Source: Woeseiaceae bacterium
GTDB taxonomy: Bacteria > Pseudomonadota > Gammaproteobacteria > Steroidobacterales > Woeseiaceae
NCBI GenBank assembly: GCA_035304345.1
Contig: DATGQE010000066.1
Location: 60,344-124,343 of the forward strand
Reading direction: 5' to 3'
DNA length: 64,000 bases
The first letter of the stretch is position 1. The number at the start of each line of letters is the position of its first letter. The notes beneath the pieces were generated by a model that was not told the origin of the DNA, did no database searches, and was given only the letters and a program-made list of their open reading frames with translations. The position numbers and the translations under genes are program-made. Below are positions 1-64,000 of this stretch, piece after piece.

Positions 1-1
1 C

Positions 2-883
2 GCCGAGATGGGCCGCCTGCTCGAGGCGGCGAAGCACGACCTGAAGCTCGTGCAGTTCACGGGCTCGAGCGCGGTCGCGGAACGCATCGCGGCGCAGTAC
101 CACGGGAGGGTGCGCCTCGAGGATGCGGGCTTCGACTGGAAGATCCTCGGCCCGGACTACCGCCCGGAATGGCTCGATTACGTGGCGTGGCAATGCGACC
201 AGGACGCCTATGCGGCATCCGGACAGAAATGCTCGGCGCAGAGCATCCTGTTCGTGCACCGGAACTGGAGCGCCGACCTGCTCCCGAAGCTCGCCGCGCT
301 CGCGGCGCGGCGCCGGCTCGACGACCTGACGATCGGGCCCGTGCTCACCTGGACGACCGAACGCATGCTCGCGCACATCGAGGCCGTGAGCGCGATCCCC
401 GGTGCCACGCGGCTGTTCGGCGGCAATCCGCTCACCGGCCATACCATCCCGGAGCGCTACGGCGCGCTGGAGCCGACCGCCGTGCAGGTGCCGCTTGCGG
501 CAATCGACGACCATTTCGACCTCGTCACGACGGAGCTCTTCGGGCCGTTCCAGATCGTGGTGGAGTACGACGACGCCGACCTCGGGCACGTGCTCGACAT
601 CTTCAGCCGGATGAGCCAGCATCTGACCGCCGCCGTCGTGAGCGCCGACATCGGGTTCCAGAACACCGTGCTCGGTGCGACGCTGAACGGCACCACCTAC
701 TGCGGCATCCGGGCCCGTACGACCGGCGCGCCGCAGAACCACTGGTTCGGCCCCTGCGGGGACCCGCGGGCCGCTGGCATCGGTACACCGGAGGCGATTC
801 GCACGACGTGGAGCGGACATCGCGAAATCATCATGGACCAGGGGCCGTTACCCGAGGGCTGGACGCTGCCGCCGCCGACCTGA
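2..883 (+). CDS. Aldehyde dehydrogenase superfamily, ALDH12/ALDH4-type delta-1-pyrroline-5-carboxylate (glutamate semialdehyde) dehydrogenase; 3' part only, 5' end lies left of the window
   Basis: The frame is open from the window edge (ORF track 8..883). It carries the ALDH C-terminal motif ELFGPFQ and the tail TGAPQNHWFGPCGDPRAAGIGTPEAI...PEGWTLPPPT, which matches my recollection of plant-type ALDH12 P5CDH. GC3 bias is strong. Confidence 0.75.
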   Translation, partial: AEMGRLLEAAKHDLKLVQFTGSSAVAERIAAQYHGRVRLEDAGFDWKILGPDYRPEWLDYVAWQCDQDAYAASGQKCSAQSILFVHRNWSADLLPKLAALAARRRLDDLTIGPVLTWTTERMLAHIEAVSAIPGATRLFGGNPLTGHTIPERYGALEPTAVQVPLAAIDDHFDLVTTELFGPFQIVVEYDDADLGHVLDIFSRMSQHLTAAVVSADIGFQNTVLGATLNGTTYCGIRARTTGAPQNHWFGPCGDPRAAGIGTPEAIRTTWSGHREIIMDQGPLPEGWTLPPPT

Positions 884-896
884 CGGGAGGCCCGAC

Positions 897-2060
897 TTGA
901 ACCCGCCTCTCGAGAGCAAGCTGCCCGGCGTCGGGACGACGATCTTCACGGTCATGACGCAGCTCGCCAACGACTGCGGCGCGCTGAACCTGTCGCAGGG
1001 TTTCCCGAGCTTCGATCCCGATCCCGTCCTGCTCGAGCTCGTCAACCGCCACCTGCACTCGGGGGCCAACCAGTACGCGCCCATGCCGGGCGTGCCGAAG
1101 CTGCGGCAACAGATCGCGGCCAAGGTCGAGCGCCTGTACGGCCGCGCGGTCGATCCCGACCGCGAGGTCACGGTCTGCAACGGCGCGACCGAAGGCCTCT
1201 TCAGCGCGATCCAGGCGCTGGTGCGCCCGGGCGACGAGGTCATCGTGCTCGATCCGGCTTACGACTCCTACGAGCCCGCCGTGACGCTGGCGGGCGGCCG
1301 CACACGCCACCTGCCGCTCGCCGCGGGCGGCCCGGATACGGATTTCCGCATCGACTGGGAACGCCTGGCGGACACGCTGAACGAGCGCACCCGGCTGCTG
1401 ATCCTGAATTTCCCCCAGAACCCGACCGGCGCGGTGCTGTCCGCGGTCGAGCTCGACCTCCTCGCCGACACGCTGCGGGGAACGCCCGTGTACCTGCTCT
1501 CGGACGAGGTCTACGAGCACATCATCTTCGACGGGGTGCCGCACCAGAGCCTGCTCAGGCACGACGAGCTGTGGCGGCGCTCGCTGGTGCTCTCCTCCTT
1601 CGGCAAGACCTGCCACGCGACCGGCTGGAAGGTGGGATACTGCGTGGCACCGCCCGAGCTTACGGCCGAGTTCCGCAAGGTGCACCAGTTCACCTGCTTC
1701 TCGGTCGTGACGCCGATCCAGCACGCGCTCGCCGACTACATGGAGACGGATCCCGATCATTACGCCCGGTTGCCCGCGTTCTACCAGGCGAAGCGGGACC
1801 GCTTCTGCGACCTCCTGCGAGGCTCGCGCTTCCGCCTGCGACCCGCGGCGGGGACTTTCTTCCAGCTCGTCGAATATTCCGGCATCACGGACGAGCCCGA
1901 CGTCGACTACGCGACCCGGCTCACCCGCGAGATCGGCGTCGCCTCGATACCGGTCTCCGTGTTCTGCGAGGAGCCGCCGGAGGGGCGATGGCTGCGCTTC
2001 TGTTTCGCCAAGGACGACGCCATTCTCGAGGAGGCTGCCGAGAGACTATGTCAACTCTAG
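897..2060 (+). CDS. ybdL: PLP-dependent aminotransferase, YbdL-like methionine/glutamine-oxoacid transaminase
   Basis: 387-aa ORF with a TTG start. The N-terminus SKLPGVGTTIFTVMTQLA...LNLSQGFPSFDPDP closely parallels E. coli YbdL. It has a class I aminotransferase layout (SFGKT lysine motif). Confidence 0.85.
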   Translation: MNPPLESKLPGVGTTIFTVMTQLANDCGALNLSQGFPSFDPDPVLLELVNRHLHSGANQYAPMPGVPKLRQQIAAKVERLYGRAVDPDREVTVCNGATEGLFSAIQALVRPGDEVIVLDPAYDSYEPAVTLAGGRTRHLPLAAGGPDTDFRIDWERLADTLNERTRLLILNFPQNPTGAVLSAVELDLLADTLRGTPVYLLSDEVYEHIIFDGVPHQSLLRHDELWRRSLVLSSFGKTCHATGWKVGYCVAPPELTAEFRKVHQFTCFSVVTPIQHALADYMETDPDHYARLPAFYQAKRDRFCDLLRGSRFRLRPAAGTFFQLVEYSGITDEPDVDYATRLTREIGVASIPVSVFCEEPPEGRWLRFCFAKDDAILEEAAERLCQL

Positions 2061-2824
2061 ACGTCATGATCGTGCAGGCGGACCTGCACTGGCACGATCC
2101 CGAGGCCAACCTGCGCGATTTCACGCGCGTGCTCGACGAAGCGGGCACACGAGCGGACCTGATCGTGCTGCCCGAGATGTTCACGACCGGCTTCACCATG
2201 GACGCCGAAGCCAACGCCGAGCGCATGGACGGCAGGTCCGTCACGTGGATGGCGGACACCGCCAGCCGCACCGGTGCCGTCGTGTGCGGCAGCCTCGTGA
2301 TCCGCGATTCGGGCCGGTACTACAACCGGATGATCCTCATGCGGCCGGACGGCAACTTCGACTACTACGACAAGCGGCACCTGTTCCGGCTCGCCGGCGA
2401 GCACCGTTCCTACTCGTCGGGGAGCGAGCTCGTCACGTTCCGCCTGAAGAATTTCCGCATCCGCCCCATGGTCTGCTACGACCTGCGCTTCCCGGCGTGG
2501 AGCCGCAACCGCGGCGACTACGACCTCATCGTCTACGCCGCCAACTGGCCCGCTCCGCGGCACGTCGCCTGGGAGACGCTGTTGCGCGCACGTGCGATCG
2601 AGAACCTCGCGTACGTCGCCGGGGTGAACCGCGTCGGCACGGACGGCAACGGCATCACGTACCGCGGCGGCAGCGCCGTGATCGACTACATGGGCCAATA
2701 CCTCACGCCGGTGACCGAGACGGCCGGTGCCTGGTCGGCTTCGCTCGATCTCGAAAAGCTCAAGGAGTTCCGCGAGAAGTTCCCGTTCCACCTCGACGCC
2801 GATCCGTTCGCGATCGAGACGTAG
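2048..2824 (+). CDS. yafV: Carbon-nitrogen hydrolase, omega-amidase (YafV-like)
   Basis: Internal ATG at 2048 in ORF 1571..2824 (MSTLDVMIVQADLHW...). Motifs LPEMFTTGF, YDKRHLFR, VCYDLRFP and ANWPAPR align with E. coli YafV. It overlaps the ybdL 3' end by 13 nt. Confidence 0.88.
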   Translation: MSTLDVMIVQADLHWHDPEANLRDFTRVLDEAGTRADLIVLPEMFTTGFTMDAEANAERMDGRSVTWMADTASRTGAVVCGSLVIRDSGRYYNRMILMRPDGNFDYYDKRHLFRLAGEHRSYSSGSELVTFRLKNFRIRPMVCYDLRFPAWSRNRGDYDLIVYAANWPAPRHVAWETLLRARAIENLAYVAGVNRVGTDGNGITYRGGSAVIDYMGQYLTPVTETAGAWSASLDLEKLKEFREKFPFHLDADPFAIET

Positions 2825-2913
2825 GGACGTCGCGCTCGACGCGCACTTGGCCTGCGGGAGCGTGCACCGCGCGACTCGCGATTGAAGGGTATCGCCGGTC
2901 GCGAGCGACGCCG

Positions 2914-3777
2914 CTACAGGTCGAACAGGGAGCGGAAGTCGAGCCCGATCCCCCGGAGCTCCCCGTCGGAGCTCACGCGGTAGACGAGCGTCAGGCGATC
3001 GAACCGTAGCCGCCACATGCTGATCGGCGAGTCCGCCTTGTGGATGCCGATCCCTAGCTGCCACTGGTCCCGGATCTGCTCGAAGCGGCGATCCGGCCCG
3101 AACAGCTCGAGCTCGTCCGCGAACCACGTGTACGCGACGTGCCAGTTCACGAACAAGGCCTCCCCCTGCCACTCGCGCGCGCCGAACGGGTAATCGAACT
3201 CGAAGGCGGTCATGACCGGCCAGAAGTTCGACGACGGCCCCTCGCTGGGTGAGTGTCCGACGACGGCCACCGAGTACAGCCAGGACCATCCCAGCCTTCC
3301 CGCGTCCATCCGGTACCGGCTGCGCAGGCCCGCCCACCACGTCCAGGCCGACTCGTCCCCGTTCAGCACCGTACCCCACCCCAGCGCCGCGAACGGCCGC
3401 AGCGTCCAGCGTTCGCTGACCGGGACCTGCACGTGGACCTCGGGCGTGACGCTCACGCTGGCGAAGTTCTCGGGGTCGACGCTGCCCGGGAGATCGTCGA
3501 GCGGAAAGTGCTCCAGGCCCACGGTCACGGGTACCCGCACCTCGAGGCCGTAGTGCCTTTCGCCGCCCGCTATCGACTGCTCACGGACGAGCCGGCGCGG
3601 CGCGTAACGGACGGCGAACGCGTCGCGCGTATCGCCGATGCGGTACCAGCCGGTGCCGAACCAGGTGGAGTACGCCCAGTGAACCGCCTCCGCGTCCACG
3701 GCCTGGGCGCGCACGCCGGCCGGCAGCAGGAGGGCGATCGAGAAAGCGCAAGGAACAAGACGAGCTATGCGTGGCAT
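2914..3777 (-). CDS. Secreted hypothetical protein, probably an outer-membrane beta-barrel
   Basis: 287-aa ORF with a signal peptide (MPRIARLVPCAFSIALLLPAGVRAQA). It is rich in alternating aromatic/hydrophilic strands (W, Y, G, R). I recognise no family. It is divergent from opgG. Confidence 0.55.
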   Translation of the reverse strand: MPRIARLVPCAFSIALLLPAGVRAQAVDAEAVHWAYSTWFGTGWYRIGDTRDAFAVRYAPRRLVREQSIAGGERHYGLEVRVPVTVGLEHFPLDDLPGSVDPENFASVSVTPEVHVQVPVSERWTLRPFAALGWGTVLNGDESAWTWWAGLRSRYRMDAGRLGWSWLYSVAVVGHSPSEGPSSNFWPVMTAFEFDYPFGAREWQGEALFVNWHVAYTWFADELELFGPDRRFEQIRDQWQLGIGIHKADSPISMWRLRFDRLTLVYRVSSDGELRGIGLDFRSLFDL

Positions 3778-3935
3778 CGGCTTTATCTATAATAGTAGAG
3801 CGCACCGACAAGGTGTCTCCTTTCGAAGACAGTCCTTGCCGGTCTCACTGTTCCTCGATGCCGGTTCGGCGCATCAGCCGAACATCGACTTCCCTGTACA
3901 GACTAAGTAATCCACTGCCACAAGGAGGCTGGCAC

Positions 3936-5498
3936 GTGCACGTTATGCAGAAGTCGCTCATGTTCCTGTTGCTCGCCGCGCCGACGATCGCGATGGCGTC
4001 CGCCGTCGTGCAGACCGACCAGGACGTCGATCCGACGACCGGCGAGCGGACGGCGTTCGGCTTCGCCGACGTGAACCGCATCGCGGAGAGTCTCGCACAA
4101 AAGCCGTACGAGCCGGATCGCCCCGAGCTGCCCGAAGGCTTCCGGAATCTCGAGTACGACGATTACCGGGACATCCGTTATCGCGCGCAAAGGAACATCT
4201 GGGTGGACGCGGGGCTGCCGTTCCAGATCCAGCTTTTCCCGCGCGGCTTCCTGTTCCGCGACCGCGTGCGCATCAACGTCGTGGACGACTCGGGCGTGCA
4301 TCCCATCCAGTTCGAGCGCGACATGTTCGATTACGGGCGGAACCAGGTGCCGGCCGAGCTGCCTGCCGACTTCGGGTTTGCCGGCTTCCGCATCCTCTAC
4401 CCGTTGCATCGCGAGGATCGCCTCGACGAAGTCGGCGTCTTCCTCGGGGCGAGCTACTTTCGTGCAATCGGCCAAAACCAGAACTACGGCGTATCCGCAC
4501 GCGGGCTGGCCATCGACACCGGACTCGAGCGGCCCGAGGAGTTTCCGGTGTTCCGCGAATTCTGGATCCAGCGCCCGAAGCCGGACGACACCGCGCTCGT
4601 CGTGTTCGCCCTGCTCGACAGCCAGCGCGCCACCGGCGCTTACCGGTTCATCATCCAGCCCGGCCTGCAGACCGTGGTGGGCGTGAAGGCGCGGCTCACC
4701 TTTCGCGAGTCCGTGGAAAAGCTCGGCGTCGCACCGCTCACGAGCATGTTCTACCACGGCGAATCGACCGATCGCTTCATGGACGACTTCCGCCCGGAGG
4801 TGCACGATTCCGACGGCCTCATCATCGAGTCCGGCAGCGGAGAGCGCATCTGGCGTCCGCTGGCGAATCCGCTCAAGCTGCAGATCACGTCCTTCCAGGT
4901 CGACTCGCCGCGCGGCTTCGGCCTGATGCAGCGCGACCGCGAATTCGCTCACTACCAGGACACGGAAGCCCTCTACCACACCCGCCCCAGCGCCTGGGTA
5001 GAAACGATCGGCGACTGGGGCAACGGGGTCGTGGAGCTCGTGGAGATCCCGAGCCCCAGCGAGCGCAACGACAACATCGTCGCGTTCTGGACACCGGGAC
5101 AGAAGCCGCAGCCCATGTCGCCGTTCGAGTTCGAGTACCGGCTGCACTTCGCGCTCGACCCTGAAGCACGCCTCAAGGGAGGGCGCACCTACGCGACGCG
5201 GATCGGCGCCGGAGGCACCGACGTGCCGATCCACGCGCGCCGGAAGTTCGTCATCGACTTCATCGGCAACTCGGTGGAGCGCCTCGACCCGCAAGCGACC
5301 AACGTCGAAGGAGTGTGCAACACGTCGTCCGGCCGCATCACCGAGCCGGTCGCCCACCACAACCCGTTCCTGAAGGGATGGCGCCTGTTCTTCGAGCTCA
5401 TCCCGCAAGGCCAGCAGCCCGCCGACCTGCGGTGCTTCCTGCGGCGGGACAAGGACATCCTCACCGAGACCTGGGTGTACAAATGGGCACCGAACTGA
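3936..5498 (+). CDS. opgG: Glucan biosynthesis protein G (periplasmic OPG biosynthesis protein)
   Basis: MdoG-family sequence (FGFADV...LAQKPY, FQIQLFPRGFLFRD, RPSAWVE, NDNIVAFW). It has a Sec signal (MQKSLMFLLLAAPTIAMASA). AAGGAGG at 3922-3928 precedes GTG 3936; an alternative ATG lies at 3945. Confidence 0.9.
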   Translation: MHVMQKSLMFLLLAAPTIAMASAVVQTDQDVDPTTGERTAFGFADVNRIAESLAQKPYEPDRPELPEGFRNLEYDDYRDIRYRAQRNIWVDAGLPFQIQLFPRGFLFRDRVRINVVDDSGVHPIQFERDMFDYGRNQVPAELPADFGFAGFRILYPLHREDRLDEVGVFLGASYFRAIGQNQNYGVSARGLAIDTGLERPEEFPVFREFWIQRPKPDDTALVVFALLDSQRATGAYRFIIQPGLQTVVGVKARLTFRESVEKLGVAPLTSMFYHGESTDRFMDDFRPEVHDSDGLIIESGSGERIWRPLANPLKLQITSFQVDSPRGFGLMQRDREFAHYQDTEALYHTRPSAWVETIGDWGNGVVELVEIPSPSERNDNIVAFWTPGQKPQPMSPFEFEYRLHFALDPEARLKGGRTYATRIGAGGTDVPIHARRKFVIDFIGNSVERLDPQATNVEGVCNTSSGRITEPVAHHNPFLKGWRLFFELIPQGQQPADLRCFLRRDKDILTETWVYKWAPN

Positions 5499-7978
5499 TC
5501 GTGCGCCAGCACGCACGAACATTCGACACGAACCGCTTCGACCTCTCGCCGTGGCGGGACGCGCTGCCACGCGTCTACCGGTACCTCCATGCCGCGGGCA
5601 TCGATTCGGACCGCATGCCGTCCGTGCTCGCGGAGATCCAGTCGCGCTTGCAGGCATTGCTGCCGCTGCACGACCACGAGAACCCGGTGGAGATCGCGCT
5701 CGCCGAAACCGCGCAGTGGGTGGAGGAGCAGCGCGAGCGCGCGCAGTTCCGGCGTTCGCCGGCGGCGGATGCGACGCCGGCGAGCGCACCTCTCGACATG
5801 CCGGAGCAGCCGGTCCAGCTCAACGGGCTCGGACGCTCGCGCGGGGAGCAGCCGCCCCGCGGCGGCGGACCGCCCGAGCCGTCTTTCGACGGGCGCGGTC
5901 CGGCACGCGCCATTCGCGGCCGCCGGGCTCTCTTCTTCGGCCTGATCGGCGCGACGACGGCCGGCGCCATCGGGCTGCTCAGCGGCTCCATCCAGCAGGA
6001 CGGCCTGAACCCGCTGGAGCTCCTGCTCGTCATACTCTACGCGGTGCTGTTCGCGTGGATCTGTGCGGCCTTCTGGACCGCGTTCATCGGCTTTTTCATC
6101 AGGCTGTTCGGTATCAGGCGCTGGGATCTCGAGGCGGCTCCCGGCGCGCCCGCGGCCGCCACCGCGCACCCGTCCCGCGACCGGCCGCGCTCGGCGCTCA
6201 TCATGCCGATCTACAACGAGGAGCCGGCGTTCGTGTTCGCACGCCTGCGCGCGATGTGGGAGTCCCTCGCCGCCACCGACGCGGCCGACGATTTCGACGT
6301 GTTCGTGCTGAGCGACACGCGCGATCCGGACATCTGGGTCGAGGAAGAGCTCCGCTGGCAGAAGCTGGTCGACGAGACCCGCGCCCACGGGCGGATCTTC
6401 TACCGCAACCGCCGCGACAACGCCTATCGCAAGGCCGGCAACATCGCCGATTTCGTACGCACGTGGGGCGGCCGCTACCGCTACATGGCGGTCCTCGATG
6501 CCGACAGCCTGATGGCGGGCAGGACGCTTCAGCGCATGGTCGCGATCATGGAGGCGCACCCGCAGGTCGCGATCCTCCAGGTCCCGGCACTGCCGGTGAA
6601 CAACGCGTCGCTGTTCGCGCGCCTGCTCCAGTTCGGATCGGCACTGTACGGCCAGCTTTACAGCGCGGGCATGAATTTCTGGCAGGCCGGCGATTCGAAC
6701 TATTTCGGCCACAACGCACTGATCAGGGTCGAGCCGTTCGCACGGCACTGCGGGCTACCGACCCTGCCGGGACGCCTGCCGTTCGGCGGTCCCATCCTGA
6801 GCCACGATTTCGTCGAAGCGGCGATGCTGCGGCGCGCGGGCTGGGAGGTGTGGACGGCCCATGGCATGGACGGGAGCTTCGAGGAGATCCCGCCGACGCT
6901 CATCGACTATGCCAAGCGCGACCGGCGCTGGTGCCAGGGCAACCTGCAGCACGCGCGGCTGATCCTGGCGAAGGGCTGGCGCGGCCTGAGCCGGCTGCAC
7001 CTCACGATGGGCGTGATGTCGTACCTCGCCTCCCCGCTCTGGTTCCTGTTCCTGCTCGCCGCCGGCATCGACGCGTGGCTCCAGAGCCAGGAGACGCCGG
7101 TCTACTTCTTCGGGCGCAGCCTGTTCCCGATCTGGCCGGCGTCCTACGCGTTCGAGCTCATGACCGTGCTTCTCGTCACGCTGTCCATCCTGTTCCTCCC
7201 GAAGCTGCTCGCGTTCGGGCTGCTGATCGCGGAGCCCGAGCGCTGGTCGCGTTTCGGCGGGCCTGCTCGCGCCGGGGTGAGCGTCGTGCTCGAAAGCCTG
7301 TTCTCGGTGCTCGCCGCCCCGGTGCTGATGCTGTTCCAGACCAAGTTCGTCATCGCGATCCTGCTCCGGCGCAGCATCGGCTGGCCGGCCCAGCAGCGCG
7401 TCGACCGCAGCACGACGCTGTCCGAGGCGATGGTCGCGCACGGCTCCCACGCCGTGCTCGGCGTCGTTGCGGGCGTCGTCACGTGGCGTTACGTGCCGGG
7501 CTTCTTCTGGTGGTTCACGCCGGTACTGGCCGGCATGGTACTCGCGCCCGTGCTGTCGATGGTGACGAGCCGCGCGGACCTCGGCATGGCGGCGCGCCGC
7601 CTGGGCCTCTTCGTCACGCCGCAGGAAGTCGCCCCCGACGAGGTCGTGCAGCGGTACCGCGAGCTCGTGGCCGGGCAGCCCGCCGAGGACGAGATCGGCA
7701 CCTTGCAGCCGCTCTGGCTCGCCGCCCTCCTGCATCCGCGGATTCACGCCCTGCATCGCGACCTGTTGCCGCCCGAGGAGCCGACGCGACACCAGCGCCA
7801 TTACCTGCAGGGGCTCATGTACTACCTCGCCGACCAGTCGGCAGAGGCGCTCAACCACGAGGACCGCCGCGCCATGATTTCCAATCCCGAGTGCCTGGGG
7901 CGCATGCACGTCGGCCTGTGGACGGAATTGTCGATGGAGCGACTGGACGAGATGACCGGGAGGTATGCCACGGCATGA
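5483..7978 (+). CDS. opgH: Glucans biosynthesis glucosyltransferase H (family 2 glycosyltransferase, multi-TM)
   Basis: Internal ATG at 5483 (MGTELIVRQ...). Shows OpgH hallmarks: IMPIYNEEP, VLSDTRDP, RRDNAYRKAGNIADF, LDADSLM, ILSHDFVEAA and QGNLQH, plus C-terminal TM helices. It overlaps opgG by 16 nt. Confidence 0.92.
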   Translation: MGTELIVRQHARTFDTNRFDLSPWRDALPRVYRYLHAAGIDSDRMPSVLAEIQSRLQALLPLHDHENPVEIALAETAQWVEEQRERAQFRRSPAADATPASAPLDMPEQPVQLNGLGRSRGEQPPRGGGPPEPSFDGRGPARAIRGRRALFFGLIGATTAGAIGLLSGSIQQDGLNPLELLLVILYAVLFAWICAAFWTAFIGFFIRLFGIRRWDLEAAPGAPAAATAHPSRDRPRSALIMPIYNEEPAFVFARLRAMWESLAATDAADDFDVFVLSDTRDPDIWVEEELRWQKLVDETRAHGRIFYRNRRDNAYRKAGNIADFVRTWGGRYRYMAVLDADSLMAGRTLQRMVAIMEAHPQVAILQVPALPVNNASLFARLLQFGSALYGQLYSAGMNFWQAGDSNYFGHNALIRVEPFARHCGLPTLPGRLPFGGPILSHDFVEAAMLRRAGWEVWTAHGMDGSFEEIPPTLIDYAKRDRRWCQGNLQHARLILAKGWRGLSRLHLTMGVMSYLASPLWFLFLLAAGIDAWLQSQETPVYFFGRSLFPIWPASYAFELMTVLLVTLSILFLPKLLAFGLLIAEPERWSRFGGPARAGVSVVLESLFSVLAAPVLMLFQTKFVIAILLRRSIGWPAQQRVDRSTTLSEAMVAHGSHAVLGVVAGVVTWRYVPGFFWWFTPVLAGMVLAPVLSMVTSRADLGMAARRLGLFVTPQEVAPDEVVQRYRELVAGQPAEDEIGTLQPLWLAALLHPRIHALHRDLLPPEEPTRHQRHYLQGLMYYLADQSAEALNHEDRRAMISNPECLGRMHVGLWTELSMERLDEMTGRYATA

Positions 7979-9339
7979 ACGACGACAGCCGCTACGAGAC
8001 CACGGCCGTTCTCGACGAGCCGGGCGCCGCCGGCAGCGATCGCTGGCTTTTCGCCGCGTTCCTCGCCGCCCTCGCGCTGCTGGTGTTCCTGGCAGGCTCG
8101 CTGCTGACCGCGGCCGGCCTGCCTCCCGGCCCGCAGGTCGAGCGCGCCTGGCAGGCCGGGCGCGCCTGGTACGCGAAGCTGTTCCACTACGACAACGTGT
8201 ATTTCTCCGACCTCTGGCACGCGGCGCGCACCGAGCGGCGCGGCGTGACCGTGAACGTGCCCGAGCTCGTCAGCCCCGGCGTCACGCTCTACACCTCGGG
8301 CCACGAGGCATCGGCTTTCCTCGTCTCCATGGACGGGGAAGTGCTGCACCGGTGGCACCGGCCGTTCAGCCAGGTGTGGAACGAAACCGCCGCGGTCAAG
8401 GAGCCGCAACCGGATTCCCACGTCTACATGCGCAAGGCCACGCTGCTGCCGACCGGCGAGCTGCTCGCGATCTACGAGGGCGCGGGCGATACCCCGTACG
8501 GTTACGGCCTGGTCAAGCTCGATCGCGATTCGAACGTCGTCTGGAGCTACCTGCAGCCCGCCCATCACGATTTCGACATCGCACCGGACGGAAGCATCTA
8601 CGTGCTCACGCAGGAGATCGTGGAAGAGCCCCTGGCCTCGCTCGATCACCTCGCCTCCCCGAGGCTGGACGACTTCCTCGTCATCCTCTCCCCCGAGGGC
8701 GAGGAGCTGCGCAAGATTCCCCTGCTCACCGCGGTCGACCGGTCCGACTACCGGCAGATCCTGTTCGGCATCTCCTCGTTTGCGCTGGCCGATGCGCTGC
8801 ATACGAACAGCGTGCACGTCATCACCGAGGAGGAAGCGCGCGTGTTTCCGTTCGGCAAGGCCGGCCAGGTGCTGGTGTCCTTCCGCGAGCCGAGCGCGAT
8901 CGGCGTGATCGACCTCGAGCAGGAGAAGCTGGTCTGGGCCGTCAAGGGTTACTGGGCCGCGCAGCACGACCCGCACATCCTGGAGAACGGCAACATCCTG
9001 CTCTTCGACAACAAGGGCCATTTCAACAGGCCGGAAGGCCGGTCGCGGGCCCTCGAGTTCGACCCGAAGACGATGACGCTCGTGTGGCAGTACACCGGCA
9101 CGGCCGAATCGCCCCTCGAGAGCGACATACGGTCGTACACGCAGCGCCTGCCGAACGGCAACACGCTGATCACCGAATCGAACGGCGGCCGCATCCTGGA
9201 AGTCACCGGCGCCGGCGAGCTCGTGTGGGAGTACGTCAACCCGGTGCGGGGCGGTCCGGAAGGCCAGCAGATCCCGATCATCTGCAAGGCACAGCGGCTG
9301 GACGCCGCCGTGCTGGGCCCCTTCCTGAAGGGGGCGTGA
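7975..9339 (+). CDS. Arylsulfotransferase (ASST)-like beta-propeller protein with an N-terminal membrane anchor
   Basis: Only the last 454 codons of ORF 5551..9339 look coding. The ATG at 7975 overlaps the opgH stop (ATGA). There is a TM segment (WLFAAFLAALALLVFLAGSLL). Repeated propeller motifs typical of ASST-family proteins are present: HHDFDIAPDGSIYVL, HTNSVHVI, QHDPHILENGNILLFDN and LPNGNTLITES. Confidence 0.75.
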   Translation: MNDDSRYETTAVLDEPGAAGSDRWLFAAFLAALALLVFLAGSLLTAAGLPPGPQVERAWQAGRAWYAKLFHYDNVYFSDLWHAARTERRGVTVNVPELVSPGVTLYTSGHEASAFLVSMDGEVLHRWHRPFSQVWNETAAVKEPQPDSHVYMRKATLLPTGELLAIYEGAGDTPYGYGLVKLDRDSNVVWSYLQPAHHDFDIAPDGSIYVLTQEIVEEPLASLDHLASPRLDDFLVILSPEGEELRKIPLLTAVDRSDYRQILFGISSFALADALHTNSVHVITEEEARVFPFGKAGQVLVSFREPSAIGVIDLEQEKLVWAVKGYWAAQHDPHILENGNILLFDNKGHFNRPEGRSRALEFDPKTMTLVWQYTGTAESPLESDIRSYTQRLPNGNTLITESNGGRILEVTGAGELVWEYVNPVRGGPEGQQIPIICKAQRLDAAVLGPFLKGA

Positions 9340-9440
9340 CAGGCGTCATGGCACGCGTATTGCAGCGGTTGCCTTCGCAGCCGCAATTCGAGGCCGGAGG
9401 CGCCGTCGGTCGGCGCGCGGCCGGAAGGGAGTCATCGGCT

Positions 9441-9731
9441 ATGGACAAGCGAATCATCGGCGCCGCCGGCGCCCTGTTTCTCGTGCCCGCGACCGCGGCC
9501 GCTTACGTCGGCCCGGGCGCCGGCCTGTCGTTGCTCGGCGCGTTGTGGGCCCTGCTCGTGGCCCTCGGCACGGCGCTCCTGTTCATCATCGCCTGGCCGG
9601 TGCGGCGCATCCTCAGGCGCAAGCGCCAGGACAGGGCGCGCGCGGCGCGCGACCGGGAACGGGAACCGACCCGGGAAGAGGATACGGCGCACGGCGAAGG
9701 CGACGAGCCGCTGCCGTCGAAGCGGCCTTGA
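9441..9731 (+). CDS. Small membrane protein, unknown function
   Basis: Internal ATG at 9441 preceded by GGAAGGGA. The 96-aa product has two hydrophobic segments around a YVGPGAG motif, then a highly charged tail (RRILRRKRQDRARAARDREREPTREED). GC3 bias is consistent with coding. Confidence 0.5.
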   Translation: MDKRIIGAAGALFLVPATAAAYVGPGAGLSLLGALWALLVALGTALLFIIAWPVRRILRRKRQDRARAARDREREPTREEDTAHGEGDEPLPSKRP

Positions 9732-10453
9732 GCCGGGGCCTGTTCGACCTGCCTGCCCCGCTGTTCGACTGGGTCGACCGGCATCTTTTCGCGTCCCTGC
9801 CCGCGGCGGCGGCGGTCGCGGTGTGGGCGCTGCTCGCGGGCGTCGCCACCCTGGAGCTCTACCGGCTGCTGTCGCCGCAGGCACGCATCGAGCGGCTGAA
9901 GCACGCCACGCGAGAAGCCCAGCAGCGACTGTCGGCGTACGACGGTGATCTCGACGGGGCCTGGCCCCTGATCAGGCGGCTGCTGGGCGTTTCGCTACAG
10001 CGCGTCGCCATAGTGCTCCCGGCGACGCTCGTGGCCGCCTACCCGGTGATCGCCGTGCTGGTGTGGGCGAGCAACACCTGGGGTCACCACTTCCCCGACG
10101 ACCCCGGCAGTGTCGCGGTCACGGCAGAGGCGCCCTTCGACGCGCGCTGGGTCGCCGCCGCCGGGGAGGCCCCACACGTGCAGGCGCGCACGCCGGGAGG
10201 CGAGCTGGTGCTCGACCGGCCCGTGGCCGTGCCCGTCACCGTCCTGCACAAGCGGGAATGGTGGAACTGGCTGGTGGGCAACCCGGCCGGCTACCTGCCG
10301 GCGGACGCGCCGGTCGAGCGCATCGACATCGACCTGCCGCGCCGCGAGCTGTTCGCGGCCGGGCCCGCGTGGCTGCGCGGCTGGGAAGCGGTGTTCATCC
10401 CCGTGCTGTTCGTGTCCGCGCTGGCGTACAAGGCCATCCGGCGCATTCACTGA
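9728..10453 (+). CDS. Membrane protein, unknown function
   Basis: TTG at 9728 overlaps the upstream stop (TTGA). There are about three TM segments, a predicted amphipathic/coiled stretch (SPQARIERLKHATREAQQRLSAY) and a soluble loop. I recognise no family and the start is uncertain. Confidence 0.5.
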   Translation: MSRGLFDLPAPLFDWVDRHLFASLPAAAAVAVWALLAGVATLELYRLLSPQARIERLKHATREAQQRLSAYDGDLDGAWPLIRRLLGVSLQRVAIVLPATLVAAYPVIAVLVWASNTWGHHFPDDPGSVAVTAEAPFDARWVAAAGEAPHVQARTPGGELVLDRPVAVPVTVLHKREWWNWLVGNPAGYLPADAPVERIDIDLPRRELFAAGPAWLRGWEAVFIPVLFVSALAYKAIRRIH

Positions 10454-10458
10454 CAGCG

Positions 10459-11589
10459 ATGTCGAGCACCTCGCGCACGGCCACCGAACGCAGGCTCAGC
10501 GTGGCGCGCTGGACCGATTTCCTGAGCGGCCTGCAGGAACGCCATCCCGCGTTCTGGATCCGCCTCGGCAATCTCGAGACCCGCATGCTGGGCGAGGACG
10601 TCGCGGGAGTGCCGATCGAGAAGCCGATCTGGGTCACCGGCCTCGCCCGTTCCGGCACGACGATCCTGCTCGAGCTCCTCGCCCGGCACCCGGCGCTCGT
10701 GACACACCGCTACCGCGACTTCCCGCCGGTGCTCACGCCGTGGCTGTGGAACTGGTTCGTCGATCGGGCCGCCACGCACGACGAGGAGCCGGCCGAGCGC
10801 GCACACGCCGACGGCATCCTGGTGACGCCGGAAAGCCCGGAGGCGTTCGAGGAAGTGATCTGGATCGCGTTCTTCCGGTCCCTGCACGATCCCCGTGCGA
10901 GTGCCGAGCTCACCGAGGAAACGGAAAATGCCGGGTTCGAGGACTTCTACCGCGACCACATGCGCAAGCTGCTCAGGCTGCGCGGCGGCCGCCGTTACCT
11001 CGCGAAGGGGAACTACAATCTCACCCGCCTGCGTTACCTGCTGAAGCTGTTCCCCGACGCGCGATTCGTGGTCCCGGTGCGCGAGCCCGTCGCGCACGTC
11101 GCCTCGCTCATGCGCCAGCACGCGCGCTTCGTCGAGGAGCACCGCCGGGACCGGCGCCTGCAGCGCCACATGAGCCGCAGCGGTCACTTCGAGTTCGGGC
11201 TCGACCGCAGGCCCGTCAACTGCGGCGACACGGCGGTCACGGAGCGGGTGCTCGAGCTGTGGGAGCAGGGACGCGAGGTCGAGGGATGGGCGTTGTACTG
11301 GAACGACGTGTACGGCCACCTGGCCGCCTCGCTCGACGCGCACCCCGCGCTCCGACGCGCCACCCTGGTCGTGAGCTACGAGGCGCTGTGCGCCGACCCG
11401 GGGCCCGTCATGCAGGCGGTGCTCGATCACTGCGAGCTGCCGCGGGAGGGTCCCGACCTCGTCGCGCTCGCCCGCGACGTCATCCGCCCGCCCTCGCCGC
11501 CGCGCCTGGCGCTCGACGGCGCCGCCGTCGCGCACATCCGGGCCGTGACCGGGGACGTCATGGCCGCCCTGGCGAGAGCGGCCGCGTGA
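10459..11589 (+). CDS. Sulfotransferase family protein (PAPS-dependent type, cytoplasmic)
   Basis: ATG at 10459, 5 nt after the upstream stop. It has a 5'-PSB-like loop (WVTGLARSGTTILLELL) and a 3'-PB-like R-x7-S (VREPVAHVASLMRQH). There is no signal peptide. Confidence 0.75.
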   Translation: MSSTSRTATERRLSVARWTDFLSGLQERHPAFWIRLGNLETRMLGEDVAGVPIEKPIWVTGLARSGTTILLELLARHPALVTHRYRDFPPVLTPWLWNWFVDRAATHDEEPAERAHADGILVTPESPEAFEEVIWIAFFRSLHDPRASAELTEETENAGFEDFYRDHMRKLLRLRGGRRYLAKGNYNLTRLRYLLKLFPDARFVVPVREPVAHVASLMRQHARFVEEHRRDRRLQRHMSRSGHFEFGLDRRPVNCGDTAVTERVLELWEQGREVEGWALYWNDVYGHLAASLDAHPALRRATLVVSYEALCADPGPVMQAVLDHCELPREGPDLVALARDVIRPPSPPRLALDGAAVAHIRAVTGDVMAALARAAA

Positions 11590-11700
11590 GCGGCCGGCCG
11601 GCGCGCCGGCGGTGCTAGAATGCGTTCCAGGCGTCGCGACGGCGCGACGCGCGCGGCAGCGGCGCCGGCCGCGTTGCCTGCAGACTCCGGGAGCACCGTT

Positions 11701-12192
11701 ATGGACACCGCGTGGATACAGGTTTTCGTGCTCACCCTGAGCGAATGCGTCGCTCCCAGCGGCAAGACCGTCTGCCAGGAGCAGGAAACGCAGTACGTGT
11801 TTTTCGACCGGCGCGACTGCGAGGCTGCGCTGCAGGCCTTCATCGAGTCGAAAGCGAACGACGAGACCGTGATCGTCAACCCGGATCGCTCGCGCTGCCT
11901 GCCGTCTGCCCGGCAGCGGGAAGTCTTCGCGACACTCGAGGAAGCGAACCAGCAGCTCGCGGACCTCGAGGGGTGGGGGATCTTGGCCCCAGGCCAGGAG
12001 CACGACCAGGCCGGCGGTGAGGCCGCCGATTCCAGCCGCATGGCGTATCTCGACCGGCTGCAGAGCCTGCCGGAATGCGACGCCCAGCGCTCGGTCACCC
12101 CCTGCAAGGTCGGCCAGATCATCGTGGAGGGCCCGCCGGAGCAACGGGAAATCCCGGTCTGGCGCAAGCAGGACCCGAAGCAGGACCATTAG
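11701..12192 (+). CDS. Hypothetical cysteine-containing protein
   Basis: ATG at 11701 with GGGAG 7 nt upstream. The 163-aa ORF has high GC3 and 6 Cys residues. I recognise no family. Confidence 0.45.
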   Translation: MDTAWIQVFVLTLSECVAPSGKTVCQEQETQYVFFDRRDCEAALQAFIESKANDETVIVNPDRSRCLPSARQREVFATLEEANQQLADLEGWGILAPGQEHDQAGGEAADSSRMAYLDRLQSLPECDAQRSVTPCKVGQIIVEGPPEQREIPVWRKQDPKQDH

Positions 12193-12236
12193 TCCGACGC
12201 GCCGCGCCGCCGGGCGGCCCGGCGCTGGCGGCGCGC

Positions 12237-12554
12237 TCAGCGGCTCGACAGCCGCAGGAGCAGGATGCCGGAGACGATCAGCGTCGCGGCAAGGATGCGC
12301 ACCGCGCTCGCCGATTCCCCGAGCACGACGATCCCGAGGACGAAGGCGCCGACGGCCCCGATTCCCGTCCACACCGTGTAGGCGGTGCCGAGCGGCAGCG
12401 ACTTCATCGAGGCCGCCAGCAACGCGAAGCTCGCGAGCATCGCCACCACCGTGACCGTCGACGGCCACGGTTTCGTGAAGCCGTTCGACAGCTTCATGAA
12501 GAAAGCCCAGACGACTTCCAGCACACCCGCGGCGAACAGCATTGCCCAGGCCAT
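12237..12554 (-). CDS. sugE: SMR-family transporter, SugE/Gdx-type (guanidinium/quaternary cation exporter)
   Basis: 105-aa protein with four TM helices. MAWAMLFAAGVLEVVWAFFMK contains the conserved membrane Glu. The layout is typical of SugE. Confidence 0.9.
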   Translation of the reverse strand: MAWAMLFAAGVLEVVWAFFMKLSNGFTKPWPSTVTVVAMLASFALLAASMKSLPLGTAYTVWTGIGAVGAFVLGIVVLGESASAVRILAATLIVSGILLLRLSSR

Positions 12555-12818
12555 ACGATCTCCTCGCTCGACAGGAGCGACCGGCACCGCGGTGCCGGCG
12601 CGCTCGAAACGCGACATCATAGCCGACATCCGTGCCGCGTCCGGCGGGCATGCATCGCCCGTTCGCGGGCGTCCGCGTCGCGTGAGCCGCGGCCGGGCGG
12701 GCGTTCGGGAAAACGGGTCACGCCGGCGGCACGGCGGGCCCGTGGCTCGATCGGGGATGGGGTCGCCGGCACGCGCGAGACGGCGCGAGCGGAATCGAAC
12801 CGGATCGTCAGCGCGGGG

Positions 12819-12913
<95 letters not shown>

Positions 12914-13023
12914 TCGATCACTCGCCGCCCGCGCGGACGGTCGCGCAGGCTGCGCTCCTGCGGCGAGGCGATGTGCGCTCCTGCGAGCGCGGCATTGTAC
13001 GCCATTCCCGGGCGCGCTGCCGG

Positions 13024-13326
13024 TCAGGAGTCGTCGGACCCGTCCTCGGCGCCGGCGGCCGGCTGCGCGGGCGGCTCCTCGACGCGGAAGCTCGGCGGCA
13101 GCTCCAGGCAGGGTGCGTTCGCCGCGCGCGGCGGGCGCGGGGAAGGTTCCGGGATGGTGAGCTCGCGCGACGGATTCAGGGGATCGAGCCCTTCCGGCAC
13201 CTCGATCCGCTTGCCGAGGCGGCTTTGCTCGTACGGCTGCAGCTCCTGGCACGCCGGTGTCCCGCCGCAGCCGCCCAGGATCGTCACCGATACCGCGACC
13301 GCGGCCAGCCTGAGGCCCCTCATCAT
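13024..13326 (-). CDS. Small lipoprotein in the dapA-downstream (BamC/NlpB) position
   Basis: 100-aa product. MMRGLRLAAVAVSVTILGGC carries a lipobox, followed by a Pro-rich, low-complexity mature part. Its ATG overlaps the dapA stop (ATGA). Confidence 0.6.
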   Translation of the reverse strand: MMRGLRLAAVAVSVTILGGCGGTPACQELQPYEQSRLGKRIEVPEGLDPLNPSRELTIPEPSPRPPRAANAPCLELPPSFRVEEPPAQPAAGAEDGSDDS

Positions 13327-14210
13327 CCCTGACCCGCCGCTATCCCCGCGTGCTCCAAGGCCGCCCGCGCCTGCTCGTGATACTGCGCGGCGAGCGGCGT
13401 CAGCGGCAGCCGTATGCCGCCACCGATCAGGCCCATCTCGGCCAGCATCCACTTGGCCGGGATCGGGTTCGATTCCAGGAACAGCGCTTCGTGCAACGGC
13501 CGGAGCTGCGCGTCCAGGGCCCTGGCGCGCTCGGTGTCGCCGGCGAGCTGCGCCCGGCACAGGTCCGCCATGAGCTTCGGCGCGACGTTGCCGGTCACCG
13601 TGACCACGCCGTGGCCGCCGAGCTCCATGAACTCGCGCGCCGTGAAATCGTCCCCGCTGTACAACCTGAAGTCCTCCGGCACCTGTGCCTTGATCCGGCG
13701 CAACCGCTCCATGTCACCCGTCGCTTCCTTGATGCCGAAGATGCGCGGATTCGTCGCAAGCCGTGCGACGGTTTCCGGCAGCATGTCCGCGACCGTGCGG
13801 CCGGGGACGTTGTAGAGCATGATGGGCTTGTCCACGGCCTCGGCGATGGCCGTGAAATGCCGGTAGATGCCCTCCTGCACCGGCTTGTTGTAGTACGGCA
13901 CCACCATCAGGTAGGCGTCGATGGCGGCCTTGCCGGCTTCCAGGGACAGCTCGATCGTCTGCTTCGTGGCGTTGGAGCCGGTTCCCGCGATGACCGGCAG
14001 CCGCCCGGCGACGATCTCGACGGCCCGGTGGATCAGCGTGGCGTGCTCCTGCTTCTCGAGGGTCGCCGACTCTCCCGTGGTCCCGGCAATGACGAGGCCG
14101 TCCGTCCCGGCGTCGACGTGGAACTCCACGAGTCGTTCGAGTGCCGCGTAGTCCACCCGGTTCTGCTCGTCGAACGGCGTGACCAGCGCCACCAGGCTGC
14201 CTGTAAACAC
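13323..14210 (-). CDS. dapA: 4-hydroxy-tetrahydrodipicolinate synthase
   Basis: GTG at 14210 with GAGGAA upstream. FTGSLVALVTPF, GTTGESATL and the active-site region FGIKEATG are typical DapA. Confidence 0.95.
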   Translation of the reverse strand: MFTGSLVALVTPFDEQNRVDYAALERLVEFHVDAGTDGLVIAGTTGESATLEKQEHATLIHRAVEIVAGRLPVIAGTGSNATKQTIELSLEAGKAAIDAYLMVVPYYNKPVQEGIYRHFTAIAEAVDKPIMLYNVPGRTVADMLPETVARLATNPRIFGIKEATGDMERLRRIKAQVPEDFRLYSGDDFTAREFMELGGHGVVTVTGNVAPKLMADLCRAQLAGDTERARALDAQLRPLHEALFLESNPIPAKWMLAEMGLIGGGIRLPLTPLAAQYHEQARAALEHAGIAAGQG

Positions 14211-14393
14211 ACGTATTCCTCGCCTCGGACAAGGCGGCGATGTTACTGTTCGCATTCCGGGGTGGCAAGGCAGCCACGGCCGCGTTTTGCCGTGCCCGCG
14301 GCGCGCACCCGCTTGAAACCGCCGGTACCGCCTGCATTTCGTCCCGACGATTCCACGGAAGGCGATACCGATCTTTAGGTGCATTCTCAATAA

Positions 14394-14924
14394 ATGAAGC
14401 AACTTATTGTTTTATCAGCAATTGGAACTAACCGTCCGGGCGTCGTCAACGACCTGAGCAAGCTGATCCTGGACTGCGGCGGCAACATCGAGGAGAGCCG
14501 CATGAGCGTGCTCGGCCAGGAGTTCGCGATGCTGTTGCTCATTTCCGGCAACTGGCACACGCTGACCCGGCTGGAATCCGAGCTCGACAAGCTTTCCGGG
14601 GAGCACGGGCTCACGGTCACCGTGCGCAAGACCTCGGCGCGCAGCGCCCGCACCGATTGCATGCCGTACGCCGTCGACGTCGTGGCGCTCGACCAGCCGG
14701 GCATCGTCTTCAACCTCGCGAGCTTCTTCTCCAGCCGTGACATCGACATCGAGGAGCTCGCCACGCGACGCTACGCCGCGGCCCACACCGGGGCGCCGAT
14801 GTTCTCCGTCCAGATGACCGTGAACATCCCGGCGACCGAGCACCTCGCGCAGCTCCGCGACGACTTCATGGACCTGTGCGATCACATGAACCTCGACGCG
14901 ATACTGGAGCCCGTGAAGTCATGA
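14394..14924 (+). CDS. gcvR: Glycine cleavage system transcriptional repressor (two ACT domains)
   Basis: 176-aa product. LSAIGTNRPGVVNDLSKLILDCGGNIEESRMSVLGQEF parallels E. coli GcvR. The dapA/gcvR-bcp synteny is conserved. Confidence 0.8.
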   Translation: MKQLIVLSAIGTNRPGVVNDLSKLILDCGGNIEESRMSVLGQEFAMLLLISGNWHTLTRLESELDKLSGEHGLTVTVRKTSARSARTDCMPYAVDVVALDQPGIVFNLASFFSSRDIDIEELATRRYAAAHTGAPMFSVQMTVNIPATEHLAQLRDDFMDLCDHMNLDAILEPVKS

Positions 14925-15406
14925 GCGAGACGGCGACCCGCAAGGCACCCGAGCTCGGGCGCGTGGTGAAGGACTTCAGGGCCGCAGCCACCGGGGGCAA
15001 GACGATCCGCCTGAAGGACCTGCGCGGCAGGAAGGTCGTGCTCTATTTCTACCCCAAGGACATGACGCCCGGCTGCACCAACGAAAGCCGGGATTTCCGC
15101 GACCTGCATGCCGAGTTCGAGCGGGCCGGTGCCGTGGTGCTCGGCGTCTCGCGCGACAGCCTCGAATCGCACGAGAAGTTCAAGGCGAAGCACGACCTGC
15201 CGTTCGAGCTCATCTCCGATCCGGAAGAGACGCTGTGCCGGCAGTTCGACGTGATCCGGCCGAAGGCGCTCTACGGCCGGAAGTTTTTGGGCGTGGAACG
15301 CAGCACGTTCCTGATCGACGGCGACGGCCGCCTGCGCCGCGAATGGCGCAAGGTCAGGGTGAAGGGCCACGCCCGGGAAGTGCTCGAGGCCGCCCGCGCG
15401 CTCTGA
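14921..15406 (+). CDS. bcp: Thioredoxin-dependent peroxiredoxin Bcp
   Basis: The ATG overlaps the gcvR stop (ATGA). It carries the YFYPKDMTPGCT peroxidatic Cys motif. Confidence 0.92.
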   Translation: MSETATRKAPELGRVVKDFRAAATGGKTIRLKDLRGRKVVLYFYPKDMTPGCTNESRDFRDLHAEFERAGAVVLGVSRDSLESHEKFKAKHDLPFELISDPEETLCRQFDVIRPKALYGRKFLGVERSTFLIDGDGRLRREWRKVRVKGHAREVLEAARAL

Positions 15407-15518
15407 GCGGAAAAGCCTTGCCCGACGGTCGCCTGGGCGCGTTGCCGGACCCTCCCCTGCCATCGGTTATCATGGGGAACGTTCCCGGCGGCCCGGAGTC
15501 CGAGCAGGCAGACCACCG

Positions 15519-17021
15519 ATGAGCACCAGCCTGAAATCGCGACTCGTTCCTGCCCTGCGCAGGTCGTGCCTGGCGTTCCTGGCAGCCGCGGGCATCGCCG
15601 TCGTCGGCACGCCGCCGCGTGCCCAGGTGAACCTGCCCGACATCGGCAGCCCCGCCGACGCGCTCCTGTCCAAGTCCGACGAAGCGATCCTCGGCCGCGA
15701 GATCATGCGCAGCATCCGCGCCAGCGGCATGCTGGTGGAGGACCCGATCGTCAACGAGTACATCAACGAGATCGGGCATCGCCTTGCCGCACAGGTCAAC
15801 CAGGGCGATCACCGCTTCACGTTCTTCGTCGTCGACGATCCGCACATCAATGCATTCGCCCTGCCGGGCGGCTACATCGGCGTGCACACGGCACTGCTGG
15901 AAGCGACGCGCAGCGAGGACGAGCTTGCAGGGGTCCTCGCGCACGAGATCGCGCACGTGACCCAGCGCCACATCGCGCGCGCGCTGCACGCGAACCAGCG
16001 ACAGAGCATCCTGTCGACCGCCATCATGCTCGGTGCGATCCTGGCGGGTGCCGCGTCCGGGAGCGGCGACGCCATGCAGGGTGCGATCGCGGTGGCGCAG
16101 GGAACGGCCATCCAGCAGCGGATCAATTTCACCCGCGCTAACGAGTACGAAGCCGACCGGGTCGGGATCGCGGCGCTCGCGGATGCGGGCTTCGATCCGC
16201 AAGGCATGGCGTCCTTCTTCGAGGTGATCTCGGACAACACGCGCCCGGTCGAAGCGAGGGTGCCCGAGTTCCTGCGCACCCACCCCGTGAGCAGCGCCCG
16301 CATCGCGGAAGCGCGCAGCCGCGCACGTTCCTACCCGGTCGTCAACCAGCCGGACTCGCCCAGCTACGGGCTGGTGCGCTCGCGCCTCATGGTGGCACGC
16401 GCCAGGACGCCGGAGGAGGCCGTCGCGCTGTTCGAGCAGAAGCCGTACGAAGCGCAGACCGATGCCGAGCGCTATGGCCGCGCGATCGCGTACCAGCGGG
16501 CGGGCCGCCATGCCGAGGCGAACCGGATCTGCGAGGAGCTGACGAGCAAGGAGCAGGAGATCATCGCGTATCACATCTGCCTGGGCGAATCCCAGCTCGC
16601 CCTCGAGCAGATCGACGCGGCGCGTGCCACGTTCGAACGGGCATTGCAGCTCTTCCCGCGCAACGTGCCGCTGGTCGTCCACTACGCCGAAGCGCTGCTG
16701 CGGATGGGTGACGCGAAACGCGCACACAGCATCCTGCTCGATACGCTCAACAACGCGCCGGCCACCCCGGAGCAGGTTCGGCTGCTCGCGAGAACGGCGA
16801 TCGACGCCGGCGATGTCGCGGAAGCGCACTATTACATGGCCGAGTACAGTTTCATGACCGGCGACCTGGTGCAGGGAGTGAACTTCCTCCGCCAGGCGCT
16901 GCAGGCGCCCGACCTCAACGAGATACAGCGGATACGCTTCGAGGCTCGCATCAACTTCATTCGCGAGTTCATGTCGGAAGAGCAGTTGCAGCAGATGCAA
17001 CGCCACCGATCCATCGGGTAG
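15519..17021 (+). CDS. bepA: Beta-barrel assembly-enhancing protease (M48 peptidase with TPR domain)
   Basis: Has a signal peptide, the HEIAHV zinc motif, NAFALPGGYIGV and a C-terminal TPR-like region, as in YfgC/BepA. Confidence 0.85.
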   Translation: MSTSLKSRLVPALRRSCLAFLAAAGIAVVGTPPRAQVNLPDIGSPADALLSKSDEAILGREIMRSIRASGMLVEDPIVNEYINEIGHRLAAQVNQGDHRFTFFVVDDPHINAFALPGGYIGVHTALLEATRSEDELAGVLAHEIAHVTQRHIARALHANQRQSILSTAIMLGAILAGAASGSGDAMQGAIAVAQGTAIQQRINFTRANEYEADRVGIAALADAGFDPQGMASFFEVISDNTRPVEARVPEFLRTHPVSSARIAEARSRARSYPVVNQPDSPSYGLVRSRLMVARARTPEEAVALFEQKPYEAQTDAERYGRAIAYQRAGRHAEANRICEELTSKEQEIIAYHICLGESQLALEQIDAARATFERALQLFPRNVPLVVHYAEALLRMGDAKRAHSILLDTLNNAPATPEQVRLLARTAIDAGDVAEAHYYMAEYSFMTGDLVQGVNFLRQALQAPDLNEIQRIRFEARINFIREFMSEEQLQQMQRHRSIG

Positions 17022-17062
17022 GCATCGCACCTTTTCTTTCCACCGGACCGGAACAGGCATCC

Positions 17063-17827
17063 ATGCACGGATTGAATCGCACCCGCGCGCCCTGGATCGG
17101 GGCGTTCCTCCTGGCGGCCTTTTGCACCGCCGGTTGTGCCGCCGACATGCCGGCGAACGTCGAGCGCTCGGAGGCCGATCCCTGGGAACCGATGAACCGC
17201 CGCATCGACAGCTTCAACCAGCAGGTCGACCGGTACACTCTCAAGCCCATCGCGAAGGGCTACCAGAAGGTCGTGCCGGAGTTCATGCGCAAGGGGGTGA
17301 CGAACTTCTCCAGCAACCTGCGCGGACCGCTGCACATCATCAACAACTTCCTGCAGGGCGACGCCGGCGAAGGCTTCAGCGAGACCGGGCGCTTTTTCGT
17401 CAACAGCACGATCGGGGTGTTCGGCCTGTTCGACATCGCGAGCCGCATGGGCTTCCAGCGCTACGAGGAGGATTTCGGGCAGACGCTGGCCGTGTGGGGA
17501 GTCCCGTCCGGACCGTACGTCGTCGTGCCGTTCTACGGCCCGCAGACCCTGCGCGATGCGCTGGCCCTGCCGATCGACTTCCTCGCCGACCCGCTCTTCT
17601 ACTACGAGCACGACCGGTATCGCTACGCGCTGTTTGCGCTGCGGATGATCGACCTGCGTGCCCGCTTCCTCGGCGTCGAGTCGTTCATCGAGGATTCGTT
17701 CGACCGTTACATCGCGATGCGCGAGTCGTACCTGCAGCACCGCCGGTTCGAGGTGTACGACGGCGACCCGCCCGAGGACGAAGACTTCTACGACGATTAC
17801 CTGGACGACCTGCCCGACCCCGAGTAG
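17063..17827 (+). CDS. mlaA: Outer-membrane lipid asymmetry lipoprotein MlaA (VacJ)
   Basis: Has a lipobox (AAFCTAGC). DPWEPMNRRIDSFNQ and NSTIGVFGLFD are typical VacJ/MlaA motifs. Confidence 0.9.
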   Translation: MHGLNRTRAPWIGAFLLAAFCTAGCAADMPANVERSEADPWEPMNRRIDSFNQQVDRYTLKPIAKGYQKVVPEFMRKGVTNFSSNLRGPLHIINNFLQGDAGEGFSETGRFFVNSTIGVFGLFDIASRMGFQRYEEDFGQTLAVWGVPSGPYVVVPFYGPQTLRDALALPIDFLADPLFYYEHDRYRYALFALRMIDLRARFLGVESFIEDSFDRYIAMRESYLQHRRFEVYDGDPPEDEDFYDDYLDDLPDPE

Positions 17828-17857
17828 GCGGGCACCGCACGGACGTGGCAGGCGCGG

Positions 17858-18217
17858 TCAGCGCTCCCGGGCCGCGGTTTCGGCAGAGCCCGGGGCCTGG
17901 ATGAAACCCGCCCAGCGCTCGCCGCGCGTGAGCAGGTTGTCGACCTCGGTCACCCTCGCGATGGCCTTGATCCGCTCGGGGATGTCGGTGAAGCTGATCT
18001 CCCGCACCGTGTGGTTGGCCCAGGTGATCCATTCGAGCAGCAGGGCCAGGCCGGCGGAGTCGGCCTCCGTCACCCCGGCCAGCGACACCTCGATCCGGGT
18101 GTGCTCGGAGAACGGCTCCTCGCTCTGGCGCAGGATCTCCGTGACGGTGTCGAACGTCATCCTGCCCTTGAGCGAGAACTTTCCTCCGCCCTCGTCTACG
18201 AGCTCGAAGTCGCTCAT
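17858..18217 (-). CDS. mlaB: STAS-domain protein MlaB
   Basis: 119-aa product with a STAS-like sequence (VSLAGVTEADSAGLALLLEW). Its start overlaps the mlaC stop by 1 nt. It is the last gene of the mlaFEDCB operon. Confidence 0.8.
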   Translation of the reverse strand: MSDFELVDEGGGKFSLKGRMTFDTVTEILRQSEEPFSEHTRIEVSLAGVTEADSAGLALLLEWITWANHTVREISFTDIPERIKAIARVTEVDNLLTRGERWAGFIQAPGSAETAARER

Positions 18218-18864
18218 CAGGCGCCCGTATCCCTCCCGGCCTCTCCCGGGGTGATCTCCGGCTCCTCGCCGGCAGGTGCGCGCGCCTCGCGCTCCAGGCG
18301 CTGGATCACCGCATCGAGGCTGGTGGCCTGGATCTCGTTGTTGAACTCGGTGCGGAAGCGGCGCACGTACGAGATGCCCTCGATGCGGACGTCGAAGACC
18401 TTCCACTCCGAATCGCGGCGAATCAGCGCGTAGTCGACCGGCACGGACGTGCCGTCATCCAGCCTGACCGTGGTGCGCACCATGGTGCGCTCCTCCGACT
18501 CGTCGCCGCGGTATGGCAGGATCCGGAGCTGGCTCATGTCGAACTCGAGCACGCCCTCGGCGTACTTGCGCAGCATCGCGCGATAGAACGCCTCGATGAA
18601 CCGCTGCCGTTGTTCCTCGCTGGCGGAGCGCCAGTGGCGGCCGAGGACGAGCTGGGCCGCGTACCGCCGGTCGAAGCGCGGCAGCAGGATCTCGTCGATC
18701 AGGTCGTAGAGCGCCTGCCGGTTGGACGCAAGCTCCTCCTTGCGGCCCTCCAGTTGCTGGTCGAGAAGCTCCGCCGTCTGCTGGACGAACTCGTTCGGCG
18801 ACTGCGCCAGTGCCGGCATGGCGGCGAAGGCCAGCACGGCCGCCAGCCACCATTTCCCGCTCAT
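18217..18864 (-). CDS. mlaC: Periplasmic phospholipid-binding protein MlaC (Ttg2D)
   Basis: Has a signal peptide (MSGKWWLAAVLAFAAMPALAQS) and Tol-resistance Ttg2D-like motifs (LLPRFD, RHW). Alternative in-frame starts at 18894 and 18915 are created by a 21-nt duplication. Confidence 0.85.
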   Translation of the reverse strand: MSGKWWLAAVLAFAAMPALAQSPNEFVQQTAELLDQQLEGRKEELASNRQALYDLIDEILLPRFDRRYAAQLVLGRHWRSASEEQRQRFIEAFYRAMLRKYAEGVLEFDMSQLRILPYRGDESEERTMVRTTVRLDDGTSVPVDYALIRRDSEWKVFDVRIEGISYVRRFRTEFNNEIQATSLDAVIQRLEREARAPAGEEPEITPGEAGRDTGA

Positions 18865-18890
18865 GCCCGGGCTCCGCTCGTCGCCCCTCG

Positions 18891-18932
18891 TCATTGCGCC
18901 TCTCCTTCGGATCATTGCGCTTCTCCTTCGGA
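18891..18932. repeat. Tandem direct duplication, 2 x 21 nt with one mismatch, at the mlaD stop / mlaC start
   Basis: tcattgcgcCtctccttcgga (18891-18911) is followed directly by tcattgcgcTtctccttcgga (18912-18932). Confidence 0.95.
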
Positions 18933-19385
18933 GCCGCTCTGGAAGAGGTACTTGCTGATCAGGTTCTCGAGCACCACTGCGGACTGCGTGAACTCGATCT
19001 CGCTGCCGTCCTTCAGGTAGGTGTCGGAGCCGCCGGGTTGAATCCCGATGTACTGGCTGCCGAGGAGCCCCGAGGTCAGGATCGCGGCATCGGAGTCGTC
19101 CGGAATCTGGTCGTAGCGAGCGTCGATGACGAAGGTGACTTCCGCGTCCAGCCGCTCCGGGTCGAGCTGGATGGCGGTGACCCGGCCGATCGTCACGCCG
19201 GACATGGAGACGGGGGCACGGATCTTGAGGTTGCCGACGTTCTGGAAATGCGCCGTGACCCGGAAGGTCTCACGGGCAGAGAAATTCTCCGACCCGGTCG
19301 TCTGCGTCGTAAGAAAGAACAGCGCGGCGAGCCCCAACAGCACGAACAGGCCGGTACCGATTTCGATGGAACGCGTTTGCTGCAT
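18912..19385 (-). CDS. mlaD: MCE-domain protein MlaD
   Basis: 157-aa product with an N-terminal TM (IEIGTGLFVLLGLAALFFL) and an MCE domain (GVTIGRVTAIQLD). Confidence 0.9.
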   Translation of the reverse strand: MQQTRSIEIGTGLFVLLGLAALFFLTTQTTGSENFSARETFRVTAHFQNVGNLKIRAPVSMSGVTIGRVTAIQLDPERLDAEVTFVIDARYDQIPDDSDAAILTSGLLGSQYIGIQPGGSDTYLKDGSEIEFTQSAVVLENLISKYLFQSGSEGEAQ

Positions 19386-19394
19386 GTCGCATCC

Positions 19395-20159
19395 TCAGAT
19401 GACGACGGCCGTGATCATGAAGTCGAATATCAGCACAGCGATCGCCGTTTCCACCACGGTCCGGGTGCTCGCCCTGCCGACGCCTTCGGCCGTCGGTATC
19501 GAATTATATCCTTCCCACACCGCAAGCAGGCTTGCGATCACGCCGAACACCACGCTCTTGATAATGCCCTCGTAGACGTCCGACATGTCGAGACCCGAAT
19601 GGACCTGCTGCCAGAACGCGCCCGCGTCCACTCCCATCAGGTTCACCGCCACGACGTGCGCCCCGAACAGGCCGACGACGTTGAACACGGCGGTGAGCAT
19701 CGGCATCGAGATCACGCCGCCCAGGAAGCGCGGCACGATCACCCGCCGCATAGGGCTGATGGCCATCATCTCCATCGCCGCGAGCTGGTCGGTCGCCTTC
19801 ATGAGACCGATTTCGGAGCTCAGCGCGGTTCCGGCGCGACCCGCGAACAGCAGCGCCGTGATCACGGGCCCGAGCTCCTTTAGAAGCGAGAATGCCGCGA
19901 ACGTTCCGACCGAGTCTTCGGCATTGAAGCGCGCGAGATTCGAGTAACCCTGGAGCCCGAGCACGCCGCCCACGAAGAGCCCGCAGACCATGATGATCAC
20001 GAGCGACAGCGCGCCCGCGTTGTGTACCTGGTGCGCCACCAGGCCGAAGCGCTTGACGAACACTCCCGGCGAGTTCTGCAGGACGCGCAGGAAAAAGAGC
20101 TGCAGCGCGCCCAGCGTGCGCAGGAACGACACGAAGATCACGTAGAGCTCACGCAGCAT
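19395..20159 (-). CDS. mlaE: ABC transporter permease MlaE
   Basis: 254-aa multi-TM protein. GPVITALLFAGRAGTALSSEIGLMKATDQLAAMEMM is characteristic of MlaE. Confidence 0.9.
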   Translation of the reverse strand: MLRELYVIFVSFLRTLGALQLFFLRVLQNSPGVFVKRFGLVAHQVHNAGALSLVIIMVCGLFVGGVLGLQGYSNLARFNAEDSVGTFAAFSLLKELGPVITALLFAGRAGTALSSEIGLMKATDQLAAMEMMAISPMRRVIVPRFLGGVISMPMLTAVFNVVGLFGAHVVAVNLMGVDAGAFWQQVHSGLDMSDVYEGIIKSVVFGVIASLLAVWEGYNSIPTAEGVGRASTRTVVETAIAVLIFDFMITAVVI

Positions 20160-20204
20160 GCGTCATCCCGCGCCGGTCCCGCCGACCGGCGCCTCCCCCA
20201 GGGT

Positions 20205-21020
20205 TCACTCGGCGTCCCGCCCGAGCAGCTGCTCGGCATAGTCCGGGGCCGCGTAGTGGAACGCCACCGGCCCGTCCGCCATGCCGTGCATGAACTGCCG
20301 CACGACCTCCGACGACGTGTTGTGCAGCTCGTCCGGGCTACCCGATCCGACCACGCGGCCGTGCGAGATCAGGTAGGTGCAATCGGCCACGGTCGAGATC
20401 TCCTGCACGTCATGACTCACGATGATGCTCGAAATCCCGAGCGCGTCGTTCATCTTGCGGACGAGCCGCACGATGACGCCCATGGAGATCGGATCGAGCC
20501 CGACGAAGGGCTCGTCGTAGATCAGGATTTCCGGATCCATGACCATGGCACGCGCCAGCGCCACCCGCCTTTCCATGCCGCCCGACAACTCACGCGGCAT
20601 CATGTCCGCCGCACCGCGCAGCCCGACGGCATGCAGCTTCGTCAGCACGATGTGACGGATGAGCCGCGGCGGCAGGTCGGTGTGCTCCCGCAAGGGCAGC
20701 GCGACGTTCTCGAACACGTTGTAGTCCGTGAGCAGCGCGCCGTTCTGGAACAGCATGCCCATGCGCTTGCGCAGCTCGTAGAGCTCGCGCTGCGACAGCT
20801 CCGCGATGTTCCTGCCGTCGACGATCACCTCGCCGCGATCGGGGATGGCCTGGCGCGTGATGAGCTTGAGCAGCGTCGTCTTGCCGGTGCCGCTCGGACC
20901 CATGATGGCCGTGATCTTCCCGCGCGGGATCTCGATATTCAGGCCCTTGAATATCTGGCGCGAGCCGATCGAATAGTCGACATCGCGGATCTCGACGATG
21001 TTGTCGCTGCTGTCGCTCAT
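20205..21020 (-). CDS. mlaF: ABC transporter ATP-binding protein MlaF
   Basis: Has Walker A (GPSGTGKTT), the signature LSGGM and Walker B (LIYDEP). It heads the mla operon. Confidence 0.9.
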   Translation of the reverse strand: MSDSSDNIVEIRDVDYSIGSRQIFKGLNIEIPRGKITAIMGPSGTGKTTLLKLITRQAIPDRGEVIVDGRNIAELSQRELYELRKRMGMLFQNGALLTDYNVFENVALPLREHTDLPPRLIRHIVLTKLHAVGLRGAADMMPRELSGGMERRVALARAMVMDPEILIYDEPFVGLDPISMGVIVRLVRKMNDALGISSIIVSHDVQEISTVADCTYLISHGRVVGSGSPDELHNTSSEVVRQFMHGMADGPVAFHYAAPDYAEQLLGRDAE

Positions 21021-21086
21021 GTGCGCGTGCGCAGGAGGCCCGCCGAGCCGGGTGGCCCGCCGCGGGCTCCTGCCGGCGAGGCCGGG

Positions 21087-22106
21087 CTAGGCCGCATTCT
21101 CCATCGCGGTCTCGTACTGGCCGAGATGCGCGAGGCTGTTCAGCTTGGCCCGCTTGAAGAGCGCATCCTGGCCGGCCTTGACCTGCTCCGGCCGCCCGCG
21201 CCACGCCTCCAGGGACGGCGCCTGCAGCGCACGGCCGTACGAGAACGACAGCTCCCAGGGCAGCGGGCCCATGCGGTTCATGATCGCCAGGTGCTCGGTC
21301 GCTTCCTCCGGGGACTGCCCACCGGACAGGAACGCGATGCCCGGGACCTCCGCCGGGACCTCGGCCTTCAGCACCCGCAGCGTGGCCTCGGCGACCTCCT
21401 CCGGCCCCGCCCGTTCCGGCGCCTCGCTGCCGGAGATCACCATGTTCGGCTTGAGCACGATGCCCGGCAGCTCGACCCGGTGGGCCTTCAGCGCCTCGAA
21501 CACCAGCCGCAGGGTCCGGCTCGTCACCTCCTCGCAGCGCTGGATGCTGTGGGCGCCGTCCATCAGCACCTCGGGCTCGACGATCGGGACGATGTTGGCC
21601 TCCTGGGAGAGTGCCGCGTACCGGGCGAGCGCGTGCGCGTTCGCCTGCAGGCAGAAGTCGGTGGGAATGCCGTCACCGATGTTGATGACCGCCCGCCACT
21701 TGGCGAACTTCGCGCCGAGCTCGCGGTACTCCCGGAAGCGGTCCCGCAGGCCGTCCAGCCCTTCCGTGACCAGCTCGCCGGGGTACAGGGCCAGCGGCTT
21801 CGCCCCCTTGTCCACCTTGATGCCGGCGATCATGCCGCGCTCGTTCAGGTACTGCGCGAACGGCACGCCGTCCGAGGTGCTCTGCCGGATCGTCTCGTCG
21901 AACAGGATGACGCCGCCGATGTAGTCGGCGAGCCCGGGGGTCGTGAACAGCATTTCGCGGTAGGCGCGGCGGTTCTCCTCCGTGGACTCCAGGGAGATGG
22001 TGTCGAACCGCTTCTTGATCGTCGGCGCGCTTTCGTCGGCGGCCAGGATGCCCTTGCCGTTGCCTACCATGGCCTTCGCTACCGCGTTCAGTTCGTTCAC
22101 GTTCAT
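21087..22106 (-). CDS. fba: Fructose-bisphosphate aldolase, class I
   Basis: GKGILAADES, IAGIKVDKG and LKPNMV (Schiff-base Lys region) are class I motifs. ATG at 22106 has GGAGG 8 nt upstream. The track's earlier ATG (22121) lies inside that SD. Confidence 0.9.
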   Translation of the reverse strand: MNVNELNAVAKAMVGNGKGILAADESAPTIKKRFDTISLESTEENRRAYREMLFTTPGLADYIGGVILFDETIRQSTSDGVPFAQYLNERGMIAGIKVDKGAKPLALYPGELVTEGLDGLRDRFREYRELGAKFAKWRAVINIGDGIPTDFCLQANAHALARYAALSQEANIVPIVEPEVLMDGAHSIQRCEEVTSRTLRLVFEALKAHRVELPGIVLKPNMVISGSEAPERAGPEEVAEATLRVLKAEVPAEVPGIAFLSGGQSPEEATEHLAIMNRMGPLPWELSFSYGRALQAPSLEAWRGRPEQVKAGQDALFKRAKLNSLAHLGQYETAMENAA

Positions 22107-22288
22107 CAGAACAGCCTCCAAAGTGCGTTCCCTGGTTGGTTCGCCGGCGTCCCCGAGGCCGGCCGGGCTCGAGCCGGTGGGACAGCGGTTCGTCGGAACG
22201 CGGTAGGATAGCAGACTTCCCGTATTTTCCGCCGCCCCTCGAAGCCCTCCCCCGGGACGCTCGCGACCGTTGGCTTCGGCTCCAATCA

Positions 22289-22303
22289 GGACTAAAATAG
22301 TCC
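22289..22303. promoter_or_regulatory. Perfect inverted repeat GGACTA-AAA-TAGTCC, candidate Rrf2/IscR-type operator of the suf operon
   Basis: The 15-bp palindrome lies 8 nt upstream of the SD (AGGAGAGG) of the Rrf2 regulator gene. Its core GACTA-AAA-TAGTC fits my recollection of the E. coli IscR type-1 consensus core GACTR-www-YAGTC. Confidence 0.45.
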
Positions 22304-22324
22304 CCTTTGAAGGAGAGGCAGCCG

Positions 22325-22786
22325 GTGCTGCGCATCAGCAAACTGACCGACTACGGGACCGTGGTACTCGCGGAGCTCGCGCGGGCCGAGTCGGGGCTCG
22401 TGAGCGCCGCGGACATCGCGGGCGCGACCGGCCTCGGGCTGCCCACCGTGAGCAAGTTGCTCAAGATGCTGGCCCGCGCGGGGCTGGTGAGCTCCGTGCG
22501 CGGGCCGCGCGGCGGCTACCGGCTCGCCCGCGAGCCCGGGAAGATCACGGCGGCGGCGGTGATCGACGCGCTCGAAGGACCGGTGTCGATCACGGAATGC
22601 AGCGCGCACGGCAGCCGCTGCGACATCGAGGCCTCCTGCCGCGTCGGCATTTCCTGGCAGCGGATCAACCTCGCGATCAGGAGCGCGCTCGACGAGATCA
22701 GCCTGGCCGACCTGCTGCGTGCCGAGAGTCCCCCGCCCCGCTTCCGGTTCGCGAACACCCGCATCACCGTGGAGCGCAAGAGATAG
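22325..22786 (+). CDS. Rrf2-family SUF system Fe-S cluster assembly regulator
   Basis: GTG at 22325, 6 nt after AGGAGAGG. It has an Rrf2 wHTH ([18 protein letters not shown]) and three clustered Cys (C-x6-C-x5-C) for an Fe-S ligand set. It sits directly upstream of sufB. Confidence 0.85.
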
Positions 22787-22791
22787 AGACC

Positions 22792-24240
22792 ATGTCGACG
22801 ACGACCAAGGACATCGAGAGCCTCGTCAACCGGCGGTACAAGCACGGCTTCGTCACCGACATCGCGTCGGACAGCCTGCCGCCCGGCCTCGACGAGGGCG
22901 TGATCCGCGCGATCGCCGAGCGCAAGAACGAGCCCCCGTTCATGCTCGAATGGCGGCTGAAGGCGTTCCGCCACTGGCTGACCATGCAGGAGCCGACCTG
23001 GGCGCACGTGCGCTACCCGAAGATCGACTACCAGGCGATCTCGTACTACTCGGCGCCGAAGGCGGATGCCGACCGCCCGAAGAGCCTCGACGAGGTGGAC
23101 CCCAAGCTGCTCGAGACCTACGAGAAGCTCGGCATCCCGCTGCACGAGCGCGCGAAGCTCGCCGGTGTCGCGGTCGACGCCGTGTTCGACAGCGTCTCGG
23201 TCGCGACCACGTTCAGGGAGAAGCTCAAGGAAGCGGGAGTCATTTTCTGCTCGTTTTCCGACGCCGTCCGCGACCACCCCGAGCTCGTGCGGAAGTATCT
23301 CGGCACGGTCGTGCCCTACCGTGACAATTTCTTCGCCACGCTGAACTCGGCCGTTTTCAGCGACGGCTCTTTCGTCTACGTCCCGAAGGGCGTGCGCTGC
23401 CCGATGGAGCTTTCGACCTATTTCCGCATCAACGCGGCGAACACGGGGCAGTTCGAGCGGACACTGATCATCGCGGACGAGGGCAGCTACGTGTCCTACC
23501 TCGAGGGGTGCACGGCCCCGATGCGCGACGAGAACCAGCTCCACGCGGCGGTCGTCGAGCTCGTGGCGCTCGAGGGCGCGGAGATCAAGTACTCGACGGT
23601 GCAGAACTGGTACCCGGGCGACGAGGAGGGTCGCGGCGGCATCTACAACTTCGTGACGAAGCGCGGCGACTGCCGCGGCGCGAACTCGAAGATCTCCTGG
23701 ACCCAGGTCGAGACCGGCTCGGCGATCACGTGGAAGTACCCGAGCTGCATCCTGCGGGGCGAGAACTCGGTCGGCGAGTTCTATTCCGTGGCCGTGGCGA
23801 ACAATTACCAGCAGGCGGACACGGGCACCAAGATGATCCACATCGGGAAGAACACCCGCAGCACGATCGTCTCCAAGGGCATCGCCGCGGGCAAGGCGCA
23901 GCAGGCCTATCGGGGGCTCGTGCGCATCATGCCGCAGGCCGCCAACGCGCGTAACCACACGCAGTGCGACTCGCTGCTCATCGGCAAGGAATGCGGCGCC
24001 CACACGTTCCCGTACGTCGAAGCGCGCAACCCGACGGCGCAGGTCGAGCACGAGGCGACGACCTCGAAGATCTCCGAGGACCAGCTCTTCTACTGCCGCC
24101 AGCGCGGCCTGTCCGAGGAGGATGCGGTCAACATGATCGTGAACGGCTTCTGCAAGGAGGTGTTCAGGGAGCTGCCGATGGAATTCGCGGTGGAGGCGCA
24201 GAACCTGCTGAACGTGAGCCTGGAAGGCGCGGTGGGCTGA
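22792..24240 (+). CDS. sufB: Fe-S cluster assembly scaffold SufB
   Basis: ATG at 22792. The sequence is typical SufB ([47 protein letters not shown]). Confidence 0.95.
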
Positions 24241-24254
24241 TGGGCGGAGCGAAC

Positions 24255-25012
<758 letters not shown>

Positions 25013-25016
<4 letters not shown>

Positions 25017-26377
25017 AGCGGACGGCGATCGACACCGGCCTGCTCGAGGAGGTCGTCGGCGGGCTGCCGCGGGACGCGTTCACGGCCTCCCGCGAGGCCG
25101 CCCTCGCCCGCTTCCGCGAGCGCGGCTTCCCGACGACCCGCGAGGAGGACTGGAAGTACACCAATCTCGCGCCCGTCGTGGAGGTAAGCAACCGCTGGCT
25201 GCGGCAGGCCGCCGCGGGCGAGCTTCCGCCGCCCGCGCTGTCGCCCGCGGGCCGGGAGCGGGCCGAAGCCGTCATGCGCGGCATCGACGCGCACTGGATC
25301 GTGATCGGGAACGGGATCGTCGAGCGTGACTCGCTGGCGCCGCTGGCCGGGCTGCCGGGCGTCGCTGCCGCGGCCTCGCCTGCCGCCCCCGAGCCGGCGC
25401 TCGCCGGCTCGGCGCTGCCCGCCGGCGACGCGCTGTCGCTGTTCAACACCGCCCTGCTCCGCGAGGCGCTCGCGATCCGGCTCGCGCCCGGCACGGTGCT
25501 CGAGAAGCCGCTCGGCCTGCTCGTCGTGGACGACGCACCGCACGGCCAGTCCCTCAGCCTGCCGCGCATCACCGTCGAGGCAGGCGCGAACGCCCGCGCG
25601 TCGGTCGTCGAGGTGCACGTGTCCGCCGGCGCGCACGAGCAGTTCGCGAACGCGCTCGTGGACGTGGTCGTCGCAGCGGGCGGCGCGCTGCGCTGGCTCA
25701 GGCTGCAGCAGCGCGCGCTCGGGCACTACCAGGTCGGGCGCCTGCGCGTGCGGCTGGCGCGCGATGCGAGCTTCGAGCACGCGGGTATCGATCTCGGCGG
25801 AGGGCTGGTGAGGAACGACGTCGCCGTGGAGATCGGGGAGCCCGGCGCGGCCGTGTCGCTGCACGGGCTCTACCTTGCTGGCGGCCGGCAGCACGTCGAC
25901 AACCACACGCGCGTGGATCATCTGGTCGGCCCGGCACGCAGCACGGAAGAATACCGCGGCATCCTGACCGATCGTGCGCGGGGCGTGTTCAACGGCAAGG
26001 CCGTCGTCCACCCGGGTGCCGACGGCACCGATGCCCGGCAGGCGAATCACAACCTGCTCCTGTCCGCGGAGGCCGAGGTCGACACCAAGCCCGAGCTCGA
26101 GATCTACGCCGACGAGGTCAAATGCAGCCACGGCGCGACCGTCGGGCAGCTCGATGAGAACGCTCTGTTCTATCTCCGCACGCGCGGCCTCTCCCACCAC
26201 GAGGCGGTGCAGGCGCTGACCCTGGCGTTCGCCAGGGTCGTCGTGTCGCACTGCCCGGTGGCGGAAGCCTGCGCGCACCTGGAACGCGCCGTCGAGGCGC
26301 GCCTGGAGGAGCTGGCCGTCGCCGTGCCTGCGGAACGGGTCCCCGACGGCAGCGCCACGGCAGGAGCACGCCCGTGA
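25013..26377 (+). CDS. sufD: Fe-S cluster assembly protein SufD
   Basis: The ATG overlaps the sufC stop (ATGA). The C-terminal SufBD fold is present (PELEIYADEVKCSHGATVGQLDENALFYLRTRG). Confidence 0.9.
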
Positions 26378-27630
26378 GCACCGCTCCCGGCGAGCTCGCA
26401 ACCCGGCAGGCCGCGACCGACTTCGCCCGCCTGCGCGGCGAGTTCCCGGCGCTGGCCCAGCAGGTCAACGGCCGCCGCCTCGTCTACCTCGACAGCGCGG
26501 CTTCCGCGCAGCAGCCCTTCGCGGTGATCGAAGCGGTCGCCGAATACCAGCGCCACGACCACGCCAACGTGCACCGCGGCGTGCACACGCTGAGCCACCG
26601 GGCGACGGAAGCCTACGAAGGCGCCCGCGACGCCCTCGCGCGCTTCATCAATGCGGGCAGCCGCCGCGAGGTGATCTTCACGACCGGCACGACCGGCGGC
26701 ATCAACCTGGTCGCGCAGAGCTGGGCGAGGCCGCGCCTCGGGCCCGGGGACGCGATCCTCATCACCCACCTCGAGCATCATTCGAACATCGTGCCGTGGC
26801 AGCTCGTGTGCGAGCAGACCGGTGCGAAGCTCGAGGTCTGCCCCATCGACGACAGCGGGGCCGTCGATGCCGGCACGCTGGTTTCCATGCTGCACGAGCG
26901 GACCAGGCTCGTCGCCGTCGCACACGTGTCGAACGCGCTCGGCACGGTCCTGCCGCTCGAGCCCATCATTGCGGCGGCGCACCGCCACGGCATCCCCGTG
27001 CTGGTGGACGGCGCGCAGGCGGCACCGCACCTGCCCGTCGACGTGCGCGCGCTGGATTGCGACTTCTATGCCCTCTCCGGGCACAAGATGTTCGGCCCGA
27101 CCGGGATCGGCGTGCTGTACGCGAAGGAAGCGCTGCTGGAGTCGATGCCGCCGTACCAGGGCGGCGGCGACATGATCCTCGAGGTGCGCTTCGACGGCAC
27201 GACGTACAACGAGCTGCCGTACAAGTTCGAGGCCGGCACGCCCAACATCGCCGGCGCGATCGGGCTCGGCGCGGCCGCCGAGTGGTTGCTGAACGTCGGG
27301 ATGGAGCGCATCGCGGCGCACGAGCACGAGCTGCTCGAATACCTCGTCGCCCGCCTCGGCGAGATCGACGGGATGCGGCTCGTCGGCACGGCGCCCGTGA
27401 AGGCGGGCGTACAATCCTTCCTCCTGGACGACATCCACCCGCACGATCTCGGTACGATCCTCGACCACGAAGGAGTGGCGATCCGTACCGGGCACCATTG
27501 CGCCATGCCGGTCATGGAGCGGTTCGGCATCCCGGGCACGGCGCGGGCTTCGCTCGCCGTCTACAACGAGCGCGAGGACGTGGATCGCCTCGTCGCCGCG
27601 CTTTGGAAAGCAAAGGAAGTGTTTTCGTGA
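26374..27630 (+). CDS. sufS: Cysteine desulfurase SufS (group II)
   Basis: The GTG overlaps the sufD stop (GTGA). HANVHRGVH, the PLP Lys region SGHKM and the active-site RTGHHCA are present. Confidence 0.93.
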   Translation: MSTAPGELATRQAATDFARLRGEFPALAQQVNGRRLVYLDSAASAQQPFAVIEAVAEYQRHDHANVHRGVHTLSHRATEAYEGARDALARFINAGSRREVIFTTGTTGGINLVAQSWARPRLGPGDAILITHLEHHSNIVPWQLVCEQTGAKLEVCPIDDSGAVDAGTLVSMLHERTRLVAVAHVSNALGTVLPLEPIIAAAHRHGIPVLVDGAQAAPHLPVDVRALDCDFYALSGHKMFGPTGIGVLYAKEALLESMPPYQGGGDMILEVRFDGTTYNELPYKFEAGTPNIAGAIGLGAAAEWLLNVGMERIAAHEHELLEYLVARLGEIDGMRLVGTAPVKAGVQSFLLDDIHPHDLGTILDHEGVAIRTGHHCAMPVMERFGIPGTARASLAVYNEREDVDRLVAALWKAKEVFS

Positions 27631-28100
27631 GCCGCCTGTCGGACGATCTGCGCGAGCTGTACCGCGAGCTGATCCTCGATCACGCCCGCAACCCGCGGCA
27701 TTTCGGCTGCATCGAGGGAGCGACGCACAGCGCCGAAGGCATCAACCCGCTGTGCGGCGACAAGCTCAGGATGTACTTCCGCGTGGACGAGAACGGACGC
27801 ATCGAGGACGCGCGCTTCGAGGGCTCGGGCTGCGCCATCTCCGTGGCCTCCGCCTCGCTGCTCACCGACACGGTGATCGGCCAGACGACCGAGCGCGCCC
27901 TCGCCTACTTCGCCGCGATGGTGCGCCGCCTCGCGAGCCGCGGTGAGCCCGCCGAGTCGGAAGCCGGCCTCGACCTCGGCAAGCTGGAGGCGCTCGAGGG
28001 CGTCAAGGAATTCCCGACCCGCGTCAAGTGCGCCACGCTGGCGTGGCACGCACTGGATTCCGCGCTGAACGGCCGCGGCAGCACGGTGTCGACGGAGTAA
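27627..28100 (+). CDS. sufU: SufU-type (NifU/IscU-like) sulfur acceptor
   Basis: The GTG overlaps the sufS stop (GTGA), with AAGGAAG upstream. It has the three conserved Cys contexts (NPLCGD, GSGCAIS, RVKCATL) and a SufU-type insertion before the last Cys. Confidence 0.85.
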   Translation: MSRLSDDLRELYRELILDHARNPRHFGCIEGATHSAEGINPLCGDKLRMYFRVDENGRIEDARFEGSGCAISVASASLLTDTVIGQTTERALAYFAAMVRRLASRGEPAESEAGLDLGKLEALEGVKEFPTRVKCATLAWHALDSALNGRGSTVSTE

Positions 28101-28103
28101 GCC

Positions 28104-28655
28104 ATGTTCGGTCACAGGCACGAGCCTTTCGCCCTGCGTCGCGACGTGAGCGCGGTGATCGTCCCGGCCGGCGAGACCGTGACGCTGCGCGAAGGGACCC
28201 AGGGCTTCATCACCCAGGCGCTCGGCGGCAGCTTCACCGTCTACGTCGAGGGCAACCTGTTCCGCATCGCCGGGACGGACGCCGACGCGCTCGGCAAGGA
28301 GATCGTGCCGCCGCCGTCCGTTCCCGAGAACGCCACCGACAAGGACATCGAGACGGTCGTCTGGCAGCAGCTCAAGACCTGTTACGACCCCGAAATCCCC
28401 ATCAACATCGTGGACCTCGGGCTCGTCTACCGGCTCGAGGTCGCGACCCTCCCGGACGGGCAGCGGTCGGTAGAGGTGGACATGACGCTGACCGCGCCCG
28501 GCTGCGGCATGGGCGAGATCCTGGTGCAGGACGCGCAGGAAAAGATCGGGCTCATCCCCACGGTGGGCGAGGTCAAGGTCCAGCTCGTGTTCGACCCGCC
28601 GTGGAACATGTCGATGATGTCCGAGGAAGCGCGCCTGCAGACCGGGATGCTGTAG
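28104..28655 (+). CDS. sufT: SufT-type Fe-S assembly protein (DUF59/FeS_assembly_P domain with N-terminal extension)
   Basis: 183-aa product. The DUF59 core is CYDPEIPINIVDLGLVY...LTAPGCGMG. It is the last gene of the suf operon. Confidence 0.8.
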   Translation: MFGHRHEPFALRRDVSAVIVPAGETVTLREGTQGFITQALGGSFTVYVEGNLFRIAGTDADALGKEIVPPPSVPENATDKDIETVVWQQLKTCYDPEIPINIVDLGLVYRLEVATLPDGQRSVEVDMTLTAPGCGMGEILVQDAQEKIGLIPTVGEVKVQLVFDPPWNMSMMSEEARLQTGML

Positions 28656-28656
28656 C

Positions 28657-28679
28657 CGGATGGCGGAAAAAGCCATCCG
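28657..28679 (+). terminator. Hairpin immediately after sufT (possible operon terminator, no T-run)
   Basis: cggatggc-ggaaaaa-gccatccg is a perfect 8-bp stem that starts 2 nt after the sufT stop. It is not followed by a U tract, so it is only tentative. Confidence 0.3.
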
Positions 28680-28740
28680 TGACGCGGGACGCGGGCGCGT
28701 GCAGTAAACTGCGCGGATTCCGAAGCGGAAGCGCGTGGCG

Positions 28741-29235
28741 ATGAAGACCCTCACGATCCTCCGACACGGCAAATCGAGCTGGAAGCAGGAGGGCCAGCCC
28801 GATTTCGAGCGGCCGCTCAGCCGGCGCGGCGAGGAGAATGCGCCGCTCATGGCGCAGCGCATCACCGAAGCGGGCATCCGGCCGTCCCTGATCGTGAGCA
28901 GTCCCGCCGTGCGCGCCTGGAGCACGGCGAAGCTCGTGGCACGCGCCATCGGCTACCCGCTCGAGTTCCTGCACCGCGAGGATGCCCTGTACATGGCGGG
29001 GCTCGAGCGGCTGCTCGACGTGATCGCGGCGCAGGACCCGGGATTCAACAGCATCGTGGTGGTCGGCCACAACCCGGGGCTCACGGAGCTCGCCAACCAT
29101 CTCCTCCCCGGCGTCACGGACAACCTGCCGACCTGCGGGCTGGTCGCGCTCGCCATCGACACCGACGACTGGGACCTGCGCACGCCGAAGCCGGTCGAGC
29201 TTCTGCTCCACGATTACCCGAAACGTCCGCTGTAG
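28741..29235 (+). CDS. sixA: Histidine phosphatase family protein, SixA-like phosphohistidine phosphatase
   Basis: Has the RHG motif (LTILRHGKS), a second His motif (VVGHNPG) and SixA-like size. An alternative GTG lies at 28735. Confidence 0.65.
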   Translation: MKTLTILRHGKSSWKQEGQPDFERPLSRRGEENAPLMAQRITEAGIRPSLIVSSPAVRAWSTAKLVARAIGYPLEFLHREDALYMAGLERLLDVIAAQDPGFNSIVVVGHNPGLTELANHLLPGVTDNLPTCGLVALAIDTDDWDLRTPKPVELLLHDYPKRPL

Positions 29236-29286
29236 GAGCACGCGCCGCGCGCCTTCGAGCCAGCCCCGGAAGCGGGCCCTGCGCGC

Positions 29287-30645
29287 TCAGCACTCGGGAA
29301 CGTTCACCGCGAGGCCGCCGCGGGAGGTTTCCTTGTAGATGGTGGACATGTCGAGGCCGGTCTGGCGCATCGTCGCGATCACCTGGTCGAGCGACACCTT
29401 GTGCGTGCCGTCGCCCTGCAGCGCGAGCCGCGCCGCGTTGATCGCCTTGACGGCGCCCATCGCGTTGCGCTCGATGCAGGGGATCTGCACGAGACCGCCG
29501 ACCGGATCGCAGGTCAGGCCGAGATTGTGCTCCATGCCGATCTCGGCGGCGTTCTCCACCTGCTGGTTCGTGCCGCCGAGCGCGGCGGCGAGGCCGCCGG
29601 CGGCCATGGAGCAGGCTACGCCGACCTCGCCCTGGCAGCCCATCTCGGCACCGGAGATCGAGGCGTTGATCTTGTACAGGATGCCGATCGCGCCGGCGGT
29701 GAGCAGGAAGCGCTCGACGCCGGCGTCGTCCGCGCCGGGCACGAGCTCGCGGTAGTAATGCAGCACGGCGGGGATGATGCCCGCGGCGCCGTTCGTCGGA
29801 GAGGTCACCACGCGGCCGCCCGCGGCGTTCTCCTCGTTGACCGCGATGGCCCAGGCGTTCACCCAGTCCATCGTGTCCAGCCCGTCGCAGCGCCCGCCCG
29901 CCTGCAGCGCACGGTAGAGCTGCGGTGCGCGCCGCACCACCCCGATCCGGCCCGGCAACACCCCGTCCGTCACGAGACCGCGCCGCACGCAGGCGCGCAT
30001 CGTCTCCCAGACCAGGGCGAGCCTTTCGCGCACTTCCGCTTCGCTGCGCCAGGTGCTCTCGTTCGCGAGCATGAGCTCCGCGATCGTGAGGCCGGCGGTG
30101 TCGGCCATGCCGAGCAGGGCGGCGGCGTTGGTGAACGGATACGGCGGCTCGCCCTCCTGCGCGCGCGGCTCCGGCTCGTCGCCGCGCACGACGAAGCCGC
30201 CACCCAGCGAATACCAGTCCTCCGTCACGAGCACGTTGCCGGCCGCGTCGCAGGCGGCGAACCGCATGCCGTTCGTGTGCCGGGGCAGCTCGTCGTCGAG
30301 GTCGAACACGACATCGCGCTCCGGCGCGAAGTCGATCGTCACCCCGTGGGGCAGCGTGAGCCTGCGCTCGGCGTGAATGCGGCCGAGCAGCGGCCCGGTC
30401 TCGTCGGGATCGAGCGTATCCGGCGCCTTCCCGGAAAGCCCGAGCAGTATCGCCGCGTCGGTGCCGTGTCCCTTGCCCGTGTACGCGAGAGAGCCGTAGA
30501 GCCGCACCGCGACGCGCGCCACGGGCGCCGGCAGCGCGGCCAGGCCGCCCGCGAACGCGAGGGCAGCCTTCATCGGGCCGACCGTATGGGAGCTCGAAGG
30601 TCCTACGCCGATCTTGAAGATGTCGAAAACGCTGATGGCCGGCAT
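29287..30645 (-). CDS. sdaA: L-serine ammonia-lyase (Fe-S dependent, single chain)
   Basis: 452-aa product. N-terminus [21 protein letters not shown] and Cys-containing C-terminal motifs ([34 protein letters not shown]) are typical. Confidence 0.93.
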
Positions 30646-30712
30646 GGCACCATGATAACGCGGTCGCCGCGTGCCCGAGAGCTTTGCGGGGACGGCGGAC
30701 GAGTCGCGCCGC

Positions 30713-33700
30713 CTAGTCCTCCAGGGACAGCAGGCTCGCGTTGCCGCCGACCGCCGCGATGTTGTTGCTGACCGAGTACTCGGTGCCGAAGCGCGGCAGG
30801 TAGTGCGGCCCGCCGGCCTTCGGCCCGGTGCCGGAAAGCCCGCGCCCGCCGAAAGGCTGCACGCCGACCACGGCGCCGATCATGTTGCGGTTGATGTAGT
30901 TGTTGCCGGCCCCGGACAGCCTGACGAACTGCCTCGCCCGCGCGTCGATCCGGCTGTGCAGGCCCATCGTGAGGCCGTAGCCGGTGCCGTTCACCGCCTG
31001 CACCATCTCTTCGAAACGGTCCGCCGGATACCGCAGCACGTGCAGCACCGGCCCGAAAACCTCGCGCTCGAGCTGCGCGACGCTGTCGATGCCGATGAGC
31101 GTCGGCGCGAAGAAGGTACCGACCCGGGCCGAGTCCGGCAGGCGGCAACGATGCACGATGGCGCTTTCCAGGCGCGCGACGTGCTCGTCGAGCATCGCTC
31201 GCGCCGCCTCGTCGATCACGGGTCCCACGTCGGTCGAAACGCGCGCCGGGTTGCCGATGGAGAGCTCGTCCATCGCGCCTTCGAGCAGCTCGAGGACACG
31301 GCTGGCGATGTCTTCCTGCAGGCACAGGACGCGCAGCGCCGAGCAGCGTTGTCCCGCGCTGTTGAACGCGGAATGGACGGTATCCGCGACGACCTGCTCG
31401 GGCAGGGCGGAGCTGTCCACGAACATCGCGTTCTGGCCGCCGGTCTCCGCGATCAGCGTGGCGATCGGCCCCTCCCGGCCGGCCAGCGTGCGGTTGATGA
31501 TGCGCGCCGTTTCCCCGGAGCCGGTGAACGCCACCCCGGCGACCCGCGGGTCGGCGCAGGCACGCCCGCCGACCGCGGCGCCGTCTCCCGGCAGGAAGTG
31601 CAGCACGCCAGCCGGCACGCCGGCCTCGAGCAGGAGCTCCACGGCGCGGTGCGCGACCAGCGGGGTCTGCTCGGCCGGTTTCGCGAGCACCGCGTTGCCG
31701 GCCGCGAGCGCCGCGGCGACCTGGCCCGTGAAGATGGCGAGCGGGAAGTTCCACGGGCTGATGCAGGCGAACACGCCGCGGGCGCGCATGCCGAGCACGT
31801 TGCGCTCGCCCGTCGGTCCGGGCAGCGGCACCGGCTCACCGAAGAGCTCCTCGGCGCGCACGGCGTAGTAGCGCAGGAAATCGACTGCCTCCCGGACCTC
31901 CGCGAGCGCGTCCGGCAGCGTCTTGCCGGCTTCCCTGACGCACAGCGCCATGAGCTCCGGCGCGTGCTGCTCGTAAAGGTCCGCGGCCTGTCGCAGCACG
32001 CCGGCACGATCCGCCGCGGAAGTGCGATCCCAGGCCGGCTGCGCCGCGGCGGCTACGGCGAGCGCGCGGTCGACGGCGGCGGCATCCGCCTGCACGCAGG
32101 TGCCCACGACCTCGTCGCGATCGGCGGGATTGACCGAGGGCAGCGCTTCACCGGTGAGCGTCTCGCCGTCCACGATGGGCGCGGCGTGTCGCTCGGAGGC
32201 CGACGCTTGCGCCATCTCCTCGAGCAGCTCCCGCAGGACGCGCCGGTCGGGCAGGTTGCGGCCGCGCGAGTTGCGCCGCTCGGGCTGGTAGATGTCGAGC
32301 GGCGACGGGATGCGCGCGTGGGGCCGGAACCCGGTCCTGCTCGCCGTCACCACCGGGTCCGCGACGATGTCCTCGATGTCGACGTCCTCGTCGACGATCC
32401 GGTGCACGAACGAGGTGTTGGCGCCGTTCTCGAGCAGCCGCCGCACGAGATACGGCAACAGGTCCTCGTGGCTGCCCACCGGTGCGTACACGCGGCACGG
32501 CCGCGCGAATCTCTCCGGATCGATCACCTCGCGGTAGAGGTCCTCCCCCATCCCGTGCAGCCGCTGGAACTCGAAATCCGTGCGCGAGCCCGCGAAATGC
32601 ATGACGCTCGCGAGCGTCTGCGCGTTGTGGGTCGCGAACTGCGGGTACAGCAGGTCCCCGGCATCCAGCAGCAGGCGCGCACAGGCGAGGTAGGAGACGT
32701 CGGTATGCGACTTGCGCGTGAAGACGGGGTAGCTGTCGAGGCCCTGCTCCTGGGCGCGCTTGATCTCCGTGTCCCAGTAGGCACCCTTGACGAGCCGGAC
32801 CGGGATGCGCCGGCCGACGTCGCGCGCCAGCGCGGTGAGCCAGGCGATGACGTCGCGCGCGCGGCGCTGGTAGGCCTGCACTGCCAGCCCGAGACCGGCA
32901 TAACCGTCGAGCCGCCCGTCCCGGTAGACGCGCTCGAACACGTCGAGCGACAGCTCCAGCCGGTCGGCCTCCTCCGCGTCGATCGTGAGGGCGATCCCGG
33001 CGTCCCGTGCCTCGAGCACGAGCCTGAGCACCCGCGGCACGAGCTCGTCGAGCACGCGCCCGGCCTGCTGCCAGCCGTAACGCGGGTGCAGCGCCGAGAG
33101 CTTGACCGAGATGCTCGGCGCTTCGTGGATGGACGCGGCGGACCCGGCGGACTCGCCTATGCGCGCGATCGCCTGTGAATACGATTCGAGGTAGCGGACG
33201 GCATCGGCCGCCGTCACTGCCGCCTCGCCGAGCATGTCGAACGAATAGCGCCAGCGGCGCCCCTCCTTGCGCCGGGACCGGCCCAGCGCTTCCTCGATCG
33301 TGCGCCCCATGACGAACTGGTGCCCCATGATGCGCATCGCCTGCCGCATCGCCGTCCGCACGAGGGGCTCCCCCACGCGGCTCGCCAGCTTCTTCAGCAC
33401 CCGGGCCGGGTTCCGCTTCACCTCTTCGTCGAGGCGGAGCAGGCGCCCGGTGAGCATGAGCCCCCAGGTCGAGGCGTTGACGAACAGCGACTCGCTTTCG
33501 CCGAGATGATCCTGCCAGCTCGCGGAGGTGATCTTGTCCGCGATGAGCGCGTCCGCCGTCTCGTCGTCCGGGATCCGCAGCAGCGCTTCGGCGATGCACA
33601 TGAGCAGCACCCCTTCCTGCGAGGAGAGGTCGTATTGCGCGAGGAACGCGTCGATGCCGCCCTCGCGGGCCGTGCGCCTGACGGCCGCGACCAGCCGTTC

Positions 33701-33856
33701 CGCCGTGGCGCGGATCTTCGCCGCCTGCGCATCGCCCGCGGCGGCGATGCGGGCGAGGTCGCGAACGAGCGCCTCCTCGTCGGCCAGGTAACGGTCGTTG
33801 ACCGGGCCGAGCGGCGGCAGCGCGTAATGCAACTGATCGGTAAAGGTCACGGGCAC
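30713..33856 (-). CDS. putA: Bifunctional proline dehydrogenase / L-glutamate gamma-semialdehyde dehydrogenase PutA (no N-terminal RHH domain)
   Basis: 1047-aa product with a GTG start. It has a PRODH barrel (YAPVG...[18 protein letters not shown]) followed by an ALDH domain ([28 protein letters not shown]). Confidence 0.93.
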
Positions 33857-33998
33857 CCTGCCGGTACCAAGGGCGGGGCATTATAAGTCAGACCCTGCCG
33901 CATAATCTCCCGACGGCCGGTCCTCGCCCCGTGCCCGTCGGCGGATGCGGCAACGCGGCCCGCAGGGCGGCGCCGGGGCTTTGGCGATATAATGCCGC

Positions 33999-34024
33999 GG
34001 GCCTGTCGATCGCAGGCCCTTTTT
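33999..34024 (+). terminator. Intrinsic-terminator-like hairpin plus T5 in the kbl 5' leader (attenuator or sRNA 3' end candidate)
   Basis: gggcctg-tcgatcg-caggccc (7-bp GC stem) is followed directly by ttttt (34020-34024). TATAAT at 33988-33993 lies just upstream, and the kbl SD GGAGGG lies just downstream. Confidence 0.4.
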
Positions 34025-34041
34025 CGTCAATGGAGGGCGGC

Positions 34042-35241
34042 ATGCCGCGCGACTTCCTCGATTCCCTCGCCGAGCGCACGGAGGCACTGAAAGCGCAGGG
34101 CCTGTTCAAAGAGGAGCGGGTCATCGCCGGGCCGCAGCAGGCGGCCATCGACGTGCGCCAGAACGGCGGCACGCGAGAAGTCCTGAACCTCTGTGCCAAC
34201 AACTATCTCGGGCTCGCGAACCACCCGGCCGTGATCGAAGCGGCGCACCGCGCACTGGACGAATTCGGCTACGGGATGGCCTCCGTGCGCTTCATCTGCG
34301 GCACGCAGACGATCCACAAGGCGCTCGAGGAGCGCCTGAGCCGGTTCCTCGGCACCGAGGACACGATCCTGTACCCGTCCTGCTTCGACGCGAACGGCGG
34401 CCTGTTCGAAGCGCTGCTGGACGAGCGGGACGCCGTGATCAGCGATGCGCTGAACCACGCGAGCATCATCGACGGCATCCGCCTGTCCAAGGCGCAGCGG
34501 TTCCGCTACCGCCACGACGACATGGACGACCTGGAGGCGAAACTCGAGGAAGCCAGGGACTGCCGTACGCGCCTCATCGTCACGGACGGCGTGTTCTCCA
34601 TGGACGGCACCATCGCGAACCTCGGCACGATCTGCGAGCTCGCCGAGCGCTACGACGCGCTGACGATGATCGACGACTGCCACGCGACCGGCTTCCTCGG
34701 CGAGACGGGCCGCGGAACGCACGAGTACCGCAACGTGATGGGCCGCATCGACATCATCACCGGCACCCTCGGCAAGGCGCTCGGCGGTGCGACGGGCGGC
34801 TTCACTTCCGCCCGCAAGGAGATCGTGGCGTGGCTGCGCCAGCGCTCCCGCCCGTACCTGTTCTCGAACTCCATCGCGCCGCCGGTCGCGGCCGCGTCGC
34901 TCGCGGTGCTCGATCTCGTGGAGCGCGATCCGGAGCTGCGCACGCGCCTCCACGATCACGCGGCGTACTTCCGCGCTTCGCTGGAGAAGCTCGGCTTCGA
35001 GCTGCGCCCCGGGCAGCACCCGATCATCCCGGTGATGCTCGGCGACGCGAAGCTCGCCACCGAAATGGCGAACCGGCTGCTCGACCACGGCGTCTACGTG
35101 ATCGGCTTCTCCTATCCCGTCGTGCCCGAAGGCCAGGCGCGCATCCGCACCCAGATGTCGGCGGGACTGACGCGCGCCCAGCTCGACCGGGCCGTCGACG
35201 CGTTCGCGGCCGTCGGCCGCGAGCTCGGCGTGATCTCCTGA
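34042..35241 (+). CDS. kbl: Glycine C-acetyltransferase (2-amino-3-ketobutyrate CoA ligase)
   Basis: ATG at 34042 follows [23 protein letters not shown] and the PLP Lys region TLGKALGG are typical Kbl. It is followed by tdh. Confidence 0.93.
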
Positions 35242-35248
35242 GGGCGGC

Positions 35249-36274
35249 ATGCGCGCGCTCGTCAAATCGAAACCGGAGCCCGGCATCTGGCTGGAGGAGA
35301 TTCCGCGCCCGAAGCCCGGGCACAACGACGTGCTCATCAAGGTCAGGCGCGCGGCGATTTGCGGCACCGACATCCACATCTACCGCTGGGACGAATGGGC
35401 GCGCAACACGATCCCGGTGCCGCTCGCGATCGGTCACGAGTTCAGCGGCGAGATCGTCGAGGTCGGGAGCGAGGTGCGGGGCCTCGCGACCGGGGACCGC
35501 GTCTCGGCCGAGGGACACATCACCTGCGGCGTGTGCCGCAATTGTCGCGCCGGCCGCCGGCACCTGTGCCGCAACACGCTGGGCATCGGTGTGAGCCGTG
35601 CCGGAGCGTTCGCCGACTACATCTCGGTGCCGGCGTTCAACGTCTTCAAGCTGCCGGCGTCGATCTCCGACGAGATGGCGGCCATCCTCGACCCGCTCGG
35701 CAATGCCACCCACACGGCCCTGTCGTTCGACCTGGTCGGCGAGGACGTGCTCATCACGGGCGCCGGGCCCATCGGCATCATGGCGGCGGCGATCGCCCGT
35801 TATGCCGGCGCCCGTCACATCGTCGTCACGGACGTCAACGATTACCGGCTCGAGCTCGCGAGGAGAATGGGCGCGTCGGTCGCGCTCAACGTGCAGCGCG
35901 GCTCGCTCGACGACACGATGCGCGATCTCGGGATGGAGGAAGGTTTCGACGTCGGCATGGAGATGTCGGGCAACCCGTCCGCGTTCCGCGACCTCCTGCG
36001 CACCATGCACCATGGCGGCAAGGTGGCGATACTCGGGATTCCGCCGTCCGACACCGCGATCGACTGGAACCAGGTCATCTTCAAGGGGCTGGTGCTCAAG
36101 GGCATCTACGGCCGCGAGATGTTCGAGACCTGGTACAAGATGGCCAGCATGCTCCAGAGCGGCCTCGACATCGAGCCGCTCATCACCCACCGCTTCGCGC
36201 TGGAAGACTACCGCGATGCCTTCGAGCTGATGGCCTCCGGCCAGTCCGGCAAGGTCGTCCTCGAATGGTCGTGA
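35249..36274 (+). CDS. tdh: L-threonine 3-dehydrogenase (zinc MDR family)
   Basis: 341-aa product. [21 protein letters not shown] and [15 protein letters not shown] are Tdh motifs. Confidence 0.93.
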
Positions 36275-36331
36275 CGCGACCGGGCCTTCGGGGGCCCGGC
36301 CGGCCGACGATCCTTCCCCGCGGCCCGTCCG

Positions 36332-38188
36332 CTACGGGAGCGCGCAGAACGCGCAATAGGCGTACAGGCCGTTCGGGTCGTTGAAGCGCACGAGCGGCGC
36401 CAGCGTCGCCGCCAGCGATTCCGCGAGCCGCTCGACGGCGCCCGGCCTGGGCGCGAAGCGTGCGAGGTCGATCCCGAGCGCGCGGGCACCGCCCAGAAGC
36501 TGCAGCAGGAACTGCTCGGTCGGGGTGAGCTCCGGCTCGATGTACACGCGGCCGTAGCCACCGTCCTCCAGCCCGGCGAGCTCGGCCGCCGCGGCCACCG
36601 CCTCCTCCAGGCTGCCGATCCCGTCCACGAGCCCGAGCTCCGCCGCCTGGGCGCCGGTCCAGATCTGGCCCTGCGCGAGGCGGTCGACCTCGTCCTCCGG
36701 CAGGTCACGATGGAACGCCACCCGGCTGACGAAGTCCTGGTAGCCGTCCTCGATGACCACCTGCAACAGCTCGCGCGCGTCGTCGGACAACGGCCGGTCG
36801 AAGCGCAGCTCGCCCGCCCACTTCGTCGTGCCGACGCCGTCGGTCCTGATGCCGAGGTGCTCCAGCGAGCGCTGGAACGTCGGGAACATGCCGAAGATGC
36901 CGATCGAGCCCGTGATGGTCGTCGGGCTCGCGTAGATGCGATCCGCCGCCATGGAGATCCAGTAGCCGCCGGACGCGGCGACGCTGCTCATCGACGCCAC
37001 CACCGGCTTGCCCGCGTCCCTGAGCGACAGCACCTCGTTGCGGATCACCTCGGACGCGAACGCGCTGCCGCCGGGGCTGTCGACCCGGAGCACCACCGCC
37101 TGTACCTTGTCGTCCGCCTTTGCGCGCCGCAGGAGCCTGGCCGTGGAATCGCCGCCGATCGTGCCGGGCGGATGCGCGCCGTCGAGTATCTCGCCCGCGG
37201 CGACGATGATGGCGACGTTGCGCTGCGCGGGCTTCTCACCGCGCAGCGTGCGCATCTGCGCGAGGTAATCGTCGAGCGGAGCCGCGTTGTAGTACTCGAT
37301 CCGGTCGGGATCCCTGCCGGCGAGCTCCGCCACGCGCTCCCCGACCTCCTCGCGCGTGAGCAGGTCGTCCACGAGCCCGTGCTTCAATGCGACCCGGGCA
37401 ATGCTGCCGTCCTCCGAGCGGACGTGCTCGACGAAGCGGCGCACCAGGTCGTCGAGCGCACCCGGCTCGAGCTGGCGCGCCGCGCTCACGTCCTCCCGGT
37501 ACGCCCTCCACAACGCGTCGACCAGGCGGCTCATCGCCGCCCGGTCCTCCGGCGACATGTCGTTGCGGGTGAACGGCTCGACGGCGGATTTGTAGTCGCC
37601 GACCCGGAACACGTTCCAGTCGATCTTGAGCTTGTCGATCGCTTCCTTGAAGTAGTTGAGCCACACCCCGTATCCCTGCAGGAACAGCAGGCCTTCGGGA
37701 TGCATGTACACCTCGTCGGCGTGTGCGGCGATGTAGTACGCGTCCTGCCCGAAGTTGTCCGCCGCCGCGATCACGGGCTTGCCCGACTCGCGAAAGTCCG
37801 CGAGTGCGCCGCCGATGCGCTGCAGCTTGGAGAGCCCGGCGCTCCCGAGGTCGTCGAGGTAGATCACGACGGCCTTGATGCGCGGATCGTCCTTGGCGTA
37901 GGCGAGGCCGTCGACGATGTCCTTGACCAGCGTCTCGGGGCGCGCCTGGCCGAATGCTTCTGCCACCGCGCGCTCGTAGGGGTCGCCCTCGAGCTGCTCG
38001 ACGAGGTTGCCGGCCGGCCGGATGACGAGCGCCGCCTGGCCCGGCAGCTTCGGCGCCGATGCCGACATGGCGACGAGCACGATCGAGAAGATGAACAGCA
38101 GCAACACGAGGTGCAGCACCTTGCGCACGCCGTCGACTCCGGTCCACACGGCACCGAGGAACCGGGCCACCCCACTGCGTTTGCTCAT
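36332..38188 (-). CDS. sppA: Signal peptide peptidase SppA, 67K type
   Basis: ATG at 38188 follows AGGAGGG. It has an N-terminal TM and duplicated S49 peptidase domains (VVLRVDSPGGSAFASE, ASMSSVAASGGYW). Confidence 0.9.
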   Translation of the reverse strand: MSKRSGVARFLGAVWTGVDGVRKVLHLVLLLFIFSIVLVAMSASAPKLPGQAALVIRPAGNLVEQLEGDPYERAVAEAFGQARPETLVKDIVDGLAYAKDDPRIKAVVIYLDDLGSAGLSKLQRIGGALADFRESGKPVIAAADNFGQDAYYIAAHADEVYMHPEGLLFLQGYGVWLNYFKEAIDKLKIDWNVFRVGDYKSAVEPFTRNDMSPEDRAAMSRLVDALWRAYREDVSAARQLEPGALDDLVRRFVEHVRSEDGSIARVALKHGLVDDLLTREEVGERVAELAGRDPDRIEYYNAAPLDDYLAQMRTLRGEKPAQRNVAIIVAAGEILDGAHPPGTIGGDSTARLLRRAKADDKVQAVVLRVDSPGGSAFASEVIRNEVLSLRDAGKPVVASMSSVAASGGYWISMAADRIYASPTTITGSIGIFGMFPTFQRSLEHLGIRTDGVGTTKWAGELRFDRPLSDDARELLQVVIEDGYQDFVSRVAFHRDLPEDEVDRLAQGQIWTGAQAAELGLVDGIGSLEEAVAAAAELAGLEDGGYGRVYIEPELTPTEQFLLQLLGGARALGIDLARFAPRPGAVERLAESLAATLAPLVRFNDPNGLYAYCAFCALP

Positions 38189-38211
38189 TTCGCCCTCCTG
38201 CTCGACAGCGC

Positions 38212-39465
38212 TCATCCGGCCAGCCAGAGCGACAACTGCGGCCAGAACGTAATGATGATCACAGACGCCAGCAATATCAGCAAAAACGGAAACGTGGCCC
38301 GGCACACTTCCAGGATCGGCCTCTCGAACCGGTAGCTGGCGATGAACAGGTTGAGGCCGACCGGCGGCGTCAGATACCCGAGCTGCATCGCGGCCAGGAA
38401 CACGATCCCGAGGTGGATCGGGTCAATGGCGTATTGTGCAGCAATGGGCAGGATGAGCGGAACCACCAGCACGATGGCGGAGAAGATGTCGAGGACCGCA
38501 CCGAGGGCCAGCAGGAACAGCAGCAGCAGGACCAGGAAGGTCGCGGGGCTCGCCACCGTGCCCGCGACCAGCTCGAGCAGCCGTTGCGGCACCTCCGCGC
38601 TGATCGCGTAGTTCGTGGACGCGAGCGACACGCCGAGTATCACGAGGATGGCGCCCACGAGCAGCATCGACTCCCGCATGACGTGCACGAGCTTCGCCAG
38701 CGAGACCTCCCGCAGGATCAGGACCTCGACGATGAGCACGTACACCGCCGTGACGGCCGCCGCCTCGGAGACCGCGAAGAATCCGGAGTAGATGCCGCCG
38801 AGCACGACCAGCGGCAGCGGCAGCTCCCAGGCCGATTCGCGCAGCGCTGCCACGAGCGATGCAGACGAGAATTCGTGCATCTTCCGGTTGCCGCGATTCA
38901 CCCACAAGCTCCAGCCGGCGAGCAGGACCAGCATGAGCAGGCCCGGCAGAAGACCGGCGCGAAACAGCGAATCGATCGGAACCTCGGCGATGACGCCGTA
39001 GAGGATGAGCGGCAGAGACGGCGCGAACAGCAGTCCGAGGCTGCCGGACGTCGTGACCAGCCCGAGATTGAAACCGTCGGGATAGCCATCGTGCCGGAGG
39101 GCGGGAAAGAGTATCGCCCCGAGCGCAATGATCGTGATCCCCGACGCGCCGGTGAACGCGGTGAACAACGCGCAGGCCGCGAGTGCGACCAGGGCCAGGC
39201 CTCCGGGGATCCAGCCGATGAGTGCATTCGTCAGGCGCACCAGCCGCTGCGGCGCGCCGCTCTCGCTCAGCAGGTAACCCGCGAACGTGAACAACGGGAT
39301 CGCGGACAGGAAAGGAATCTCGGCAAGCCCGAGTATGTCGATCGCGATCGCGGCGAGGTCGTAGCCTTCGCGGTAGTAGCCGAGCATCGCGCTCGCCGCG
39401 ATGACGGCGAACAGCGGCGCACCGAGGAGCGCGAGCAGCACGAGCAGCAGGCCCGCGACGATCAT
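38212..39465 (-). CDS. TRAP transporter large permease (DctM family)
   Basis: 417-aa polytopic membrane protein with DctM-like segments (FTAFTGASGITIIALG, LGYLTPPVGLNLF). Its ATG overlaps the upstream stop (ATGA). Confidence 0.88.
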   Translation of the reverse strand: MIVAGLLLVLLALLGAPLFAVIAASAMLGYYREGYDLAAIAIDILGLAEIPFLSAIPLFTFAGYLLSESGAPQRLVRLTNALIGWIPGGLALVALAACALFTAFTGASGITIIALGAILFPALRHDGYPDGFNLGLVTTSGSLGLLFAPSLPLILYGVIAEVPIDSLFRAGLLPGLLMLVLLAGWSLWVNRGNRKMHEFSSASLVAALRESAWELPLPLVVLGGIYSGFFAVSEAAAVTAVYVLIVEVLILREVSLAKLVHVMRESMLLVGAILVILGVSLASTNYAISAEVPQRLLELVAGTVASPATFLVLLLLFLLALGAVLDIFSAIVLVVPLILPIAAQYAIDPIHLGIVFLAAMQLGYLTPPVGLNLFIASYRFERPILEVCRATFPFLLILLASVIIITFWPQLSLWLAG

Positions 39466-39974
39466 CCCGGCTCCTTTCGCACACCGCCGAGCAGCGACAT
39501 GAGATCGTCGATCGACCAGAGCGCGAAGCGGTACGCCATGAGGCCGAACGCCACCGGCAGGATGCCCTGCACCGTCCAGGCCGGGATGCCGATGAGCACG
39601 GTATCGTCGATCGCCAGCACGACGTAGCGGGCGCTGTGCCAGGCGATCGTGCCGCACACGACGGCCGCGAACGCGTCCACGACGACGGCCGGCAAGCGCG
39701 CCCAGCGCTCGGGTACGTAATGCGAGAGCAGGTCGATGCGCAGGTGCCGGCGATTACGGCTGGTCGCGATCGAGCCGACCAGCGCGATCCACAGCACGAG
39801 GATCTTCAGGAGCTCGTCGGACCAGATGATGCCCGTGTCGAAGAACAGCCGGAGGACGATCTGCGCGCTCGCGAGCAGCATCATCAGCGCCAGGAGCAGC
39901 ACGAGCAACGCGTTCTCGACGGCGGTGCCCCACCGCTCGAGCGGCTTCAGGATGCGCCAGGCCGGTCCGGTCAT
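39462..39974 (-). CDS. TRAP transporter small permease (DctQ family)
   Basis: 170-aa product with four TM segments, positioned between the binding-protein and DctM genes. Confidence 0.8.
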   Translation of the reverse strand: MTGPAWRILKPLERWGTAVENALLVLLLALMMLLASAQIVLRLFFDTGIIWSDELLKILVLWIALVGSIATSRNRRHLRIDLLSHYVPERWARLPAVVVDAFAAVVCGTIAWHSARYVVLAIDDTVLIGIPAWTVQGILPVAFGLMAYRFALWSIDDLMSLLGGVRKEPG

Positions 39975-40007
39975 GCCGTCGTTTCCTCTTCCCGGCGCGC
40001 CGGCGGG

Positions 40008-41021
40008 TCAGCCCGATTCGGGCGCGGCGCTCGAACGGTACTCTTCGATGAGGCGGCGGACCTCGTCCAGCAGCTCCGGCGAAATCAGGCCGTCGCGCGC
40101 CAGCGCGTCGTTCGTCTCCTCGAGCAGGGACTGCAGGCGGCTGCGTTCGCCCGCTTCCGGCGTGACGGGCTCCACGCCGGAAGCGATCAGGGCGTCGAGC
40201 GCTTCCTTCGCCTCCTCCTCGTTCTCGACGTCCCAGCGCGCGTACAGCGCCGACATGATCTCGCGCACGACGAGCTGGTCCGGCTGCTCGAGCCGGTCGA
40301 ACGCACGGCGGTCGATCGCGAGCAGGCCCATGGTGTACACGATCGGCATTTGCGTGACGTAGCGCACCCGGGTGTGCCACTGAAGCACGAGCGCGGCCGC
40401 GGGCGGCATCGCGACGATGTCGATCAGGCCCGTCTGCAGGCCCGTGAGCACGTCCGTGACCGGCAGGGTCACCGGCGACAGGTCGAGCGCGTTCATCGCC
40501 TCGTAGCTGATGAGGTCACCTTCAGGCACCCACACCTTGCGGCCGCGCAGGTCCTCGTGCCGGCGCACCGGCGTGTTCGACATGATCATCGCGAACCCGC
40601 CGTTCGCGAACCCGAAGCTCACGAACCCCGCTTCCTCCAGGCCGTGCACGAGCTTCGGGTCGACCGTGCGCCGCACGTGGCGCGCCTCGTCGGCCGACCG
40701 GAACAGGAATGGCAGGCCGTAGACGTTGAGGTCGGGATAAACCTGCTGCAGGTCGGTCGGCGTGAACGCGCCGCCGTGGAGCTGGCCGATCCGGATCTTG
40801 CGCAGGACGGTGCCCGGGTTGCCCTGCACGCCGCCCGAATAGAAGCGGAAGGCGACGCGTCCTTCCGTGCGCTCCCGGATCTCGGCCGCGGCCGCCCGCA
40901 TGTCGCGCATCCATTGCGTGTTCTCGGGCAGCACGGTCGCGATCCTGAGCTCGGCCGCCACCGCCCACGGCGCAGCGGCGACGAGCCACGTCAGGGCCAG
41001 CACGGCGATGGAGCTTCGCAT
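40008..41021 (-). CDS. TRAP transporter substrate-binding protein (DctP family, TatP(T)-type context)
   Basis: Has a signal peptide (MRSSIAVLALTWLVAAAPWAVAA) and a DctP-like fold sequence. GGAGGAGG is the SD. It sits directly downstream of a TatT-like gene. Confidence 0.85.
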   Translation of the reverse strand: MRSSIAVLALTWLVAAAPWAVAAELRIATVLPENTQWMRDMRAAAAEIRERTEGRVAFRFYSGGVQGNPGTVLRKIRIGQLHGGAFTPTDLQQVYPDLNVYGLPFLFRSADEARHVRRTVDPKLVHGLEEAGFVSFGFANGGFAMIMSNTPVRRHEDLRGRKVWVPEGDLISYEAMNALDLSPVTLPVTDVLTGLQTGLIDIVAMPPAAALVLQWHTRVRYVTQMPIVYTMGLLAIDRRAFDRLEQPDQLVVREIMSALYARWDVENEEEAKEALDALIASGVEPVTPEAGERSRLQSLLEETNDALARDGLISPELLDEVRRLIEEYRSSAAPESG

Positions 41022-41039
41022 CCGCAGCCTCCTCCCGGT

Positions 41040-42026
41040 TCAGAAATAGTCGTCCGCGCTCGCGAGCAGCGCCTCGGCTTCCCGTTGCGCCAGCACGTTC
41101 GTGAGCGTCAGGCCCGGCACCACCGGGTCCGCCTCCAGGACTTCCCGGAGCAGGCGGTCGTGCAACTCGCGATCGTACAGCAGCCGCGCGTAGCCGCGGG
41201 CGTACTCGACCTTGGCGGCCAGGTCCCGGCCGCCGGAAAGCTCGATGGCGCGCTCGAAATGCGCCCGGCCCCGCTCCGGGTCACCGCCGAGCGCCGGCGG
41301 CCGCAGGGTCGCCAGAATGCCGAGCCACGTGTGCACCTGCGCGTGTCCGTCGCTGCCGTCGAGCTCGAGGTAACGCTCGAGCAGGGCCTCCATGTGCGGC
41401 AGCTCGGCGAGCGCGTTCCAGTCGTCCGCGTGGGCGCGGATGCTGGCGAGCGATGCCGCGGCGTAGCTCCAGGCCACGCCGCCGTGAGTCGGGCGCAGGC
41501 GCGGCAGCGTCGCGACGAAGGCTTCGAACGGCATGCCGGGCCAGTCGCAGCCGGCCGGGAAGCGCAGGCAGACCGCGCGGGCCGCGTACTCGCGCGCACG
41601 CTCGGTCAGCCGTGCCGCACGCGCGGGATCGTCCGCGAACAGGGTCCCGTAGGCGGCGTACAGGTTGGCCGCCGCCGACAGCAGCTCCGCGTCGTCAGGG
41701 TCGGACTCGATGAAGCTGTCGAGCAGCAGCATGTACGCCGGCGCACCGGCGCGGACCGTCTCGGGGTCCGTCTGGTTCTGCACTGCCGCCTCGAGATCCT
41801 CCGCGAGGCCGGAGGCGGCGGACGACATGAGCGAGGCGCAGCCGGCGAGGCCGGCCACCGTGCACAGCGCCAGGGCGACCCTTGCAGGACCGAGCGCCCC
41901 CGACCGCGCCGTTGGCCTCGAGACGTTCAGCGGTCCGGCCCGCCTCGCGTCAGACCTTTTCCTTGATGCGCGCCGCCTTGCCCGTGCGATCGCGCAGGTA
42001 GTACAGCTTGGCCCGCCGCACGTCAC
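41040..42026 (-). CDS. tatT: TRAP transporter TatT-component-like TPR lipoprotein
   Basis: Has a lipobox (VAGLAGC), then a helical/TPR-like protein ending in ...[17 protein letters not shown], which resembles the TatT family. The start is unresolved. The only canonical in-frame start is GTG at 42026, inside rplS; a CTG at 41930 would give a normal-length signal peptide. Confidence 0.7.
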
Positions 42027-42294
42027 CGCGGCGCCGCACCTCGATGGAGGCCACCGCGGGGCTGTAGGTCTGGAAGACGCGCTCGACGCCCTCGCCGTGG
42101 GAGACCTTGCGCACGGTGAACGAGGAATTCAGCCCGCGGTTGCGCTTCGCGATCACGACTCCCTCGAACGCCTGCAGCCGCTCCCGCTCGCCTTCGGTGA
42201 CCTTCACCTGCACGACCACCGTGTCGCCCGGATGAAACTCCGGCACGGACTTCTTTAACTGTTCCTGTTCAATGGCATCGATTATTTTGCTCAT
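41950..42294 (-). CDS. rplS: 50S ribosomal protein L19
   Basis: 114-aa product. [28 protein letters not shown] is typical L19. Confidence 0.97.
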
Positions 42295-43103
42295 GTCACT
42301 TCTACCTGCCGGCCGGGTGCCGGCCGTTGCGTTTCGTCAGTCTCGGCCGTCGTGCCGGAGCCATCCGGCGCTTCGTCCCGCAAGAATTCCATCAGCAGCC
42401 GCTGCTGGTCCTCGTTCAGCTTCAGCTTGCGCACGAGGTCCGGACGCTTGAGGAAGCTTCGCCCCAGCGCCTGCTGGTAACGCCAGCGCGCGATCCGGGC
42501 GTGATCCCCCGAGAGGAGCACCTCCGGCACCCGCCGGCCCGCGACCGACTCCGGCCGCGTGTAATGCGGATGATCGAGGAGTCCCTCGCTGAAGGAGTCC
42601 CGCTCCGCCGAATCCTCGTCGCCCAGCACGCCCGGCAGCAACCGCGCCACGGCGTCGATCACCGCCATCGCGGCGATCTCGCCGCCGGAGAGCACGAAAT
42701 CGCCGAGCGACAGCTCCTCGTCGACCAGGTCCTCGATGATCCGCTCGTCGAAACCCTCGTAGCGGCCCGACAGCAGCACGAGACCCGGCAGGCCCGCGTA
42801 ACGCCGTGCCACCGCCTGGTCGAAACGCCGTCCCTGCGGCGTCAGGCACACGACCGGGCTCCCGGCCGGGAGCGCCCGGCGCACGCTCGCCAGCGCGGCA
42901 GCGACCGGCTCGTACTTCAGCACCATGCCCGGGCCGCCGCCGTACGGCCGGTCGTCCACGGTGCGGTGCCGGTCGGTCGTGTAATCGCGCGGGTTCGCGT
43001 ACTCGAGCCCGAGCAGTCCGCGCTCGACCGCACGGCCGACCACGCCGTGCTCCGCCACGGTACGCACCATCTCCGGAAACAGGCTGACGATCCCGATGCG
43101 CAT
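42291..43103 (-). CDS. trmD: tRNA (guanine37-N1)-methyltransferase
   Basis: [24 protein letters not shown] and the SPOUT knot region ([11 protein letters not shown]) are present. It has an acidic/Pro C-terminal extension. Confidence 0.95.
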
Positions 43104-43110
43104 TGGCTGC

Positions 43111-43653
43111 CTAGTCCCATTCCCAGTCGACGTCGATGACGCCCGCCGCCAGGTTCACGTCGAGCACGAACGTGCCGGGAACGAACGGTACCAGAACCTC
43201 GCGCTTCTGCCCGTCCTCCTCGCGGCTCACGACGAGAACGTCGTGCGCGCCGGTCTCCAGCAGGCGATCGACCCGTCCCAGCAACCGGCCGCCGCGATGG
43301 CGCACCTCCAGCCCTTCGAGGTCCGCCCAGTAATACTCGCCCTCCGCGGGCTCCGGCATCCGTTCCCGCTCGACCGCCACGTCGGCGCCGAGGAAGCGCG
43401 CCGCCGCGTCGCGGTCGGCGGTGCCGGCGAGCTGCGCCACCAGGCCCTTGCCGTGCTCGCGCCCGCCCGTCACCTCGAAGCGCTCCCAGGTCCCGGGGCC
43501 CCCGACCAGCCACTCGTCGTAGCCGAGCAGCGCGGCCGGCGGCTCCGTGTAGGAGCGTACCCGGACCCAGCCGCGCACCCCGTAAAGACCGGTGATGCGA
43601 CCGAGGACCACCGGGTCGCGGCGCTTGCCGCCGGGCGTGGTCGCGGCCGCCAC
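43111..43653 (-). CDS. rimM: Ribosome maturation factor RimM
   Basis: GTG start. VVLGRITGLYGVRGWVRV is typical RimM, in rpsP-rimM-trmD-rplS order. Confidence 0.9.
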   Translation of the reverse strand: MAAATTPGGKRRDPVVLGRITGLYGVRGWVRVRSYTEPPAALLGYDEWLVGGPGTWERFEVTGGREHGKGLVAQLAGTADRDAAARFLGADVAVERERMPEPAEGEYYWADLEGLEVRHRGGRLLGRVDRLLETGAHDVLVVSREEDGQKREVLVPFVPGTFVLDVNLAAGVIDVDWEWD

Positions 43654-43700
43654 TCCCGTCTCCCCGCCCGGACGCGCCGACGCCGCCGCCGGCCGGCGTC

Positions 43701-43964
43701 TCAGGCAGCCGTGGTCCGCGCTGCCTTGCGCGAGGCCTTGATCAGGGCCGCCACCCTCTCGGTGGGCCTGGCGCCGACGCTGAGCCAGTGATCGACCCGC
43801 TCGAGGTCGATCTTCAGGTGCTGCTCCTGGCCCCTCGCCACGGGGTTGTAGAAACCCAGGCGCTCGATGTACCGGCCGTCCCGGCGGTTGCGGCTGTCGC
43901 TCACCACCAGGTGATAGAAAGGAGTCTTTTTCGCGCCCGCGCGCGAAAGACGAATACTGACCAT
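43701..43964 (-). CDS. rpsP: 30S ribosomal protein S16
   Basis: [41 protein letters not shown] is typical S16. Confidence 0.97.
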
Positions 43965-44117
43965 GGTTGTTCCGTCAAGCTTGGAAAGCGCCCCCGGCGC
44001 CCCCGGCGTGTCCCGGGGACCGGCCGGGACCGGGTAAACGGCGCATTTTACTGATTCCCGGGCCGATGTGAAGCGAAGACCGACCGCGCGGCGGCCCGGG
44101 GCGGCGGTCCGGGGGCG

Positions 44118-45476
44118 TCAGCGGGGCCCGGGCAGGCGCCCGCCCTGCAGCCCCCGCACCAGGTTCTTCATGCCGCCGCGGCTGAACTTCTTCATCATCT
44201 TCTCCATCTGCATGTGCTGCTTCAGGAGGCGGTTGACGTCCTGCACCTGCTGGCCGCTGCCCGCCGCGATCCGGCGCTTGCGCGAGCCGTTGATGATCCT
44301 GGGGAAACGGCGCTCCGCCGGGGTCATGGAGTCGATGATGGCCATCTGGCGCCTGAGCTGTCGCTCGTCCGCGGCCCCGCGGAGCGCCTCCGGGTTGACG
44401 TGCCCGGGCAGCGGCAGCTTCTCCAGCATGGCGCCGATGCCCCCCATCTTGAGCATCTGCTCGTACTGGTCCCGCAAGTCGGCCAGGTCGAAGCCCTTGC
44501 CCTTCCGGACCTTGCGCGCCAGCTTCTCGGCCTTCTCGCGGCTCGTCTTCTGCTCGATCTCCTCGACCAGAGACAGCACGTCGCCCATGCCGAGGATGCG
44601 CGAGGCCATGCGGTCCGGATGAAAGACCTCGAGCGCGTCCGTCTTCTCGCCGACACCGAGGAAACGGATCGGCTTGCCGGTCACCTCGGTCACCGACAGT
44701 GCCACACCGCCCTTCGCGTCGCCGTCCGCCTTGGTGAGGATCACCCCCGTCAACGGCAGGCGGGCATCGAAGGCCCGGGCGGCGTTGACCGCGTCCTGCC
44801 CGGCCATCGCGTCGATCACGAACAGCGTCTCGTGCGGCGCGGCCTGCTGGTGCACGGCGACGACCTCGTCCATCATCGCCTCGTCGACGTGCAGGCGCCC
44901 GGCCGTGTCCACGATCAGCACGTCGGCCTGGCGGCGCCGCGCGTCCTCCAGTGCCCGCGCGGCGATGCGGGCCGGGTCCTCCGCCGGATCGCTCGCGCAC
45001 CACAGCGCGCCGACCTCGCCGGCCAGCCGCTCGAGCTGCAGGATGGCCGCCGGCCGGTGCACGTCCACGCTCACCAGCATCACGCGCTTTTTCTCCCGCT
45101 CGATCAGCCGGCGGGCGAGCTTGGCCGCGGTGGTGGTCTTGCCCGCGCCCTGCAGGCCCGCGAGGAACACGATGACCGGGGGACGGGCGCGCAGCTCGAG
45201 CGGCCGCGTCTCGCCGCCCAGGAGCGTCACGAGCTCCCCGTGAATGATCTTGATCAGCGCCTGGCCGGGGGTCAGGCTCCGGTCCACCTCCTCGCCCAGC
45301 GCACGCTCGCGGACCCGGTCGATGAAGGACTTGACCACCGGCAGCGCAACGTCCGCCTCGAGCAGGGCGAGGCGCACCTGGCGGAGCGTGTCCTTGACGT
45401 TGGCTTCGGTGAGCCTGCCCTTGCCGGTGAGGTTGCGTGCGGCTCGCGACAGCCGCTCGGAAAGCGTATCGAACAT
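44118..45476 (-). CDS. ffh: Signal recognition particle protein Ffh
   Basis: ATG at 45476 (MFDTLSERL...). Has the GTPase motifs GLQGAGKTTT and DTAGR, plus a Met-rich M domain. Confidence 0.96.
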   Translation of the reverse strand: MFDTLSERLSRAARNLTGKGRLTEANVKDTLRQVRLALLEADVALPVVKSFIDRVRERALGEEVDRSLTPGQALIKIIHGELVTLLGGETRPLELRARPPVIVFLAGLQGAGKTTTAAKLARRLIEREKKRVMLVSVDVHRPAAILQLERLAGEVGALWCASDPAEDPARIAARALEDARRRQADVLIVDTAGRLHVDEAMMDEVVAVHQQAAPHETLFVIDAMAGQDAVNAARAFDARLPLTGVILTKADGDAKGGVALSVTEVTGKPIRFLGVGEKTDALEVFHPDRMASRILGMGDVLSLVEEIEQKTSREKAEKLARKVRKGKGFDLADLRDQYEQMLKMGGIGAMLEKLPLPGHVNPEALRGAADERQLRRQMAIIDSMTPAERRFPRIINGSRKRRIAAGSGQQVQDVNRLLKQHMQMEKMMKKFSRGGMKNLVRGLQGGRLPGPR

Positions 45477-45584
45477 GCGCGCTATTCTACCGGACCTGCA
45501 CATGCAGGCGCGCGCGTCGCGCCGGCAGACCGTAGTGGCTCCAGCCTCGACCGCCGGCGGGGCCGCGGCCGGGGGAGGTGCGGA

Positions 45585-46352
45585 TCAGACGGTAATGACG
45601 GTCCCGCGGGAGAGCATGCGGATGCGGCGGTTGCCGCTCGCGGCCAGCACCTGGCGCAGGATGCGCTCCTCCTCACCGGGCTTCATGCCGGTGAGCCAGA
45701 TGTCGGGATCCTGGTCGAGGCGCTCCAGGTCGCGACACAGCGTCGCGGGACAGTAGTGCCCGGCCGCGGTGGCGAGCTCCTCGAGCTCGTTCGGGAAGGA
45801 CACCTCGATGAGCAGGACGCGCAGGTCGTCGCAGGCGTTCAGCACCGGCCACAGGGTCTTGTTGGTGCGCGTATCGCCGCTGACGGCGAACACCCCGCCC
45901 GAGTTCTGCACCGTGTAGCCGATCGCCGGCACGCTGTGCTCGACGTCCACCGCCCGGAAGTCGCGGCAGCCGATGCGGATCGTCTCGCCGGGGTTGCACA
46001 CGACGTAACGCAACATCGGGTTCTCTTCGCTGGGCAGCTTCGAAAAGTCCGGCCAGATCACCCAGTTGAACAGATGCGTCTTGATGGCATCCAGTGTTTC
46101 CTGGCGCCCGTACACCGTGACCGGGACGTCGACCGTGTCCGTGAAGATGCTGTCGATCAGCATCGGCAACCCGGCGATGTGGTCGAGGTGGGCATGGGTG
46201 AGGAACACGTGGCGAATGTTGTGCAGCTCCTCGAGGGGCAGGTCGCCGACTCCCGTGCCCGCGTCGAGGAGCACGTCGTCATCGATCATCATTGCCGAGG
46301 TACGGGACCCCGCGCCGATGCCACCGCTGCAACCCAGAATCCTGATGCGCAT
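45585..46352 (-). CDS. Class II 3',5'-cyclic-nucleotide phosphodiesterase-like metallo-beta-lactamase fold protein
   Basis: ATG at 46352 (MRIRILGCSGG...). THAHLDHIAGLP is the class II PDE / MBL signature. There is no signal peptide. Confidence 0.7.
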   Translation of the reverse strand: MRIRILGCSGGIGAGSRTSAMMIDDDVLLDAGTGVGDLPLEELHNIRHVFLTHAHLDHIAGLPMLIDSIFTDTVDVPVTVYGRQETLDAIKTHLFNWVIWPDFSKLPSEENPMLRYVVCNPGETIRIGCRDFRAVDVEHSVPAIGYTVQNSGGVFAVSGDTRTNKTLWPVLNACDDLRVLLIEVSFPNELEELATAAGHYCPATLCRDLERLDQDPDIWLTGMKPGEEERILRQVLAASGNRRIRMLSRGTVITV

Positions 46353-46627
46353 ACCGACCCCGAAATCGAGAAGTGTCCCGGCGAAGGACACCTGGCGCCC
46401 GCTTCCGGCATGCGACCTTGGGGAGCGCTCGTCACGCCGGATCACACACCATCGAGCATGCTTCCCTCTCCCCTGCTCCGTGTTCGCAAACCGCGCACAC
46501 CGAAACGCTCCGCCGCGAGTCGGCGGGAACGCATCCGGGCCGCGCTACGGGGCAGGGTTCTAAAGATCAACACCTTATGGGATGATTCGCCGGAAACAAA
46601 AATTAGGCGACGGCCAGTCGGGATTCT

Positions 46628-47434
46628 GTGTTTCAAATCACAATTCTTTTCTTGTACATAATGGCCGGTGCGTCGCTGGCACTGAGTCGCCTGCCTCGTT
46701 TCGCTGCCTACGCCAACGCATTGCTCCTCCTCGCCCTGATCGGCGGCATCGTGGCGCTCGTCTCGCACACCGCCGTGCTGCAGGCGATGATCCTGGTGCC
46801 GGACGGCCTGACGCTGGCGCTCGGCAACACCGCTTCGTTCATCGGGCTGCTCCTGGCGCTCACCGGCCTGTTCATCGCGATCGAGCCCGCACTCCGGGGC
46901 ATGGGCGCGGGATTGCTCGTGCTCGCGGGCATCGCCGCGTTGCCGACCGGCTGGCCCGAGGTGTCGCCGGGCGGCACGCTCATGACCTGGCAGATGCAGG
47001 CACACGTGCTCATCTCGCTGGTCGCGTACGGCCTGCTCACCGTCGGCGCGATCGTCGCGGTGTTCGCGCTCGTGCAGGACCGGCGCCTGCGGGCGCGCAA
47101 GGTGTCGGCGGCGAACCAGCTCTTCGCCCCGCTCGAGATGACCGAGAAGCTGCTCTACGGCCTGGCGGCCGCCGGCTTCCTCACGTTGCTGCTCGGGGTG
47201 TTCTCCGGGTTCCTGTTCGTCGACGACCTGTTCGCGCAGCACCTCGTGCACAAGACCACGCTGTCGCTGCTCGCGCTGGTCCTGTTCGGGGTCCTGCTCG
47301 CGGGCCGCCAGCTGGCCGGCTGGCGCGGCCGGCGGGCCGTGTGGCTGTACCTCTGGGGGTTCGTCATCCTCGGCCTCGCCTACTTCGGCAGCCGCTTCAT
47401 CCTGGAGCAGGTACTGGGACGTACCTGGGGCTGA
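46628..47434 (+). CDS. ypjD: Cytochrome c assembly family inner-membrane protein (YpjD/CcsA-like)
   Basis: 268-aa polytopic protein with a GTG start. The C-terminal WRGRRAVW...LAYFGSRF parallels E. coli YpjD. It is divergent from ffh, as in enterics. Confidence 0.8.
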   Translation: MFQITILFLYIMAGASLALSRLPRFAAYANALLLLALIGGIVALVSHTAVLQAMILVPDGLTLALGNTASFIGLLLALTGLFIAIEPALRGMGAGLLVLAGIAALPTGWPEVSPGGTLMTWQMQAHVLISLVAYGLLTVGAIVAVFALVQDRRLRARKVSAANQLFAPLEMTEKLLYGLAAAGFLTLLLGVFSGFLFVDDLFAQHLVHKTTLSLLALVLFGVLLAGRQLAGWRGRRAVWLYLWGFVILGLAYFGSRFILEQVLGRTWG

Positions 47435-47527
47435 CGCCGCCCCGGCGAAGCGCCGCCGGGTTCCTTGACAGCGCAGCCTCCCCTTGCTGAACTTGTGAGG
47501 TAAAGATCCACGCGAGGTGCTCATTCT

Positions 47528-48811
47528 TTGGGCGACGACGTGCCGCTAGCGGCCCTCTTCGCGCTGCTGGTCCTCCTGCTTTTGCTTTCCGCCTTCTTCT
47601 CCGGTTCGGAAACCGCGCTCATGAGCCTGAGCCGCTACCGCCTGCGGCACCAGGCGCGTGCCGGGCGCGGGGGCGCACGCCGCGCCGAGTGGCTGCTGGA
47701 AAGGCCCGACCAGCTGGTCGGGCTGGCACGATTCGGCTCCCACCTCGTCAACTTCTCCGCCGCGGCGGTCGTCGCGGTGATCGCGCTGGAGCTGGGGGGC
47801 CCGCCGGCCGTCGCCGCCGGCACGTTCCTGCTCTCGCTCGTCGTGCTGGTCGTCTGTGACAACGCGGCCAGGACGCTCGGCGCCGTGCGGCCGGAGCGCC
47901 TCGGCCTGCTCGCGTCCCATGCCTGGTGGCTGGCGCTGCGCTTACTGTACCCGGTCGTGTGGCTGGTCAACGCCTGCTCGAACGCGCTGTTGCGCCTGTT
48001 CGGAATCGATCCCCAGGAGCTGGAGACGCATTCGTCGAGTCACGAGGCGCTGCGTGCCGTCGTGTTCGAAGCGGGCGCCCGGATCTCGCACAAGCACCGT
48101 CGCATGCTGCTCGGCATCCTGGATCTCGAGAGCGTGACCGTGGACGACGTGATGGTGCCCCACAACGAGATCGTGGGCATCGACCTGGAGGACGACCTCG
48201 AAGAGATCATCGAGGTGATCCGCTCGAGCGGGCACACGAGGCTGCCGGTGTTCCGCGACACGATCGACAACGTGATCGGCATCCTGCACCTCAGGCACCT
48301 CGCGAACCGCGTGCTGGACACGAGCTTCGGCAAGGAAGACATCGAGCGGCTGCTGGAAGAGCCTTACTTCGTGCCGGAGGGCACGCCGCTGAGCACGCAG
48401 CTCGTGCAGTTCCAGAGGAGCCGCCAGCGGCTCGCGCTGGTGGTCGACGAGTACGGCGACATCCAGGGCCTGCTCACGCTCGAGGACCTGCTGGAGGAGA
48501 TCGTGGGCGAGTTCTCGACCGCGCCGGCACCCGACGACCAGGAGATCGTGCGCGAGAGCGACGAGACGTTCCTGGTCAAGGGCACCGCGAACATCCGGGA
48601 GATGAACCGGCTGATGAACTGGAGCCTGCCGACCGACGGCCCGAAAACGCTGAACGGGCTGATCCTCGAGTACCTCGAGACCATTCCGGAATCGGGAACG
48701 GGCCTCAAGATCGACGGCTATCCCATCGAGATACTCGAGACCAACGGCAATCGCGTGCGCACCGCGCGCATCTATTCGCGCCGCCGCGAGAGCCCCGCGA
48801 CGGTCGAGTAG
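47528..48811 (+). CDS. HlyC/CorC family transporter (DUF21/CNNM TM domain + CBS pair + CorC_HlyC)
   Basis: TTG start. FFSGSETALMS (DUF21), a CBS region (VMVPHNEIVGIDL...) and a C-terminal transporter-associated domain are present. It is YfjD-like and sits next to ypjD. Confidence 0.85.
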   Translation: MGDDVPLAALFALLVLLLLLSAFFSGSETALMSLSRYRLRHQARAGRGGARRAEWLLERPDQLVGLARFGSHLVNFSAAAVVAVIALELGGPPAVAAGTFLLSLVVLVVCDNAARTLGAVRPERLGLLASHAWWLALRLLYPVVWLVNACSNALLRLFGIDPQELETHSSSHEALRAVVFEAGARISHKHRRMLLGILDLESVTVDDVMVPHNEIVGIDLEDDLEEIIEVIRSSGHTRLPVFRDTIDNVIGILHLRHLANRVLDTSFGKEDIERLLEEPYFVPEGTPLSTQLVQFQRSRQRLALVVDEYGDIQGLLTLEDLLEEIVGEFSTAPAPDDQEIVRESDETFLVKGTANIREMNRLMNWSLPTDGPKTLNGLILEYLETIPESGTGLKIDGYPIEILETNGNRVRTARIYSRRRESPATVE

Positions 48812-48819
48812 CGGCGGCG

Positions 48820-50163
48820 TCAGTCGAACGCGGCCGCCAGCGCCTCCGACAGGCTGCCGATCCCGGTCACCTCGATGCCCTCGGGCCCGGGCTTCGGCAC
48901 GTTCGCGCGCGGCACCACCGCGTGCCGGAATCCCTGCCGCGCCGCTTCCGCGATGCGCTCCGCGCCGAACCGCACCGGCCGCACCTCCCCGGTGAGCCCC
49001 ACCTCGCCGAAGCTCACGAGGCGCCCGCGGCAGGGCCGGTCGCGAAAGCTCGAGACCGCCGCGAGCAACGCCGGCAGATCGGCCGCCGTCTCGCCGATCC
49101 GCAGGCCGCCCACCACGTTCACGAACACGTCCTGCCCGGCGAGTGAGAGGCCGCCGTGGCGCTGGAGCACGGCCACGAGCAACGCCAGCCGGTTGGTGTC
49201 GAAGCCCTGCGCGAGCCGCCGCGGGTGACCGCCCGCTGCCTCCACGACCAGCGACTGGATCTCCACCAGCAGCGGCCGGCTGCCTTCCCAGGCGACGCTC
49301 ACGACGCTCCCCGGAGCACCCTCCTCCGTACCGGACAGGAAGATGGCCGACGGGTTCTTCACCTCGCGGAACCCGGCCGCCGTCATCGCGAACACGCCCA
49401 TCTCGCTGGCGGCGCCGAAGCGGTTCTTGACCGCGCGGATCACGGAATAGCGGCTGCCCGGGTCGTTCTCGAAGTACAGGACGGTGTCGACCATGTGCTC
49501 GACCACGCGCGGCCCCGCGATCGCGCCCTCCTTGGTGACGTGGCCGATGAGGAAGAAGGCCACCTCGCGGCTCTTGGCGAACTGCACCACGCGGCCGACG
49601 CATTCCCTGAGCTGGGCCACGGACCCGGGAGCGGACGGGAGGTCCCGCGTCGCCATCGTCTGGATCGAATCGACGACGACCACGGCCGCCTTTGCCGCGG
49701 CGGCCTGCTCCAGCACGTTGTCGAGGTCGGTATCGGCGAGCAGGCACAGCCGGCTGTCGGCCAGGCCGAGGCGCTGGGCGCGCTGCCCGACCTGTCGCCG
49801 CGACTCCTCGCCGGTCGCGTAGCACACGGTGAGGTCACGGGCGAGCGCAGCGGCGGCCTGCTGCAGGAGCGTGGATTTGCCGACTCCGGGGTCGCCGCCG
49901 AGCAGGATCACCGCCCCGGGCATGACCCCGCCGCCCAGCACCCGGTCGAGCTCGGAGAAGCCCGTGGCGAAGCGGCTCTCCGCCTCCGCGGACAGCTCGG
50001 CCAGGTCGACGGGACGCACCGGCGCGAGCCGCTGCCCGGTCGGCGCCGGCGCCCGTTCCTCGAGCGTGTTCCAGGCATCGCATTCCGGGCATTGCCCCTG
50101 CCACTTCAGGCTGGCGGCGCCGCAGGCGCTGCAGACGTAAGTCGTTTTTCCCGGCTTTGCCAT
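48820..50163 (-). CDS. radA: DNA repair protein RadA
   Basis: Has a zinc ribbon (YVCSACGAASLKWQGQCPEC), Walker A (GDPGVGKST), KNRFG and a Lon-like C-terminal domain. Confidence 0.95.
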   Translation of the reverse strand: MAKPGKTTYVCSACGAASLKWQGQCPECDAWNTLEERAPAPTGQRLAPVRPVDLAELSAEAESRFATGFSELDRVLGGGVMPGAVILLGGDPGVGKSTLLQQAAAALARDLTVCYATGEESRRQVGQRAQRLGLADSRLCLLADTDLDNVLEQAAAAKAAVVVVDSIQTMATRDLPSAPGSVAQLRECVGRVVQFAKSREVAFFLIGHVTKEGAIAGPRVVEHMVDTVLYFENDPGSRYSVIRAVKNRFGAASEMGVFAMTAAGFREVKNPSAIFLSGTEEGAPGSVVSVAWEGSRPLLVEIQSLVVEAAGGHPRRLAQGFDTNRLALLVAVLQRHGGLSLAGQDVFVNVVGGLRIGETAADLPALLAAVSSFRDRPCRGRLVSFGEVGLTGEVRPVRFGAERIAEAARQGFRHAVVPRANVPKPGPEGIEVTGIGSLSEALAAAFD

Positions 50164-50342
50164 TCCCCGCAGCCCGACACGTGTTCGCGGCGCATTGTGC
50201 GACAGTTTCGCGGGCGGATCACGACCGACCCTTGCGGCGGCCTCGGGGAGGCTTTTCCGGCCGCAAAACTGCCAACCCTATCTCACTAGCCCTGCTTGGG
50301 ATTTTCTATACTGCGCGGCGGTCGCGGAGAGCCCGACAGGGG

Positions 50343-52547
50343 ATGCTCCGGCGGCCATCGGGACCGTCCGTGCGCGCCTGCTGCTCTGCCTTCGGCGGCA
50401 GGGCCGCTGCGGCGGCCTCGTTTTGGGTTCGTGAGCTGAGCTTGGACAAAGAACGCACAATACGCCGGGATCGCCTGGTCGCCGCGAGCCTCGTCGGAAT
50501 CCTCCTCGTGCTCCTCTACGGGCCGGGGGCCGCCTGGTTCGTGCAGGCGGACCGCGTGCTCTACGACCAGCTTGCGACGCGCGTGGCCAACGCGCCGCTC
50601 GAGAACGGGATGATCGTCACCATCGACCCGGACCGGGTCGCGCCGGGCAAGCTCGACGCGGTATACGGGGCGATCATCCAGAAGCTGAAGCTCGCCGGGG
50701 TGGCGCGCATCGTCCTGCCCGGCCCGCCGCCGATCGAGCCCGGGGCCGAGCTCCCGGGGTGGGCGGCGACGCTCGCGACGGGCAGCCCGGTGTTCGTGCC
50801 CCGCGGCCATCGCCTCGACCGGGTCGCGAGCTGGAGCGGTTTTCTCAACGTCGAGCCCGACGACGACGGCGTGCTGCGCCGGGCCTCGCTGTGGCAGTTC
50901 GAGGGCGGCGTGATGTTCCCGTCCCTGCCGCTCGCGATCGCGTTGCAGAACCCGCGCTACGCCGGCACGAAGGAACCCATTCCCGGCACCGATGCGGCCG
51001 TCTGCCTCACCAACTACGCCGAGCTGCCGCGCATCTCCGCGATCGCCCTGCTCGAGCCCGATTTCGACACGGCTTCGCTGGCGGGCCGCACCGTGTTCGT
51101 CGACACCGACGCACCGCTGGTCGCGGCCGTCGCCACGCTGCCTTCCGGCCAGTACGTCACGCGCTCGGAGCTCACCGCGGCGCTCCTGGCCGGCATCGAG
51201 CAGCAGCAGGCGGTCACCGCCCCGCTGCCGGTGATAGTGCTGCAATGGCTCGCCCCCGTGCTGCTCGGAATCGGTGCCGTGCTGTGGATGCCCGGGCGCC
51301 GCCGGCGCGACGTCGTCCTCGCCACGCTCGCCGCCATTCTCGTGCTGGTCGTGCTGGAAGCCCTGCTGCTCGCGTTCGGCCGGCTGCGCCTCGACCTCGG
51401 CCGGCCGGTGCTCATCGTCGCGAGCGTCGGCATCCTGTGCTGGTGGTTCGCGACGAGCGGCAAGAAGGCGGCGGTGAATGCATTCAAGCGCGGCACGGAC
51501 TTCCTCGCCGCCGGGCGCCTGGAACCGGCGTTCGCGGAGTTCCGCCGTTGCGAGCCCACCGAGACGCTCGCGGCCGTCATGTACAAGCTGTCGCTCGCGT
51601 TCGAGGAGCAGGCGAAACCGGAACGCGCCGAAGCCGTCCTGCAGTGGATGAAGCGCACGCAGGAACCGCCTCCGCCGCGCGAGAAGCGCAGCCTGTCGCT
51701 GTCGGATTCCAACGGCATGCCGCAGCGCCTCGGGCGCTACGTGATCGAGCGGCGCATCGGGCGCGGCGCCATGGGCGCCGTCTACCTCGCCCGCGACCCG
51801 CGCATCAACCGCCCGGTGGCGCTCAAGGTCATCCCGATCGAGAAGGAATTCGAGGACGAGGAGCTCGAGGAAGCGCGGCTGCGATTCTTCCGCGAGGCGG
51901 AGTCCGCCGGCCGCCTGACGCACCCGAACATCATCACCGTCTACGACGCCGGCGAGGACAAGCACCTCGCTTACATCGCGATGGAGTACCTCACCGGCCA
52001 GCAGCTCACGCACTTCACGGACCCGAAGCGCCTGCTCGCCCCGAAGAAGGCACTGGAGCTCTGTGCGAGGACCGCCGAGGCGCTCGACTACGCACACAAC
52101 CAGCAGGTGATACACCGCGACATCAAGCCCGCCAACCTGATGTGGGACAACCGCGCCGACATCCTCAAGATCACGGACTTCGGCGTCGCCCGGCTCACCG
52201 ACAACAACCGGACGAAGACCGGCATCGTGCTCGGCACACCGATGTACATGTCGCCCGAGCAGCTCGCCGCGGAACCCCTTACGGGCCACTCGGACTTGTT
52301 TTCGCTTGGTGTTACTCTATACGAGCTCCTGGCCGGCGAGGTGCCGTTCAAGGCCACGAACATAGCAGTGTTGATGACGAAGATTACCTCGGAGGATCCG
52401 GTGCCGGTCTCGAGGCGCCGCCCGGGCATTCCTCCGAGCGTGGATGCGGTGCTGTCCAAGGCGCTGGCGAAACGACCCGAAGACCGCTTTGCGAACGGCG
52501 GTGAGATGGCGATCGCCCTTCGCAACTGCGCACGATATGCGGCGTGA
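50343..52547 (+). CDS. Membrane sensor Ser/Thr protein kinase with N-terminal CHASE2-like domain
   Basis: The Hanks kinase motifs are IGRGAMGAVY, VALKVI, HRDIKPANL, DFG and YMSPEQ. Upstream there is a TM, an extracytoplasmic region, three TMs and a TPR-like linker. The start is uncertain (ATG 50343 or TTG 50442). Confidence 0.85.
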   Translation: MLRRPSGPSVRACCSAFGGRAAAAASFWVRELSLDKERTIRRDRLVAASLVGILLVLLYGPGAAWFVQADRVLYDQLATRVANAPLENGMIVTIDPDRVAPGKLDAVYGAIIQKLKLAGVARIVLPGPPPIEPGAELPGWAATLATGSPVFVPRGHRLDRVASWSGFLNVEPDDDGVLRRASLWQFEGGVMFPSLPLAIALQNPRYAGTKEPIPGTDAAVCLTNYAELPRISAIALLEPDFDTASLAGRTVFVDTDAPLVAAVATLPSGQYVTRSELTAALLAGIEQQQAVTAPLPVIVLQWLAPVLLGIGAVLWMPGRRRRDVVLATLAAILVLVVLEALLLAFGRLRLDLGRPVLIVASVGILCWWFATSGKKAAVNAFKRGTDFLAAGRLEPAFAEFRRCEPTETLAAVMYKLSLAFEEQAKPERAEAVLQWMKRTQEPPPPREKRSLSLSDSNGMPQRLGRYVIERRIGRGAMGAVYLARDPRINRPVALKVIPIEKEFEDEELEEARLRFFREAESAGRLTHPNIITVYDAGEDKHLAYIAMEYLTGQQLTHFTDPKRLLAPKKALELCARTAEALDYAHNQQVIHRDIKPANLMWDNRADILKITDFGVARLTDNNRTKTGIVLGTPMYMSPEQLAAEPLTGHSDLFSLGVTLYELLAGEVPFKATNIAVLMTKITSEDPVPVSRRRPGIPPSVDAVLSKALAKRPEDRFANGGEMAIALRNCARYAA

Positions 52548-52569
52548 GCACAGAAGAAGAAACGTCCCT

Positions 52570-53397
52570 ATGAGCCTGCGCGGAAAGATCAAGTTTGCCG
52601 AGATCACCGATACCGGCAAGGTCAGGGAGCACAACGAGGATGCGATCGGCTCCGACCCGGATACGGGCCTCATGGTGCTGGCGGACGGCATGGGAGGGTA
52701 CAACGCCGGAGAGGTGGCAAGCGGCATCGCCGTCCAGACCGTCACCGAGCTGGCGGTCGAGGGGGCGAGCCGCGAGAGCCGCAACGAGATCGATCCCATG
52801 ACCGGCCTGATGCGCCAGTCGATCGTGCTTCGCGATGCCGTCGCCCGCGCGAACAAGATCATCTTCCAGACCGCCCAGAGCCAGACCCACTGCGAGGGGA
52901 TGGGCACCACCCTGGTCGCTGCCATGTTCTACGACAACCGCGTCTCGATCGCGCACGTCGGGGACTCGCGCGCCTATCGCCTGAGGGGCGACAAGTTCGA
53001 GCAGCTCACGCTCGACCATTCACTGCTCCAGGAGCTCGTGGACCGCGGCTTCTACTCCGAGGAGGAGGCGCAGCGCTCGACCAACCGCAACTACGTGACC
53101 CGGGCGCTTGGGGTGGAGCCGACCGTGGAGGTCGAGGTCCAGGAGTTCGACGCCCGCAAGGGGGACATCTTCCTGCTGTGCTCGGACGGCCTGCCGGACA
53201 TGGTCGAGGACGAGGATATTCACTTAACCATCAGCACTTTTAATGCTAGTCTTGAGACGGTCGGTCAACAGCTCATCCAGCTGACCAACGACCACGGCGG
53301 GCGAGATAACGTATCCGTGATGCTGGCTCAGATCATGGAGCCATTCGCGGCAAAAAGGGGGCTCGTTGCCAGGCTTTCGAAAATGTTCCGTTCCTGA
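52570..53397 (+). CDS. PP2C-family Ser/Thr protein phosphatase
   Basis: NEDA, LADGMGG, HVGDSRAY, LLCSDGL and GGRDNVSV are the PP2C/Stp motifs. It starts 22 nt after the kinase stop. Confidence 0.9.
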   Translation: MSLRGKIKFAEITDTGKVREHNEDAIGSDPDTGLMVLADGMGGYNAGEVASGIAVQTVTELAVEGASRESRNEIDPMTGLMRQSIVLRDAVARANKIIFQTAQSQTHCEGMGTTLVAAMFYDNRVSIAHVGDSRAYRLRGDKFEQLTLDHSLLQELVDRGFYSEEEAQRSTNRNYVTRALGVEPTVEVEVQEFDARKGDIFLLCSDGLPDMVEDEDIHLTISTFNASLETVGQQLIQLTNDHGGRDNVSVMLAQIMEPFAAKRGLVARLSKMFRS

Positions 53398-53479
53398 ACG
53401 GCTGCATGGGTGACAAGCGGCGCGGGGGGAGTTCGACCCGCGTATATCGGACGACTTACAGTAAACGGCGCAGAACAAT

Positions 53480-54238
53480 ATGGCACGTTTGATCCTCAGT
53501 CTCGACAGCCAGGTATTGGCCGAGTACAACATGACCAAGGAGCGCTACACGATCGGGCGTCTCCCGGACAACGACGTCCGTATCGACAACCCCGCCGTGA
53601 GCGGTCATCACTCGCTGATCATCAACATCCTCAATGACTCTTTCCTCGAGGATCTCAACAGCACGAACGGCACCTACGTCAACGGCAAGCTGATCAAGAA
53701 GCATGCCTTGCAGCACGGTGACGTGATCACCATCGGGCATCACCAGCTCCGCTTCTCGGACCAGCGGGACGTCGAGCAGGACGAGTTCGAGAAGACCATG
53801 GTGATCCCCTCGGGGCAGCACAGCGCGGAGCAGCTCGCCCGTGCCGAGAAGGCGGCGGCCGCGGCAGCGAGCCGCGCGAAGGTCGAAGCCCGCAAGCCGC
53901 TGGCGGAGCCGAAGCTGCACACGGACACGGCCGTCGGCATCGACCCGAGGACTGCGCCGAATGCGTTGCCCCTCGCGAAGCTCCAGGTGCTGTCCGGCGC
54001 TTTCGCGGGGCGCGAGCTCGAGCTGACGAAGGCATTGACGACGCTGGGGCGCCCCGGGGTGCAGGTCGCGGCGATCACGCGCCGCGCCGAAGGTTACTTC
54101 ATCGTGCACGTCGAGAGCGGCAAGGAAGGCGATTACCCGCTGGTCAACGGCCAGCCCATCGGCGCGCAGGCGCGCAAGCTCAACGACAACGACGTCGTGC
54201 AGCTCGCGGGCGTCAAGATGGGATTCTTCCTGAGCTAA
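53480..54238 (+). CDS. FHA-domain protein: canonical N-terminal FHA plus degenerate C-terminal FHA-like domain
   Basis: The N-terminal domain has G-R...S-xx-H...N-G (TIGRLPDND...VSGHHSLI...STNGTYVNG). The C-terminal domain keeps GR and NG (TLGRPG...LVNGQPI) but lacks S-xx-H. An Ala/Lys-rich linker joins them. The 3' end overlaps the alr stop by 4 nt (convergent). Confidence 0.85.
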   Translation: MARLILSLDSQVLAEYNMTKERYTIGRLPDNDVRIDNPAVSGHHSLIINILNDSFLEDLNSTNGTYVNGKLIKKHALQHGDVITIGHHQLRFSDQRDVEQDEFEKTMVIPSGQHSAEQLARAEKAAAAAASRAKVEARKPLAEPKLHTDTAVGIDPRTAPNALPLAKLQVLSGAFAGRELELTKALTTLGRPGVQVAAITRRAEGYFIVHVESGKEGDYPLVNGQPIGAQARKLNDNDVVQLAGVKMGFFLS

Positions 54239-55320
54239 GGCACGACCAGGCGCGGCGCGCGCACGCCGCACATGAGCGTGTAGGGCACGGTGCCGGCGTG
54301 CTCTGCCACCTCCTCCACCGGTAACTCGTCCCCCCACAGCACGACCCGGTCGCCGATCGCATCCGGCGCATCCGGCCCCAGGTCGACGGCCGCGAAATCC
54401 ATCGATACCCGCCCGGCGAGCGGCACGCGCCGGCCGTTGATCACGACCGGCGCTCCCGAGGGCAGGAAGCGCGTGTAGCCGTCCCCGTAACCGGCCGCCA
54501 CGATCCCGAGAACGGTGTCGCGGCTCGCCTGCCAGGTGCCGCCGTAGCCCACGCGATTGCCGGCCCGCACGCGCTTGAGCCCGACGAGCTCGGTCTCGAA
54601 CTGCATGACCGGCCGCAACCCGAAGTCGCGCGCCTGCGTCCCGGGGAACGGTGCCACGCCGTACAGCGCGAGACCGCAGCGGACCCAGGTCCGCGCCGGT
54701 TCGCAGCCGCAGGCGGCGGCCACGGTCCACCCGAGCAGGCCGGGCGAGTTCGCGACGCTGATCTCGCCGTCGAACCCGTCGAGCAGGTCCCGGAACCGGC
54801 CGAGCTGCTCGCTCGTCCGCCGGTCGCGGCGATCGTCGGCGTTCGCGAGGTGCGTCATGAGCCGCACCTCGCGCACCGCGCGGGCCGCACGCACGCGCGC
54901 GAGGACCTGCGGGCACTCGGCCGGCTCGAACCCCAGCCGCCGCATGCCGGTATCGACCTCCACCCACACGACCGCCTCGCCCGCCGGCGCGGACTCGACC
55001 AGCTCGAGCTGGTCGCGGCAGTGAATGACCGGCTGGACGCCGTGGGCGAGCGCGGCGGCGAGGTCCTCGCGGCGATACACCCCGCCGAAGAGCACGATCG
55101 GCTTGCCGGGCAGCGCCTCGGCGAGCCCGAGGGCGTCGTGCAGCCGCGCCACGCCGTAGGCGTCCGCGTCGGGCAGCGCGCCGGCCACCGGCAGCATGCC
55201 GTGCCCGTACGCGTCGGCCTTGACCACGGCTACCATGCGGGCTCCCGAGGCCGCCTCACGAAGCTTTGCGAAATTGTTCCGAAGTGCCTCCAGGCGGACG
55301 AGCGCGCGCGGCGCGCTCAC
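54235..55320 (-). CDS. alr: Alanine racemase
   Basis: The GTG at 55320 overlaps the dnaB stop (GTGA). The PLP Lys motif VVKADAYGHG and the C-terminal VSMDF...TVPYTLMC region are typical. Confidence 0.92.
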   Translation of the reverse strand: MSAPRALVRLEALRNNFAKLREAASGARMVAVVKADAYGHGMLPVAGALPDADAYGVARLHDALGLAEALPGKPIVLFGGVYRREDLAAALAHGVQPVIHCRDQLELVESAPAGEAVVWVEVDTGMRRLGFEPAECPQVLARVRAARAVREVRLMTHLANADDRRDRRTSEQLGRFRDLLDGFDGEISVANSPGLLGWTVAAACGCEPARTWVRCGLALYGVAPFPGTQARDFGLRPVMQFETELVGLKRVRAGNRVGYGGTWQASRDTVLGIVAAGYGDGYTRFLPSGAPVVINGRRVPLAGRVSMDFAAVDLGPDAPDAIGDRVVLWGDELPVEEVAEHAGTVPYTLMCGVRAPRLVVP

Positions 55321-56714
55321 GGATACCCCTCGGCGCCGTAAGCGTCCGGCGCGAAATTCTCGAACTTCGTGTAGCGGCCGACGAACGTGAGCGGGAAGTC
55401 GCCGACGGGACCGTTGCGCTGCTTGGCGATGGTGATGTCGGCAATGCCCTTGCGCGGCGAATCCTGGTTGTAGACCTCGTCGCGGTAGATGAAGACGATC
55501 AGGTCGGCGTCCTGTTCGATCGCACCGGACTCGCGGAGGTCCGACATGACCGGCCGCTTGTCGGTGCGCTGCTCCACGCTGCGGTTGAGCTGCGACAACG
55601 CGATGATCGGCACCTGCAGCTCTTTCGCGAGCGCCTTCATGGAACGCGAGATCTCCGAGATCTCGGTGGCGCGATTCTCGGTGGTGCCGGGCACCTGCAT
55701 GAGCTGCAGGTAATCGAGCACGATGAGTCCCAGCCCGTGCTCCCGCTTGAGCCGCCGCGCCCGCGCGCGCACCTCCGTGGGCGAAAGCGCGGGCGAGTCG
55801 TCGATGTAGATCGGCGCCTCGGACATGAGCTGGACGGCCGTGTTGATCCGCGACCAGTCCTCGTCGGGGAACCTCCCGGTCCGCAGGTGCGCCTGGTCCA
55901 CCCGGCCGAGCGACGAGATCATGCGGAATGCGAGCTGCTGCGACGGCATCTCCATGGAGAAGATCGCCGTCGGCACGCGCCCGCCGATCGCCGCGTTCTC
56001 GGCGATGTTGATCGCGAGCGTGGTCTTGCCCATCGACGGGCGCCCGGCGATCACGATCAGCTCGCCGGGCTGCAGGCCGGCGGTCATCTTGTCGAACTCG
56101 GTGTAGCCCGTCGCGATGCCGGTGATGTCGCCGCCGCGCTGGTGCAGGAGGTCGATGCGGTCGACCGTTTCGGGGAGGATCTGTTTCAGGGAACGGAAAC
56201 CGACGCGGCCCCGCGCGCCCCGGTCGGCGATTTCGAAGACGAGCTGCTCGGCTTCGTCGACCAGCTCGGTTGCGCTGCGCCCGCCCGTCGAGTAGGCATT
56301 GCCGCTGATGCGGTTGCCGGCGTCGATCAGCGAGCGCAGCATCGAGCGCTCCCGCAGGATCAGCGCGTAGGCCCGCACGTTCGCGGCGCCGGGCGTCTCG
56401 TTGGCCAGCGTCGCCAGGTACTCGAGGCCGCCCGCGGCGTCGAGTTTTGCGCGCTTGTCGAGGTACTCGGAGACCGTGACGACGTCGCACGGCTGGCCGG
56501 CTTCGACGAGGTCCGCGATCGCGGCGAAGATCAGCCGGTGGTCCTTGCGGTAGAAGTCCTCGGCGATCACGAGGTCCGCCACCTTGTCCCAGGCGGCGCC
56601 GTCGATCATGAGCCCACCGAGCAGCGACTGCTCGGCTTCGGTGGAGTGCGGGGGCACGCGCAGGCGACGTTCGGTGCCCTCGATGCCGCCGGCGTCGTCC
56701 AGTGCTCGAACCAT
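55317..56714 (-). CDS. dnaB: Replicative DNA helicase DnaB
   Basis: PPHSTEAEQSLLGG, Walker A (GRPSMGKTT), and IVLDYLQLM and SQLNR motifs are present. Confidence 0.96.
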   Translation of the reverse strand: MVRALDDAGGIEGTERRLRVPPHSTEAEQSLLGGLMIDGAAWDKVADLVIAEDFYRKDHRLIFAAIADLVEAGQPCDVVTVSEYLDKRAKLDAAGGLEYLATLANETPGAANVRAYALILRERSMLRSLIDAGNRISGNAYSTGGRSATELVDEAEQLVFEIADRGARGRVGFRSLKQILPETVDRIDLLHQRGGDITGIATGYTEFDKMTAGLQPGELIVIAGRPSMGKTTLAINIAENAAIGGRVPTAIFSMEMPSQQLAFRMISSLGRVDQAHLRTGRFPDEDWSRINTAVQLMSEAPIYIDDSPALSPTEVRARARRLKREHGLGLIVLDYLQLMQVPGTTENRATEISEISRSMKALAKELQVPIIALSQLNRSVEQRTDKRPVMSDLRESGAIEQDADLIVFIYRDEVYNQDSPRKGIADITIAKQRNGPVGDFPLTFVGRYTKFENFAPDAYGAEGYP

Positions 56715-56779
56715 GTGACTGTATCCCCCCGGCGGGCCGTACGCCGCCCGCTCGCTCGTTCAGCGCGTCAAGGTGGCGC

Positions 56780-57229
56780 TCACTCCTCCGGCACGACCTT
56801 CAGGTTGACCTCGACGTCCACGTCGGTGTGCAGGTGCACGCCGATGACGAAATCCCCGGTCTCGTGGATCGGGCCGTCCGGCATGCGGATCTCGCTGCGC
56901 GCGACCTCGACCCCCACCTTCTCGAAGGCCTCGGCGATGTCGACCGGGCCGACCGAGCCGAACAGCTTGCCTTCCGGGCCCACGTTCGCCCGCACGACCA
57001 GCTCCATGCCACGGATCAGGTCGGCACGCGCCCGCGCGGCGGCGAGCTCTTCCGCCGCGGCCTTCTCGAGCTCGGCGCGCCGCGCCTCGAACGCGGCCAC
57101 GTTCTCGGCCGTCGCCAGCGCGGCCTTGCCCTTGGGCAGCAGGTAATTGCGGCCGTAGCCGGGCTTCACCGTCACGAGGTCCCCGATGTCCCCGAGATTC
57201 TCAACGCTGTCCAGCAAAATGACCTTCAT
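56780..57229 (-). CDS. rplI: 50S ribosomal protein L9
   Basis: ATG at 57229. MKVILLDSVENLGDIGDLVTVKPGYGRNYLLPKG is typical L9. Confidence 0.96.
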   Translation of the reverse strand: MKVILLDSVENLGDIGDLVTVKPGYGRNYLLPKGKAALATAENVAAFEARRAELEKAAAEELAAARARADLIRGMELVVRANVGPEGKLFGSVGPVDIAEAFEKVGVEVARSEIRMPDGPIHETGDFVIGVHLHTDVDVEVNLKVVPEE

Positions 57230-57233
57230 GTGT

Positions 57234-58148
57234 TCACCCTTGTGTGCCTCCATTCCCGGCTCGCGGGAACGGACCTCCCCGGAACCGCCAGCGGAACCAG
57301 GCATCGACATAGCCCGCGGCCGCCAGCCCCAGGAACCAGAAACCGGTCAGGACCGGCAGCGTTGCGTACACCAGCACGAATGCCGGCAACGGCAACCTTC
57401 CTGCGGCCCGCAGCCAGTGCACGACCGCGAGACCCTGGAGCCAGAATACCGCAAACATGACGAATGCGAGACTCCGTAACGCCGCGGCGCCCGATACCAG
57501 CGCCCCCAGGGACGCCGCTGCCATGAGCGTCGCCAGCACCCGACCGAAGTCGAGGTCGCGAAAGCGGCCGAACTCGCCGCTTTTGCCAGGCAGCGCCCCG
57601 TAGGCGGCATACCCGAGCAACAACACGACCGCGTACAACGACCAGGTCGAGGCGACGGCCACGGCCGTCATCTGCGGCGCGTACTCGTGCCGCGCCTCGT
57701 GCAGGAAATCCGCGTAACCGGCGAATCCTGCGCCCCGCATCTGGTCCGCGAGCCGGCCCAGCGTTTCCACCCAGAAATCGACCGGATCGCCGACCGTCGC
57801 GAAAAAGCCGAGCGTGCCCACCAGCGCCGCGATCGCCCAGACCTGCAACGTGAGCGTGAGCGACCGCCAGCGCCGCAGCATCACCGCGAGCACCATGACG
57901 GGCGCCCAGATCACGGCGCCGTTGCCGAACACCTGCGCGACCGGCGCGCCGATGATCAGCGAGCTCAGCGACAGGATCGCGATGGCGATCCCGCCCTGGA
58001 AGGCGGCCGGCACGACGCCCTGCCCCAGCACCAGGAGCGCCATCACCGTGCCGCTCAGGACGTGCGCGAACGGCAGGAGCAGCGTCGCGGCGAGCCCAAT
58101 GACCGCGTGCTGCGGCCGGGCGATCAGCCAGGCGGCAACGGCGCGCAC
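57234..58148 (-). CDS. Polytopic inner-membrane protein (DUF2232/YybS-like position between rpsR and rplI)
   Basis: 304-aa product with about 8 hydrophobic helices and no catalytic motif that I recognise. Its stop lies 4 nt before the rplI start. Confidence 0.6.
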   Translation of the reverse strand: MRAVAAWLIARPQHAVIGLAATLLLPFAHVLSGTVMALLVLGQGVVPAAFQGGIAIAILSLSSLIIGAPVAQVFGNGAVIWAPVMVLAVMLRRWRSLTLTLQVWAIAALVGTLGFFATVGDPVDFWVETLGRLADQMRGAGFAGYADFLHEARHEYAPQMTAVAVASTWSLYAVVLLLGYAAYGALPGKSGEFGRFRDLDFGRVLATLMAAASLGALVSGAAALRSLAFVMFAVFWLQGLAVVHWLRAAGRLPLPAFVLVYATLPVLTGFWFLGLAAAGYVDAWFRWRFRGGPFPRAGNGGTQG

Positions 58149-58193
58149 GGACTCGAGGGCAGGACCGGGATGCCGATCACCTCGCCCCGGCGC

Positions 58194-58418
58194 TCAGTGC
58201 CGGTCGGTGTACGGCAGCAGCGCGAGGTACCGGGCCCGCTTCACCGCCGTGGCGAGCTGGCGCTGGTAATGCGCCTTGGTGCCCGTGATGCGGCTCGGGA
58301 CGATCTTGCCCGTCTCCGTGATGTAGGCCTTGAGCAGCGAGAGATCCTTGTAGTCGATCTCCTTGATGCCCTCGGCCGTGAACCGGCAGTACTTGCGTCG
58401 GCGTGAATATCGGCTCAT
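58194..58418 (-). CDS. rpsR: 30S ribosomal protein S18
   Basis: [41 protein letters not shown] is typical S18. Confidence 0.97.
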
Positions 58419-58429
58419 CGCTACAATCC

Positions 58430-58933
58430 TCAGCTCCCCGTCTCGCCGGCAGCGGCCGGTGCCTCGGCCGCGGGCTGCTCGCCCCCGGCGTCCTCGCTGC
58501 CCTCGTCACCGGCACCGCCCTCGCCCTGCTCGGACTTCCTGGCCAGCGCCGCCTCGGCGGCGGCCTTGGCATCGCGCCGCCGCTGCGACTCGCGCTCGCG
58601 GGCCTTCTCTTCCTCCACGGCGACGGCCATCGGGGACGGGCTGGTGATCGCTTCCTTGCGGGCAATCACCAGGTGGCGCAGCACGGCGTCGTTGAAGCGG
58701 AACGCGCTCTTCAGCTCCTCGAGCGTCTCGTGATTGCACTCGACGTTCATGAGCACGTAGTGCGCCTTGTGGACCTTGTGGATGGGGTGCGCGAGCTGGC
58801 GCCGGCCCCAGTCCTCGGTGCGGTGGATGGCGCCGCCGGCGCCGGTCACCATGCCGTGGTATTTCTCCACCATGGCAGGGACCTGTTCGCTCTGGTCCGG
58901 ATGGACCAGGAACACGATTTCGTAATGTCTCAT
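58430..58933 (-). CDS. rpsF: 30S ribosomal protein S6 (with long Ala/Glu-rich C-terminal tail)
   Basis: ATG at 58933. [18 protein letters not shown] is typical S6. It has a tail of about 70 residues of low complexity. Confidence 0.95.
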
Positions 58934-59056
58934 TGTGGACCCTTTCGGATTACAGCCTCCCGGCATGCCCGGTGAGGCAAGGGCAACCCGCCCGGCGAGC
59001 GGGGACGCGCATCCTAGCGAAGCCCCGGCTCCGGCGCAACCGGGCCCGGGCCGGGC

Positions 59057-59833
59057 TCAGCCCGGCGCCGCGGCCGCCGCGGCCCGCTGGCGCACCGCCT
59101 CGTACAGGCAGATGCCGCACGCGACCGACAGGTTGAGGCTCTGCACCGTGCCGTGCATGGGGAGCCGCACGAGGATGTCGCAGCGCTCCTGCACGCTCCG
59201 GCGCAGCCCGCGGTGCTCCTCGCCCATGACGAAGGCCAGCGGGCCGCCGAGATCGGCCTCGAACAGGCTCTCGCGGGCGGCATCGCTGGTGCCCACGATC
59301 CGCACGCCGTACTCCCGGAGCCAGCCGAGGACCCGGGCGACGTTCGGCACGCTCGCGAACGGCAGGACCTCCGCCGCGCCCGCGGCGACCTTGCTCACGG
59401 CCGGCCCAAGGCCCGCGGCCCCGTGCCGCGGCGCGACCACCGCGTCGGCGCCGGCGGCTTCCGCGGTCCTCAGGCACGCGCCGAGGTTGTGCGGGTCCTG
59501 CACGCCGTCCAGCACGAGCAAGAGGAGCGGCGGCCCGCCGTCCGCCGTCAGGCGCTCCTCGACCAGGGTCCGGAGCCCCGCCTCGTCGAGCACCGTGCTG
59601 CGGCGGATCTCGGCGACGACGCCCTGGTGGCGCGTCTCGCCCGAGAGCTGCGCGAGCCTGGCGCGGTTCGCCGGGCGCACCTCGATGTCGAGCTCGCCCG
59701 CGCGGGCGATCACGGCTTCGACCCGCGGGTTCGCCGTCCGGTACTCGGCGTAGATCGCGCGCACGTCACCCGGGCGGGTCGTGAGCAACTGCTCCACCGC
59801 GCGCAGCCCGGCGACGTAACGTGCGCGGCTCAC
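59057..59833 (-). CDS. rlmB: 23S rRNA (guanosine-2'-O)-methyltransferase RlmB (SpoU/TrmH family)
   Basis: The GTG overlaps the rnr stop (GTGA). SpoU motifs (LVLDGVQDPHNLGA, FVMGEEHRGL, SLNLSVACGI) are present, and it is downstream of rnr as in E. coli. Confidence 0.9.
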   Translation of the reverse strand: MSRARYVAGLRAVEQLLTTRPGDVRAIYAEYRTANPRVEAVIARAGELDIEVRPANRARLAQLSGETRHQGVVAEIRRSTVLDEAGLRTLVEERLTADGGPPLLLLVLDGVQDPHNLGACLRTAEAAGADAVVAPRHGAAGLGPAVSKVAAGAAEVLPFASVPNVARVLGWLREYGVRIVGTSDAARESLFEADLGGPLAFVMGEEHRGLRRSVQERCDILVRLPMHGTVQSLNLSVACGICLYEAVRQRAAAAAAPG

Positions 59834-62061
59834 GCCTGCTGTCGCCGCTTCTTGCGCCGCAGCCCGGACGCGCCGCGCGCACGCTGGCCGTGCGCTTCGG
59901 CATCGTCGCCGATGCGGAAATCGATGTGCCGCATCTCGACGTCCACCCGGGTGACGATGACGGGCAGCCGGTCACCGAGCGAGTAGCGCGTGCCGCTGCG
60001 CTCCCCGACGAGCGACTGCCGCGACGCGTCGAAGCGGTAGTACTCGCTCCCGAGGCTCGAGACGTGCACCAGGCCGTCGATCGGGGGATCGACGATCTGC
60101 ACGAACAGCCCGAAGCTGGTGACCCCGGTCACGACGCCCGGGAACTCCTGCCCGAGCTTGTCCTGCATGAACTGGCACTTGAGGCGCGCTTCCACGTCCC
60201 GCGTTGCATCCTCGGCGCGCCGCTCGTGCGCCGAGCACAACGTGCCGAGCCGCTCCATGTCCTGCGCGGTGTAGGCGTAGTTGCCGGGCTTGCCGCCGCG
60301 CAGTATGTGGCGGATCGCGCGATGGACGAGCAGGTCCGGATAGCGGCGAATCGGCGAGGTGAAGTGCGCATAGGCGTCCAGCGCGAGGCCGAAATGGCCG
60401 ATGTTGCCGGGCGTGTACTCCGCGTGCATCAACGAGCGCAGCATCGCGAGCGCGATCGACGGCGCCTCGGGTCGCCCCTGCACCTGCGCGATGATCTGGT
60501 TGTAATGGCGCGGCTCGACGTGCTCCGGGTGCGGCACCTTGAGGCCCAGGCCGAGGAGGTACTGGCGCAGCTCGTCGAAGCGGTCGGGATCCGGCTTCGC
60601 GTGCACCCGGTAGAGCCCCTGGATGCGGTGCCGGCGCAGGAACTTCGCCGCCTGCACGTTGGCCGCGATCATGCACTCCTCGATCAGGCGGTGTGCGTCG
60701 TTGCGCCCGACGGTGGCGATGCGCCGCACGTCGCCGTTCTCGTCGAGCTCGATGCGCGTTTGCGGAACGTCGAGCTCGATCGCGCCGCGGCGCCGGCGGG
60801 CCCTGGCGAGCGCGCGGTAGAGGCCGTGCAGGTGCGAGAGCGGCCCGTGCAGCGACTTGGGCACGGCATCGCGCGAGCGCCCGACCAGGAACTCGTTCAC
60901 CTGGTCGTAGGTCAGCCGCGCCGCCGAGCGCATCACGCCTTCGAGGAAGCGCGAGCGCGTGACCCGCCCGTCGCGGTCGATGCGCATGTCGCAGGCGAGG
61001 CAGAGCCTGTCGACCTCCGGGTTCAGCGAGCACAGGTCGTTCGACAGCACCTCGGGGAGCATCGGGACGACCCGGTCGGGGAAATACACCGAGGTGCCGC
61101 GCCGGACGGCTTCGCGGTCGATCTCGCTGCCGCGCTCGACGTAGTGGCCGACGTCGGCGATGGCGACGATCAGCCGCCAGCCCTGCCCCGCCGGCTCGCA
61201 GTACACGGCATCGTCGAAATCGCGCGCATCGGCGCCGTCGATCGTGACGAGCGGCAGCCCGCGCAGGTCCACGCGCTCCTGCTTGTCCGCCGCCGACACC
61301 TCCCTGCCGTAGGTCCGCGCCTGGCGCTGCACTTCGTCCGGCCACACGTCGGGGATTGCGTACGCGTGGATCGCGATGTCCGTCGCCATCCCCTTTTGGT
61401 CCGGCGCCCCGATGATGCGCACGATGCGCCCGGTCGGCTGCTCCACCTCGGTGGGGTAGTCGAGGATGCGCACGACCACGACCTGCCCCGGCTTGGCCGA
61501 GGCGCTCTCGCCTTCGGGGATCAGGATCCGGTGCGGGATCTTCGGGTTGTCGGGCACGACGATGCCGATGCCGCGCTCGCGGACGAAGCGGCCGGCGATC
61601 TCCTGCACGCCCCGCTCCAGGATCTTGGCGACCCTCGCCTCCGGCTTGCCGCGATGGTCGCGGCCGATGATGTGGATCGCGACCCGGTCGCCGTCGAAGA
61701 GCTGGCGCATGCGCCGGGCGGACAGCCAGGCGTCCTCGCCGCCGTCGTCGCGCAGCACGAAGCCGTAGCCGTCGCGGTGGCCGATCACCGTGCCGGTGAC
61801 GACCTCGGTCTTCTCGACCAGGCAGTACTCGCCCTGGCGGTTCTGGATGATCTGGCCCGCCTGCACCATGCGGCCGAGGACGTCGAGCAGCGCGGCCCGC
61901 CGCCGCGCGCCCTCGAGCCCGAACGCCTCCATGAGGGCTTCCAGCAGCATCGGGTGGCCCGCGTCCCGGAGCGCCTCGAGGATTTCGGGGCGGCTCGGGA
62001 CAGGGTGCACGTAAGTGCCCTTGCGGCTCTTCCGCGTAGCGGTTTTCCTGCGTTGAATCAA
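59830..62061 (-). CDS. rnr: Ribonuclease R
   Basis: Has the RNB domain (TIDGADARDFDDAV, FTSPIRRYPDLLVHR), a C-terminal S1 domain and a basic tail. The start is uncertain: TTG at 62061 is chosen because the longest ORF (to 62154) leaves only 19 nt before the divergently oriented tRNA-Leu gene (62174). Confidence 0.9.
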   Translation of the reverse strand: MIQRRKTATRKSRKGTYVHPVPSRPEILEALRDAGHPMLLEALMEAFGLEGARRRAALLDVLGRMVQAGQIIQNRQGEYCLVEKTEVVTGTVIGHRDGYGFVLRDDGGEDAWLSARRMRQLFDGDRVAIHIIGRDHRGKPEARVAKILERGVQEIAGRFVRERGIGIVVPDNPKIPHRILIPEGESASAKPGQVVVVRILDYPTEVEQPTGRIVRIIGAPDQKGMATDIAIHAYAIPDVWPDEVQRQARTYGREVSAADKQERVDLRGLPLVTIDGADARDFDDAVYCEPAGQGWRLIVAIADVGHYVERGSEIDREAVRRGTSVYFPDRVVPMLPEVLSNDLCSLNPEVDRLCLACDMRIDRDGRVTRSRFLEGVMRSAARLTYDQVNEFLVGRSRDAVPKSLHGPLSHLHGLYRALARARRRRGAIELDVPQTRIELDENGDVRRIATVGRNDAHRLIEECMIAANVQAAKFLRRHRIQGLYRVHAKPDPDRFDELRQYLLGLGLKVPHPEHVEPRHYNQIIAQVQGRPEAPSIALAMLRSLMHAEYTPGNIGHFGLALDAYAHFTSPIRRYPDLLVHRAIRHILRGGKPGNYAYTAQDMERLGTLCSAHERRAEDATRDVEARLKCQFMQDKLGQEFPGVVTGVTSFGLFVQIVDPPIDGLVHVSSLGSEYYRFDASRQSLVGERSGTRYSLGDRLPVIVTRVDVEMRHIDFRIGDDAEAHGQRARGASGLRRKKRRQQA

Positions 62062-62173
62062 GGTTTTCTCACTGAAGCGGCCGCCGTCCGGCGGCCGATT
62101 GACGGTCCGGGCTACATTCTGTACAGTCCGCCACCCATCCCGCAAAGGCCGCAATTGTACGCGGTCCCACCGT

Positions 62174-62260
<87 letters not shown>

Positions 62261-62285
62261 CGCTCCCTGGCCTGGCGCCCCCGCC

Positions 62286-63257
62286 CTACAGCCAGTCGCG
62301 GCGCTTGAAATACAGGTACGGCAGCACCGCCGAGGCGATCATCAGGCCGATGGCGAACGGATAGCCGAAAACCCACTTCACCTCGGGCATGTGCGTGAAG
62401 TTCATGCCGTAGATGGAGGCGATCAGGGTCGGCGGCAGGAACACCACCGCGGCGACCGAGAAGATCTTGATCGTCGCGTTCTGCTCGATGTTGATCATCC
62501 CGAGCGTCGCGTCCAGCAGGAACGTGATCTTCTGCGACAGGAAACCGGCGTGATCGCTGAGCGACGCCGCGTCGCGGGTCAGGGTTTTCAGGCGCGCGCG
62601 CACGTCGCGAGGGCTCTTGCGCTCCAGCGTGTACTGGGCCAGGAAAGCGAACATGCGTTCCAGGGAAGCGAGACTGTCGCGGACGTTGGAGGAGAGGTCG
62701 CCCTTGAGCCCGATCTCCTCGAGCACGTGCTGGAAATCGCGGCTCTTGCCGCGCGAGTTCGCCGGGTGCCGAAAGATGCTGCGCGATATCCGGTCGACGT
62801 CCCGGCCCACCCGCTCGAGGATGTCCGCCAGGCGATCGATGATCACCTCGAGCAACGCAATCAGCACGGACTCGGCGCTGTCGCAGCCCATGGAGGTTTT
62901 TTCCGCGCGCAGCGGGAACGTGCGAAACGCCTGCGGCTCGTGGAAGCGCACCGTGATCAGCAATCCGTCCGCCAGCACGAACGTGACCGGCGCCATCTCG
63001 GGTACGTCGGCATCCGAACGAGCCGGCAGGATGGCGGTCATGAAGGCCGCGCCGTCCTCGTAATAGAGACGGCTCGAGATCTCGATCTCCTCCATCTCCT
63101 CGCGGCTCGGGATGTTCACGCGCACCGATTGCTCGAGCATGCGTTCTTCCTCCGGCGTCGGCGAGAACACGTCGAACCACAGGGCCTCGGTCGAATCCTG
63201 CTCCGGGGTCTCGAGCGACCGCAACCGGCCGTGATGGGCGGCGTAACGTCGGATCAT
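62286..63257 (-). CDS. corA: Magnesium/cobalt transporter CorA
   Basis: 323-aa product with the YGMNF signature (SIYGMNFTHMPE) and two C-terminal TM helices. Confidence 0.92.
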   Translation of the reverse strand: MIRRYAAHHGRLRSLETPEQDSTEALWFDVFSPTPEEERMLEQSVRVNIPSREEMEEIEISSRLYYEDGAAFMTAILPARSDADVPEMAPVTFVLADGLLITVRFHEPQAFRTFPLRAEKTSMGCDSAESVLIALLEVIIDRLADILERVGRDVDRISRSIFRHPANSRGKSRDFQHVLEEIGLKGDLSSNVRDSLASLERMFAFLAQYTLERKSPRDVRARLKTLTRDAASLSDHAGFLSQKITFLLDATLGMINIEQNATIKIFSVAAVVFLPPTLIASIYGMNFTHMPEVKWVFGYPFAIGLMIASAVLPYLYFKRRDWL

Positions 63258-63298
63258 CCTTCATCCCCCTGGTGAGCGCCCCGGTTCGATCCGGGGCG

Positions 63299-64000
63299 TC
63301 AGTCGACGGCTTTCTTCTGCAGCACGGCGGTCTTCTTGTACAGCGGCACCGGCTGGCTCTGGCCGCGGATGCGCAGGTTGAGCATCTCGACCACGACCGA
63401 GAACGCCATGGCGAAGTAAATGTAGCCCTTCGGTATGTGGAAATCGATGCCCTCGGCGACCAGCGCGACGCCGATCAGCACCAGGAAATTGAGAGCCAGC
63501 ATCTTCACGGTCGGATGACGGTCCACGAAGTCGCCGATCGGCCGCGCGGCGACCATCATCACCAGCACGGCGAGCACGATGGCGAGAATCATCACCGGCA
63601 CGTGCCTCGCCATGCCGACGGCCGTGATCACGGAATCGAGGGAGAAGACGAGATCGATGAGGCCGATCTGGACGATGACGGATGCGAAGCCGGCGTGCTT
63701 CAACTCGACGTGGCGCTCGCGCACGCCTTCGACCGCGTGATGAATCTCGATCGTCGACTTGGCGAGCAGGAACAACCCGCCACAGATCAGGATGAGGTCG
63801 CGGCCCGAGATCTCGTTGCCGAGCACCGTGAACAGGGTGCTCTCGAGCCGCATGATCCAGGTGATCGTGAGCAGCAGCAGGATGCGCATCACCATGGCCA
63901 GGCCGAGGCCGATGATCCGCGCCCGTTGCCGGCTCGCCTCGTGCAGGCGGCCGACCAGGATCGAGATGAAGATGATGTTGTCGACCCCGAGGACGATCTC
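63299..64000 (-). CDS. TerC-family integral membrane protein; 3' part, 5' end lies right of the window
   Basis: The frame stays open to the window edge. The upstream residues EIVLGVDNIIFISILV carry the TerC hallmark. The track ORF (63299..63895) starts at an internal Met. Confidence 0.85.
   Translation of the reverse strand, partial: EIVLGVDNIIFISILVGRLHEASRQRARIIGLGLAMVMRILLLLTITWIMRLESTLFTVLGNEISGRDLILICGGLFLLAKSTIEIHHAVEGVRERHVELKHAGFASVIVQIGLIDLVFSLDSVITAVGMARHVPVMILAIVLAVLVMMVAARPIGDFVDRHPTVKMLALNFLVLIGVALVAEGIDFHIPKGYIYFAMAFSVVVEMLNLRIRGQSQPVPLYKKTAVLQKKAVD

Follow-up and report, generated by a model that had tools for sequence, protein, structure and literature searches.

A four-gene cassette downstream of opgGH encodes a candidate two-step sulfation module for the bacterial envelope

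Four genes that directly follow opgG and opgH in a Woeseiaceae bacterium encode a Cpz4-like protein of the ASST type, two membrane proteins, and a PAPS-type sulfotransferase. Together they form a cassette that is widespread yet undescribed. We propose that the four proteins encoded by this cassette (positions 7975-11589) act as a module that performs sulfation in two steps, one on either side of the inner membrane. Because translational coupling joins the cassette to opgGH in this organism, the β-1,2-glucan backbone of the osmoregulated periplasmic glucans (OPG) is the most probable acceptor. Taken as a whole, we judge this proposal to have an even chance of being correct.

PAPS is confined to the cytoplasm, and thus the route by which Gram-negative bacteria could sulfate periplasmic molecules is a puzzle. 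A PAPS enzyme linked through two dedicated membrane proteins to an anchored Cpz4-like enzyme would represent a concrete route to periplasmic sulfation. Although ASST-type enzymes of bacteria were discovered decades ago, their natural donors, acceptors, and roles are still called poorly understood (PMC13426309). If the complete relay, a more tentative reading that is set out in the Discussion, is true, then the cassette would add a class of substituent that is new for OPG, and would supply a proteobacterial ASST-type enzyme with its first physiological donor/acceptor pair.

Results

Organization of the operon

The window, by which we mean the entire 64,000-nucleotide stretch that was analysed, carries six co-oriented genes on the + strand (3936-11589). 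Coordinates and sequence confirm that these genes are joined by overlapping or short junctions of the coupling type, as an earlier note on this DNA had described, and all six ORFs are clean translations. The features relevant to the operon are as follows.

opgG, 3936..5498, + strand: MdoG/GH186 family periplasmic glucan protein with a Sec-type signal peptide and hydrophobic N-terminus
opgH, 5483..7978, + strand: MdoH glucosyltransferase (GT2), a polytopic membrane protein
ASST-like, 7975..9339, + strand: Cpz4-like protein (PF14269), a six-bladed beta-propeller with an N-terminal TM helix at residues ~24-47
Spacer of 101 nt, 9340..9440: lies between the ASST-like and TM96 genes and holds the ribosome-binding site GGAAGGGAG
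TM96, 9441..9731, + strand: 96-aa protein in which a signal peptide ending in AxA precedes the motif Y[VI]GPGAG, followed by a single TM helix, a stop-transfer cluster rich in Arg/Lys, and a tail that varies
TM241, 9728..10453, + strand: 241-aa membrane protein with three TM helices, a coiled-coil hairpin (~51-92), and a beta domain (~120-202)
ST3, 10459..11589, + strand: Sulfotransfer_3 protein with the 5'-PSB loop GLARSGTT (61-68) and the 3'-PB motif R208-x7-S216
Possible seventh gene, 11701..12192, + strand: 163-aa Cys-rich protein with a hydrophobic N-terminus

The opgG stop codon (5496-5498) and the opgH ATG (5483) create a 16-nt overlap, and the TGA of opgH (7976-7978) shares bases with the ATG of the ASST-like gene at 7975 (ATGA). 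TM96 and TM241 meet in a TTGA overlap (9728-9731) and are translationally coupled, and a 5-nt spacer separates TM241 from the ATG of ST3 at 10459. Each of these four junctions, which the earlier note had listed, was re-read in the sequence. Its statement that no hairpin plus T-run occurs between the genes also holds, in that a terminator scan yielded zero sites in any intergenic spacer of the six-gene operon. The single nearby + strand terminator-like match (9459-9473) resides inside the 96-aa TM96 ORF, and the total of 6 terminator-like sites is within the expectation from shuffled sequences (4.4 +/- 2.6). The fold of the 101-nt spacer is not significant (z -0.5), an Rfam search with this spacer gave no match, and no candidate passed a scan for sigma-70-like promoters.

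Membership of the possible seventh gene in the operon may be lineage-specific. A Pfam search with its product gave no match, and DNA homologous to this gene trails the cassette in one other locus only (L008). The remainder of the window is core chromosome, and sulfate-activation genes are absent among the ORFs tested.

The first two genes form an opgGH operon, with an MdoG protein that carries a signal peptide and a co-oriented MdoH gene directly downstream. Specifically, OpgG matches PF04349 over its full length (1-478/478; E 4.5e-195), and OpgH matches NF003958 with 839.7 bits (cutoff 419) as well as GT2 families of Pfam. Two in-frame start codons are possible for opgG, GTG 3936 and ATG 3945, with AGGAGG located at 3923-3928. 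Proteins of the MdoG family are β-1,2-glucanases (PMC10514313).

Two putative sulfotransferases of different types

The ASST-like protein exceeds the cutoffs of both Arylsulfotran_2 (PF14269; E 2.8e-28, 99.6 bits, cutoff 27) and PF05935 (E 1.7e-8, 34.3 bits, cutoff 24.2). These matches and Foldseek agree on a beta-propeller of the Arylsulfotrans clan. When the AF2 model (pLDDT 78.6) was used as the query, the top Foldseek matches were the Cpz4 entries 9kf4/9kf6 (E 1.7e-16, TM 0.56, identity 20%). PDB searches with the sequence of the protein and with its profile retrieved nothing, such that Cpz4 was reached by structure comparison only.

Among 21 homologues, the candidate catalytic residues H198, H276, N278, R304, and H331 are invariant. 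H331 is placed onto His436 of EcAST and R304 onto Arg374 by hhalign, in a weak alignment (probability 23%, E 9e-4) that was produced by local and extended modes only and by none in global mode. The motifs HxNS and H[DE]x4P[DN]G resemble the contexts of EcAST H356/N358 and H252, and the equivalences of H198, H276, and N278 were assigned by eye from this motif context. The N-terminal TM helix is itself conserved in the homologue set, and is flanked in the 21 homologues by 1-5 K/R residues on its N-terminal side and 1-3 on its C-terminal side, which is weakly N-in. Given this weak positive-inside bias, and by analogy, the propeller would be extracytoplasmic.

A protein this distant from characterized enzymes invites the objection that the propeller is not a sulfotransferase at all, but acts for example in glucan binding or glycan processing, and that its pairing with ST3 serves some other chemistry. 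The name Arylsulfotran_2 is built on very few characterised members, and the empty PDB sequence searches, the modest Cpz4 match (identity 20%, TM 0.56), and the hhalign probability of 23% with EcAST are all compatible with such a function. We nevertheless consider it unlikely, as the invariant His, Asn, and Arg residues occur in motifs like the active-site contexts of EcAST, the gene is always linked to one for a PAPS-type sulfotransferase, and APS-kinase-like and sulfatase genes are found near the cassette.

ST3 matches PF13469 (E 1.9e-22, 81 bits, cutoff 27), and its 5'-PSB and 3'-PB motifs, aligned to 2zq5, are conserved in 59 orthologues. Among solved structures it is closest to the mycobacterial 2zq5/2z6v proteins and to TPST1/2, with weak similarity to the latter (E 0.003-0.05). 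ST3 carries no signal peptide, and from its sequence it is a predicted cytoplasmic PAPS-type sulfotransferase.

These results bear out much of the earlier reading of the two enzymes. The Sulfotransfer-family call for 10459-11589 was right, and the GLARSGTT and R-x7-S motifs it cited are genuine. Placement of the two enzymes on opposite sides of the membrane is reasonable, given an ST3 protein that lacks a signal peptide and an ASST-like protein that begins with a TM helix. The ASST call named the correct sulfotransferase family and needed to be amended as to type, because the protein belongs to the Cpz4/PF14269 type rather than to the E. coli AssT/PF05935 type.

Two uncharacterised families of membrane proteins

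TM96 and TM241 define two uncharacterised protein families. The motif Y[VI]GPGAG is present in TM96 of the window and in all 54 orthologues compared with it (55/55), directly after a predicted cleavage site of the AxA type whose -1 position is Ala in 55/55 and whose -3 position is Ala in 54/55. After cleavage there, the mature protein would begin with an invariant Tyr in every one of the 55. The tail of TM96 has a net charge of ~+5.

The beta domain of TM241 carries an invariant K-x3-WN-x-L-x3-P-x-GYL motif. By the positive-inside rule, the coiled-coil hairpin would be cytoplasmic and the beta domain periplasmic. Pfam and NCBIfam searches with TM241 gave no match, and the AF2 model has a pLDDT of 92.3. 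An Oxa1/YidC-like identity (TM, coiled coil, TM, TM) was considered and dropped, as Foldseek gave no significant match in the PDB, the best one reaching E 0.07 and TM 0.17. In the library searched, the TM241-like family has 879 members when one representative is taken per group at 50% identity. One ORF (P0312) joins TM241 to ST3, and this single metagenomic ORF could be an assembly or stop-codon artefact. Apparent in-frame fusions of TM96 to TM241 in three loci (L020, L022, and L057) are treated with reserve, since the NCBI annotation of Inquilinus limosus lists a 240-aa protein as an entry of its own.

RaxST tyrosine-sulfates RaxX, and in the same style TM96 itself might be the substrate, as a small tyrosine-sulfated membrane protein or peptide. 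In that case ST3 would be a TPST-like enzyme, with the ASST-like protein left to edit or recycle the sulfate group. Such a role would suit the invariant Tyr at the predicted mature N-terminus (55/55), the weak TPST1/2 similarity of ST3 (E 0.003-0.05), and the translational coupling of TM96 with TM241. However, it would leave unexplained both the constant pairing of two mechanistically different sulfotransferases on opposite membrane sides and the recurring glucanase, APS-kinase-like, and sulfatase neighbours. Furthermore, acidic residues typically flank the Tyr of TPST sites, and the Tyr of TM96 has none. We therefore regard TM96 as a very doubtful candidate for the final acceptor.

A widespread cassette with recurrent glucan neighbours

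The gene order ASST-like, TM96, TM241, ST3 is the same in ~57 of 80 loci, which are distributed among Alpha-, Gamma-, and Deltaproteobacteria, and one copy is borne on a plasmid. Thus, the four genes are an autonomous, self-contained cassette that moves as a unit between unrelated contexts. Cultured hosts include Inquilinus limosus, Ferruginivarius sediminum, Chelativorans, and Paroceanicella profunda. Among these, an MdoG gene adjoins the cassette in Ferruginivarius sediminum WD2A32 and Chelativorans xinjiangense lm93, and APS-kinase-like and sulfatase genes do so in Inquilinus limosus DSM 16000. The in-line fusion to opgG-opgH is found only in the window and two further contigs (L008 and L088), all three closely related members of a small Woeseiaceae-like subclade, and at ~45 of 55 cassette loci a glucan gene is absent within 10 kb.

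Genes for β-1,2-glucan enzymes adjoin the cassette in at least five lineages besides the opgGH-fused subclade. Solo full-length MdoG/GH186 genes are immediate neighbours in four lineages and three orientations (L019/L023, L028, L053, and L080). Similarly, homologues of GH144 endo-β-1,2-glucanase (PF10091, 'Glycoamylase') are encoded just downstream in two loci of Desulfobacteraceae (L071 and L073). The glucan-adjacent loci represent separate ASST-like clades, each with close relatives that are unlinked. Immediate adjacency to a glucan gene occurs at 8 loci in 6 lineages, compared to ~0.1 locus in 55 expected by chance according to our own rough estimate. The 810-aa downstream neighbours in Pelagibius and Kiloniellaceae (L070, L079, and L080), initially considered as Glycoamylase candidates, are actually DAO/GCV_T dehydrogenases.

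Genes related to sulfur metabolism are also present near the cassette. APS-kinase-like genes are in line with it in two lineages, where the encoded proteins carry GLPGAGKT and do not match the classic APS-kinase P-loop regex. A sulfatase gene lies downstream of the cassette in Inquilinus and 2.9 kb upstream in a Woeseiaceae MAG (L010).

The module might sulfate the envelope with an acceptor other than glucan, such as the sugars of LPS or capsule, a lipid, peptidoglycan, or some small molecule of the periplasm, in which case the opg, GH186, and GH144 adjacency would reflect shared osmotic or envelope-stress regulation or mere genome neighbourhood. The lack of glucan genes at most cassette loci and the travel of the cassette through unrelated contexts, including a plasmid, are in keeping with this alternative, as is the fact that Sulfotransfer_3 enzymes such as NodH modify other glycoconjugates (PMC11625862). 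However, no other acceptor-related family recurs next to the cassette. HAD neighbours are mostly explained by a seven-member cluster that is synteny in one clade, with three more in a Thalassobaculum-like group, and all ten Exo_endo_phos neighbours are synteny within one clade. By comparison, three different β-1,2-glucan families adjoin the cassette in six lineages and three orientations. A non-glucan acceptor is thus a serious alternative that we nonetheless consider rather unlikely.

In light of these neighbourhoods, the framing of the four genes as an opg accessory, as the earlier note had it, must be abandoned, since most copies reside away from opg genes. Linkage to opgH does extend beyond this genome, as that note's proposed survey was meant to establish, but is confined to three closely related contigs. 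Its link to glucans turns out to be broader than this operon alone, with β-1,2-glucan enzymes flanking the cassette in at least six lineages. For the idea of two-step sulfation, a precedent that the earlier note leaves unmentioned exists in caprazamycin biosynthesis (Cpz8/Cpz4; PMC4257720), and Cpz4 is the best structural match of the ASST-like model.

Discussion

A possible route for sulfate across the inner membrane

The cassette probably carries sulfate over the inner membrane, and possibly delivers it onto periplasmic glucans. ST3 would transfer a sulfuryl group from cytoplasmic PAPS to a membrane-associated phenolic carrier, for which the invariant N-terminal Tyr of processed TM96 and a membrane quinol are candidates. 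The identity of this carrier is a guess because an enzyme of carrier biosynthesis (Cpz6-like type III PKS) is missing from the cassette, and no PKS is encoded in the window flanks or directly next to the cassette at 55 loci. A single-use protein-Tyr carrier would be costly. TM96 and TM241 would form the membrane core, with ST3 docked inside and the aryl sulfate presented outside. There, the anchored Cpz4-like enzyme would take the sulfuryl group on its putative catalytic histidine (H331) by a ping-pong mechanism, and would then pass it to a hydroxyl group on a sugar of the acceptor in the periplasm. The complete chain, from PAPS through ST3, a membrane phenol (TM96 Tyr held by TM241, or quinol), and the ASST-like His to a glycan, with sulfated OPG as the product, is put forward tentatively.

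The usual guess for enteric ASSTs is the scavenging of phenols and aryl sulfates, and the module could likewise scavenge or detoxify such compounds from the environment, with no link to envelope glycans. Natural ASST substrates are not established, and small phenolics are the in vitro standard (PMC13426309), which leaves room for this function. Yet such a function has no use for a cytoplasmic PAPS enzyme that is coupled to membrane proteins, and it would explain neither the in-line fusion to a biosynthetic operon nor the glucan-enzyme neighbours. We find scavenging highly improbable.

To our knowledge, sulfate is not among the known OPG substituents, and the literature searched holds no description of, or experimental evidence for, sulfated OPG. 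If OPG is the acceptor, then the list of glucan substituents, which includes phosphoglycerol, phosphoethanolamine, and succinate, would grow by sulfate, an anionic group at no phosphorus cost. Many named host taxa are marine or saline, as judged by names and isolation sources, and a phosphorus-free anionic decoration is therefore plausible there.

Comparison with known systems

Like ST3, NodH and the mycobacterial 2zq5/2z6v proteins belong to the Sulfotransfer_3 family and have the same PAPS-binding motifs (PMC11625862). Those enzymes act alone and directly on the final acceptor in the cytoplasm, whereas ST3 is always accompanied by an ASST-type partner and two membrane proteins.

Decoration genes of other OPG systems offer a second comparison. 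In Rhodobacter sphaeroides, the opgGIH-opgC arrangement places a decoration gene in line with the backbone genes (Cogez et al. 2002, as cited in PMC10514313). This system and E. coli OpgB, OpgC, and OpgE share with our proposal an anionic substituent that needs delivery to the periplasmic face. Unlike OpgB and OpgE (alkaline-phosphatase superfamily) or OpgC (acyltransferase), no cassette protein belongs to either group, as Pfam and NCBIfam searches with the four proteins gave no matches to the alkaline-phosphatase superfamily or acyltransferase_3.

The E. coli AssT-DsbL-DsbI system (PF05935; PDB 3ELQ) resembles the ASST-like protein in its beta-propeller, its HxNS motif, and the PAPS-independent enzyme type to which the ASST-like protein is assigned, and its His436 and Arg374 align to the invariant H331 and R304 (weak alignment, probability 23%). 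However, the ASST-like protein belongs to PF14269, lacks the N-terminal beta-sandwich domain, and has no Dsb partner genes. AssT is soluble, whereas the ASST-like protein is membrane-anchored and paired with a PAPS enzyme.

The closest parallel is the two-step sulfation of caprazamycin, in which PAPS-dependent Cpz8 makes the phenolic esters from which Cpz4 draws its sulfate (PMC4257720), and Cpz4 prefers sugar hydroxyls as acceptors (PMC13426309). As with Cpz8/Cpz4 (with Cpz6) of the caprazamycin/liposidomycin clusters of Streptomyces, enzymes of the PAPS-dependent and of the PAPS-independent ASST type are encoded together, an arrangement found in the window and ~57 loci, and the Cpz4 fold is the best Foldseek match of the ASST-like model. 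Unlike the Streptomyces system, the window belongs to a Gram-negative host and to primary envelope metabolism rather than to an antibiotic cluster, and identity to Cpz4 is 20%. In place of a type III PKS for a pyrone carrier, the cassette encodes two conserved membrane proteins and an anchor on the ASST-like enzyme, and these components imply a relay across the membrane.

Operon layout and chromosomal context

The six genes considered here and the features that flank them are as follows.

2914-3777, - strand, family-less secreted 287-aa protein, signal-peptide-like N-terminus, no Pfam family
3788-3793, exact TATAAT
3936-5498, + strand, opgG
5483-7978, + strand, opgH
7975-9339, + strand, arylsulfotransferase (ASST)-like gene
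9441-9731, + strand, TM96, a 96-aa membrane protein
9728-10453, + strand, TM241, a 241-aa membrane protein
10459-11589, + strand, ST3, a Sulfotransfer_3-type sulfotransferase
11701-12192, + strand, family-less 163-aa Cys-rich protein, hydrophobic N-terminus
12237-12560, - strand, SMR-family transporter
12823-12913, - strand, tRNA-Ser(GGA)

Stop-free translation of each of the six ORFs agrees with the gene boundaries proposed in the earlier note, as do their junctions: a 16-nt opgG/opgH overlap, ATGA at 7975-7978, TTGA at 9728-9731, and a 5-nt spacer before ST3. The claimed absence of terminators between the genes also holds: a scan finds no terminator-like sites within the spacers. The 101-nt spacer upstream of the TM96 gene carries a ribosome-binding site, and its RNA is unremarkable in RNA family and folding checks. 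Profile searches likewise confirm the proposed identities of OpgG (PF04349, E 4.5e-195), OpgH (NF003958 MdoH, 840 bits versus a cutoff of 419), the ASST-like protein (Arylsulfotran_2 PF14269, E 2.8e-28; PF05935, E 1.7e-8), and ST3 (Sulfotransfer_3 PF13469, E 1.9e-22). No credible family emerges from these searches for TM96 or TM241.

The operon lies in an ordinary chromosomal context. Aminotransferase and CN-hydrolase genes are located upstream, and the secreted-protein gene adjoins opgG divergently, with the TATAAT sequence in the 158-nt intergenic region between them. Downstream are the Cys-rich protein (112 nt past ST3, same strand), the convergent SMR and tRNA-Ser genes, and genes for DapA, a BepA-like protein, Mla and Suf. 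DNA homologous to 11701-12192 trails the cassette in one compared locus, L008, and at no other.

Distribution of the cassette

The ASST-like family is large and tightly conserved (2528 matches, the best at 60-83% identity), and the closest named relatives are from Woeseiaceae. Scanning one genome per species gave 80 loci, about 57 of which preserve the order ASST-like, TM96, TM241, ST3 (tblastn, window proteins as queries). These belong to Alpha-, Gamma- and Deltaproteobacteria. Beyond this set the cassette is present on metagenomic contigs and on the Paroceanicella profunda plasmid pD4M1B, where the four genes are annotated only as arylsulfotransferase family, hypothetical, hypothetical and sulfotransferase. 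The searched literature holds no description of this four-gene cassette.

Solo ASST-like genes account for about 20 loci; TM96, TM241 and ST3 are absent nearby in L013-L016, L037, L051, L054-L060 and L063, and solo hosts include Salinicola, Litchfieldella and one Virgifigura copy. A Kiloniellaceae MAG (L070) has two tandem ASST-like copies (200-1516 and 1943-3289) with TM96 between them.

Three loci alone have opgG-opgH joined in line to the cassette: the window, L008 (79% identity) and L088 (78%). Relatives at 70-73% identity lack this junction. The four genes that the earlier note linked to opgH as a candidate sulfation module form an autonomous cassette. In one lineage the opgGH operon has recruited this four-gene sulfation cassette, which is otherwise widespread.

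Genes adjoining the cassette

Flanking genes were called with codon-usage models, each fitted to its own locus, and the immediate neighbours at 55 cassette loci were scanned against Pfam. HAD and Exo_endo_phos neighbours reflect synteny within one or two clades. Beyond such synteny, three kinds of neighbour recur: MdoG (the OpgG family), PF10091, and sulfur-metabolism genes.

Full-length MdoG genes (E ~1e-186 to 1e-191) directly adjoin the cassette divergently in L019/L023, on the same strand after an 82-nt gap in L028, and convergently in L053 and L080, and unrelated housekeeping genes lie past them. Two Desulfobacteraceae loci encode PF10091 proteins just downstream of the cassette that are GH144 homologues (endo-β-1,2-glucanase 5gzh, E 1.7e-55). 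OpgG and OpgD are themselves β-1,2-glucanases, of family GH186 (PMC10514313). Immediate glucan-gene adjacency occurs at 8 loci in 6 lineages, against ~0.1 expected by chance among 55 loci on rough arithmetic. The linked loci fall in different ASST-like clades, and every one of these clades also contains close relatives that lack the link.

Because glucan neighbours recur, and because the cassette is translationally coupled to opgH here, osmoregulated periplasmic glucan (OPG) is the most probable acceptor in the window organism. The original proposal of periplasmic-glucan sulfation is supported in part, and is best recast as recruitment of a cassette by opgGH. No sulfated OPG appears in the searched literature, and the cassette would offer testable new OPG chemistry.

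APS-kinase-like P-loop proteins (256-260 aa; PF01583, E 4e-14 to 4e-17) are encoded in line with the cassette in Inquilinus limosus (L020/L022:9098-9877) and Chelatococcus caeni (L029:13543-14310), and may represent a dedicated sulfate-activation enzyme. The Chelatococcus protein has an additional weak C-terminal CTP_transf_like match. Sulfatase genes lie directly downstream of the cassette in Inquilinus (L020:13554-15077, SGSH_C domain confirmed; L022:13546-15060); in a Woeseiaceae MAG, one lies 2.9 kb upstream (L010:5699-7126).

Membrane components

TM96 and TM241 are two new protein families. In TM96, a signal peptide is followed by A-x-A | Y-[VI]-G-P-G-A-G, after which come a single TM helix and a cluster of Arg/Lys residues; all 54 orthologues share this pattern with the window protein (55/55). 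Given this invariant motif, mature TM96 is predicted to begin with Tyr at the outer face of the membrane. The confident TM241 model (pLDDT 92.3) comprises three TM helices, a basic coiled-coil hairpin and a beta domain, with no structural match in the PDB.

The TM241 profile gathers 879 representatives at 50% identity. One, P0312 (L093:28-2193), is a 721-aa ORF joining TM241 (1-242) through a low-complexity linker to an ST3 homologue (~340-721), and could reflect either a genuine fusion or the loss of a stop codon. Another, P0305 (L094:4494-7397, 967 aa), has an AlkP-superfamily Phosphodiest domain with a TM241-like membrane module at its C-terminus; a Sulfatase+SGSH_C gene lies after it and a divergent radical SAM/SPASM gene before it. 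This locus gives the TM241-like family another sulfate-ester context, distinct from the first. TM96 and TM241 read as a single continuous 323-aa ORF in L020, L022 and L057, a fusion that is uncertain because the NCBI annotation of Inquilinus limosus lists a 240-aa protein on its own.

Sulfotransferases and relation to known systems

ST3 carries the PAPS-binding motifs noted earlier, the 5'-PSB loop GLARSGTT and the 3'-PB R208-x7-S216; 59 orthologues conserve both, and both can be aligned with the mycobacterial structure 2zq5. The protein lacks a signal peptide. In the ASST-like protein even the TM helix is conserved, which suggests contacts within the membrane.

No solved relative of the ASST-like protein is detectable by sequence. 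Weak hhalign results (E 9e-4, probability 23%) place its invariant H331 (W-x-x-Q-H-D-P) with the sulfohistidine His436 of E. coli AssT and R304 with Arg374. Furthermore, the AssT H356/N358 context AHVNSI resembles an invariant LHTNSV, and its H252 context THE…PNG resembles an invariant HHD…PDG.

The best structural match of the AlphaFold model (pLDDT 78.6), above generic propellers, is Cpz4 (9kf4/9kf6; E 1.7e-16, TM 0.56). Cpz4 is a PAPS-independent sulfotransferase of caprazamycin biosynthesis whose sulfate donors are phenolic esters produced by PAPS-dependent Cpz8 (PMC4257720); its preferred acceptors are sugar hydroxyls (PMC13426309). In the cassette, a sulfuryl group would be loaded onto a putative carrier at the cytoplasmic face in a PAPS-dependent step, TM96 and TM241 would form a membrane core of predicted topology, and the anchored ASST-type enzyme would deliver the group to a periplasmic sugar by a ping-pong mechanism. 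On the best-supported reading, the cassette would sulfate in two steps, much as Cpz8/Cpz4 do, with the reaction adapted to span the inner membrane.
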